A stretch of DNA of 64,000 nt from assembly GCA_951406725.2 (NCBI GenBank), contig OX597826.1, forward strand, positions 16,864,001 through 16,928,000, given 5' to 3'. A program made the translations under genes and the position numbers. This DNA is from Octopus vulgaris (Eukaryota). The notes beneath the pieces were generated by a model that was not told the DNA's origin, did no database searches, and saw only the letters and a program-made list of their open reading frames with translations. Below, one piece after another: positions 1-64,000 of the stretch (within the stretch, counting starts at the first letter, position 1; every line of letters starts with the position of its first letter).

Positions 1-740
1 AATATTTGGATAGGATATTCAATTTTATTATCTATTTTCAATAAAAATACTCTTAAATCTTCAAAAACTCACAGGATTCTAAACTGTCAAATATACTTTT
101 AGATTATACTTTCGTCTTTCAACATGACAAAAGGCCGAGGGTCAAGTTGATATTGTGACACACTTTTAACATATGTCGTTCTGTTTAATTCTTATTTACT
201 GAGGAATGAGAGGGAACGTTGCTTGAAACGTCATGGATTCAACTTCTTTTTCATGTTTAATAGATTTCGTTTAAACCGCTTCCTGTGTTTCATCTATATC
301 ACCCCTAATTAAAAAGTAATATCGCTTTTTTTAAAGAATTTTTGTCGCAATACATTCAGCAGGTATTATGCTTTGTGTTAAAGACCTGCACAAGTTTTAG
401 CTACTGTAACATATTTGTATGGCAATACACGATTGCATGAAAATTGATTGTATTAAATGAATTGCTTGGTTATATTTCTTACAACTTTTACGGTTTCTTG
501 TAAGAGATGAGAATACGAAACCGATCTTCTCTTCGAATAAATTAATTTCTATTTTGGTGGTGCCTCGCATATTGGTTTCATATGAAAGATACTTAAGAGT
601 TTGCAGGTCTTCAGTAAAACTCCTATACATGCGTACACACAAACATTTTTAGCCTTGAAAAAGAAGTCGGAGGGCTGAGCCTCCAACCAGGACTTTCATG
701 ACACCCGTCAAACCAGGAAATTTTCAGCATCCCTCGTAAC

Positions 741-826
741 TCTCACTCTTTCTCTCTCTTTCCCTCTCTCTCTCTCTCTCTCTGTCTCCCTGTATCTATT
801 GATAGACAGGCAGACAGACAGATAAT

Positions 827-897
<71 letters not shown>

Positions 898-898
898 A

Positions 899-932
<34 letters not shown>

Positions 933-934
933 CA
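741..934. repeat. Compound microsatellite (CT)n-(GACA)n-(GATA)n-(CATA)n
   Basis: Directly visible tandem repeats; they explain ORFs 708-935 and 743-955. Confidence 0.95.
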
Positions 935-1550
935 TATCAAAATAAGCAACATCATATCAAGTAGTAGTGCAGTACTACCGTTTCAAGCTGCTCCATTTAA
1001 TTGAACAATGCAATCATTACATCAATTTAAATGCAGTGCCATCATCAGCTGTAGAAATAAATACATAGCATTTTAACCGATTATATTAATATAATTTCTA
1101 TCAAATACTTTAGCAAAGCAAGAAGAGGGAAGAAAATCATGTTGTCGCTATTGCAGTTAAGAATAGACTACGCTATCAAGAATTGCATGAAGTCCATTAG
1201 GGGTCATAACTTGTAAAAGATTGTAATTCATTTCTGTTTCATTTATCACTTTATCAAGTACTACATCTAAGATTAGAAGACTGTTTCTGTTTTGAATAAA
1301 GGGCAAGAGTGAGTTGAAAGCTCATGGCTAGGTATGGTCATAAATATTGTCATATGCATTCCTTTTTCTCAGGAGTAGTCACTAGGAGTAGTCAATTGGA
1401 TATAGAGTAACTGTCTATAAAAAAGAGGCTGGGTAGAGGAAGACTCAAAGTCATGATGTTCATTGCCAGTTAAAGGGGTAAGACGCTAAGAAACCTAGAC
1501 TGTTAATACAGAGGAAATCTTATCTTGGAATACTACGTGATTGTCCTTTT

Positions 1551-1752
1551 ATATTCTTTTACTTGTTTCAGTCATTTTGATTGTGGCCATGCTGAAGCAC
1601 CGCCTTTAGTCGAGTAAATCGACTCCAGGACTTATTCTTTGTACGCCTAGTACTTATTCTATCGATCTCTTTTGCCGAACCACTAAGTTACGGGCATGTA
1701 AACGCAGCAGCATCGGTTGTCAAGCACATACACACACACGCACACACACACT

Positions 1753-1829
<77 letters not shown>

Positions 1830-1991
1830 GACGGGCTTCTTTCTGTTTCCGTCTACCAAATCCACTCACAAGGGTTTGGTCGGCCTGAGGCTATAGTAGA
1901 AGACACTTGCCCAAGGTACCACGTAGTGGGACTGAACCCGGAACTATGTGGTTGGTTAGCAAGCTACTTACCACACAGCCACTCCTGCGCC
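1551..1991 (-). mobile_element. tRNA-derived SINE, family A (internal CA/TA microsatellite), full length
   Basis: Minus-strand head GGCGCAGGAGTGGCTGTGTGGT (A-box-like), GGGTTCAGTCC (B-box-like), CCTTGGGCAAGTG block, internal (TA)n(TG)n, tail GACTGAAACAAGTAAAAGAAT. Several more copies in the window. Confidence 0.9.
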
Positions 1992-3084
1992 CTTGTTCAT
2001 AATACATGATTATTTATAAAAAAATATGCTGTACAAAAATTAAATTTAAGATTTTCAAAAATGAAATCATAACCAAAATAGTTAAAATATGTGTATATAA
2101 ATATACACACATTTATAAATTATAAATTATAAATATTAAAAAGGAAATATTACATAGAATCAGTTTAATGTTCATTCATGTACTTCATTAATTACGTATT
2201 AGGTGGTTTATATTAAGACTGCTCAGGGCATTTACTTTTGGAATGCTGGAAAGATAAACATGCTATCTATATATTAATTTTTAACCAAGAATAAAAATAA
2301 TAAATATGTGTAGAGATACACACAAATATTTATATACGTGCACACATGCACATACGCTAATATTTATACGTTTATATGGATATAGTATAACCATCTTGCA
2401 TAGAATTAAGTAACTGGAAAGTATCTATTTACAAACAAGATAAATAGCAGTTTATAAGGGATAAGAGGTTAATAAGTAAGGATATCAAAATAAGAAAACA
2501 AAATAATGAGAATTTATAGAAAATAATAAGAGATACATATAACTTACATTTAAAGAGACAAGGGATTAAAATTTGAGGTAGAAAAGAGATAAAGGTAACC
2601 CGAAAAAGGGGTAGTAGGTATGGACGTAATGTGGGCAGTTAGAGGTATACAGACCGAAGAAATTTTATAAGTTGTAATGTTACAGGTGCTATTGTATATA
2701 TGATTTTATAGTTTCTGAGGGTATATAATTTAGTCGAGAGGAGTCTTGCTTACATAAAGTCACTACAAATATGCATAATATGATCAGTAGGGTAGAACAT
2801 CATAGAAAGGAAAATAGTTTAATTACCAAAAATATGTTGAAGTCAGACTAACTAGACAGGAATTATGCGATGGTATTACATATAGCACACCACCTACCAT
2901 AACATACAGCTTATAACATATGGAATGCAATTTAATTTACCATATAACATAATATCCTATGATTTTATTATATATAATATAAGATAGATAGATAGATAGA
3001 TACACACATAAAGGATCTATCTAATGGTGGGGATACAAACACATACACAAAGATATACACACACATGACAGGCTTCTATGACTA

Positions 3085-4020
<936 letters not shown>

Positions 4021-4417
4021 CATGCGTATGTATGCATCTGATTTGTTGCCTCAATGTGTGTTTGTATATATCTATGCGCACACATATTATTCTGACACTT
4101 TTCGTCGAAGAATAATGAAGTTTGAAATTAGCTTCCTGATGAAATTTGATATACCCAGTGAGTCACACGCTTGAAGTCATACATTTACATTAGGTAATAT
4201 ACTCCGTTAACTACGAATAACCAAAATCTTTAGGAAAAATAATATCATGTCTTGATCCCAAAATTATCTGAATCCCAAGTCAACACACAATTTGATCATA
4301 GTAGCCAAATTTAATCATACAGGCCAAATAAATTCCACCCACTCCCCCGAACGAATTGATGTAGTAAACATAGGAAAAGTATTGGCGTTATCATGACTGG
4401 CAAAACACTGACGATGT

Positions 4418-5060
4418 CTTCTTCTTGCCTTTAGACAGCATTCACTCAGGGCGGGTTGAGCTGGCTTCATTCATCCTCAATGCTGCATCTCTCATAAACG
4501 CCGACCAGGTCTGGCGATTTGAGGCTAACGACCGCGTGATCTCCAACCACTCCCTATTCCAGCGGCAAACACCGTAGACATGGGTTCCAGATCAGCATTG
4601 ACTGTCATCAGCCGGGTTTTTCGTTGTCCACCACATCGCTTTCGCCAACCCTGAAGGGGAGCGCGGGCAATTGCTTCGTAGATGAATTATGGTTGACGAC
4701 GGAGGGCATGACCCAGCCAACACAGACGTCTTGGTAGGATGGCTTGTCGGAGGGAGGTGATTCTGCACTGGTGTCGCACCGAATTGTTGGAGACAAAGTG
4801 ATGCCGTCGGACACGAAGGATGAGGCGTAGACAGAGGTGATCGAAGGATTCTAGTCGCTTAACATCTTCCACCCTCATCGGCTATGACTCGCTGCCGTAA
4901 AGGAGAATCGTTCGCGCTAGTGCTTGGTAGATCCGTACTTCGGTGGTGCGTCGGATCTCAGATCTTGACCGGAGTCGTGCACTCAGTCGGTTGAAGGCTT
5001 GGCGAGTGAGGTCGATTCGTGTTTTAATGTCAGCCTCACCTTGACCTGTGACTGACGAGG
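4418..5060 (-). mobile_element. RTE-clade LINE, 5'-truncated 3' fragment
   Basis: DIKTRIDLTRQAFNRL...RIYQALARTILLYGSES*...LESFDHLCLRLILRV...RRLCWLGHALRR is the typical RTE post-RT region; short AAG-type tail. Confidence 0.85.
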
Positions 5061-5491
5061 TGGTTGTTTAGAAAGTTTATTTCATTCCAATAATTTCATA
5101 AATACAATGTTCCAAACTGAAAGATTCAACATCAATGTAAAAATTATATCTTAAGTGAAGTGAAACAGATAGGACCATTTACAATATCCAATATTTTCTC
5201 TTGGTATGAAGACGTTTTATTTATTTCACGACGTTTTATTTATTTTTCATTTGATATATATTATTTATCATTTTGCCTCCATCAACTTAAGCATTTCTGT
5301 GTTTCATGGATGACAAGTAAAAATCGTACGAGATAAGTATTATAATAAGGCAGTGAGAACATTGCTTTCATAAAACCGAATACATTTCCAACGAATTTTA
5401 AACGCATTAATGCGACTAGGATTCATGCTAATTTATTGTTACACACATGCGCAGACAGATGCATACTTATCTACACACACACGCACACGCT

Positions 5492-5562
<71 letters not shown>

Positions 5563-5669
5563 AATTATGTTCCTTTCGTGTGCAGAGAAGTTCATACTAG
5601 AATACATTAACTTAATGCTCTTTGATATTTACAGTGTTCTGTATTAGTAATGTTGAACCCTAGAAGCCA

Positions 5670-6003
5670 TTCATTATCATCATCGTTCGACCGTGGTCGA
5701 GACAATGGAAATTACTATGTTACTCCAGACTTCACGGTCCATCATAGCATTACGGAGGTCCTGTTGCTGGATGCCTGTATCCCTGGAGATTACATCGGGG
5801 TAGGAGAGTGTGCGCCCTCTGGTATCGCGAGCAGATGGCTTCCAGAGGAGAAGAGTAGAAATTACCTCGTTTTCAGCTCTACAACAAAGTCCAGCAAACT
5901 GGACTCTTCTACCTTTCACAAGAGATGATACAGGTGGTAATTTCCCATATATTTGTACTTTGGTTGGATGACGCTTCCACGAGAGATTCTGAGCTCTCAT
6001 AAG
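5670..6003 (-). mobile_element. RTE-like LINE 3' fragment (second family)
   Basis: ORF 5680-6000 NLSWKRHPTKVQIYG...RRVQFAG...LLLWKP...GRTLSYPD...AMMDREVW followed by a (TGA)n-like tail. Confidence 0.8.
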
Positions 6004-6889
6004 ACGGCGAAGCTATTACTCTGCAGCCAGTGCCTACATATTCACACAATGTATACACGTATCTGAGATAGCATTTACCTATGTTTGTATTATGAAACAT
6101 GTATTTATTTAGAAAGTTGTTCAAACATTATGAAACTGGAATGCGTAATTTCATGATATTATGTAGTTAAGTCTGATATCACATGCACGTTATTATGTCA
6201 GTATAATATATATGTGCATTGTGTCGTGCGTAGTTTAAGCGTTATTTATTGGGCATTCAAACCACCATTAGCTCATATTTTTACCTTGAATTACTTCTGA
6301 AGTATGTCCGTTAGTCTTTCATTTTCTGCAAAGCTAATGGTCATCTACATGTACGAGAAAGTTACTGCAGTTCTGATAAGGAATAATATCCCAATGCAAT
6401 ACATGTATGTTTCGACATGTAAAACGATATTCTTGTAGTATTTTACAGTAATTGCCACATACTTCCTTGTAAATGCAATAGTCGTTTGACAATTGCATTT
6501 AGAATGGAATTTATAGTTCAATTGATTAAAAACAACAGAGATACACACAAAAGATAACGGAATGGCATATTCTAGTAAACTGAAATAAAGTGATGCTATT
6601 ATAAGGAAAGATACACTATAAGTAAAGACAAAGTTTTGCTAGACTTATAAATGGGTTCATCATTAAATAAATGCACAGAACGATGCGTATGGATGTAGAT
6701 TGAAAAGCTGGTTACTATCTCTTACGGCAAAGGAAAAAAAGATTTACTTGTAAGAAAATTTGAGGGAAGGTAAGCTTACAATTTTTAGAATGCAAATGTA
6801 TTAATTAAATAAAATTTTGAATAAAGATTTTATATTTTCTGGAATGAATTAGAAGTCAGAAATTGGTTTAGAGGCCCAATAGTTCAATA

Positions 6890-6925
<36 letters not shown>

Positions 6926-7169
6926 AAATATTTCGGAATGGTCATTTTGCCAGTTTAGCCAATAAAAACACACGCACTATATATTTGGCGTTATTTTGCT
7001 TCAGTGTTATTTATTTTTTACATTAATCTTAATCTTATTTCGGCCAGAGTTCTTTCGTCACCGCATATATATATTTATATATATATATTATGAGATATAG
7101 AAAGGGAGAAGACAAATATGCGAACAAAAAGACGCTGAAATCGAGAGAAACAAAGCTGCGGAAGGAAGG

Positions 7170-7313
7170 AAGAAGAAGAAGAAGAAGAAGAAGAAGAAGA
7201 AGAAGAAGAAGAAGAAGAAGAAGAAGAAGAAGAAGAAGAAGAAGAAGAAGAAGAAGAAGAAGAAGAAGAAGAAGAAGAAGAAGAAGAAGAAGAAGGAGAA
7301 GAAGAAGAAGAAG
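7170..7313. repeat. (GAA)n microsatellite, ~140 bp
   Basis: Directly visible; source of the poly-L/F/R ORFs. Confidence 0.97.
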
Positions 7314-7596
7314 AGTATCATATGCAAAGCTGATTAAACTATTATATGCAATAGGAACGTGTGTGGTGGTTTGGAGATGAAGAAAGAAATCACAGAATAG
7401 AAAAGTTGAAGTATAATAATATAGGCAAACGAGTCTGATAATCCTCTCAACGTGGGATATAGGGTCAATGATAATAGATGATAAAGAAATGTGAAAATAC
7501 AGCATCTATAGAAAGGTAACGAAAGACATAAGTGAGCTAAAGGAGAAACCGCATTCCACTAATTAAGTAAAGCTTGTAATCGAAGCTAATGATTCT

Positions 7597-7725
7597 TTTC
7601 GAATTTTGGCACAAGGCCAACAGTTTCGGGGGAAAGGGGTAAGCCGATTACATCGAGCCCAGTACTCAACTGGTTCGTATTTTATCGATCCTGAAAGTAT
7701 GAAAGGCAAATTCGACCCTGGCAGT
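7597..7725 (-). mobile_element. SINE family B, 3' fragment
   Basis: TTTTGGCACAAGGCC...GATTACATCGA.CCCAGT..TCAACTGGT...TTTATCGA...ATGAAAGGCAAA matches copies at 30946-31972 and 38788-39207. Confidence 0.85.
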
Positions 7726-8350
7726 ATTAAGCGAATATAATTATTGAGATTTTGAACATTGATTGGTAGTTAAAACAAAACAAAAAAGAACATAACTATC
7801 GAGTCTGCGGGATACAACATGGTGTGAAGTTACAGTCTGAACAATACCTAAATTAATGAATATATCGTGGTTAAAAATGTTTTTAAAAACTCGATAAAGC
7901 TCATTAGTATGGTTCTGAAAGTATTAGGCAATTACATAATTTATCGAATCGTATGATACATCATGGTGAAAAAAACAACAAAACAACAATACACAACCAG
8001 CTAAACTATGATGTTTCACAAAGAAAACTAATTAGTGGGATTTTGAAAGATACTTCTAGTTTCATTTTACGTGAAGAAATATAAACTTGCTCAAATGAAA
8101 TGAATATCTTCATCTGAAAAATTCCGTCTTACTTTCTTCATGCATATTTCGTTATTTTTTCTTAACGGAAAGTTGCTCCAACTTCATTCTACACTTTGAA
8201 ATAGATTATTTTCTATGTACTAATTGTGTACTTTTTATGCATTTCAACTTAGTTTTCCTTATTAACTCACTTTCTGCGAAAATGCAGTGAGACTGGCCAA
8301 CTTTCGCCGGCAACCTCACTTTGCACGTCTTGTAAATTACACAAACGCGC

Positions 8351-8406
<56 letters not shown>

Positions 8407-8468
8407 GTATTTATTTATGTATGAATGTATGTATGTACGTATGTATGTATACATGCATGTGTATATAA

Positions 8469-8522
<54 letters not shown>

Positions 8523-8597
8523 ATGTATATATATAAACATATATACATACATAGAAACATGCATACGCACACAGACATGAATACATATATATATATG

Positions 8598-8998
8598 TGT
8601 GTGGAGGTGCAATGGCCCAGTGGTTAGGGCAGCAGATTCGCGGTCGTCGGATCGCGGTTTCGATTCCCAGACCGGGCGTTGTGAGTGTGAGAGTTTATTG
8701 AACAAAAACACATAAAAAAGATCAACGAGGCTCCGGCATGAGTGGGTGGCGACCCCTGGTGTACTCTTCCACTACAACTTTCTCTCACTCTATCTTCCTA
8801 TTTCCTTTGTACCTGTATTTCAAAGGGCCAACTTTGTCACACTCTGTGCCACGCTCAATCTCCTCGAGAACTACGTTAAGAAGAGTACACGTGTCTGTGG
8901 AGTGCTCAGAACTTGCACGTCCATTTCATGTGCAGGCTGTTCCATTGATCGGATCGACTGGACCCCTCGTCGTCGTAACTGACGGAGTGTCACTACAA
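8598..8998 (+). mobile_element. tRNA-derived SINE, family C1
   Basis: TGGCCCAGTGGTTAGGGCAG (A box) and GGTTTCGATTCC (B box); head and 5' body shared with 54852-55147; flanked by TA microsatellites. Confidence 0.85.
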
Positions 8999-9021
8999 TT
9001 ATATATATATGTATATAAATA

Positions 9022-9059
<38 letters not shown>

Positions 9060-9093
9060 CATATATATATATATATATGTATGTATGTATGTA

Positions 9094-9145
<52 letters not shown>

Positions 9146-9204
9146 TATATATATATATATATATACATATATATATACATACATACGTACGTACATACAT
9201 ACAT

Positions 9205-9438
9205 AGATGTGTGACATGGAGCGTTGTCCTGTTAAAAGATAACAGTTTTTCGACACTCCTGGATGCAATTTAGCAATTGATGTCTCTAAAACATCTGATA
9301 ACATACAAACGTGGGGTAGCTGAATTCATCCTTCCCTGACAAAAAATATTTCTCCGGGTCCTGTGGTACCAGACATTCAGCCTTAAGTGCTTCCCTAATT
9401 CTGCGACGAACGAAAGATGCACCAGATGTTCCGAAAAC
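9205..9438 (-). pseudogene. Tc1 transposase, putative exon 2 (VFGTSGASFVRRR...QDNAPCHT)
   Basis: Follows a TTTTATGCTTTTACTCAG acceptor; continues the Tc1 consensus with frameshifts and a stop. Confidence 0.72.
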
Positions 9439-9479
9439 CTGAGTAAAAGCATAAAAATAATACTGGCTTTATGTTGGAT

Positions 9480-9538
<59 letters not shown>

Positions 9539-9593
9539 CAACAAACCAGTTACATTAATGTTATTTGTTGATTAATTACATGTACAATCTTGC

Positions 9594-10067
9594 CTCATAG
9601 TTATTTTCATCGGACCATATGACTTTTGACCATTGCTCACTGGTCCAATTTGAGTGGTTTTTGGTCCGCTGAAGACGTTTTTCCATATTTGCTTCAGAAA
9701 CCCACGGCTTCTTCCTGGCTTTACAGGCTTTCAGACCGTACTCTACAAGCCTTCTTCTAACAGTTCTGGTTGATATTTGTGAAGAATTTGCCTTGTTGAA
9801 GTCCGCACAGAGCTCTGACGATGCTTTTCTTCTATTTCTGAGTGACTGACGGATGTTGGAGCTGACATCAGAGGGTGATGTAACCTTTTTTCTGCCTGTT
9901 CTTTGTATTGTCTTCACATCTGTCTCTCTGAAGTGCTTGAGGGTCGTTTGCACAGCACATCGAGAACATTTCATCTTCTGAGCAATTTCCCTTTGAGACA
10001 TTCCATCTTCATGATGATCTACGATTTGACCTCGATCACAGTCACTCAACTCCCTAGCTTTAGGCTT
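9594..10067 (-). pseudogene. Tc1 transposase, putative exon 1 (HTH to WSDENNYE)
   Basis: Open frame; the expected start appears mutated (AAG CCT AAA GCT); ends GAG|GCAAGA. Confidence 0.75.
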
Positions 10068-10437
10068 TTTACCATTTATTAACTGTCTCTACAATGTATT
10101 TTTGCATAAAACTCTGAAATAATCAAGGAAACATAAGTTAATTTTAGACATCGATCTTACTCATAATTGATTGCATATGTACAGTATAAAAGTGGTAATC
10201 GATGGTAAAGGAGGGTCAACTAGATATTAAAACTAATGTATATTGTGAAATATACCATAATCTACCATGTGCACAAGTTTCATTAACATTGAGATAGCAT
10301 AACTCCAAAACATTGGGGTAGCCTGATACTCTTGGCCAAGGAAGCATATATATATATATAGCTCCTTCTTCTGGTATAGCCACCATTTATGAATTTATAT
10401 ATATATATATATAAATGGTGTAACACATGTATTGAGT

Positions 10438-10491
<54 letters not shown>

Positions 10492-10525
10492 TGAGTACAT
10501 ATATATATATATATATATGTATTGA

Positions 10526-10568
<43 letters not shown>

Positions 10569-11082
10569 GTACATATATATATATATATATATATATGAAA
10601 AAATGAGTATATATATATATGAATGGTGTAACACAAGTATTGATTACATTTTAGAGCGTTTACAAACACAAAGTCATTTATGCGCCTATCCATGGCTGGT
10701 TTTCGAGTATACATATTAATAATCGGTTGTAGACATATATTTAAACGATAAATGATTTAGTATAATATTTTCCTAGGTTTCTTAATCCAGTAAGCCAATC
10801 GGAGAATTGGCAAGTATGACAATAAATATTTGGCATGGAACTTTATTTCATTTCACAGTATTTGAAGTTAGCCATTTCTCGGTAGCCAGCCTGAAATTAT
10901 CAACGTATTGTATTTAATCAAAGCTATCAATCTCCTTGCTCCACTACGGTCTACAGCTTTAATCCCGCCAAATATTGAACCAATTTTATAATAATTGCCA
11001 TGCACATTACAAAGCAATATCGATTAGAATCATTTATTGCCAATTCACCCATTATTGTTGTTGTTACTTCTGTATATGATGC

Positions 11083-11149
<67 letters not shown>

Positions 11150-11439
11150 TTAATTTCTATTGACAGCTGACTTAGGTGTGTTTTCAATTCGTCTAGCTGG
11201 TTTCAGAATGAATGATTTTTTTTCTCTTTTATTACTCTGTTATGTAAACAACTAATCCTAATGGTTTATTGGATCTATTTTTTCTCTACCTTTCGGATTA
11301 TTATTCCCCCAAGCAAATTTCGTAGAAAATAATTAATTTAAGGCACAAGAAGCAGTGTTGATTGAAATATGTGCTTATACAATCACATTTAACACGTTAG
11401 CGTACATTCGAATTTCAGCTTCAAAATGCTTATGCCTAG

Positions 11440-11805
11440 CACATATACTATATAGTTGATGTTGCATGCCCCTTTGACCCACGAATACTCAGGAAGGAAG
11501 GCGAAAAGATAGTTAGATACAACCCTCTTAAGTATCAAATAACATGGCTATTACAATGAAGAAGTTGAAGATAGTGCCATCGGGGGGAATATAAAGGAAA
11601 CTGGAATAGAGTGCCCAGTAGGACTCTTACAAAATGTTTGCCTCCTTGGTACGGCCAGAATCATCAGGAAAGTATTAGATAGCTGAAAAGAGCGAATGCC
11701 ATGATACTGTAGGCTGCAGGTAGTAATCCTGCTGTGCATGCAAGACTCCAGGAACTCCAGCAAAACCTGTGCTAAAGAGATAAGAATGGTCATAATAATG
11801 ATGAA
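11440..11805 (+). mobile_element. R4/Dong-clade LINE, short 3' fragment (REL endonuclease end plus 3' UTR)
   Basis: YIVDVACPFDPRILRKEGEKIVRY.PLKY...LLQNVCLLGTARIIRKVLDS*; paralogous to 12755-13120; tail CATAATAATGATGA. Confidence 0.85.
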
Positions 11806-13190
11806 GGCAATTCAACCTCAATACTTAACGCAGCTGGAATCAAACACCACGACGTGAAAGAAAAGACAAAAGGAAAGTACCTGCAGCGAGTGAGAAAGAT
11901 GTTGGTTTCAAAGCTGAATGCCAGAAACATAATTTCGGCAATAAGCCCACGCGCAATCGCAGTAGTTCGGTATGGTGAAAGAATTCTGAAGTGGATAGAG
12001 GAGACGCTAAAAGAGATGTACAGGAAATCAAGAAAGTTCCTAACGATGCATGGAGCCCATCATCCACCTGCAAACACCTATCAACTATACAGGAAGATAG
12101 CAAATGCAGGAAGGGGACTGATAAGTGTAGAAGACTGAGTGCGTATTGTACTCGAGAGCTTATTGAAGTACCTAGCCCAAAGTAAGGAAACTTTACTAGT
12201 AACAGTTAGGAGCGAGGGGGTACTGAGAGCAGAGAAAAAAGGGAAAACAAATGAAGAAGTACAAAAAGGACATGAAGAAGAATTACGCAAGAAAGGAAAA
12301 CACAATTCTATGTAGTCAAAACAGAAGTTCGTGGGAAAAATAGATGGGATTGGCTGATGGAAGGAACCCTAAAAAAAGAGACCGAGAATAATATACTGGC
12401 TGCGCAAGACCAGGCTTTGGCCACGAACTTGGGGGGTCAACTTTAGGAATGAGTAAGTGTCTCCGTTGTGCCGCTTCTGCAGTAGAGTGGTTGAAACCAT
12501 TGTCCATATCACGAACGGACACGTTAGACCTGCCCAAAACAACTGCAAGTTGTGGCGACACGGCCAGGTATCGAAAGTGCTACATTGGAAACTGCGAAAA
12601 GTGGAGGTTAGAGAGAAGCAAGACGTGGTATGAGAACGAACTGCAGACTGTGGTGGAGATGGAGACTAGCAAAATCCACTGCGATATCCCAATCCAAACA
12701 GAACAGGTGCTAGAGTAAAACAGACCGGACCTAGTGATGATGGGAAGGTGCACCACATATGCTATATAGTTGATGTTGCATGCCCCTCTGACCCACGAAT
12801 ACTCAAGAAGGACGGCGAAAAGATAGTTCGATAAAAGCCACTTAAGTACGAAATAGCCCGGCTGTTAAAATGAAGAAGGTGAAGATAATGCCAATTATTG
12901 TTGGGTCCTGGGGAAGAGTATCAGAATGCATCAAGAGAAATATGAAGGAAATAGAGTGCCCAGTAGAACTCTTACAAAAGGTTTACCTCCTTGGCACAGC
13001 CAGAATAACCAGGAAAGTATTAGATAGCCGAAAAGAACAGATTCCATGGTAACGTAGGCTGTAGGTAGCAAGCCCGCTACACATGTAAGACTCGATGAGC
13101 TCCAACAAAACATGTGATAAAGGTTTATCAGAGGTTTTATCAAAGTGATGATATTAATGATTATAATCATAATAATAATAATAATAATAT
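11806..13190 (+). mobile_element. R4/Dong-clade LINE, 5'-truncated, decayed
   Basis: YLQRVRKMLVSKLNARNIISAI, GRGL, ETENNILAAQDQAL, degenerate CCHC (CRFC...ETIVHI), RPDLV...IVDVACP...EK restriction-like endonuclease; (TAA)n tail at 13170-13188. Confidence 0.9.
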
Positions 13191-13199
13191 CAAACACAT

Positions 13200-15596
<2,397 letters not shown>

Positions 15597-17715
15597 GACA
15601 AGGACGAAGGATGAGGGGGACAATACAGAGACGGACATAATGTGTGGGAGATTAAATATAATAATGAAACGATTTTTAAAAGGTATACACGGTATACACT
15701 GGAAGATATAACATATGCAACGCATACGAATGTAAAAGGAAAAGCGGGGAGGGTGATAGCGATGTGGCCCTCCTGATACAGAAACGCCTCTAGGGATAAT
15801 CGAAGAATCTCACTGTCCAAGTGTCCTCTCCATTTAAAGAGGTACACTCCACTCTTGCCATTTTCGCAACTTTCATCCACTTTTGAATAAACTCACTGGA
15901 GGACAGCATTTTCCTCTCCACTCTCAAACACCTTTTCAAGAGAAACTTGAAAAAGTCAATAAGAGCTCTACCAAAGAGGAATATATCTGTCCTCCTGCCT
16001 TTCAACCTTGTCCACCAAACAATCTCTTCCGCCACAGCCACAAGGCAAAGGAAAGCTACCTTGCCTGCCCTATTGAAGGAGTGCGGCGGTGTGATTATCA
16101 CTACATACTCGACAGACAGACGTGACATCAGCTGTTCAACATAACTCCACATGTCAGCAATTCCGGACACTGAACGAGGGCGTGCAGAACGGTTTCGTCA
16201 CTCTGCACTCACCTCAGACAAGTCCGCTTAACAGCACATTCGTGACTGTAGAGTTTATCTCGAACCGGTAGTGCCCTCCAGGAAACTGTCCGTAATCGTT
16301 CCGGAAAGTCTTCTGGAACAGACTTCAGAGGCGTGCGACACCATGAGAGTGACGTAGTCCGCGTATGCTGACAATGCCTTTCTTTGTCCCAGTTCGAAAG
16401 GGATGCCCTTAGCTGTTCCAACATCCGCTACAGTGGCTTGAGTGCTAATAGCTATAGAATAGGTGACAACGGGCAGCCCTGACGGACCGAACGTGCGATG
16501 CCAAACGGCTCCGATAGGTGGTCGTTTACTTTGACCACTGAACAGGTGCCACTGTGCATTGCAACGACACAACTTTTGAAAACCTGTCCGAAACCGCCAG
16601 CTGTGATCCCAGCCCTCTCTATGATACATCGCATAAGGTGGAGGTTGTCGCGAATAGACCTGCTCGGAATTGCACACGTTTGTGCTTCTCCGACCAGGTT
16701 ACTGACAAAAACATCAATCTTTTCGCTAACGCCTTGGCCAAAATCTTAAGCTCTGTGTTTAGCAGCGCTATGGACCAAAAATTCTCTAGTACGTCCCCGT
16801 TGTCGGCGTCCTTCCACATCAATGTCCCCACACGTCTGCTAACAGCACTAGGAATTTTATCGTATTGTTGCCAGTTGCAGTAGACGTCTCTCAAGAAGTC
16901 TGTAAACAAATCTAGCATGAATACATAGAATTCGTAGGGCAGACCATCCAAACCCTGTGATCTGCGACTTGTGCAATCGCTCATCGCTTCCCAAATTCCA
17001 GCAGCTCTTATCGGCCTTTCATGTAACATCACGTCAGCTTTCGAGAGCCGCGGCAAGCCATCCAGGTACGAACTAAAGTCCAGTGCCGCCGTCTCCAAAC
17101 AAACGCGCGAAGCGCTGCTGAAAAGCCGCACACATCTGCTCGGAGTTGCATAGATCGCGCCCATTCCGATCCGTCAAAGATGTGATCGTTGTTTTGTTTC
17201 CACGTCGCGTCTCCGCTGTTCGTTCCCATCGGACATCTTTAGTTCGCACCGGCCTAGCTCTAACAACGCAACCTTCATGAATGCAACCTTCGATGAAATG
17301 ATCAAGAGTCATTGTCACCGCTAACACATCGGTCACAATGCTCTTTTTATTCACCTCTTCTAATTTGCTAACTAGTTCACCCTCTAATCTATTCCTTTCT
17401 ATTGCTAATTTCTTTTGCTAAACGCTATCGATTCTGCTCTAATCGCCCACTTCAGGGCGGCCCACCACCAGTTGTTACGGATTACCCCAGTCAACTGTTG
17501 CTTAACTAGTTCACTAATGATCTGAAGGGGTAGGGGTATGTCTTGGGATGCTGTGCACAAAAGACTTTGAGGTGATTTATATAACTCCTCAACGGTCACA
17601 AGAGACATTTCGGCCTTCTGCTCTTACTATCCACTTAACTGATCCGCCTATATTAACAACCAGGTTTACTTATATATTCTTTCTATCGGTAGAAGAGAAC
17701 CGCTGCCACGCGAAC
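15597..17715 (-). mobile_element. Tx1/L1-clade LINE ORF2, 5'-truncated and internally deleted
   Basis: WWAALKWAIR, GLDGLPYEFY, SIALLNTELKILAKALAKRL, SVRQGCPLSPIL, SAYADY (YADD), then directly ALPVRDKL...CLR*...ETVLHALVQCP zinc knuckle; many frameshifts. Confidence 0.9.
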
Positions 17716-17724
17716 CTCATTTCG

Positions 17725-18974
17725 ACAGTTGTCAAGAAAATTCTTGCCGAATTTTAAATTTTGGTTTTAAATTACGTATTTTCAAATCAATTTTCATTAA
17801 ATTACTTTGACTTTATATATCATTTTAAAGCCCGTTTTTCGCTCTGTCTAATTGTGTTACACTTTTTCATCTTTGAGTAGGCCATTTATACCGGAACGTT
17901 GAATACAACATGGACAGAAAGCAAATTCGCACAATTTTCTTATTCCAGTTCAAGCTAGGCCGAAAAGCTGCTGAAACAGTTCGCGATATCAAGGATGCGT
18001 TTGGCCCAGGAACCACTAATGAACGTACAGCAGAATGGCGGTTCAAGAAATTTCGTAGCGGTGACGAAGATTTAATGATGATAAGCTAGTGGTCGGTCAT
18101 CGGATTTTGACAACGATCAACTAAGAGCTTTAGTCGAAGCCAATCCACGCACTTCTGCTCGAGAGCTTGCTTCTGAGTTAGACGTAACATATACAATTTC
18201 CAACAACTTGAAAGAGATTGGAAAAACAAAAGTACTTGAGAAAGGGCTGCCGCACGAATTGAACGACAATCAAATTAAAAAACGCCGTTTTGAAGTGTCA
18301 CCTTCCCTTCTTTTACGCAACAAGAACGATCTGTTTCTCGACCGGATTGTGACTTCCGATAAAAAGTGGATTCTTTACGACAACCGGAGACGCTCAGCTC
18401 ACTGGTTGGACGCCAACGAAGCTCCACGGCACTTCCCGAAGCCAAATATGCACTGAAAGAAGGCCATGATGATCGTTTGGTGGTCTGTGGCCAGTCTCAT
18501 CCATCACAGCTTTTTGCATCCGGACGAAACCATTACGGCGGAGAAGTACTGTTAGCAAATGGATGAAATGCATAAGAAACTCCGATAACAATAGAGTAGA
18601 AAATGACCTACTCTTCTCCACGACAATGTTCGGCCGCACGTCGCACAACTGACCCTGTAGAAGTTGAATTGGGTTACGAAACTCTGCCTCATCCGCCATA
18701 CTCACCAGCTCTCTAGCCTACCGACAACCACTTTTTCAAGCATCACGACAACTTCCTGCGTGAGAAATGCTTAAAAAACTAAGACGATGCCAAACACGCC
18801 TTCAACGACTTCATCGCCACCAGAACGCAGGATTTTTTCGCTACTGGCTTAAATAAACTATTTTCGCGTTGGTAAAAGTCTGTTGATTCTGATTAATAAT
18901 GTTTTGTTGGAGCCGAGATAAGAGCATCTGAATATAAACTTTAAAAACCGCAACAACTTTCTTGACAACCTAAT
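17725..18974 (+). mobile_element. Mariner (DD34D, Hsmar1/cecropia-like) near full-length defective copy
   Basis: ATG 17910 MDRKQIRTIFLFQFKLGRKAAET..., LPHEL, DRIVTSDKKWILYDN, LLHDNVRPH, HPPYSPAL*PTD. TIRs GTTGTCAAGAAAATTCTTGC / GCAACAACTTTCTTGACAACCTAA-TA. Stops and frameshifts. Confidence 0.93.
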
Positions 18975-19564
18975 ATATTCGATGCATACATCTTTCGCCC
19001 TGCTGGTGTGTTGTCTGCTCTATTCTTCTATTTCTTGTTCCAGTTGTATTGTATAGAACTGTCTGCAAATTAGTTTCTCATTGGACAGATCTAGTGACGT
19101 TCAGCGTTGCACTTCACCCACATTTTTCTAACATGCACTCTACACTTTTAAATTCATTTTCATTTATACAAACCTTTTCACATATTTGCCGCTTAACGTC
19201 GGTGAAACCTCAAACAGCAAGTCTACTTGAGTGATTTCCCTCGTTCTTGTTATTTTTCGTCAATAATATTTGTGATGGTGTTGATAGTGATGGGTTTCCT
19301 TTGGGCACTGGCAGGGATGGTGGAGGTGGCATTGTTCGAAATTTGTTAAACAACAGTAAAACGTCTGAATGGCCATCGAATAGCTAGCTGCCTTGTCAGT
19401 CTGTGTAAGGTTAATACACAGCTACTCACACTCTCGTATATTGAGGAAGAGTTTCGCTTGTTCAGACAACAAAATAGTCATTGTTAAAACATATGCAGTT
19501 TATTCCATTTTCTTTTCTACGATATATGTGTGTGTGCGTGTGTGTGTATATATATATGTGTATA

Positions 19565-21900
19565 TGTGTGAATCTTAGTGCAATGCTTCTTTGGTACATA
19601 TATTTGAAAAGAAATGTTTTCCTTTTTTTATATGATAGCTCAATGTTCATTTCAAGCTATTGTTCGTTTGATATTCTTGATGGCTCTCCATCGGTGACTT
19701 CCTTTTCGAGGAATAAGTAGAAGTAACGTGTGTTTGTAATATTCACATACATGCATGCATGTATATATGCATACATACATACATACATACATACATACAT
19801 ACATACATACATACATACATACATACATAAAGCAAAACATATATAAGAGCAAAACATACAAAACGTCACATGCACATACATAGATAAATAGATACATATA
19901 TGCATACATACATACATACATACATACATACATACATACACACATGCATACAAAAATAGGCAGTTGTTGATGTTGAATTTCCAATGAATGAGCTTTGGAT
20001 CTAGGCTAGAACCCGGCTCTTTCTCTGTTGACAAGTAATCATGAAATAAAACTTAACAATGACATACATATGTATACATACATAAATACATATAAATGTA
20101 GGCTTGGTATGGGATCAACGATTGATGAGAACATTTGTAATCTATGTATCAGGTTATTGAGAATGAAATGTTCGATTTTGAACTGAAAATTTACTTTTTC
20201 TCAACAAAAAAAAATTCAGTTAATCAAAGTATGCACTTAAATTTTCAACACAATTTTGCCATTTTGTCCGCAGCGTATTTATGCTGGCAGCGAGGAATTC
20301 TGGAGAGCAAGAATTGATGAAACCACGAAAGGCTGTTTTAACATCTTCAGATTTGAAGTTTTAACGCGAAAGTCAGTTGGTGCAAGGTCTGGTGAATATG
20401 GTGGCTGACAGAGTACTTCCAAACTCAGTTTCTGTAACTTGAGTAGCCTTCTTTGTACAACTTGTGATCGAGTATTGTCTTGCAAAGGAATTGGCCTGTC
20501 TCTATTGACCAATCTCGGTTGTTTAATTGCAAGCTCACTCATCATTTCATCCAATCGGTTAATGTATACATTCGCTGTAATTGACTTACCAGGTCCCATG
20601 AAGCTGTAGTGGATGACACCAACACTGGACCTCCAAACAGATGCCATTAGCTTTTTTTTTTTCTAGTGAATATTCTTTTTTGGATTGTGTTTTGACACTT
20701 TGTTGCTATTGTTGAAAAAAATCCATTTTTCATCACACGTAAAACTACGATGCAAAAAATAGTTCACTTTTATGCGCGACAAGTTTCAAGATGACGTGTC
20801 ATTTGCTGCTAACTCACACATAGCTAAAGATGTATCCACTTCCACTGCAGTTTCCAGCTCATCATTATCCCCCCTTGGTCTCAGGTCTACCACAAGGCTG
20901 ATTTTCAAGAGTAAAGCACCAGACCAGAACTACTCAAACCATCGATGTACAGTACGCTCATTCGCGACATCTTCACGAAATACCTCATTGATATTTCGAG
21001 CTGTCAGGGATCCATTGGTTCAACTACGAAACTCATGTTCATAATCAACACGAATTTTCTATCTATTCATGGGTTCACAAAAATTGATTTGCAAGAGAAA
21101 ACTCACAATATAGTCAAACACCATGAACTGCATTTTAAAAAGCGATGATGTAACTTTTCAATGTTATAAAACAAAGAATTGTCAGGATAAAACATTAGAG
21201 TTCACGACTGTCAAACTTGGTGCATTTTGGACGGAAATAATATTTTACCAACCGAAGAGACAGGGGCAGTGAATATTATTCACATTTGTCTTTAAAAGGA
21301 AATCTCGCATGTCATATTTGAAAATAAAATCACAAAATTCTTCTTTTATAAGGACGTGATGACGACTCTGTTAATGGAGTCACAGAAATAATCAATTAAA
21401 TCAGACCACTTTTAATCTTCTACTATGCCACCTTTAGGAGGTAAGCTCAATAACATATGTGCGTACGTAAATGTCACAAATCATTTGACTGTTGCCCCAT
21501 CGATTTTGCCAAACGTTGGCATTATTATTAAGATGCTGCTTTTATTTGAAAGATATATGTCATGCACAATGATAGGTAATTTGCTGAAATCACAATTTGT
21601 TTATCCAATTGTTTATGTAAAATTTAGCATTCAAGATATTTAGTAGACTAATAACAGTGTCTGGTTGTTAAAATTTCTGACATTTTCGCTATAGCAACAA
21701 AGAAATGGGAAGAAAATCCGAAATATCACAAAAACACATAACTTATACTTATTCTTCGAAAAGGAAGACATTTCGACGCAGAGCCATCAATGATATCAAA
21801 CAAACAATAGCTTGAAAATAACACTAAGACAACATAAAATACGTTTCTTTTCAAATGTATGTATTTGCGAAAGAAGCATTATGTTAAGATTCACACACCT
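19565..21900. repeat. Diverged inverted repeat pair, arms ~19565-19745 and ~21720-21900
   Basis: ACTTATTC.TCGAAAAGGAAG...GAGCCATCAA.ATATCAAAC.AACAATAGCTTGAAA...TTTCTTTTCAAAT...AAAGAAGCATT...AAGATTCACACA is present in opposite orientations. Confidence 0.8.
20146..21258 (-). mobile_element. Second mariner (DD34D) defective copy, different subfamily
   Basis: MNR*KIRV...TARNINEVF...NERTVHRWF, TCDEKWIF, GVIHYSF, LQDNTRSQ, PPYSPDLAPTDF; TIR-like TATCAGGTT near 20147; other end fuzzy. Confidence 0.88.
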
Positions 21901-22729
21901 ACACATATATACGTATATTGGAAAATACACACATAGCTTTGTGTTTTTACGTATAAAGGCAAACACACTTATTGGCCTGAATTTAAACTCACAGGTATGA
22001 TGTAATGGAAACGAATACTATGCATGCATCAAAGAAGCGCTGACTCTGCCTGACAGAATAGAAAAATTGCTCAGTCCTCTAATAGGTATGTCAATGATTA
22101 GTATGCACCTTTTCGCTTCTGTCTTGAAAAAGACAAATATACACTGGCAAACTAGAAAGTTCAATCTCCAGACGATACGCCTATAAACGGTCGTTTTACT
22201 ATGAAGGACGCCCTCTCATTCTTCAAATTCTCTAATTCTCTTCTATTTTTATTCTTTCCTGCTACATTCTGCCAGCTTTTATGTCCATGACCTTAAAACG
22301 ACCTCCCAGTACTCATTCATTGTCACTGAATTTGCATTGGTTCATTATTTTAGATACAACGGTTGATCTTTTATCAAAACTTGGTTATTACATCGCACAC
22401 GGAAACAAGATCGTCACTCATAATCACTTCATCAAATAAACTCTTTGGCACCTTTAATGTTTGTTTCGAAATTTTATTAAATGTTTCTATCGAATAGCAA
22501 GAGATATTAACGCCAAGTGATACCAATAATTATGGTCTAACGCCAAGCATCAATTCCCTTTTATCATGAAATGAGCTTCGTCTCTGTTTATCTCATTGTT
22601 TCCTAAATATCTCGAGATTACAATGGGTTACACACTTGCGTTTCTTTTATATCTGGCCCGAAGCTTGAGTCAGACCCATATATCAACGTTATACGCTCAC
22701 ACGGACTCATGACTACACAAAAATTCTAA

Positions 22730-23520
22730 AATGAACAAAAGGGAATAATGTGTCTTGTACCAGTGATCTGGGAGATGACACATTAGTCGTACAAACAACA
22801 ACAACGGACGCTGAAACACGCATCATACAACACCAACCCCACCACCAAATACTAAATCAAACTTCATAGCTTGTACATGTGTAAGCCGGAAGCACCAAAT
22901 CTGCCGTAATTCCCAACACGAAAGATTGTGTCTGAAGCCTGACTGTCTCTGCACTCGTCTTCCAAGGACTCGATGTGCTATTAAGAGCCTGACTCCAAGC
23001 CACCACTGCAAAAACATCACTTACAATGGTTGTGCTGGCCCAGACTTTCACTGATATCCACCGGGTACAATCGTAAAATCAACAGCTACAAACCATATAT
23101 CCATCACCATATCCAACATTCCCAACCACATCAACTCCGGAAACCAACCCCTCTCAAAACAAGAAAATTTGTATTTTAACCATGATGAATCTGACAAAAG
23201 AAATAAAGAAAAGACTCTTTAGCTCTCACACTGATCCGACCACTGTAACTAATCCAGGGAAAATCTCACACCCTTACTGTCATTAGCTCACAAACTCAAC
23301 TTAATAATATTATTGAATGTACGTCTCTCACACTTGACAAATTGAACGAAAATATCGCATCTCGGATACCTTAGACACAAAAAAAAAACGGCTACATGTG
23401 TAGCACTAAGGAAAACGCAACTGCCTTCACGTATATTTGGCGCGGAAGTACATAAATCAGGCTACATAATACACAGAACTTTCCGCAGAATAGAGAAATA
23501 TCATCCGTGTAGACCCAGCA
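22730..23520 (+). mobile_element. Possible highly decayed LINE 5' region (Cys-rich segment plus APE endonuclease start)
   Basis: LNVR...CVALRKTQL...SGYIIHR resembles the APE motifs xNVR, xALQET and GYxxxR; heavily disrupted. Confidence 0.35.
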
Positions 23521-26069
23521 ACAAGCGTCCTACTCTTCCAATCCTAAACGTGGCCTACTTCAATTTAGTCATAGGCATTGCCTGAGATCCTGTTTATGTG
23601 GTTAACCACGACGGTCATTTCAGGGATATTTTGTTGCTCATTAGCAAAACCTAAATTTAACGCAAAATTCCACGTTAGCGCTTTGTTCCAACTTTATGTC
23701 CATGACAAAATTGGAGACTACAGCATATACGTGCTCGCTTAAACACAAATTTTACAACTTGCGAAATAAACACATCAATGTCACTCAGCAAACTGCATCA
23801 TTAATATCACTGCTAGCTCTCGCTGTATACGCAACTGTGTGCTACCATCTGCTGGCGCACAACAAAACTAGTCCGGGAACATTTTGATAAGAGCTGGTAG
23901 ATGTTACTGGGGGCTTGCCTACCATATCTACCTAAGACTACTTGATTCTTTCTACCACCTCTGCTTATGCAACATGCTAACCATCTACTGGAGTATCTTC
24001 GTTACCAATTTTGAAGTCTTGAAATAGGGGTAAGTGACTAGCAGAACGACCATATACTTCAAGTCTTTGCTGCAAGAGGCGGCAGTTTTCTAAAGTGGAG
24101 TATCATCACCTTCTCTCAATATTAAAATGTATGACTAAATACTCCAGTAACCACCCTAACAGACAAGCACCCCATCAGAAAGCAAAGGAAGGGTTTTCTA
24201 AGGAAACTATATCGTATTTGTCCGCTTAGCACCCACCGGTGTCACTTACTATTCGTCAGTCATAAAGTCAGGATACACCCTCTAATTATTTGCCTCCTCG
24301 TTGGAGAATACACGTTAGACTGATCTTGACACCTTTTGGAGATAGAACCATCAGTTGGAGATAGAAACGTCATGCAGCAGCACCAACAACGGATTTTCTC
24401 CTGCAACCACTGTGGTGGTCGGGCTGCTAAATATTGACTTTATCAGCTAGCAAATGTAAACAATCCTTTTGATGACTCGAAAAGCTCAGCTATAATCATA
24501 TATAGCAAAAGCTTCATTGTAGATGTTCTATGTGTCAGTCGATTACGGAGAAGAGATCCACACAATCTTTGCTTTCATCCTATTGTTCTCGTATCACAAA
24601 AACATTGGAATAATGTAGACAATTCTGTCATTGAGAACTGATATAACTTACAATTGCCATCCAAGATAATCCCCCTAAATCTAGACTAAGTGCAGATTTT
24701 AATGACAGAAACTTTGTACTAATTAAAGGGATATCATTTTCTCCACAAAATCACTTGTCTCTTGGAATGTGATATTGAACATAGAACTGATTTTGTTTGG
24801 TGCATCATGTACTGGACGCCGTAGTGGTGGCTCTCCAGAATTATAGAGGATATAAATAAATGTGTGTGTACATGCAAGCATGTATGTGTATTTATTTCAG
24901 TATGTCTTTCCGTATGTGAATTAGTGTCTGTACGAGACAGAGAGAGGATGTTCAATATCCAAAAACCGACGAGAGAAAGGGATGCCTATCCATAGCAATA
25001 TCCAACAAGTTGAAGAGAAAAAACGGACTCGGGATATTTTGAAATATGAATTGATTTTGAAATTATTTTATGAACAAATTTCTCTTTAATGAATGTTTTT
25101 TTTTCACAATATAATTCTGTTATTCGTAGATTTCCTGAATATAATAACAACGAAGTACTAATCTGTTGATATAGGTGACCAACTCTTGCAACACTCTATG
25201 CATAATATATAGAGTAGAAAGGCAGTTGTCTTGCATAAACTGTATATTATCATTAATTTAAATTTCATTTCAAATACTTGATCGTTTCTTCAGTAATTCT
25301 TTGCCATTTTCCCACTTAATAGTATGGAAAGTCAATATGAAATGGAGAGATAAATGTGCTAAAAGTTAGCTATATTTCTTAATGGCTAGTTTGCACGATA
25401 AATCTCAGTTGTAGTCTAGCTATTTCTTCTGATCATAAACAAGAAATTATTAAATACATTTCTTCACAGCGAAAAGTTCAAAAACTTTACTATTTTATTC
25501 TGTATAATGAAATATTTAACCTGTTTCTCAACAGTTGGGAATTATAACATTGTCTGATATATAACTCTATTACATTTGGAGTAGACACGCCAACACGATT
25601 TTACGATTTGATTTGTGATTTCGCATCACATCAGTATGAATATACGCTACTTGTGTTACATTTAGAGTGGTTTCTCCCTTTCATATATTGCTAGTATTTA
25701 TATCCTATAAACATTAACAATAAATAAATAAGTAAACGTAATTCTGCTTAAGGCTGTCCTTCTTTATCGTTATGTTTGCGATCATTTCTTCTGAAGTAGT
25801 CACAGATACATGGTTTGTTACCGGTTCTTTGAATACATATCATTCATAACGCATTATCTTATAACTAAAAGCCCAAGCGTATTTGTGTATTTTTACCCCA
25901 TTGTATCTATGTAGCTATATCTATCACTGGTAAATACTTCGTGAAATGTTTGATGTGAAAATCGCATAACAATACTTACGTGGAGACTCGTTATTTTTAA
26001 AATACAGGCACTTATTACGGATGAGGTATCTATTAATAGGAACTTCCTCTTAAAAATCTACGGGAAATT

Positions 26070-26552
26070 ATTGCAATACACCTTTTTGTAATATCTTTGG
26101 AACCACCACTCTTTGGGTATACATCAGAATATCGTCGTAAATTTAAAAACATCTATCACCTGAGATTTTATCCTGTTTATTTTTTAAAGATTCTTTTATT
26201 TTCGTAATATGCTCATCACCTACAGCTTTCATTCTTATATCCTGTGTCGTCAATGGTAGTTCTTGTATAACGTTCGTCATAGCACGTTTAACTTCACTTT
26301 CTGCCTGCAGTGCGGCTATAACAGTGTCTTCTAGTGGTTCCGTACTTTTGGGAATTAATCACGAAAGGCAGTCCGCATGACCGACTTTTTTCGATGGAAT
26401 GTATTGCATTTTGAAATCATAATTTAGTAATTATACAGCCCAAATTTGCAGGTGGTTTGCAGTATGAGACGGTAAGCCTTTTTTAGACCCATAAATTGAC
26501 AGCAAAGGTCTATGGTCTGTTTGCAATAAAAAAAAAAACTTCTGCCATATAT
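26070..26552 (-). mobile_element. Ty3/Gypsy LTR retrotransposon pol fragment (RNase H C-terminus and linker to integrase)
   Basis: LQTDHRPLLSIYGSKKGLPSHTANHLQIWAV*LLNYDFKMQYIPSKKVGHADCLS*L...ILMYTQRVVVPK. Confidence 0.9.
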
Positions 26553-26929
26553 ATTGATGGTGGCTATGTAGAGAAGCACTAATAATTAGGCCAAGTATGT
26601 TTATCCCAGTCCTTGGGAAGTGGATGAGGGGAAATTTTGTATGAGGCTCGTCGTAGTTTTGTCTGGGTGTAGTTTATATACACCTAGTTGGTTCTGAGAT
26701 ATATTTCACACATACTTGAAGACTCACACACGCACATACACACACACAAATATATATATATGGGGGGTGCGTACGTGTGTGAGTGTGTATGTGTAGTCTC
26801 TAATCAAAAATCCGAACAAAGAAGGACACTCTAAGTTATAGAGCAATCTATATCAAAGATAGATAATACCGGTTTATAGGATTACATTAGGTTTCACGTC
26901 CCTAAAGAGATTAGCTTTATAACATATCA

Positions 26930-27290
26930 TGAGATTCCAAAACCTGTCGGATAGCAGCCTCTCTATCGATTGGTCTCTCTACATTATGGAAGAAGAAAGG
27001 ATCTCGTTACTCAATGTCAACAAAGTGGATTGTTCCCCCTTGGCTATCCATCGCCGATGTCAACAGAGAGGATTGTATCCCTTTGTCTATCGATCACCGG
27101 TGACCCTATTATCCCGTGTGTTCCAATAGGCTAGCAGGAATTTCCTGAAAAAAAAATATATATACCATTTCCGATCACCTGCTTTTCTTGAACTATTTTT
27201 TTCCCTTTCTCAAGAAATGTCCTCTTTCTAGAGAAGAGCCGTGTTTGAGATACCGCGCCACTTTTCTTACCATCTTAAACCGAGAGTCAA
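26930..27290 (-). mobile_element. Possible decayed LINE ORF1-like 5' fragment
   Basis: Loose by-eye resemblance to the N-terminal part of the ORF1 at 49790-50082; all frames disrupted. Confidence 0.3.
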
Positions 27291-27499
27291 CCTAACGCAT
27301 TCACTCTGTACGCCTTTTTCACTTTGTTTTTTGGTTGATATGCCATGATATATGTATGCGCTCGTGCGAGTGCTTGCGTGTGTGTGTGTGCTTGTAAATA
27401 TAGATAAATACATAGGCTTTTATCAATGTATGTATGTGCGTCTGTATACACACACGCGCACACATACACACACATACATATATATATATGAATGAGTAT

Positions 27500-29927
27500 A
27501 ACTTAGCAGACAAAACTGAACCGTTCATGCTATCCAGACCATAAATCTAAATTCTTAACTAATACTAAAGTAAGATTAATATGCCCAAATAAATCAGACC
27601 TATGTAAATTAAGCAAACTAATACTCGACAGATACATCCATAAAATGTAGAGTAACCCTAGAATTATGGTCCAACACATTTGAAGCCCTTAATTGGTTCA
27701 CCAACATACAGAACATGAACAAGTACAAATTCATACAGATAGACATAGTAGGCCACTACTCCTCAATTAACCCTACGATCCTCAATAGTTCCCTAATATA
27801 CGCTAATATACGCTAAAAATCACACGCAATTGAACATGAAGGAAATAAATGTAATATTAGAAGTGAGGAAATCACTTATTAGTGATTTGATAATAAACTC
27901 TGGGTACGTAAAGATATCCCTAACTCTTTCGATATCACCATGGGGGTCCCAGATTCAGCACAGGTAACTGACCTGGTAAGCATCTATTTGCTATCATACA
28001 TACAGGAAAAATTCCCGGAACTCAGAGGCGGATTATACAAGGACGACGCCCTCTTCATAATTAAGAAACCCTCAAATAGGAAACGAAAGCTCATCAAGAA
28101 AAACTACACAAATTCTTCAAAAGATTTGGGCTATCTCTATTGAAAAGGAACACACCTCTATTAACTACTTAGACACAACCTGCAACCTAGCCACAGGACT
28201 CCATGAACCCTACACGAACCTCAAATATATAAACGCTTGAAGTAACCATCCCAACTTTATTAAGAGAAGCCTAGTACATAGCATTAACAATAGAATATCA
28301 CACCTCTCTTCCAACATAGATATCTTTAACAGACATAAAGTAACCTATAACTCAACACTTCGGAAAGCAGGAATAAACAAATAATCAAATACCTTAACCC
28401 TAATCCCCCTATAAGTAGCCCAAATAACAGGAACCTACTCACTCATACCACTAACACCAACCATACACCATGCACCACCACAAACTACACCAACAATAAG
28501 AATACTACGAGTAACCCCAATAGAAACAACACCAATATGAGCATGCCAAGGCTCATACACAAACCACTAATAACAACAAAATAACCGCAACACTAATACC
28601 GACAAAATGATATTAACTAAGATTAATAATATTAACACAAACTACGCAAATAAGTCCCAAAATAACATCAGCTACGAAAATAATAGTAAAAACCTATACA
28701 TCGGTATCAATAAACTAAAGTCACCCAACGAACTAATATGAACCCTGTTAATAGCAAAAAACTAGGCCCTCGAAACTACATGAACCCTACGATGATAGCA
28801 CCAATAGGACAGACAAAAGTCACACGAAAGTGAAACCTAACTATGGATATAACCAAGATACATACAACCACAACTTCACACGAATCGCAAACAAGGAGGG
28901 TAGCTTCTATACTTGGAAAAACAACACTTAAAATAAGCAAAATAGCGATAATATCTGGCTCGTAATTCCCTACACAAGCACCTCAAATTAAGCATAGTTC
29001 GCTCATTAACGAAAATCGTAGACAAACATTAATAATAAATACGCAGAATTATTTAGAAATAAAATCAGAATAGGCCACAGTCTGACTAATAACTGGGCTA
29101 CAATAATAGCCTAAATGAATAATATAAAAAAAAACTAGACAACTTCTATGAAACTAGACGGATTTTGAACAATAAAAATAATAACTAACCAACTAATAGA
29201 ACTAAGTCCCCCACTAACGCGGCGCCTCCTTCTAACTTAGGTACAGAGCTGAATAATAATAGCCCCCCCCCCCCAATACATGAACGAAGATACACCTAAC
29301 TATTTATGCGGCTGTAGGGATAGAACAAAGTGCCATTTCTCAAATAGATGTAAGACGAATAACGTAGTTTACCAATGTGACGTCCGCATAAATAACCAGA
29401 CGAAATCATACATAGGTGCAACTAAGAACCAAATGATTCTTAGATATAAGGCACACCAATCGAGCGTCAGACACAGGAATAAGGCTAACTCAACAGGGCT
29501 AAGTACGTACATTTGGGAACTTAATGATAAAAAAAAGTAGATTATTGCTTAAACTAGCGTATACCTACAAAAACAACCTCCTGCAACACCGCAAATAGAC
29601 GCTACGATATTTATCTATCAGAACGCTTAGCTATACTTACGGCTAAACAACCCTTTCTGAACAGAAAGTTTGAGAAAAACCTTTTTGTCTTCATATGGTC
29701 CTTTATGTATTTTCAAAACACCGGTAAAATAGCCCCTTTTGTCTTCAAGCAGGCCTCTATGTCTTTCATAATCCCAAACTTGAATACTCATCTATATAAG
29801 TCTAACTAACTAGGAACTAACTAGCTACAATACATTTTAAACCACCCTATCTAGTCTGATAAAAATTTGGTAGGAGTTAGCACTCTTTTCACCCTGTTAG
29901 AGTTACTGCCTTCACCTACACCGCCGG

Positions 29928-29930
<3 letters not shown>
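27500..29930 (+). mobile_element. Penelope-like retroelement (Neptune-type: RT, Cys4 linker, GIY-YIG), decayed
   Basis: DHKSKF...VRLICPNKSDL, FIQIDIVGHYSSIN, FDITMG.PDSAQVTDLV, GLYKDD (28036-28047), NYLD, SNHP; CGCRDRTKC...C..NNVVYQC...SYIGAT...RYKAH...STGLSTYIWEL. Confidence 0.92.
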
Positions 29931-29972
<42 letters not shown>

Positions 29973-30945
29973 CATATATACATACATACATACATACAAA
30001 CATACATACATACATACATACGTACATACATACATACATACATACATACACGTCTATAATGTATGTAAATATGTATGCAGTCGTGTCTATGCGTAATGTT
30101 GAATGTTCTTAAGCAATAACATTCTTTCCTTTTGGTAAAAGTACAAGTATTATCAGGAGAGGACTGACATAATTCATTTGAGAAAGGTCATAATGAAGGC
30201 TTATTGTGGGATTCAGTGTTAAAGGTTAAAGACATACACAGAATATAAGGACCTCAACTATTTGCTCAAACCATTTCAAAAAATTCTAATTAATAAATGT
30301 AATTACTCTAAGAAGTAAAAAATATTAATATATATTGAAAGTAATCCTGTTTGGTCAAAAAGTTAATGAAAGCAGACAACAAATGTAATAAAATATGATA
30401 TATTACTGAATCTGAATAAAATTTCTATTCTCGTATTTATTCCACTTAATTATTACGTTGTTCACTCATTGTAACCTGTTTCAGCAATACGACAGAATGA
30501 AAAATGAAATTATAATGAATGTAATTAGTTCACATATTTCGGTGTTTGAGACTAGTAGGAGTTTTGGAATTTTGGTGAAGCAATATAACCAGTGAATTAA
30601 TAAAAGTCATAAGTACAACAAATCTGAGAAATCGTGATAACATTTTGAGTCCGTCATTAAGATTATTCGTTTATAAAGAAATTATAGAAAAATATAAAAG
30701 TTTTAAAATGATTGCTTTCGCTAAAGCAGACAATTAAAAAGAAATTCATTAGACACCATAATCAAAACCAATAATTAAATACAAAAATCATAATCTGATA
30801 AAACATTCGAACAGTTGCATTAATAATATCATGCTTTTCATACCAACATTCGGCGTTTTCACATAGAATGGTATTTGATTGTACCAGTTGAGATGTGTTC
30901 TATTTCTTACTCTCGTGCATTTCATAATTTCATGGCAAAATATTA

Positions 30946-31972
30946 GCAATATTGGTTTCAAATTTTGGCACAAGGCCAGCAGGTTCAGGAATGGGGGCTA
31001 AATCAATAACATCGGCCCCAGTTCTCAACTGATACGTATTTTATCGATCTTAAAATTTTGAAAGGCAAAGCCAACCTGGGCGGAATTTGAGCTGAGAGAG
31101 TAAAAACGGACGAAATGCCGCTCAGCATTTTGCCCAGCGTATTAACGACTCTACCAGCTCGGCGCCTTAAGATATTATCAATATGGATTTCAAATTTTGG
31201 CACAAGGCTAGAATAATTCGGGGAGGAATGAAGTCGATTACATCGACACCAGTGGTCAACTGGTACTTATTTTATTGATAGATAAATGATGAAAAGCAAA
31301 GTCGACCTCGGCGGAATTTGAACTCAGAGTGTAGAAACGGACAAATGGTGCTAAGTGTTTTGCCCGACACAGTAACGATCCTGCCACTTCGGCGCCTTAG
31401 CGGTATTAGCAATATGCTTTACAAATTTTGGCACAAAGCCAGCAAATTTGGGGAAGGGGTAAGTTGATTTTGTCGACCACAGTGTTCAACTGGTGCTTAT
31501 TTTATCGACCCAGAGATGATGAAAGGCACAGTTGAACTCGGTGGAATTTGGACTCAGAACGTAAAGACAAACGAAATGCTTTACAGATATTAGTAATATT
31601 AAGACTGTAACAAGGCGCCGAACTGACAGAACCGTTACCACGCCGGGAAAATGTTCAGTGGCACTTCGTCCGTTTATTACGTTCTGAGTTCACATTATGC
31701 TTTTGTCTTTCATCCTTTCCGGGTCGATAAAATAAGTACAACATGAATACTGGTGGGGGGGGGGGGATATAATCGGATATCCCCTCCTTGAAATTGCTGG
31801 TCTTGTGCTAAAATTTGAAATCAATATTAAGAATGCAACAAGGTCGATAAAACAATATCGAAAGGATGAAAGACAAAGTCGACCCCGGCGGAATTTGAAC
31901 TCAGATTTTAAAAACCGACGAAATACCGCTAAGCATTTTGCCAGGCATGTTAACGACTCTATCAGCTCGCCA
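30946..31972. mobile_element. Cluster of five SINE family B copies: 30946-31170(-), 31171-31399(-), 31400-31581(-), 31612-31828(+), 31856-31972(-)
   Basis: Head AAGGCGCCGAGCTGG.AGA.TCGTTA, B-box GAGTTCAAATTCC, body GTCGACTTTGC.TTTCATC...GATAAAATAAGTACCAGTTG, tail GTGCCAAAATTTGAAA. Confidence 0.9.
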
Positions 31973-31999
31973 CATTTATATTCTATGTACAATATACCT

Positions 32000-33385
32000 G
32001 TTAATCCTTGGGGATATCACATTTTTGGTCGTTTCCATGGTTTCCATTTAGTTAACACTGTCAAAGCTTTTTTGGAAATCAGCTCATACTATGCATATAC
32101 ATTGTGTATTTGTGGATCGATAATTAATCTTTACATGCGCATGAGCCTTGATAACATGGCTTTTGTTCATCTGCAGATGAGTTTTCTTGTCTAAGTTATT
32201 TATACTCAGCGATGTTATTATAACTAACGTTTTGTAAACTATAGTCAGGCAGGTCGTTCGTCAGCAAAACCATTCCTCAAAGTTCTATTTGTGTTGTTCC
32301 TGTTTCTTTCATTGGCTCATAATTTAGCCAATGTCTTATTTTGTATGTTTGTTACATTTTCTACCAGATGTTTGAGATGTTTTTATTTCTTGATATTGTC
32401 TTCTTCCTCAAGTTTTTTGTCACGTCAAATCTGCAATTTGTGATATGGCCCACATCAGGAATATTCATTAGCTGCATTCTTTGTTTTGCACCATATGATC
32501 AGTGGTGTTTTCTATACTGTCCTTTGCATGTCTCTAGAGTTCTTATACTTCTCTTGCTATTCGTACCGTATTGATTTCTATTCTATTTATAGCTCGTTCT
32601 TCATAAAATCAGTTTGGGTTGTCTTCTTGGTATTGATTTGATTAAGGATAAAGAAATTACTTTTTTTTTATTTAAATTTCTGTCTTTATATATTTGTTTA
32701 TCGCATTTGACATTTATGTATGCGTAAATCTGAAAGAATACTCAAACTTCTTTTTAACTAAAATGGTTACTGCATATATTATTAGTTAGTGATACTGACG
32801 CTCCCACCTGTTTTTCATTATTTCTTCAGTGCCAGGTTTATGCTTTCATTTCTGTTATTTTATCATTGGGTTCTATCTTTGAGGCGTCTTTGTTTGTTCC
32901 ATACGAAGATCTATTGATTTTAATTATTTAATTATTTCCATCTTTAGGTTATTCAGAATCTCCATCTTTAGACTTGTCTATTCCTATATCTCTCTCATTT
33001 TGCCTTTTTATTCATAATTTGGTTTGTGTTGTTCTTGTTCGGCTTTTGTTTGTTACTACACTAACCAGTTTTTATGTCATTGTTTTGTTGTTTTAATGTC
33101 ATTTTTTTTTTTTCGTTTACCATCTGCAAATTCTATCTCCATAATTTACTTTCTCAATATTTCTCTTAGTATTTTGCCAGTGATTTCGTTACGTGTAAAT
33201 ATATTTTGAACAGTTCTAATTATATTTTTGGTTTCCAAAACTATATCTTTTAAAATTAGCTTCTGTGACAGATTATATTGTAATTTTAGGTCATAGTTAT
33301 ATCTTTACCAGATACTTTATCTGTTTAGAGTATTAGGATACGTTTTGGGTGTGACTGTAACTGTAAATTATAATAATTGTTAATG
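32000..33385 (-). mobile_element. Decayed LINE-like sequence, probably an upstream part of an R4/Dong element
   Basis: Strong A-rich minus-strand bias and weak coding-like fragments next to a Dong 3' end; no clean motif. Confidence 0.35.
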
Positions 33386-33387
33386 AT

Positions 33388-33790
33388 ATTATTATTATTA
33401 TTTTGGGTTGATTCAGGCTCGGTTTTATTCCTTGTAAGGTCTACATGGGCAGCGGTTTACTACCTGTAACCTCAGGTATCCATAAATTTTCAGCAGTCTT
33501 TCAAGTGTTTAGAACGCTTGCTGTCCCTAAGAAGCAAACATTCTGTAGGAGCTCTACTGGGCATTCTATTTCAATATCATTCAGGTATTTGTTTATATCT
33601 TGGCTTACAGTTTCTAACGCACCAATTACTATAGACACCACCTTTACTGTTTGCATGCTCCATAATCTTCTATTTCAACTTTTAAGGGATTTTTTCTTCT
33701 GGCTTTCACTTTCTTTACGATCCTGGAATCAAACGGGTATAATGGGTCAATAAATAAGCACCTGCGCTTTTCCTTATCTATAATATATAT
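33388..33790 (-). mobile_element. R4/Dong-clade LINE 3' fragment
   Basis: IIDKEKRRCLFID...PFDSRIVKK...VIGALETV...IECPVELLQNVCFLGTASV; (TAA)n tail on the minus strand; homologous to 12750-13100. Confidence 0.85.
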
Positions 33791-33791
33791 G

Positions 33792-33794
<3 letters not shown>

Positions 33795-33841
<47 letters not shown>

Positions 33842-33910
33842 ATAATAATAATTATTAATAATAATAATAATAATAATGATAATAATAATAATATTAATAA
33901 TAATAATAAT
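33795..33910. repeat. Self-complementary microsatellite (ATT)n immediately followed by (AAT)n
   Basis: Directly visible strand switch at ~33840. Confidence 0.95.
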
Positions 33911-33914
33911 TGAA

Positions 33915-34800
33915 GACTGAAGTTACTCTTCACGAAGGTAAAGAAACAAGAAGAACGCGACGGTTATTGGTGGTAAATAGGAATTGATTCTGTTTATTAA
34001 AATGAAACTGAAACGAATGAACAATATTTCGACACACCGTATGTCTTTTGCAAGTTCAAAATATAAAATGTAATTAAATTCAAAGATAGGAAACGCTGAG
34101 ACATTCAAAATTAAACCGGAAGAACTGCGTTTCTTTCCAAGTAAAACGACGACATCAGTTTTCAGTCTTTCCACAAAAGGTAGCAGAAGGAAAGAAGCAA
34201 AGAAAAAACAAAAAGAAAAGAACTGGAGAAAAAATTATTCAGACAAAAAGTTTAGTATAAATATGGTGGAATTCACCTGCCATTTTATTAATTTCTCCAG
34301 GCTGAGATGTTAACAGCTCATATATGCAGTGGGGTGAGGGTATTTGTTGAGAATGTGCACCTTCAGGTCCTCCTCAGATTTACACCCGTTTGATGTGAGA
34401 TGCTCCGCAAGTTCCGTGGAGCCACTACGATTGTACCTGACGTCGTACCTATGTCTGTTAAATTCTTTTTGCAATCGTTCTGTTGTGCAACCAACATAAA
34501 TTAGTTGGTGTTTGGTGCCTTCTGCTGCATACTCCAAATGGGAATCCTTACAGGTCCCTCCTTCTGTGTAAATCATCATTTCTGTTATAATTCTAAACAG
34601 AATTGGTCTAACTCAGGTCACTGCACAACGAACAGGGCCTATATCTCTTATGGATGTTTGAGAGAGGGGGTGCAGCGTTCAGAAACTCCAAAGGAGTTTT
34701 TATTAGAGACACTGGTCAATATTTCTCTAATATTTATATTATGTCTAAAGGCTACAATAGGCCTAAGAGAAAACATACCGAGTCAACAAGGTAGTATGTG
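33915..34800 (-). mobile_element. Penelope-like element 3' part (GIY-YIG endonuclease plus tail)
   Basis: GGTCKDSHLEYAAEGTKHQLIYVGCTTERLQKEFNRHRYDV...ELAEHL...DLKVHIL; a degenerate CTGATG(T)...GAAACG motif downstream at ~34125-34160. Confidence 0.8.
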
Positions 34801-34959
34801 GATAGAGTATTCTGTAGGCCAGCAGATAACGATATCATAGGCTGTCTACAAATCAAAGCTTTCAGCTATACTTACAACAAAGTTATGATCTATACGGTTG
34901 ACCAAGATAAGCTCAAAAGTCAAGGTCATATATATTAGAAGATGAATGCATTTTTAGCA

Positions 34960-35130
34960 TCGCGTCATCAGAGACCGAGTTATCAAATGAGTCTATCGGA
35001 AGTTGTCGAGTGAAAGCGTTACCAACTGGATTGGATGATCTGCCTTTCGAAGTTCATTGCTTTATGCCAGATTTATTCAGTGATCACTTAGCAAATTTCT
35101 AATGCAACGAGCAGCAGATCGAGAGAATTC
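34960..35130 (+). mobile_element. Tx1-like RT fragment
   Basis: GLDDLPFEVHCFMPDLFSDHLANF*CNEQQ parallels GLDGLPYEFYVFMLDLFTDFLRDVYCNWQQ of the 15.6-17.7 kb element. Confidence 0.7.
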
Positions 35131-36630
35131 ACTTAGACGGGTCTCCGAGGGTAACCGAACATTTATGTTCTCGATGTTAAAGCCGATAGTAAGGAAGCCA
35201 AACGGCTTCTTCCCAAAGGTAACACCCCTCAGTCAAAATCAGTGAAGAGAAATTGAAGTGGGGAGAGGAGTGTAAAACCGTTCCGGGAAGGAAATATGGG
35301 AGAAGGCGCCAGAAGAGGAATTACCCATTTCCTTCCAGCCACTCCCAAAAGAAGGAATGAATGAGTAGCGAATGAGAGCAGCCTCCCACCGAGAACACAT
35401 GACACTTATGATTCTTTGAATCACAAAATGCTTCTGAATGTGCAAAAATGCCGAACTACTGGCATCGTGAGACGATGGGAGAAGATTATCTAGAAATCAC
35501 GACCGGTAGTAAGCCGTACTTATCTACCAAAACAAAGACAGCGTGAGTGAAGCGATGTTCGTTCAAATAATTATTGAAAACATATTCATCTAAAAATTAA
35601 TAGGGAAAAATAGATATCAAGATATGTTATCTTTAGTCCAGCAGCTCCTGTTTCATTGAGGTAATCTTCCTTGGCAGTGATTTTAACTATTTTGTGTATG
35701 TCTAAGTGTGATAAAGGAAGAAATAATGACTTCTAAGGAAGGATTTTATTTAAGTCAATCCGATATAATCTCTATTCCGCAAGAAAAAGAAAATCGGAGT
35801 TGGTGTTCTTATTAAGCACGATTGCATCTAGTGGACGTGGGCTTATAACATATATCTATATAATTCTTCAGGAACACACATTTTCGGTTAAATTTCAACT
35901 GGCCTAGGCAAAGCACGTGCTTACGCTATATATATATCTTTTAATTTCCCCAATCTTCTCATATCTTCATCTTAATAGCCTTATCTCTGCTTCAGAAGTA
36001 CACTCTTATAATAATCATATTCTAAGGTGACCTTTTCTTTAACATTAGAGCTGTGAGTATAACATCAAAGGTTGTGATTTCGTTTCTTTGCAAGGATGCT
36101 AAAGAATCTACGTTCGCCGTTTTCTTTCATACTTATCCTCTTATCTCTATCAAAGCTTTATGTTCCTTCGCATTATACGGGTTTTTTTTCCTATTTTTAA
36201 TACCATATTAATGATTATCACCTTATCTTATAAACATTCTATGTACATAATGTGAATTGCTTGCACATAAATGTGTTGGTAGGTAAAGGAATTCTAATAT
36301 ACACATGTATGACTACACATAATTGCATGCGTGTAATGATGGCGGAATGAACATACATGTGTGCTCATTTTGTTTATACCCTTGCACATGTATATTAATC
36401 TTATTTTATCATCGCTTTTACTTACATACAGATATGAATGTATAATATAGACGGTATTGGAACCCTCGCATATATGCATGCATTGACACTCAAATATACA
36501 TATATAAGATTACATACATATTTATATATACATATATACATACATATATATATTAATACATATATATATACATATATATGTATATATATATTAATATATA
36601 TATACATATATCTGTATATATATATATATA

Positions 36631-36666
<36 letters not shown>

Positions 36667-38314
36667 AATATACACTATTTAATATATACAAATGAGAGCC
36701 TGCATGTGTGTGTGAGTGCGTGTAATGTGTAATGTTTTCAGACTTTAAGTGTATCAAAATTCCAGTGGGTTTGCAATATATAAAAACAAATTCGAACATG
36801 TACAAAAGGTGAAAAGGGAAAACAACCAAGAAAGGAAAACGAAAATAACGGTTTGAAATAATACCATATCATTTTACCATTTTCAAAGCGAAATCTTATA
36901 TTATCCACCTGTCGTCAATATCTTTTTTCTACTCTTACTTTCCTGCCGTCTCCCGTTTTCGTTCGGCTGGTTCACTCCAATCAAATAGAGATTCATCATC
37001 ATCATCATCATCATCAGCATTATCGTCATCATCGCCGGCGTCGTCGGCATCACGACTACCATCATCTTTTGGTAATTAACTACGTAAGGCTAAGACTTAT
37101 AGATTTGGTGTCACCTCTAGATGATTGGGCCAGGAGGGTGGGGTGCTTTATTGTCGCTCTTTAGATGATGAATTCAAATTCTGGTGAGTTTATTTTCCAA
37201 CGACGATCAATAGAAAATAAAGGTCTTCTACTCAGTTCGATCCTAGGAATCAATTCTAGTTACACAGAGGCGAATAGAAGTAAATTACTAAATATAAAAA
37301 GCAATTAAAAAAATCTTAATTATTTAAAAAATTGTAATGATTTAAGGAATAGCAATCAATAGGAGTCTCTCCTTACGGAAAAAAACCTGGTAAATGGTGT
37401 GACGATTCCTTAAATGACCCAAAAAGAGGACAAAGCGAAGCCATCTGCAACAGAGAGTTTGCCGGAAAAAGAATTATGAGACCTCTCTAGCGACTTCAAA
37501 GTTTAATGTCCGCGGTTCATGTTGAGAACGATTCCAAGAAAGCACGTTCATCGTGACAGTCACGTCAAATGTAAGTAACATATGTAAAGAAGGCGGGAAG
37601 CTGAGGTAGGAGAATGATGACGAACTACTAACTAGAGAGAAGAGAAATGGAAAAAGTGGAAGTGTGTAACTGACAAGTCTTCCACAAAACAGAACAGTCC
37701 TAAATTTAACATCAAAGATACAGAGTTCTAGAGAAGCGGATGATCAAGGGAATGGTGTAACCATGCCGGACCCATATTCAGTACACATAAAATATGGAGG
37801 AAGTGTTGAATACAAAGAGTTTTATTCGTTCTGTCACAGTGATGACTTATGGTAATATGAGAATATTTTTTTTTAACAAATTGACGGCAGAGTGTAATTA
37901 GGACAGAAAACCGATTAAATATGAGGTTTTCATTCTCACGTAATATTTCTATGGATTCACGACACCATAAATTACTTGCAGGTCACTTTCCTAGATAAAG
38001 TATTCCAGTATTAATGGTAGCCCAAAATGTGTCATAATGTATGTCACCATCTTTGAAATGGTGGATTTTGTCTTATATATAAATAACTTTCACTCAAATG
38101 TTTCTCTATTTCTTCATAGTCAATGACAAGACTTTTTTCCCCAATTGTCTGATACAGCCATTCTTCGTTTCCTCACTTTGAATTACATAATATTTCAGTT
38201 GCCTTTCTTGAAATTAATAACTTTTCTGTTCGTTTTGGGTGAAAACTCCTTGTATCGTTTTAGATTCAAAATTTATATATTTGTAGAAGCCATTTATGTT
38301 CATGCATATACAGG

Positions 38315-38391
<77 letters not shown>

Positions 38392-38787
38392 CGTACAAAC
38401 AAGCATAATGGAAAAAGAAATGAGAAGTTGGAAAGAGAGACGGAATTACTACTATTGTAGCACAAGGCTAAAAAAGTGATACACTCATTCAGAACCACTG
38501 AAGTAGTGGGACCCTGCCCTTCTCTTCATATACTCACAAGATTAATTAAAATCAACGTGAAATTAACTACCTCACGAAATATTTAAATTGCCTTTTTTTG
38601 TGCGTGATGAACGTTAACATTACATTATATAAATCAGGTGCAAAGTGGGACGGGCTCAATATAAACCTGCATACTGTGCAACAACGCTTCGAACTCATCA
38701 TTTGCCTTTACTTGTTATCTTTCCAACCAACAGGATATTTCATGTGTAACTATGTAAAAATATTTGTGTCTAAATTACGAGTTTCCG

Positions 38788-39207
38788 AATTGGTTTCAAA
38801 TATTGACATAATGTCGGCAGATTCAGAAAAGGGTAACACCGACCGCTGTATTCAATTGGTATGTAATTTATCGTGTCCGAGAAAGTGGAATGTAAAGTCG
38901 AACTCCGCGGCATTTTTACTCAGAGCGTAAAGGCGGAGGAAATGCTGGTAAGCATTTTGCCCGGTGTGGTAACGATTCTGCCAGCTCGCCAACATATCAC
39001 GAGTTGCCAAATTCTTTTCTACTCTATGCACAAGGCCCGAAAATTGGGGGGGAGGTGGCCAGTCGATTAGATCAACCCCAGTACGCAACTGGTATTTAAT
39101 TTATCGACCCCAAATGATGAAAGGCAAAGTCGACCTCAGCGGAATTTGAACTCAGAACGTAAAGACAGATGAAATACTGCTAAGCATTTCACTCGGCGTG
39201 CTAACGT
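38788..39207 (-). mobile_element. Two tandem SINE family B copies (38788-38990, 39010-39207)
   Basis: Same head and body motifs as the 31 kb cluster. Confidence 0.85.
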
Positions 39208-41169
39208 TCACGAGTTACCAAATTGAGATCAGTTTACGCACTGGATTAATTTTCACATTATCATGGCGAAATATTCTGATTTTGGACTTTGACATATTTT
39301 TCTCTAGTTATAATTTTTAAATAGTATAAATGGGCCCAGTCTGTGAAAAAATAATGCATTTTTCCGTCGCTCATTTTGGATTTGATCATCTGCTTGTATA
39401 GTTCCTAACTACTGTTGCTAATCGAGTAGCCAAATTCAGAATTATGTGCTGGTTTCTGATATTTGTATATCAATATTTTGTAAATAACTGAAATAAAGTT
39501 GTTACATGTTGTTTTATGTTATATTCTTTACTGTTTTGTCATTTGAATTTAAAAAAGTACAATTTGAATTTTAAAAACAATATCTTAAATTTCACTTTGT
39601 CACTGTTTTTTTTAAGAGAAATGAAAGCACAAATTTATTATCAGAGTAAAGTTAATTTTACTTTCAAAAAATTACCAAGGAATAAATGGAGAAAATGGGG
39701 TTAGTATGTTCGTTGGTATATATCGCATCATGATAGGAGCATAATTCTACTTTCTTCATTTCTACGTTTCTTTACACTTTAAGTTTCTGAGTTTGTATCC
39801 CAACTGAATTGTTTTCTTCTAAATACTAATGAGTACAGCCCTGTATAATATCAAATCAAATGCGTTTTACCTCTAGTGCGAGTCACGACAAATGAAGCAA
39901 AAATAGATTGAAGTATCAGAGCCTCCTGTGAAAGAAATACATTTCTCAAATACACAACCTGCCAGATACAATATGGTGGTAACTGTGTCAACGACAAGAG
40001 CTAAATCCCAAAGTGAGGTATGACTTTTTATAGTGGAAATGTTGCAGTATGTAGGGGATTAAAAAGTTAGTGGAAATATTGTGCGTTTTTCTTGAAGTAG
40101 TTTATGGCGTCAGAATATTTTGCGTAACAAGCGTACTTTGATGTTAAGCTCAGATGTTTCGATACTGTTCATTTCTGATCATAATAAAAATAATATTATC
40201 AGATATTATATACGTGTATGAGTGTGTACGTGTACATGTATGTAAGGGCGTCTGTGTGAGTATGCACAAAGAAGAATTTTGCATTTCCATTTGCAAGTTC
40301 TATAATGACTTTATAAATGTTTTTTACGTATGCGTTTTCATATGATCGTTCTCATTTGTTTGAGGCCTTTTATGATTTTTCTCCGTATGTGCTTTTTTAT
40401 AGCATAGCTTCGCGGGATGTTAACGATTCGTAGAAAGATAGCAATGAAAGCGAAACTAGAAAAAATGCTTCGGAAATAAACCGATACATCAATCTTAATG
40501 GGAAACTAAGTAGAACATCTTCAAAATATGGAGCGTTAGATATAACTAAAATGTATATAAAAATATCTTATTTCTTAGTATTAATATATGAAATAATCGA
40601 TGGAAAGTTTTCATTGATTTCTGCGGATTAAGACATTACATGCTGTAACACTACTGAAACGAAAGACGAAGATTTTGATATTTTAGCTAGATTCTAAAGA
40701 GAGTAAACATTTAAACGGCATTCGATATTTTAAAACAACTCATTTATATAATCCTGTAATTTTTTTTAAGCGTAAAGGAAATTGACTTCTATCAGATTTT
40801 GAGGAAATGTCTATGCTTTATGTACAGAATGAAACTCAAAGATGAACTAAAAGGGGGAAAAGATAAAGGGAAGAGAAACAATTTACTAGAATAATATTCC
40901 TATCGAAGTTTAAATCGAAGCGAAATAATAAAATCGATCACGAGTAGGTTTAAGAAGTTGCCTACCCAATCTTGTGGTTTCATGTTCGTTTCCGCTGCTT
41001 GTCATAATGGGGGAATTAGATCTATAAGAGTATCGGAATCCCCAATGGTCTGCTAAGTGGAAACGGTACGGGCGTCAGCTTCGTAGAAAACTACACACAC
41101 ACACAGAGAGGCATCCACACATATGTAACACACACACACACACAGAGGCATTCACACATATGTATGCAT

Positions 41170-41326
41170 ATATATTCTTTTACTCATTTCAATCATTAAA
41201 CTGCGGCCATGCTGGAGCACTGCCATGAATAGATTTTTGTCAATTGAATCGGCTCCAATCCTTTTTTTAGAGCTATCAGGGACGTAAACATTACCTGTTG
41301 TCAAGCGTCGGTGGGGTCCATCCACT

Positions 41327-41360
<34 letters not shown>
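41170..41360 (-). mobile_element. SINE family A, 3' half
   Basis: GCGGCCATGCTGGAGCAC...GGGACGTAAACA...GTTGTCAAGCG then (CA)n. Confidence 0.8.
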
Positions 41361-41377
<17 letters not shown>

Positions 41378-41504
41378 TATTATTTACATTTGACTGATGA
41401 ACATGTAATTACTAGATTGTTGACAATTACGAACGTGTGCCATTTTCTATCATTAATAAAACTGTCGGAATTTTTGTTGACACGGGTATGCAAGTATATA
41501 ATAG

Positions 41505-41655
41505 CTGCAGGCGTGGATGCGTTGAAAGAAGCTTGCTTCCCAATCACACGGTTCCGGGTTCAGTCTAATTCCTTGCAACCTTGGCACCATCTACTATAGC
41601 CTCGTTCTAACCAAAGCGTTATGAGTGGATCTGGTAGAAGGAAACTGAATGAAGC

Positions 41656-41740
<85 letters not shown>

Positions 41741-41957
41741 TTGTATAGACTCATGTGTGTGTGTGTGTGTTTCTGTTTGTCTCACCTTCCCATGCCATCA
41801 CCTCACAACCGATGATGGTGTGTTTCTGGCCCTGTAACTTAGCGGTGCCGCAAAATAAACCAATAGAATAAGTAATATGCTTACAAATAAGTCCTGGGGC
41901 CGATTTCTTTGCGTTGCCGCAGTCAAAAGACTGAAACAAGTAAAAGTATAAAAGGAT
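41505..41957 (+). mobile_element. SINE family A, near full length
   Basis: GCAGGCGTGG...TTCCGGGTTCAGTC...CTACTATAGCCTC...GGAAACTGAA, (TA)(TG)n, GACTGAAACAAGTAAAAG. Confidence 0.85.
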
Positions 41958-44377
41958 ATATACACGAATGCCTACTATAAAGAATGCATAGAATGTAGTC
42001 CGCTAAATTACGTTCTCCAGTGTACATTGGACGTAACTATATAGAAAACATTAACAGAAAATGTACTAGACTCGACAGAAATCGAAAGGGCACTGTCGTT
42101 GCACGGTTGTCGTCCAGTACCTGAAGCATTAAATAGATACTATGATATATAACTTATGGGTGAATTAGATAAATATTGTTTATGCTAGTATTATTATTAG
42201 TTTCATTTAATAATAGGCGTATAATAATAAAGCTGGCCAACAAATTCCAACTTTATTTCTGCTGACCTAAGAGTGAGACCTGCTTTGCGGCAATTTGGGG
42301 TCACTGAGTTTTAAAATGGCAATATGTTTTTTTTTCTGTCACGTCTAGATCTTTTTGTATAGCCTGTCCTATATTACCCCCACCCATAACTCCATGTTTG
42401 AAATATTCGCATTCCACTTTTCTGGATGCGACGTCCAACTATCTGGACGTCATTTCCCAATTCGTTCGACTCTAGACACTTCTCTTCTTTTTATTCTATA
42501 TCCTTTCAAACTTTCTCCAAGGCGTTACCCATTACAAATTCTTTTGACCTAACTGTTTTTAATGTTTGTCTTCGTTGAGTTTTTTACTCTGAACATCTAC
42601 TCTGTTGTTCCTTGTTCGTTCGAAGACCTAACGCTCCACAATTTTTTTTAATATTTAAAACATTTCTAGATGCTGCTGTCTTATGAAATTTTCCTATCTT
42701 GTTAAAAGTATGAAGCAGGTAGTAATAAAAAGTCGACAACTGATGAGTGAGTTACCTTGTTTTGGTATTTTGTCCTGTACTTTTCTCTCGAGTATTTTCG
42801 TAATTTTTACTCGTTGGTAATGTTCTGTTCTTAATGTGTATTTTATTTATACGTGTGTATCTATGTGTGTGTGTGTCTGTGTATGTGTGTGTGTCTCTGT
42901 GTGTGCATGTGTGTGTGTGTGTCTGTGTGTCATTAATGACCTGTGAGGAACTATGGGTGTTATATAGGCAACAACAGTACATCATGAAATGAAATACATT
43001 AGAACATGTAGTTTCCTACCACATATTGTAATTTTAATGAGAACATTTTTCTCCAGAAATAATAAAACGTATAATTATTGGCCAGTCAAAAATTCCTATA
43101 TTATTCCATATTATATACGCATATTTTGCATAGCGCTTACTGAAATTCCTCCATGTCTGATAATTTTGTGGCATGTTGACATTTTAATCTATGAGCATTT
43201 TATTTACATTTTATGTTAATAACTAATAAAGTAGGAAGTTATAAACCGACTAATAAACATCATATATTCATTATATACATTGAAACGTTGTTTGTAGACA
43301 AAATCGATTAGTATCAATACATGCAGTTACAATGAGACTTTATCTAGTGAAAGTATAGGTAAAGCTATGTCATGCCATATTATAAAACTCCATTAATCTG
43401 AATAAGACAACTCATAAAACTATCATAGAAGCCATTCTGAGTCACTAACCGTGTTTTGAATACAAGAATCTCTTCTGATTGCAGAGGAGCTGCACTGGTA
43501 GACAGATTTTAAGATATTAACAAGTGCTATCTAGAACCCATTGATGTAAACTATGATTTCTATTTGAATCTAGTTGAAAATCAATAAAAGAAAATAATTG
43601 CGTATTTCTTTTGTTGAAATACTTGTAATAAACAGCATTAAAAGCTATCATCAATGATACGAAGGCGATTTCTGGCATATCACACAAGCTGCAGCCATTT
43701 CCCATCCAAAATATTACCACTTATTCTTAGTAGCTGAAAATGTTCAGATTTCCAATTATTTTCATTTCAGTGGCAAGGTGCAAAGAACGCTCTTTAAATC
43801 CCTTTGTTATCGTCTTCTAAAATTAGGGCAAGAGACTTAGATAGTTGCACAGAAATATCCCAAATTATATGCATCAGTATTGGTAATAGTTAATTCAAAA
43901 AGTTCTCCGCGACACAACTAATAATAGTATCAGTAAAACCAGCATTTATCATACAAATGTAAATCATCTTATTGCTGCTCCCGTATAAATATGAGACAGT
44001 TTATGTAATTATGTATAATATTGTAAAAGCCAATGATATTTAATTTGAATGAATGAGCTACGAACATATTTTGATTTTATAGTTGTTTATTAAATACTGG
44101 GAAACTCCGTGAGACTAGAGATATTTCTGAAAAGAAAATAACATAAAGGACAGTACTGAAAAGCGATGGTTAAATTTTCAGTAACTAATTTCAGCAATGA
44201 AAAGAATTTCAATGCTCAATGAAAAGTTACAGTCTCTTGTTATAATATTTCATTTTGGCACAATAGCAGACAAAAAGTGACACACGTGTAGTCATATGCA
44301 GATAAACACCACCAATGTTGTTGTAGAATTGCACATGCATGTACGTAAATACACACACGCACTCGAACGCACGCGCG

Positions 44378-44421
<44 letters not shown>

Positions 44422-44908
44422 AATATATGTGTGTGTGTGTGTGTGTTCGGTAGTTGAAACGCACGATGCTACAATCTAAAAATTACAACCAGTTATGGAA
44501 CTGATGCTTCATATATTTAGATAGTACTAGACTACCCGTGACCCGTTGGGTCACCTATAGTTCAAGGTACCCCAATAGTCCGCGTAATTTGTGTTATTCC
44601 GTTTGTATTCACATTCCAATGGTACCTTACTTTCAAAGAATATTTCGTATTATACGCCGCTTTGGATATTTATAAAAAAATGCGTATCTCTGTAACGCGA
44701 AAAGAAAAACGCGTATCTCAGTAACGCATGTTTCGATTTACGTGAAACTTGTTTTATTCCGCTTGTATTTACATGAACATCCGATTCATGTTGTTTTCTG
44801 CCTTTGCCTCGGTAAATATTTCCTAAAAGGCCTCTTCGTACTTCGATGTAAAATAATTTTTTCCACTACCCTTTTCGAGTGCATTCAATGTATCTCACCT
44901 CCAAACTC

Positions 44909-45409
44909 GCCGCAAGCCACTTTCTTGAAAAGAAAGGAGAAGCGTAGTGGGGATCTCTGGGTTTCACGAGAAACTCCGAGTTTCCCACCAACAAATTTTT
45001 GTTTGACTGAGGTTTTTTGTCTTTTTCAGGTTGTTTCGCATACTTTTAACGAATGTGACATCGAAATCATGCATAAACGGCTCCTTTCCCCAGAAAAAGA
45101 AAGCTTTGGCTGCTATTTCTAGAACGCCCTTCTTCCACGTAACAGCTATTTCGGATTCTTTATCGCAAGGAGCTGTTACTTGGTAGCAGGGTGTGCTAGA
45201 ATTAGCAGTCAAATCTTTCCTTTTATGAGGAAAGTAGCCGTTTACGCGTGATTTCGATATCACATTCGTTGAAAGAATGCGAAATAATCTGAAAAAGAAA
45301 AATCCTCGAAACAAAACTTCGTTGGTAGAAAACCCGGAGTTTCCAGGGAAACTCCGAGGTCCTTACCACTCTTCAACCTCTTTCTTTTCCGGAAAAAGTG
45401 TCTTGCGGC
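44909..45409. repeat. ~500-bp imperfect palindrome (foldback), arms 44909-45147 and 45171-45409
   Basis: GCCGCAAG...CTTGCGGC ends; TAACGAATGTGACATCGAAATCA vs TGATTTCGATATCACATTCGTTG; GTAACAGCT/AGCTGTTAC close a 23-nt loop. Confidence 0.9.
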
Positions 45410-46016
45410 ACTCTAAAAAATCTGTGGAAAAAAACTTATTTCACACTGAGATATGAACGGATGCTGTTGCGAAATATTTACCTCTCTTAAGTCATTTTCT
45501 CTTTGAAATGAATTTTAAATATGCCAAAAGAATATTAAATATTGTGTCTTTAAAGAAAGCTAAAATATAAATATTTACTGTACAAAGAACTAGTATTTTG
45601 AAATCATGTTCACTTAAAAATAATTGAAATATTGTTTTTAGCAAAAGCGAAAGTAGAAACATTTTCTGTAAAAACTACTCGTATTTTTCGTTGGCAAGTT
45701 AAAGTCACTAAGACATTTATCCAGGTTGTGAAGTTTCAAAATACAGAAGACATTGATCATAATGTCTAATCGAAAGGTTAGAGTTTCTTCCCTTTCAGGA
45801 TTATGTTATTTTCGGAGTATTTTTCCCATTATGCAGCGTTTGGGGTATTTATGAATAGCCCAGATCCCCCCATATTTCAGGATTCCGCTGTCCGATTTAC
45901 GCGATTTATTTTTATTCCGTTTGTATTCACAATTCATAGTATTTTCCCAGTATGCACCATTTTGGCTGTATTAAATAACAGACAAGCAAGCAATCAGAGA
46001 GTTTATAGTAGTATAT

Positions 46017-46222
46017 ACTCTTACTCTTTTACTTGTATCAGTCATTTGACTGCGGTCATGCTGGAGCACCGCCTTTTAGTCGAGCAAATCGACCCCGGGT
46101 CTTATCCTTTGTAAGCCCAGTACTTATTCTATCGGTCTCTTTTTGCCGGGGACGTAAACACAGCAGCATCGGTTGTCAAGCAATGCTAGGGGGACAAACA
46201 CAGACACACAAACACACACACG

Positions 46223-46276
<54 letters not shown>

Positions 46277-46421
46277 TACGACAGACTTCTTTCAGTTTCC
46301 GTCTACCAAATCCACTCACAAGGCATTGGTCGGCCTGGGGCTATAGCAGAAGACACTTGCCCAAGATAAAAAACCATGTGGTTGGTTAGCAAGCTACTTA
46401 CCACACAGCCACTCCTACGCC
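46017..46421 (-). mobile_element. SINE family A inserted near the Helitron 5' end
   Basis: Closely matches 1551-1991, with a small deletion around the B box. Confidence 0.9.
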
Positions 46422-46833
46422 TATATATATAGATAGTTTTTTAATACTATATAGTAAAAAATTAAGCTCTCGGGAAATCTGAGAGCATTGCAAAATTTTA
46501 ATCTTTGCTTCAAACTTTTTCACGTAAATATTTTCTCTCCTTACACACTGATTTTTGTGGAAAATGTAAAAAGAAATATTGCAATACAGTCATTTTACTG
46601 GATCGATTTTATATTTCAGGCTGATACATATTGTTTTGAATGCAGGATTAGCAAAACTTGTAGCCAATAGGCGTAAACAACACTGTACTATTATGTTAAC
46701 CTATATATCCTGAGTTAAATTTCAATCTGAATGAACATTGAATCAAGTAAAGTACATGAAACAATGCATTGTATCCATGACAGTGGTGACGGAATGTAAA
46801 AATAGATAAATTTACAAAATCGAGAAGAAACCA

Positions 46834-46888
46834 GAGTTTATTTATAGTTTATTTATAGTTTATTTATAGTTTATTTATAGTTTATTTA
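46834..46888. repeat. 11-bp minisatellite (AGTTTATTTAT)x~5
   Basis: Directly visible. Confidence 0.9.
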
Positions 46889-47472
46889 ATTTTGTTACAA
46901 ACACGTGCAGTCATTGAACTCCAGCTGCCTTTATAACTTAAATTTGGTACGGAAATTATATTAATGAACAGTATTTGTCAAATAGTTAATCAGCACTTCG
47001 CAATTTCCAGTGACCTGCCTTTTCCACTGTAGTTTGAATATCACGCATGGTGGTATTTGATTTACGATGGTTTAAGCCTAACGATAACAGTTTCCCCACA
47101 CTGTATCCAACGAACCCTCTACATCTATATATAGATGTGTGTGTGTGTGTGTATGTGTGTGTGTGTAAAATATCCTGCAAGTTAAGTTGGAGGCCCTTGA
47201 CGATAATGTAACCTTCAAGATACTAAGGTATTGATGAATAACTATTAGAGTACCCCACGTTGTGTAATTACTACTTGTGAGGTTCTGCTAGCTAGGAAAC
47301 ATATGTAGCCTGGATTTTAACCTCGAAATTCCGCAAATTTGGATTTTAATTTGCATACATAGTTGCTAACCGTCAACTGCAGAATAACGTTTTTTTTACT
47401 TTATTGATCTTCGATATGGGAAAAGTTACAGCCTTCCATGCCAATAAACGGCTATTGTTCCCGAAAGTTGAT

Positions 47473-47857
47473 TTTTACCTCCGCCAAGGAAGAGGTTATG
47501 TTCTGTCTGTCCATCTATGTGCAAAGTAACTCAAAAAGTTGTGAATGGTATTTGATGAACTTGCAGGAACAGTTGCTTTTGACATAATAAACAGATGATG
47601 ACTTTTTCGTAGTGATCCGCGAATTTTTATGGATTTTTGAAGGATTTTTCCTTTGTTATATTTACTTTACATGAAGTAGTACAATGTTAAGTTCTTTGAT
47701 TATCTCCCTTGAAAACACGTTCATCGTTTCCACATAACCTATGGCGGGGTTGCTGTTTCCTAAGTTTATTTTCGTTTATCTTTTAGTACTTTTACTCGCG
47801 TATCAAACTTCAAATGGTTTTGGCGGAGGTCTGCGCTTCCCTAGTGCTCTTCTAGTT
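47473..47857 (+). mobile_element. HINE (Helentron-associated, DINE-1-like non-autonomous element)
   Basis: Subterminal inverted repeats ACCTCCGCCAA (47477-47487) / TTGGCGGAGGT (47820-47830), short GTCT repeat after the 5' subTIR, 3' stem-loop GCGCT..AGTGC, end CTAGTT, T-run target. Confidence 0.85.
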
Positions 47858-48015
47858 TATACCTTCTACGGACTACTCGACTCTTACTAACTTCCTACAT
47901 TCCGATCCTTAGATCATACACTTACATCATTCTACACACGCACACACACGCACATACACACACACGCACACACACGCACACACAAACATACACACACACA
48001 CAAACACACACACAC

Positions 48016-48189
48016 CGTTAGCCACTGCACACATTTTTCTCTCCTTGTTTTTTCTGTGTCCCTTTCTGTAGAAGAGCGAAGGCTCGAAACGTAAAAGACG
48101 TTTCTATTTCTGAGCGTTATACTAATACATCTGTTTGTTTTGTACACCACCTGTCTTCGTCTTTTGTTTTTTTGTTTTTCGTAAAATTT

Positions 48190-48193
<4 letters not shown>
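48016..48193 (+). mobile_element. ~175-bp interspersed element with hammerhead-like motif (Penelope tail or retrozyme-like), copy 1
   Basis: Near-identical to 55809-55988; CTTT-CTGTAGA-AGAGC-GAAG-GCTC-GAAACGTA-AAAG; sits between CA and TA microsatellites. Confidence 0.7.
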
Positions 48194-48225
<32 letters not shown>

Positions 48226-48254
48226 CTTTCTCTCTATATTCTTTTATGTTTTTA

Positions 48255-48457
48255 TTCTTTTATTTGTTTCAGTCATTTGATTGCGGCCATGCTGGAGCAC
48301 CGCCTTTAGTCGAGCAAATCGACCCCAGGGACTTATGCTTTGTAAGCCTTCTTCTATAGGTCTCTTTTGCCGAACTGCTAAGTTACAGGGACGTAAAAAC
48401 ACACCAGCATCGGTTGTCAAGCCATGTTGGAAGGAAAAACACTTACACACACACACT

Positions 48458-48547
<90 letters not shown>

Positions 48548-48681
48548 GGCTCCTTTCAGTTTCCGTCTATCAAATCCACTCACAAGGCTCTGGTCGGCTC
48601 GAGGCTACAGTAGAAGACACTTGCTCAATGTGCCACTCAGTGAGACAGAACTCGGAACCATGTGGTTAGTAAGCAAGCTGC
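48255..48681 (-). mobile_element. SINE family A, head interrupted by the adjacent ORF1-only element (remainder at 50648-50681)
   Basis: Body matches family A; ...AAGCAAGCTGC stops at 48681 and ACCACACAGCTACTCCTG resumes at ~50664. Confidence 0.85.
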
Positions 48682-50647
48682 TTTATTTCATTAAGATTTG
48701 CCATAAAGGCATTACAAAGAGTAGTTTGCGGGCTAGACATATACATTGATGAGGTGAATGAGGAAACAAGGATGATATTGATGAGAGAATGCAGAAAACA
48801 CCCGCCGATTTTCTGCTTCTCTAAAACATTGTTCTTTTTTTTCCAACAGAAATGACAGTTTTTACAGTTATTGGACTTAATAGTCCATTACAAATATATA
48901 CAATAAATTATTCAATATACACACAATCTATGAGATCAATGATCCTCACCGGAGCCCCCAAGCAAATGAACTGTCACCTGCAGGAAACCCTGCATCGGCA
49001 GGTCGGGGCCCGGGAAGAGGAAAGCAAAATCTTCCTTATTACAGGTCACCATGACCTCGAACAGCTCCTTCTGATGCACGACCTCTGCAGCTATCTGCGG
49101 AGGGCAGCCTGGACAATCTATACAGACCGAGTCCAATTGTTCTCGGCCTGGAAGACCGTCCAAGCACTTCTCGACAGGCCCTCCTCTGAGATAGAAAACG
49201 ATGGGTTTCACCTCCTCTTCATTGGGAGGGGCCTCAGCCTGCTCTGTCAGTGGCACAATTCCCACTGACAGAATCTCTATCTCCGGTGGCACACCTTCCA
49301 CTGGAGGAGCATCGGGTTCGGTCGGCGGCACAACGATATCCGTCGAACGTCTCCCGTTTCTCTTCCTTCTCTTTTTCCTTCTTACGGTTGCGGGAGTCGG
49401 GGCCTCCCCGGGGTCCTCCTCCTCTCCCGCAACCTGCGCGTCTGTTGGTGAGCAACCATTATTACTCACCTTTCTTTACTTCCTCGTTGACGCCTTATTA
49501 ATGTGGCCTGACTTCAGGTACGAATGACACTTGGCGGGGCGTCCCTCAAGGATCACTGGGTGCCTAGAACCGGCCAATGTCATAAAATCCGGTAATACCA
49601 GATCTTCGGCTGACTAGGTCCAAAGTGTCAAAACAGCTTTTGACCCCACCCAGTCAACCGCAAACATAATTTTTACATTCAACAGCTTGGTGTTACCCAG
49701 ACCCCGGCGGATGGTTTCCTCTATCCACTCGAGCTCAATTCCGAGTGGCAGCCCACACCCAAGCTCTCGTTAATTTTCGCCCACCGTATGTGGGGAGAAA
49801 CAAAATCGTCTCTCCCCCACTACCGGTTGTCACGCAAAATTGTTTTCTTCCGTAGGGGTGTCAAAAAGAACACACACAGTTTCATACTTTGCTCCCCTAC
49901 GAATAAATCGAAAAGTTGGCAGGTACTCTGCCAACTCTTCCTCAATCTCAGACAGAGAGCTCAACGATGGTTTCAAGGACCCTAGAGTAGATCCTTAACA
50001 CCACCGTTCTCTCAGTATAATTTTTAAGCCAATGTTTGGGGCCCACAATTCGCCACTCTAAAGCGGTGTTCTTTGTTGTCATTTTTTCCAAAAATAAAAT
50101 AAAAATAAAATGTTCCAAAAACAAAAAGTTCAAAAATGTTCAAATAAAAGTCAATAATAAAACACAAAGAAAGAACGGAAAGACAGACGAGAGAACAAAA
50201 GGAATGAAGGAGACAGTTCAACTGGCAACAAAATTTCTGCTACCCAGGTAATCTGCAGTTCCCCGTCGAAGCACAAAAATTAAATTATTTGCCATCTTCG
50301 CACTCCTTGCTTGAATGGTAAATCCAAAAGTAATTCCCGGTCACGAACACAGTCAAAAAAAGACAATTGTCACAAAAATCTTTTTCCAGGAGGGAATACG
50401 CCTCCCAAAAACACTATTCTCACTGCAAAGTGAGTGTTTTCGCAGAACCACAGGCAGGCAAATGTCTGGAACGGAGTGGAGACTATTACTCAACAAAAAT
50501 GATTAAAATTACAGAGCAACAAACTCCATTAAGCCCCCCAAAATAAACCAAACGCCTACCTGTAGTCGTGGTTCAATCTATCAATATTTCACGTCGAAAG
50601 ACGTGACTTCTAAGCAGCATGAAAAAATGCGAACTCTTCTCTAATGA
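48682..50647 (-). mobile_element. ORF1-only (HAL1-like) non-LTR element related to Tx1/L1 ORF1
   Basis: ATG at 50082 (MTTKNT...TERTVVLRIYSR), FLPTYGGRK, EGRPAKCHSYLKSGHINKAS (degenerate CCHC), basic RRKKRRKR/acidic C-terminal ORF to 48936, 3' UTR ending AATAAA; ~14-bp imperfect TSD; no RT. Confidence 0.7.
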
Positions 50648-52646
50648 GGTAAACAAGCTACAAACCACACAGCTACTCCTGTTTATATATTCGTTTATCT
50701 GCATCTTTTACTTGTTTCAGTCATTCGACGGTGGCCATCCATCGGCGCCACCTTCAGGAATTTTTATTGTTTTAAAGTACTTATTTTATAGTTCCCGTTT
50801 GCCCTACCTATGGGGACGTAAACACAACAGCACCGGTTGTCAACCTGTGGTGATCGACAAACACAGACACACACGCACAAATCCACACGACAGGCTTCAC
50901 TCAGCTTCTGTCTATCAAACCCAGTCACAAAGCTTTTGTCGGCCCGAAGCTATAGTAGAAATCACTTGTCTACGAACCACATTCTGTAGCACTGAATGTG
51001 GTTCGTAGGCAAACTTGTTCCCATGCACTTCGGACCCATGTGGTTCTGCGTTTATATATAAGCATGGATGCGAAGTATATTTCTTACAGACATAAGTGTA
51101 TCTGCGCTTATAAGTTTATATACATTTATACTAATACATACATGTGTATACGAGAGTGCATTTATACTTTTCAATGTATGTATTAATGAATAGTCTATAA
51201 TTATAGAAAGTTACGTTGGTTGTTTCACAGCTAAATCAGAAGAGATTGATGTTGCGCTCATTATGGAATATTGAACGCAGTTAATCTACGTGATAAGATG
51301 CACATTAAGCCAAGAAAAGCTACTCCAGTCAATCAAATGTAGTACATGTATAAATAAATGTTCACAGGCATACAGCTCTTGCAAATACACGCCCATATTA
51401 AAACATACAACAGAAAGAAAGACAGACGAGAGAACAAAAGGAATGAAGGAGACAGTTCAACTGGCAACAAAATTTCTGCTACAGGTAATCTGCAGTTCCC
51501 CGTCGAAGCACAAAAATTAAATTATTTGCCATCTTCGCACTCCTTGCTTGAATGGTAAATCCAAAAGTAATTCCCGGTCACGAACACAGTCAAAAAAAGA
51601 CAATTGTCACAAAAATCTTTTTCCAGGAGGGAATACGCCTCCCAAAAACACTATTCTCACTGCAAAGTGAGTGTTTTCGCAGAACCACAGGCAGGCAAAT
51701 GTCTGGAACGGAGTGGAGACTATTACTCAACAAAAATGATTAAAATTACAGAGCAACAAACTCCATTAAGCCCCCCAAAATAAACCAAACGCCTACCTGT
51801 AGTCGTGGTTCAATCTATCAATATTTCACGTCGAAAGACGTGACTTCTAAGCAGCATGAAAAAATGCGAACTCTTCTCTAATGAGGTAAACAAGCTACAT
51901 ACCACACAGCTACTCCTGTTTATATATTCGTTTATCTGCATCTTTTACTTGTTTCAGTCATTCGACGGTGGCCATCCATCGGCGCCACCTTCAGGAATTT
52001 TTATTGTTTTAAAGTACTTATTTTATAGTTCCCGTTTGCCCTACCTATGGGGACGTAAACACAACAGCACCGGTTGTCAACCTGTGGTGATCGACAAACA
52101 CAGACACACACGCACAAATCCACACGACAGGCTTCACTCAGCTTCTGTCTATCAAACCCAGTCACAAAGCTTTTGTCGGCCCGAAGCTATAGTAGAAATC
52201 ACTTGTCTACGAACCACATTCTGTAGCACTGAATGTGGTTCGTAGGCAAACTTGTTCCCATGCACTTCGGACCCATGTGGTTCTGCGTTTATATATAAGC
52301 ATGGATGCGAAGTATATTTCTTACAGACATAAGTGTATCTGCGCTTATAAGTTTATATACATTTATACTAATACATACATGTGTATACGAGAGTGCATTT
52401 ATACTTTTCAATGTATGTATTAATGAATAGTCTATAATTATAGAAAGTTACGTTGGTTGTTTCACAGCTAAATCAGAAGAGATTGATGTTGCGCTCATTA
52501 TGGAATATTGAACGCAGTTAATCTACGTGATAAGATGCACATTAAGCCAAGAAAAGCTACTCCAGTCAATCAAATGTAGTACATGTATAAATAAATGTTC
52601 ACAGGCATACAGCTCTTGCAAATACACGCCCATATTAAAACATACA
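50178..52646. repeat. Near-identical direct tandem duplication, period 1237 bp (50178-51409 and 51417-52646)
   Basis: Duplicated ORFs offset by 1237 (50315/51552, 50619/51856, 50998/52235); by eye only a 2-nt indel and one substitution differ. Confidence 0.97.
50700..51045 (-). mobile_element. Diverged SINE family A copy (duplicated at ~51937-52282)
   Basis: TTTTACTTGTTTCAGTCATT...GGGACGTAAACAC...CGGTTGTCAA...GCTATAGTAGAA. Confidence 0.8.
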
Positions 52647-53079
52647 TACTCATGCAAAAACAGAGAAGGAGAGAGGGCGAGAGGGAAATATCATCAATAA
52701 GACTGACATGTGAAAGTAAAATTGAGTCCATCAAAAGCAGACTGTTTGTAATACGTCATTTGTACTTTCGTACAAATAGCATAGATATTTATATAAATCA
52801 CCATTGAATTCAGTATTCATAATTCAATATATACCATTAATATAGATACATATGAATGTCTTAAAATATGGTAAATTACAATTTAAAATTATCCTCTCAG
52901 TTTTACTAGTTTCTGTCTTTAGGCTACGGCACCATTGTGGTATTTTCTTTCAGCTCGACCCTAGTTCTGGTATTGTGGATCTATGTGTACGGAATCGTTA
53001 CACAACACTTTTTGAAACAATACTGGTAAGGATAAACATGTATGCACACAGTAACGGGGTCAACTCTGATCCTTCGAAA

Positions 53080-53960
53080 CAAGCTAGTGTGTGTCTTCTC
53101 CGCTAGAAACCAGCCAGTATCTTTGATCTTGCCAACCACTACCCTACTGCACTAAGTTCATGTCTTTCGGGTAATGCAATGGGCTATTAACAATAACTTT
53201 CTTTAAAACCACGAATCTCCATCTCCTTAATGACCACCAGTAGTCTTTCGGTAGAACTCCATCATCCGATTGCACATCGAACATACACCAAAGAGCTCTT
53301 AGTCTTAGTGGTATTTTGTGAAAGGAATGTTGTTACCCTCGACTGTACCTCTTATACGATTCATCTTTCTTAAAGTTGTTACCATAGTCGCCATTCATAT
53401 TCTAGTCATTTCTATAGGTAGATTGCAATAACATCGCATTATTGCCATATGTTGACATGTTAATTCCGGCGTATGCCAGTGTTCATTTAATCCTTCCCAT
53501 TCTTCCTTTTAAACGCCAGTGCTATATATGATGTTACATCCAACAACACACAGTTATATGCAGATGTTAAAATCCTTCATCTTTCCCTCATACTATCCAA
53601 CATCGTATTATCCACCCGTACCCTAGTCACCATATGCCGACCCATATTGACTTTATGAACGATATATCGAAGCGATCGTGTTTTTCTCAACAGTAACAAA
53701 CACACAATTGCATCACACCCGTTTCTACATTACAGACTCGAATGGAATACTAGAAATTGCTCAAATTAAGGATCTTACTATCCCAACTGTCAAAAAGACG
53801 CACTTAGGATCATAGCTACTGGCTCTCATATTCGTGGTCATAAGATAATTCAGCCTCCTGCAAATATTGATACACTACACAGCTCAGGTTTGACCTACAA
53901 TGAACTGTTGCACTTGCAGCTAGGACGATGTTGGTTCTACATTAAGCGTCATCGTGGACC
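53080..53960 (+). mobile_element. Highly decayed L2/CR1-like LINE RT fragment
   Basis: HLLNDHQ*SF (xQYGF), VNSGVCQCS (SGVPQGS) and QLYADV (YADD) occur in the expected order. Confidence 0.55.
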
Positions 53961-54039
53961 GCTAAACGATCAGGGTCATACATATGTATGTGTATCTGCG
54001 TGTGTGTGTGTGTATAGTGGGGTGTGTATATGTATATAT

Positions 54040-54245
54040 TATTCTTTTCCGTGTTTCAGTCATTTTACTACGGCAATGCTGGAACACCTCCGTGAAGTGT
54101 TTTTGGTGAGCAATTCAACCCCAGCACTTATTTTTAAACCTAGTACTTCTTTCAGTCTCTTTACCGAACCGCTATGTTACAAGCACGTAAACACACCAGC
54201 ATCGGTGGTCAAGCGATTGGTGGAGGAACAAACACAGACACACAC
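54040..54245 (-). mobile_element. SINE family A, 3' half
   Basis: GTTTCAGTCATT...ATGCTGGA.CACC...CCTAGTACTT...CGTAAACACACCAGCATCGGT. Confidence 0.8.
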
Positions 54246-54374
54246 ATACGCACGCACACGCACACACACACGCACATATACATTTGTATGTATGTATGTG
54301 TGTGTGTGTGTGTGTGCGCGTATGTATGTATGTATGTATGTATGTATTTATGAATCTATGTATGTATGTATGTT

Positions 54375-54791
54375 GACGGTAACGTTTTTTGCCACTATAA
54401 CATGGCTGTTCTATAAAGAACAATGTTACTACATTTTCACACCAGGAAAACGTATTTTCCAGCTGGTTAACGGCACACAACCTGGGTCCGATGTATTGTG
54501 AGTTAGGGAACAATTCACTACCCTCCACCTTGGCAAGACCTGTAGACCATGGTTTCTGGGTCTTTACCCTTCATTGGCGCACTGGTCACCTGCCTGCCCG
54601 CAGACCCCACAGCCGTGATGTACTGGGCTTGCCAAGCTGAAATAGTGTGACACGCTCCCTTACACACAATATATCGGACACCGGTTGTGTGTCCTTAACC
54701 AGCTGGAAAAGACGTTTTCCTGGGTTTAGAATGTAGTAACATTGATCGTTATAGAACAGCCATGTTATAGTGGCAAAAAAACGTTAGTGTC
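54375..54791. mobile_element. Non-autonomous element with ~135-bp terminal inverted repeats enclosing a degenerate hammerhead motif
   Basis: Arms 54375-54510 and 54654-54791 (TTTTTTGCCACTATAACATGGCTGTTCTATAA / TTATAGAACAGCCATGTTATAGTGGCAAAAAA); hammerhead-like 54539-54585 on the minus strand. Confidence 0.8.
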
Positions 54792-54851
54792 TAGTATTGT
54801 TACTACTTATATCTCGTTTAGACAATTTTAAAACTGGCTATTTTGTTCGTT

Positions 54852-55147
54852 GTGGATGCACATGGCCTAGTGGTTAGAGCAGCGGACTCGCAGTCCAGGG
54901 ATCGCGGGTCCGAATCTCAGCCCGGGCGATGTGTGCATTTATGAGCGAAACACTTAAGTTCCACGTGGCTCCGGCAGAAGCTAATGGCGAACTTCTGCTG
55001 ACTCCTTTGCCACAACTTGCTCTCACTCTTTTCTCATGTATCTTGCAGCTCACCTGCGAGGGACCGGCGTCTCATCCAGGTGGGGAACCTATACGCCAAG
55101 GAAACTGGCCCTATGAGCCAAGCCTGGTTCGAGAAGAAACAAAAACA
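54852..55147 (+). mobile_element. tRNA-derived SINE, family C2 (V-domain-like 3' module)
   Basis: TGGCCTAGTGGTTAGAGCAG head shared with 8598-8998; CCTGCGAGGGACCGGCGTCTCATCCAGG recalls the V-SINE domain; A-rich tail. Confidence 0.8.
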
Positions 55148-55229
55148 GTTTTGTTCGTTGCGAGATCAGCAGCTGTCTGCCACTTCTCCGTTTATATATT
55201 ATGAGAAGGGACGATTGACAATCATCTCT

Positions 55230-55452
55230 AGCAGGCATTTGTCCAGTATCGATGAAGGGTAAAGAGCCACAAACGATAGTTTACTGGTCTTTCCAAGCAG
55301 GAAGAATGTGCTTCGCTCCCTTACTCACAATATATCGGACACAGATTGTATGTCGTTAACCAGCCGGAAAGACTTTTACCTGGGGTTAAAATGTAGTAAC
55401 ACTTCTTTAAAGAACAGCCATGTTATGGTAGCAAAAAAAATACGTTACCGTC
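55230..55452 (+). mobile_element. Second, half copy of the TIR-hammerhead element in the opposite orientation
   Basis: Homologous to the reverse complement of 54375-54600; ends CGTTACCGTC. Confidence 0.8.
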
Positions 55453-55494
55453 TTGCACTGTTACTACTAGCTATTACGACTAGCTATTTTGATC

Positions 55495-55540
<46 letters not shown>

Positions 55541-55734
55541 ATCGTTTGTAGAAAATACAAATCCAAAAGAAGAAGCACAATCTGAGATGTAGTGTAGTAT
55601 GCATTAAAAATGTGGCAAGCTGGTTTATAGGCCAACAGGATTTAGGGATCTGAAGCTATTCCATAAAACTAAACCCTTAATGGATGGGAAACCTAAAGTA
55701 ATCCCATAAACCAGTCTTCCCCATTTTTAATTGT

Positions 55735-55791
<57 letters not shown>

Positions 55792-55808
55792 CAGTCGCCA
55801 TGATAGAT

Positions 55809-55986
55809 CGTTAGCCACTACACACATTTTTTCTCTCCTTGTTTTTTTCTGTGTCCCTTTCTGTAGAAGAGCGTAGGCTTGAAACGAAAAAGACTTTTGC
55901 TATTCCTGAGCGTTATACTAATACATCTGTTTGTTTTGTACGCCACCTGTCTTCGTCTTTTGTTTTTGTTTTTCGTAAACTCTCCC

Positions 55987-55988
<2 letters not shown>
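55809..55988 (+). mobile_element. ~175-bp hammerhead-like element, copy 2
   Basis: Matches 48016-48193; followed by (TA)n. Confidence 0.7.
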
Positions 55989-56030
<42 letters not shown>

Positions 56031-56037
56031 AGGTGTA

Positions 56038-56192
56038 CTTCTTTCAGTTTCCGTCTAGCAAATCCATTTGCAAGACTTTGGTCGGCTCGAGGCAATAATT
56101 GAAGACACTTGCCGAAGGTGCCACGCTGTAGGACTGAACCCAGTACCGCATGGTTGAGAACAAACTTCTTACTACACAGCCACGCCTGTGCC
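56038..56192 (-). mobile_element. SINE family A, 5' half (tRNA-like head)
   Basis: GGCACAGGCGTGGCTGTGTAGTAAG...GGGTTCAGTCC on the minus strand. Confidence 0.82.
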
Positions 56193-59174
56193 TTTATCAT
56201 CGTATCTATTAACTGTTTCAGGTGTTTGACAACGATCGTTTAACGACAGTGCCCTTATGATTTTTGTCGAGTCTAGTACTTTTTCTGTTAATATATTTTC
56301 TAGATAATAACGTTCAATGTACACTAGAGAACGTAACTCGACGGACTGAATTAGGTTATTTTTGTATTGTATGCTATCGTAAGTATGTGCGTGTGTGTGC
56401 TGTCTTTGTAACCTACCCCATTTTTACCTTCCTATCCCTACCTGATTCCACGTGCTCACTTGTATGGATGTGTGTAGCTGTGTATTGCTAATGTTCATAA
56501 TTATGTATATTTATACATCTGAATTTCTTTGCATTCCGCTGTCATTTTAACCGCACCCTAAATAAATTCCTACCTATACTTTAAAAAACAAACAAGAAAC
56601 GAGCGATTAGTTGGTCGCTTAGAGAGTTAACCAATTGTCTAAGAATAAAAAAGTGATATTCTATCAGTGTGTGTGTGTTGACAATTATTGGCGTAACGCT
56701 CCTTCCAAGACACAAGATTTGTTTTAACAGACGAATTCACATCAAGAACCTTGCGAACCAAATACAAAGACGTGTATATATTTTACCAAGCTTTAGTTGA
56801 AAGAATTCGTTATGTTATTATTTATTTAATTTTTTATATATGGTGTTTATATATCGTAATAAATTAACATCTTCGCAGATTTACCTATGTTGTAGCCTGA
56901 TCAATATCTAGGAAGTCCTTGTCAGTAATGATTAGCTCTAATCTAGTAGCAAGTATCCAGAAGAAAAATTCAAAGCGTTGAAAGTTATTGATTTCTATTT
57001 CTGATTTTGCCTATTTTTTTTTATTATAAATACCTTAATCATACTATTTCTGAATATTTGCTATGTTTTACTGTAAAATATGTCGCTGAATTCAGGACCT
57101 GCAGCAAATTACCAATCGATTGAAAGATAATAAGGTAAAGATTTATTTTATTGATTAGCTTTCTTTGCAAGATGAAAAGAAATTGAAGAAAGAGGAAATA
57201 AAATATTACAAACATAACGATTTGTTCTCCCACTTCGTTATATAATGATAGTTTAATATAAATATTGATAACTGTAAAAATAACTATTTAACTCACAAAA
57301 CTATTTATACAGTTCTGTGTCTCTAATCATCAAATTTAACTAGAGTCTAGCGCAGGTATTATAAATCACAGATAACAATTATATTTTTAGTGATTGATTT
57401 TAATTTTATTATTAATTCAAATTATCCATTAAATGTTAACAGAATATTCTGTTAACAAATTATTATTGTCAATGTCACGTCAATGTGGAGCACATACTTG
57501 AATTTGCTTCCCTTATATGCATGCAAATAATGTGTAATTTGTCTCCAAGTTTTTTTTTTGTAATAGAAATCCATCCTCGTAACGTAAAACTATGTTACTA
57601 ATTTTTGATACCTGATCATTAATAAGATGTCGCTAGAGCAATCAGTAAACCATAGAAAATGAGATTCATATTTTCATTTCATTAAAAGTTAATACTTTAG
57701 CTATAATTCTGCTGGACAAGAATCTACATTTTTGTTGTCATTTTGTTCGTTTGATTTTCAAAAAATATTTTAAACAAGAATTATTGAGCAGGATTTTTAA
57801 TTGAGAGACTTTGTAGAGATGTGTAGTTTATTAAAATCCATTACTGTTGAAGATATTTGAACAGTAATTTAAATGGAACAACTGCTTTTGTCTGTCTTGT
57901 CATTTTATATAGTTTGTAAGAATTGCTGTGTCCAGGAACCTTTACAGGGTTTGCGCAAAGGAAACAGAAAGAAATTCTCAAACAGAAAACTTGACCCCAT
58001 GGCATGCAACAGAACGGATACTGCCTCATGCGTCAGGAGGTTTGAACCCGGGCAGCTGATTAAATCAACTATGGATATATATGCATAAGCTCGTGCGCGA
58101 TGTGTGTTTGTCTGCATAAGAGTGCATACAGACAAATGAATTACATCTAAGAACTTACGAGTTGTGGTGTATCTTAAGTTCAGACTAATGATTGATTGCA
58201 TGGTATCACAAATTTCTTCGTTCAATTTTGTCGAGAAAAATAAGTGATTTCGCCATATGGTAATCTCCTTCGAAAATCTACGACAGCTACTTACATGATT
58301 TGCCTTCTCTATCGAGCACTCATGTCTTTCGTGCAGTGTGTCCATACACACTTACACATTCAAACACTGAGGAATGTGTAGATCTGTGTGTGTTTGTGTG
58401 TCTAAAACAGAGTTGTTTTATGCTTCATTTGTTTGTTCTGGTAGCAAATTTTTTTTCTTCAGTTTCTTTTTTCAGACGTAAAATCAATAGAATTTCAACA
58501 CTAATCAAAAGTAAAAATATGAATAGTAAAGAGTAAGTGTCGTAGATTGTATGTCTTTCATCCAGAAGCGTCTATATACGTGTGTTTGTATGTGTGTCTC
58601 TGTATTCATTCAGTGTTGTTTTATGGACGTAGTTTTATGGACCATTACTTCGATGGCAATAGTAGTTTTAAATCAAAGTTGATATCTTCCGAGTTGTGTG
58701 TAACGGGGATACAATAAAAGCTGAAAGCGTAAAAAGGAATCAACCAGATCACTAATTAATTAACTTATTTTTATAATGCATCTGGTCTGGCTTTTACACA
58801 AGACTTAAAGGAGGGAAAAAGCCTTTCGGCATCCAACTATCTCAAATACATGATATTAAAAGGAAATGTCTTAATGATCATCAGTATGATACCGATACAT
58901 AGGTTAGTGAAGTGGACAGAGTAGAATGGTTTTCTCCCTAAATTCGCAGTTTCATTTACTTGATATACTCGTTATTTTCTTATAGCCATGAGGGGAAAAC
59001 TATATATTTCTGAAGAACATTTTGAAATAAAACAATAAAACATGATGTGAACTGGATTTTCCATTCGTCTGTATCAAAATATTCATTAAGTACAGACACA
59101 CACATATACACACTCACACTGACATATATATATTGGCTATACTGGCAATATGACCATCCACAAATACAACAATA

Positions 59175-59236
<62 letters not shown>

Positions 59237-60637
59237 TCTGTGTATGTGTGTGTGTGTGTGTGTGTAATTATCATCATCATCATCATCAGAAATTTGGGAT
59301 CTCCGATGAAGTTTATCAGATTGTCGTAAACGAGGATTGAGCACTGAAAATGAAATCACAATTTCAAGAGCATATCTGAAAACATAAACCCAAACCCAAA
59401 ACTAGATCAATATATAGATTCAATATTGTTTTGTATAATCAATATTTATTCCATTTATTTTCTTTCAATAATTTAATGATAATACACACATACAAACACA
59501 CACACACACACGCAGGCATGCACGCGTAAGCTAACACACATACATGTACGCGTAAACCCACTTGCATGTTTGTGTGTATACACTCCCTCCCTCATTCTTC
59601 CACTCTGTCTATCTATCACTCTATCAATCTATCTATCTCTCTATTTCACTTATTTGACAGTTGCTTGTCTTTAATCTGCTTCCTGACTTGTTCTTTGGAT
59701 AGTGGTTTGTTAATACGCTTTCTCTAATTTAAGGAGAAAAGAATCGAAAATGTTGAATAAATTGTTCACCGTAAAAGCTTACGTTTGAATAAAATAGCAG
59801 ACTCAGCTATAAATTATAAACTTAACAGCCGGGATTAGCATCTAATGGAATTCTAGTTTTCTTTGTATTTCTCTATGAATCATCATATTTGAATCTATCG
59901 GTATGAAGGACAAATGGGAGAAAAACAGACAAAGACAGAGAGAGTGAAAGAGAGAATATGAGAGGTGAAGTAATAGAGAGAAATATCGAGAAAACAGGAA
60001 AATGACGACGCATATATAAATGCTATAAGGACGAAGTAGGTAAAGATATAATAGAAAGGCGTAGGAAGAGACAGAAATATTTTGCTACGAGGTTGAAAGA
60101 GAAAGACTACTGTTCGATAAAGCAGAAAAAGAAAAATGTTAAGGCAGAACAGAGTAATGGAAATGGAAATGAAGAAATCAAAAAAAAAATTAAAAAATTA
60201 AAATTGGTGAGAGAAAAAATATGACGTTCAGGTGACTGAAGTAGAAATATATGAATAAAGGATTTGTTTGCGAGAAAAGTCTAAAGAGAAATATAGAGAT
60301 AAAAACGTTGAGATGAAAAAAATTTGACAGATAAAGCGAATAGAGATGAGGTTAAAGACAAGAAATGATAAGACAGAAAGTGACAGAGTGATAGAATAGA
60401 GAACATTTATGTACAAATGTATTTGCCTAGGTGTGTGTATTATGTTTGTCAGCGCGTATGTGTGTTTGTGTTTGTGTGTAAATATGTTTTTTGTGTATGT
60501 GCGTGTGTATACATTTATCTGTATATATTTAATAGATACATGTATATGCATATATTACACATATTTATGCCTATATGAGTGCATATATTTAAATATATAA
60601 ACAATTATATATAAAAACTCACAAGCAGGAACAAATT

Positions 60638-60638
<1 letters not shown>

Positions 60639-60686
<48 letters not shown>

Positions 60687-60691
60687 AATAA

Positions 60692-60757
<66 letters not shown>

Positions 60758-61012
60758 ATACATACATACATACATACATACATATACATACATATACATA
60801 CATATATTGAATATATATTTAAATGCGCGTTTATATGCATATATAGTAAACAAACCCATTCTTATAAAAAGAATTATCATCAGTATATATATATGTATAC
60901 ATATGTATACAAGTTGAATGCATATATATATATATATATATGTATATATGTGTGTGTGTATGCGTGTGTGTGTGCGTGTGTGTATGTCTGCTTGTCTGTC
61001 TGTCTGTCTGTA
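60639..61012. repeat. Compound (TA)n/(CATA)n/(TG)n/(GTCT)n microsatellite region
   Basis: Directly visible. Confidence 0.93.
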
Positions 61013-61140
61013 TAGGAGGCCGTGCACTCTAACAATCTCGTAATGAAACATCAAATTGGAATACACACAATTCAATAAGTTAAACTTATAATGCCGTTAC
61101 TTAGCCATGGAAATCAGAATTCGCACTAACATCACCTATA

Positions 61141-62154
61141 TACAGGGTGCGGTGAATAAATCGTCGTCTAAATTACGCAAAAATGACAATAACACTGACA
61201 TCTCATTTTAACAGAGATATTTACTAAACTTTCAAAAATATATCTTGAAATACTAAAGAGTAAATTTATTTAATAAAATCGTCATTGACTTTAACCACGA
61301 ACCCCAGATGACTTCGGAATCTCATGTAACTCTTCTGTGTGGTCTTTTTGTGTAAGATGGTGAACGCTATCATAATCGTTGCCTCCAGTTCATCTTTGGT
61401 CTTACAAGGAATTTTCTTGGTCTCTCGCTCTACTGCGCACCACGCGTAATAATGAAGGATTTGCAGTCTGGGGTGGGGTACTGGCCAGATATTAGGAGTG
61501 ATGTGGTCACAGTAATTGTCTGGCAGCCATGACTGGGTTTTCTTGCTTGTGTGGTATCATGCAGAATCCTGTTTGCCAGACATAGGGTCTTCCAGCAACC
61601 ACCGTCTTGACTGAAGGCAGCACTACCTCCGCCAGGCATTTGATGCAGGCTTCTGTGTTGAGTCTGAGGTGGTGTGGGAAGATGAATGGAGGCATAACGT
61701 CACCATAACTAGTGATCACTCCAAGCACCATGATCTTGACTGGATATTTGATTTTTATCACTCTCAGTACATGTCCACATATTGCATTGTCCTCGGATTG
61801 ATACCCGAACACTCTGAAACATTTGTATTGGAGCTTCCGGTGCGAATTCCAAACAGTAGAGCATGTTGTTTCGAACGTTTTGGCAAAGTGAATTGATCCT
61901 CGTGGTGGTTTTACTCACGGACGGTACCGAACACTCTGAAACATTTGTATTGGAGCTTCCGGTGCGAATTCCAAACAGTAGAGCATGTTGTTTCGAACGT
62001 TTTGGCAAAGTGAATTGATCCTCGTGGTGGTTTTACTCACGGACGGTACCCAACTGACCCTACTATACTGCGTAGTCGACAAAATCAAAAACAAACAAAG
62101 CGCATGCACGAAATTAAAAATAAAAATGGCGACAATTTACCCACCGCAACCAGT
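61141..62154 (-). mobile_element. maT/DD37D transposon, internally deleted copy retaining both TIRs
   Basis: TA-CAGGGTGCGGTGAATAAAT at 61141 and ATTTACCCACCGCAACCAG-TA at the other end; IMVLGVITSYGDVMPPFIF, GRPYVWQ.DSA, TPNIWP...PDC. Most of the HTH and the first D region are deleted. Confidence 0.88.
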
Positions 62155-64000
62155 ATATGCATACATATATGTATGCGTGTATGCATATGAGTGTATATAT
62201 ACATATATACATGCACACACACACACACACTTGTATGTACGTACACACAGTCACTTACACATACACGCGCTCAATGTGCAATAAATGCTCATAGAATTAG
62301 GATTTAGCTTTCAACGATGTTAACCCACATTCTGACATAATGCTGCATATCAAGCTTCGTTTCTATGTATTCCGGCGAGAGCATAGAAACAAAGGCCGCA
62401 AATAGTTGAAGAAAAACAAAAAAATGTAATCTTATTGATATTCCATTAGTTACATTTCTATAGTCAATAATTAAGCAAATCGATCACAGGTCAGATCATT
62501 AAATAAGAAATCATCGAGATATGATGCCTTGTGTAAATAATCTCCTTATATATATAAAGCAAAATAACTTTGCTTCATCCAAGAGAACACAAGCGACATA
62601 CAGTAGATCAAAATCTGTCGTGACGAATATTGGATAGGTGATTGCGAACTTAAATAGGAATGAAGAACGAAATATAACATCACATAAAAACAAATATTGG
62701 TAACATAAAATAAACTGTTGGGAGTAAACGCTAAAATATAAATCAATGAATTCAAAATAACATAAAAACCTAGGGGTTAAAAGACTCAGGACTGTTTTGT
62801 TTTTTTTTAGATGAGATAAAGACATAGGAAGTGAGAAAATATATGGAGATGAAAAACACAAAGGTAATGTCTATACAAATGTAAAAATAATGACCATAAA
62901 ATGGAAACAAGGAAGTGAAGGAGTGAATATTTTTAATTAAGAAGAAAAATAGAAAAGAAGGAAGAAACAATCACAAGACGATGTCTATAGACTGAGGTAG
63001 CAGTTTAGCATGTTACAAGATAATTTAATCGAGGATGGACAGTATCCGAAGGAAGTTTTCAAACAACAGTGATCTCCTGCTATGCACTTTATATATCTGC
63101 AGTAGTGTACTCAACAATAGCGGAAGTAGCAAGTAACGAACAAATTCTAGAGATATCAGAGAAGGCTGTAAAATTCTTTGAGGTTTCCATCCTACATTCT
63201 TCGACAGAGAAAAAAATGTATTGGAGAAAATAAACCAAAATAAAAGCCACAAAAAAGAACAATAGAATGTAAAAATTCTAAGTTTAACAGTGACTGTAAC
63301 TTTAGAAATTAATGATTAAAATTAATTTAAAGATAAAATTATGATTAATTCTAAAGGTGTTTCCTAACATGGCGTGCTATCCTGACGGCATACAGTAGGG
63401 ATTGCAAAACATATTCTCAAAAGGATTATTATATTCTATAATGTATCCTAAAGGTGCATTTTAAGACATAATCATATTTCTCTAATATCTCTCCTGTCAT
63501 TAAGTGCAAATTTATCTTGAATATATTCTTTGCAATATTAAATAAAAAAATATATTACCAGTTATTTAATAAAAATACAGCTAGTTTCACCTATTTAAAA
63601 TTTTTAGAATTTATGTTTTTGTTGTGGTTTCCGATAGAAATAAGTTATGTGGAGGAGATATTAGTGAGTAATATGCATCTAAGGTTATCAGTAGGGATGA
63701 CATAACATCAAATACTTGGAATGTGTAAATATATGATCGCTGTGCCTCTCATGCTCGGTCCGAGAAAGTAATTCTGTATTGATGTGTCATTCGAATTGTT
63801 CAAGGGCTGTAGAGTAGCAGTAATCCATCCGTGCCCCCATTCACCAGTATTGACTTCCACTAAATATTCCCACGTATTTGTCAAAAGATGACTTTTCAGC
63901 ATTGGTAAAAGCAGTAATTGTGACGACCATTTCTAAAGAATGTCTTCTAGCTGGGAATTGTTGGAGGAAAACTGCAATATGTAGAGGCACTATCGAAATA

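Follow-up and report, generated by a model that had tools for sequence, protein, structure and literature searches.

The hammerhead-bearing repeat at 54375-55497 of the window, the 64,000-nucleotide stretch of Octopus vulgaris DNA analysed here, is with a probability of roughly 85% an old copy of a 352-nt non-coding animal retrozyme of the non-LTR type, likely inserted into a microsatellite in trans by the RT/endonuclease of a Penelope-like element (PLE). The recurrent unit is a 352-nt non-coding monomer that carries one type I hammerhead and is inserted as partial tandems. The original prediction had seen in this locus a non-autonomous class built on a 417-bp TIR-hammerhead-TIR unit, and had named PLEs among several possible origins. 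The repeat is indeed non-autonomous and its hammerhead has a genuine type I fold, but the TIR or foldback class did not survive the comparison of loci, since arm lengths and inner junctions differ from one locus to the next; of the origins then named, it is the PLE whose insertion footprint the family matches. The family is thus a retrozyme variant and not a new foldback class.

Anatomy of the insertion in the window

With monomer position 1 set at the base that follows the GUC site, the locus and its flanks read as follows.

54318..54372, no strand: (TATG)n microsatellite flanking the insertion on the left
54375..55497, no strand: whole insertion, an inverted 5'-truncated arm plus a partial tandem of ~1.7 monomers, likely split later by a SINE-like repeat
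54375..54597, minus: left arm, monomer 302-352 then 1-171, ending at the short 3' register; 91% identity to the family majority
54539..54585, minus: hammerhead copy 1, with a CCAAUGA core, stem II and stem III both preserved, and a 2-nt insertion and one mismatch in stem I
54602..54851, plus: right arm, monomer 334-352 then 1-230; 88-90% identity
54602-54626, plus: 3' half of a decayed hammerhead, inside which the right arm begins
54792..54851, plus: tail of the right arm only, ~60 nt from the short (~170) to the long (~230) 3' register
54841..54852, plus: left copy of the 12-bp target-site duplication of the nested repeat, identical to 55149-55160
54853..55148, plus: nested SINE-like repeat, 296 bp with an A-rich tract at its end, separate from the hammerhead element
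55149..55497, plus: partial tandem, continued, monomer 220-352 then 1-230, ending at the long 3' register; 81-87% identity
55243..55287, plus: hammerhead copy 2, with stem I preserved, stem III broken and changes at C3, G12 and C17
55499..55538, no strand: (TA)n microsatellite flanking the insertion on the right

Because the monomer coordinates are continuous across the 12-bp duplication, we infer that 54375-55497 is likely a single insertion, which the SINE-like repeat split at a later time. What had been taken for a second half copy is really 349 bp long (55149-55497), a near-complete monomer on the strand of the right arm, which it continues past the 296-bp repeat. The inverted arms themselves are present, within 54380-54786, and their outer ~138 bp match (120/139 columns identical), much as expected of the ~135-bp TIRs described for them; however, the right arm extends ~60 bp beyond the supposed TIR, to 54851, and the ends are asymmetric. 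The inverted match runs for 179 nt at 81% identity (54385-54563 against 54602-54780) because both arms copy one monomer, part of the ribozyme included. No target-site duplication of the whole insertion was discernible at its outer ends in the window.

Both hammerhead-like stretches lie where they had been placed and carry the damaged cores reported for them. Copy 1 reads CCAAUGA because G5 has been lost through CpG decay, and from the changes in their sequences both copies are predicted to be inactive. An Rfam scan of 50000-60000 at E<=10 returned no hammerhead family, only microsatellite-driven miRNA matches, and the 64-kb window gave no PLE protein match.

The nested SINE-like repeat is 86% identical over 291 nt to a copy in another locus (L164), and its 5' ~180 nt are 73-80% identical to copies in other loci. 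A- and B-box motifs suggest that it may be tRNA-derived; ARAGORN found no tRNA gene within it. Its nested position within the element's tail region makes it the younger of the two insertions. Other repeats in the window include a near-identical ~1.27 kb tandem duplication (50141-51409 and 51382-52646, 98.9%), which explains a duplicated weak U1 match in the Rfam scan, and a 213-bp repeat that occurs at 55809-56019 and 48016-48225 (92%). Between (TA)n runs, 55858-55900 resembles by eye a decayed minimal hammerhead of a PLE pLTR.

The repeat family and its variant hammerhead

A search of the 2.8-Gb genome (about 30 large contigs) with a 436-bp stretch identified the unit as a dispersed repeat, with 127 matches, mostly to one arm only, in the best 40 of 934 candidates, which were the ones scored. 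When 38 arms were aligned, one and the same sequence was found upstream of the ribozyme and downstream of the supposed TIR, which gives the monomer its period of 352 nt. We mapped loci onto three joined monomers in two sets, drawn from the best-scoring searches rather than randomly: a first set of 65 loci, and a second set in which 126 records, after prior removal of 12 records of a sister family (B), merged into 78 loci. The 65 loci contained 35 direct tandem pieces longer than one monomer, the longest of 686 nt. Only 4/78 loci carry two tandem hammerheads, so most copies could not release a monomer. There is no coding capacity, the longest stop-free frame in three joined monomers being 54 aa. 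At one locus, near-identical copies lie 1976 bp apart (L095:1976-2169 and 3952-4145), probably through local segmental duplication after insertion.

The family is old. Median identity to the family majority is 88% and non-CpG divergence 8.8%, a decay of ~9%. Capture-recapture gives a copy number of ~104 loci (66 x 33 / 21), a minimum estimate, since well-preserved copies are over-represented in both samples. Furthermore, each of three larger RNA runs, under three organism labels, contained 288-469 diverged contigs, which fits an old shared repeat.

The hammerhead folds as type I, with a palindromic stem III and a GUC site. A search pattern that left core positions 4-5 free returned 20 matches with CG (9), TG (6) or CA (5) and no other dinucleotide at these positions, and 78 aligned hammerheads had the cores CCGATGA (30), CCAATGA (12), CTGATGA (12) and others (24). 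TG was not in excess over CA (16 vs 13, p=0.71), and the core CpG decays like ten other CpGs of the monomer (TG vs other CpG sites, p=0.34). As read from the aligned copies, the ancestral core is CCGAUGA, from a master with C at position 4. We considered CUGAUGA, the core that the original prediction had reconstructed, as the ancestral form and rejected it; the copies that carry it are explained by CpG decay. An intact CCGA core persists in 20/78 old copies. The decay turns the variant core into the textbook one, and 7/78 old copies read as intact canonical hammerheads (CUGA), so that surveys relying on descriptors would pick up the decayed minority and overlook the master.

A second departure lies beneath stem II, where the old family has an A.A mismatch at pair 10.1-11.1 in place of canonical pairing. 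The family therefore has neither the CUGANGA core nor the paired 10.1-11.1 of canonical hammerheads. Excerpts of published work (PMC3088659) indicate that departures at U4 and at pair 10.1-11.1 are both expected to lower activity, that U4C reduces hammerhead activity in vitro yet permits viroid infectivity, and that a U10.1-U11.1 mismatch is found in natural hammerheads. By analogy, weak, dimer-dependent cleavage by the CCGAUGA hammerhead is plausible. Of four single hammerheads, three folded no better than shuffled sequences (z -0.2 to -0.4) and the fourth gave z -1.9, as is expected of a dimer-type motif.

Two sister families share this core. The young one has a 360-nt monomer with a CCGAUGA core and the same palindromic stem III; it made up 98 of the first 100 listed among the 887 matches to a looser ribozyme pattern. 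Its monomer is colinear with the old one at 48-53% identity (two alignments), its stem II is different but paired, with U.U beneath, and its copies are ~98% uniform and multimeric. The second, family B, is old, has a 350-nt monomer 72% identical to that of the window family (A), and keeps the CCGAUGA core. We located it at L171, L176, L178-L180, L184, L187, L188, L191, L198 and L199, apparently with the same end registers. Both sister families are free of ORFs and have the same kind of period. These families, 48-72% identical, have all retained the GUC triplet and the rest of the core.

The stems of the hammerhead covary across the three families. In an alignment of 15 distinct copies (hand-chosen rows, comprising 14 ribozyme-pattern matches and the two window copies), 90.6% of stem cells were paired, compared to 19-37% in slid controls, and 8/12 stem pairs had changed on both sides; because the three families are related, these counts represent few independent events. 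A chance inverted pair of unique sequences is excluded for a dispersed repeat with covarying stems. The predicted circular fold of the monomer was far more stable than that of shuffled sequences in both the old (z -7.8, 60 shuffles) and the young family (z -5.6). Between families A and B, 17/22 double changes in this fold keep pairing and 94/112 pairs survive, against 85.3+-2.7 simulated. In this prediction, pairing bridges the cleavage site and shows compensatory changes.

Further hammerheads, seen at L203:4740-5260 in a repeat with a period of 434 bp and at L204 (around 4650-4750), share the palindromic stem III but combine a longer stem II with a canonical CUGAUGA core; no PLE ORF was found near either.

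Inverted arms, 3' ends and the proposed route of insertion

Abutting arms in the 78 loci were divergent in 31 cases and convergent in 2 (p=1e-7), with 5 further pairs on the same strand. The divergent arrangement, a second, 5'-truncated arm set back to back with the first, thus recurs well beyond the window in 31/78 loci, while 47/78 have no abutting inverted arm. It was seen in 15/33 loci picked by the ribozyme pattern alone and in 15/38 loci that the inverted-repeat query had not retrieved. The arms vary from ~40 to ~640 bp between loci. Their 5' ends at the junctions are scattered over the monomer, lying near the cleavage site in 3/52 cases (65 loci). The window locus has a close counterpart in a 420-bp shape at L002.

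Free 3' ends fell within monomer 150-235, 24% of its length, in 75/92 cases (65 loci, p=2e-30), a region that the first query spanned and in which it may favour ends. They peak near 170 and 230, counted from the cleavage site, and free 5' ends were not enriched in the same region (15/47, p=0.24). Because the young sister family, to which the query bias does not apply, has the same registers, we regard these as supported: in each of its 9 mapped loci the 3' ends lie at 175-178 or 222, in alignment with the two old registers. With class limits chosen after the data were seen, 14/16 classifiable divergent pairs combine one short and one long end, 2 have two short ends and none has two long; the other 15/31 pairs have an end outside both classes. 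Similarly, divergent pairs of the young family combine one short and one long end in 4/4 cases; its divergent arrays lie in (TA)n and have arms of up to 9 monomers. A microsatellite lies <=60 bp from 36/92 free 3' ends of the old family, compared to 340/2281 background windows (15%). The 20-bp flanks of the family loci, many of them microsatellite, showed no constant TSD on inspection, and no adjoining sequence recurs among the 47 free 5' flanks.

MITEs, Foldback elements and DIRS elements have long inverted repeats that end a short non-coding insertion, as here. A new non-autonomous class of this kind, either a MITE-like DNA transposon or a DIRS derivative with TIR-hammerhead-TIR as its unit, would account for the long inverted arms in the window and at 31/78 loci, and for the similar L002. 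We give it hardly any credence, because the junctions are scattered, arm length varies more than tenfold, and 47/78 loci do without the inverted arm altogether. Unlike these elements, the family has no fixed termini or symmetric ends, no constant TSD is evident in its 20-bp flanks, and direct tandems are common in it, with the 35 pieces longer than a monomer and the fold-back arrays of up to nine monomers per arm in the young family. Variable junctions and direct tandems also argue against a DIRS derivative.

The same features are those of PLEs. According to excerpts of the literature, PLE insertions typically have an inverted 5'-truncated copy next to them, carry a tail on one side and favour microsatellites as targets (Craig et al., PMC8557442), and a 2014 study noted opposite-strand hammerhead pairs separated by 100-700 bp (Cervera and de la Pena, PMC4209133). 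In vitro, a purified protein of a PLE can nick AT-rich DNA on both strands and extend each of them, starting at two internal sites that bound the tail (Frangieh et al., PMC11167929). With EN+ PLEs as described in excerpts of these three papers, the family shares partial tandems, 5' truncation, the adjacent inverted 5'-truncated copy, the one-end tail, AT-rich or microsatellite targets, a hammerhead upstream of the tail and the lack of a clear TSD. It differs from them in having no ORF, in a tail of ~60 nt compared to the 30-40 bp quoted for PLEs, and in showing no sequence link to any sampled PLE; the length of the tail and the lack of an autonomous partner among the sampled PLEs both weigh against movement of a retrozyme by a PLE, which we nevertheless consider the best explanation.

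The search for such a partner drew on 6136 GIY-YIG candidates, of which the best 150 were scored. Intact RT+GIY-YIG ORFs of 781 aa are present in this genome, and are found in a young autonomous PLE family at L149-L160 (12 copies). The 3' region or pLTR of this family contains several tandem hammerhead-like motifs beginning U3. The old monomer showed no similarity to the GIY-YIG loci in 20 of the 150 scored, nor to one 781-aa PLE plus flanks, and the young monomer gave one 26-nt match to a PLE ORF (E 0.001), which is probably due to chance. No PLE ORF lay within ~4.7 kb of five loci with related ribozyme patterns. PLE ORF fragments occur within 4/78 family loci and, where followed up, came from other repeats. 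The 3' end of one old PLE family lies within 10-700 bp of the unit at L017, L026 and L028 (3/78 loci); by eye, this PLE ends in two registers, in microsatellites, and its proximity possibly reflects a shared target preference and not shared ancestry.

These neighbours bear on whether the copies are simply 5'-truncated pLTR remnants of an extinct autonomous PLE, with no independent retrozyme involved. The footprint would be the same, opposite-strand hammerhead pairs have been ascribed to truncated PLEs (excerpts of PMC4209133), and one of the four PLE ORF fragments abuts the unit, at L028. We nonetheless judge this improbable. The original prediction had suggested looking for longer copies around an RT ORF; what precedes the unit in long copies is the monomer's own tail, over as much as 686 nt, and no ORF, and remnants of one larger element would not explain 47 free 5' flanks that have no adjoining sequence in common. 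The PLE near L017, L026 and L028 has an unrelated 3' end, and the unit is absent from 29 of its 30 sampled copies. The existence of two sister families with the same ORF-free period argues in the same direction.

For a retrozyme moved by a PLE, the insertions suggest the following route. PLE protein would bind a multimeric or circular RNA at around monomer 170-230, and an AT-rich target would be nicked on both strands; each 3' end would prime reverse transcription, one at ~170 and the other at ~230. Joining of the two cDNAs at arbitrary points would then yield inverted arms of any length with a one-sided tail. The ribozyme would not set the insertion ends; its role may be a weak GUC cleavage, dependent on dimers formed through the palindromic stem III, that supplies monomers for circularisation.

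The last step has its own competitor, compatible with the PLE footprint and differing only in the part given to the ribozyme: the element and the route are the same, but the hammerhead is catalytically negligible and serves as a structural or protein-binding module, the template being long transcripts instead of self-cut circles. We regard this as rather unlikely but worth serious consideration, given that U4C and the 10.1-11.1 mismatch occur together, that ends are not enriched at the cleavage site, and that hammerhead mutants still insert in vitro with PLE protein, leaving insertion unaffected in the excerpted results of PMC11167929. Against it, the other core positions and GUC have been kept across families only 48-72% identical, with covarying stems, and pairing in the predicted circular fold spans the cleavage site and shows compensatory changes. 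Moreover, U4C supports viroid infectivity, and U10.1-U11.1 mismatches are known in nature (excerpts of PMC3088659).

Taking these observations together, we tentatively propose that a doubly non-canonical hammerhead, with U4C and a mismatch at the base of stem II, may have been kept through at least three amplification waves, acting as a dimer or with help from the PLE. The insertions could then record the copying of a single, probably circular RNA by a PLE dimer at both nicked strands, each with its own start site, with registers that stayed fixed despite drift to ~50% identity.

Relation to known retrozymes and implications

In excerpts of their descriptions (PMC7229834; bioRxiv 10.64898/2026.07.22.740005), metazoan non-LTR retrozymes have, like the family here, a ~350-nt non-coding monomer with one type I hammerhead, a 6-bp stem I and a short palindromic stem III, a predicted circle that is highly self-paired, and coexisting PLEs; mussel retrozymes are 350-390 bp (PMC7229834). 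In contrast to these, the family here has the CCGAUGA core and the mismatch beneath stem II, and its insertions mostly comprise 1-2 monomers. It often has inverted arms, whereas the word 'inverted' is absent from the main text of PMC7229834. It also differs in being known from sequence alone, with cleavage and circles predicted. Because the core is not the canonical one while the monomer size, within the ~150-450 bp of animal retrozymes, and the topology, lack of coding capacity and fold are those of this class, we file the family on sequence grounds as a variant.

Its closest relative for comparison is the young 360-nt family, with which it shares the core, the palindromic stem III, a colinear monomer, homologous 3' registers and divergent arrays. 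The two differ in sequence (48-53% identity), in the pair beneath stem II (A.A here and U.U there), in the tail, which is 46 nt in the young family, and in age, the window family being ~9% decayed whereas copies of the young one are ~98% identical. We found no description of a CCGAUGA animal retrozyme or of any cephalopod retrozyme in the open-access papers searched, the supplements of which may list such variants. A squid genome paper, in the excerpt available, merely counts 235 hammerhead matches (PMC6962438).

These results remove a candidate new foldback class, its inverted repeats being a by-product of Penelope-type insertion. They also give genomic support for the movement of animal retrozymes by PLE proteins, previously argued mainly from co-occurrence and pLTR phylogeny. 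In vitro, the two PLE start sites are not strand-specific (excerpts of PMC11167929), whereas family arms pair a short with a long end; this discrepancy weighs against the proposed route, and the pairing provides a testable constraint on how the two sites are used. Finally, the family represents a natural lineage of CCGAUGA hammerheads that standard descriptors and Rfam miss, and its young sister family is open to assay.
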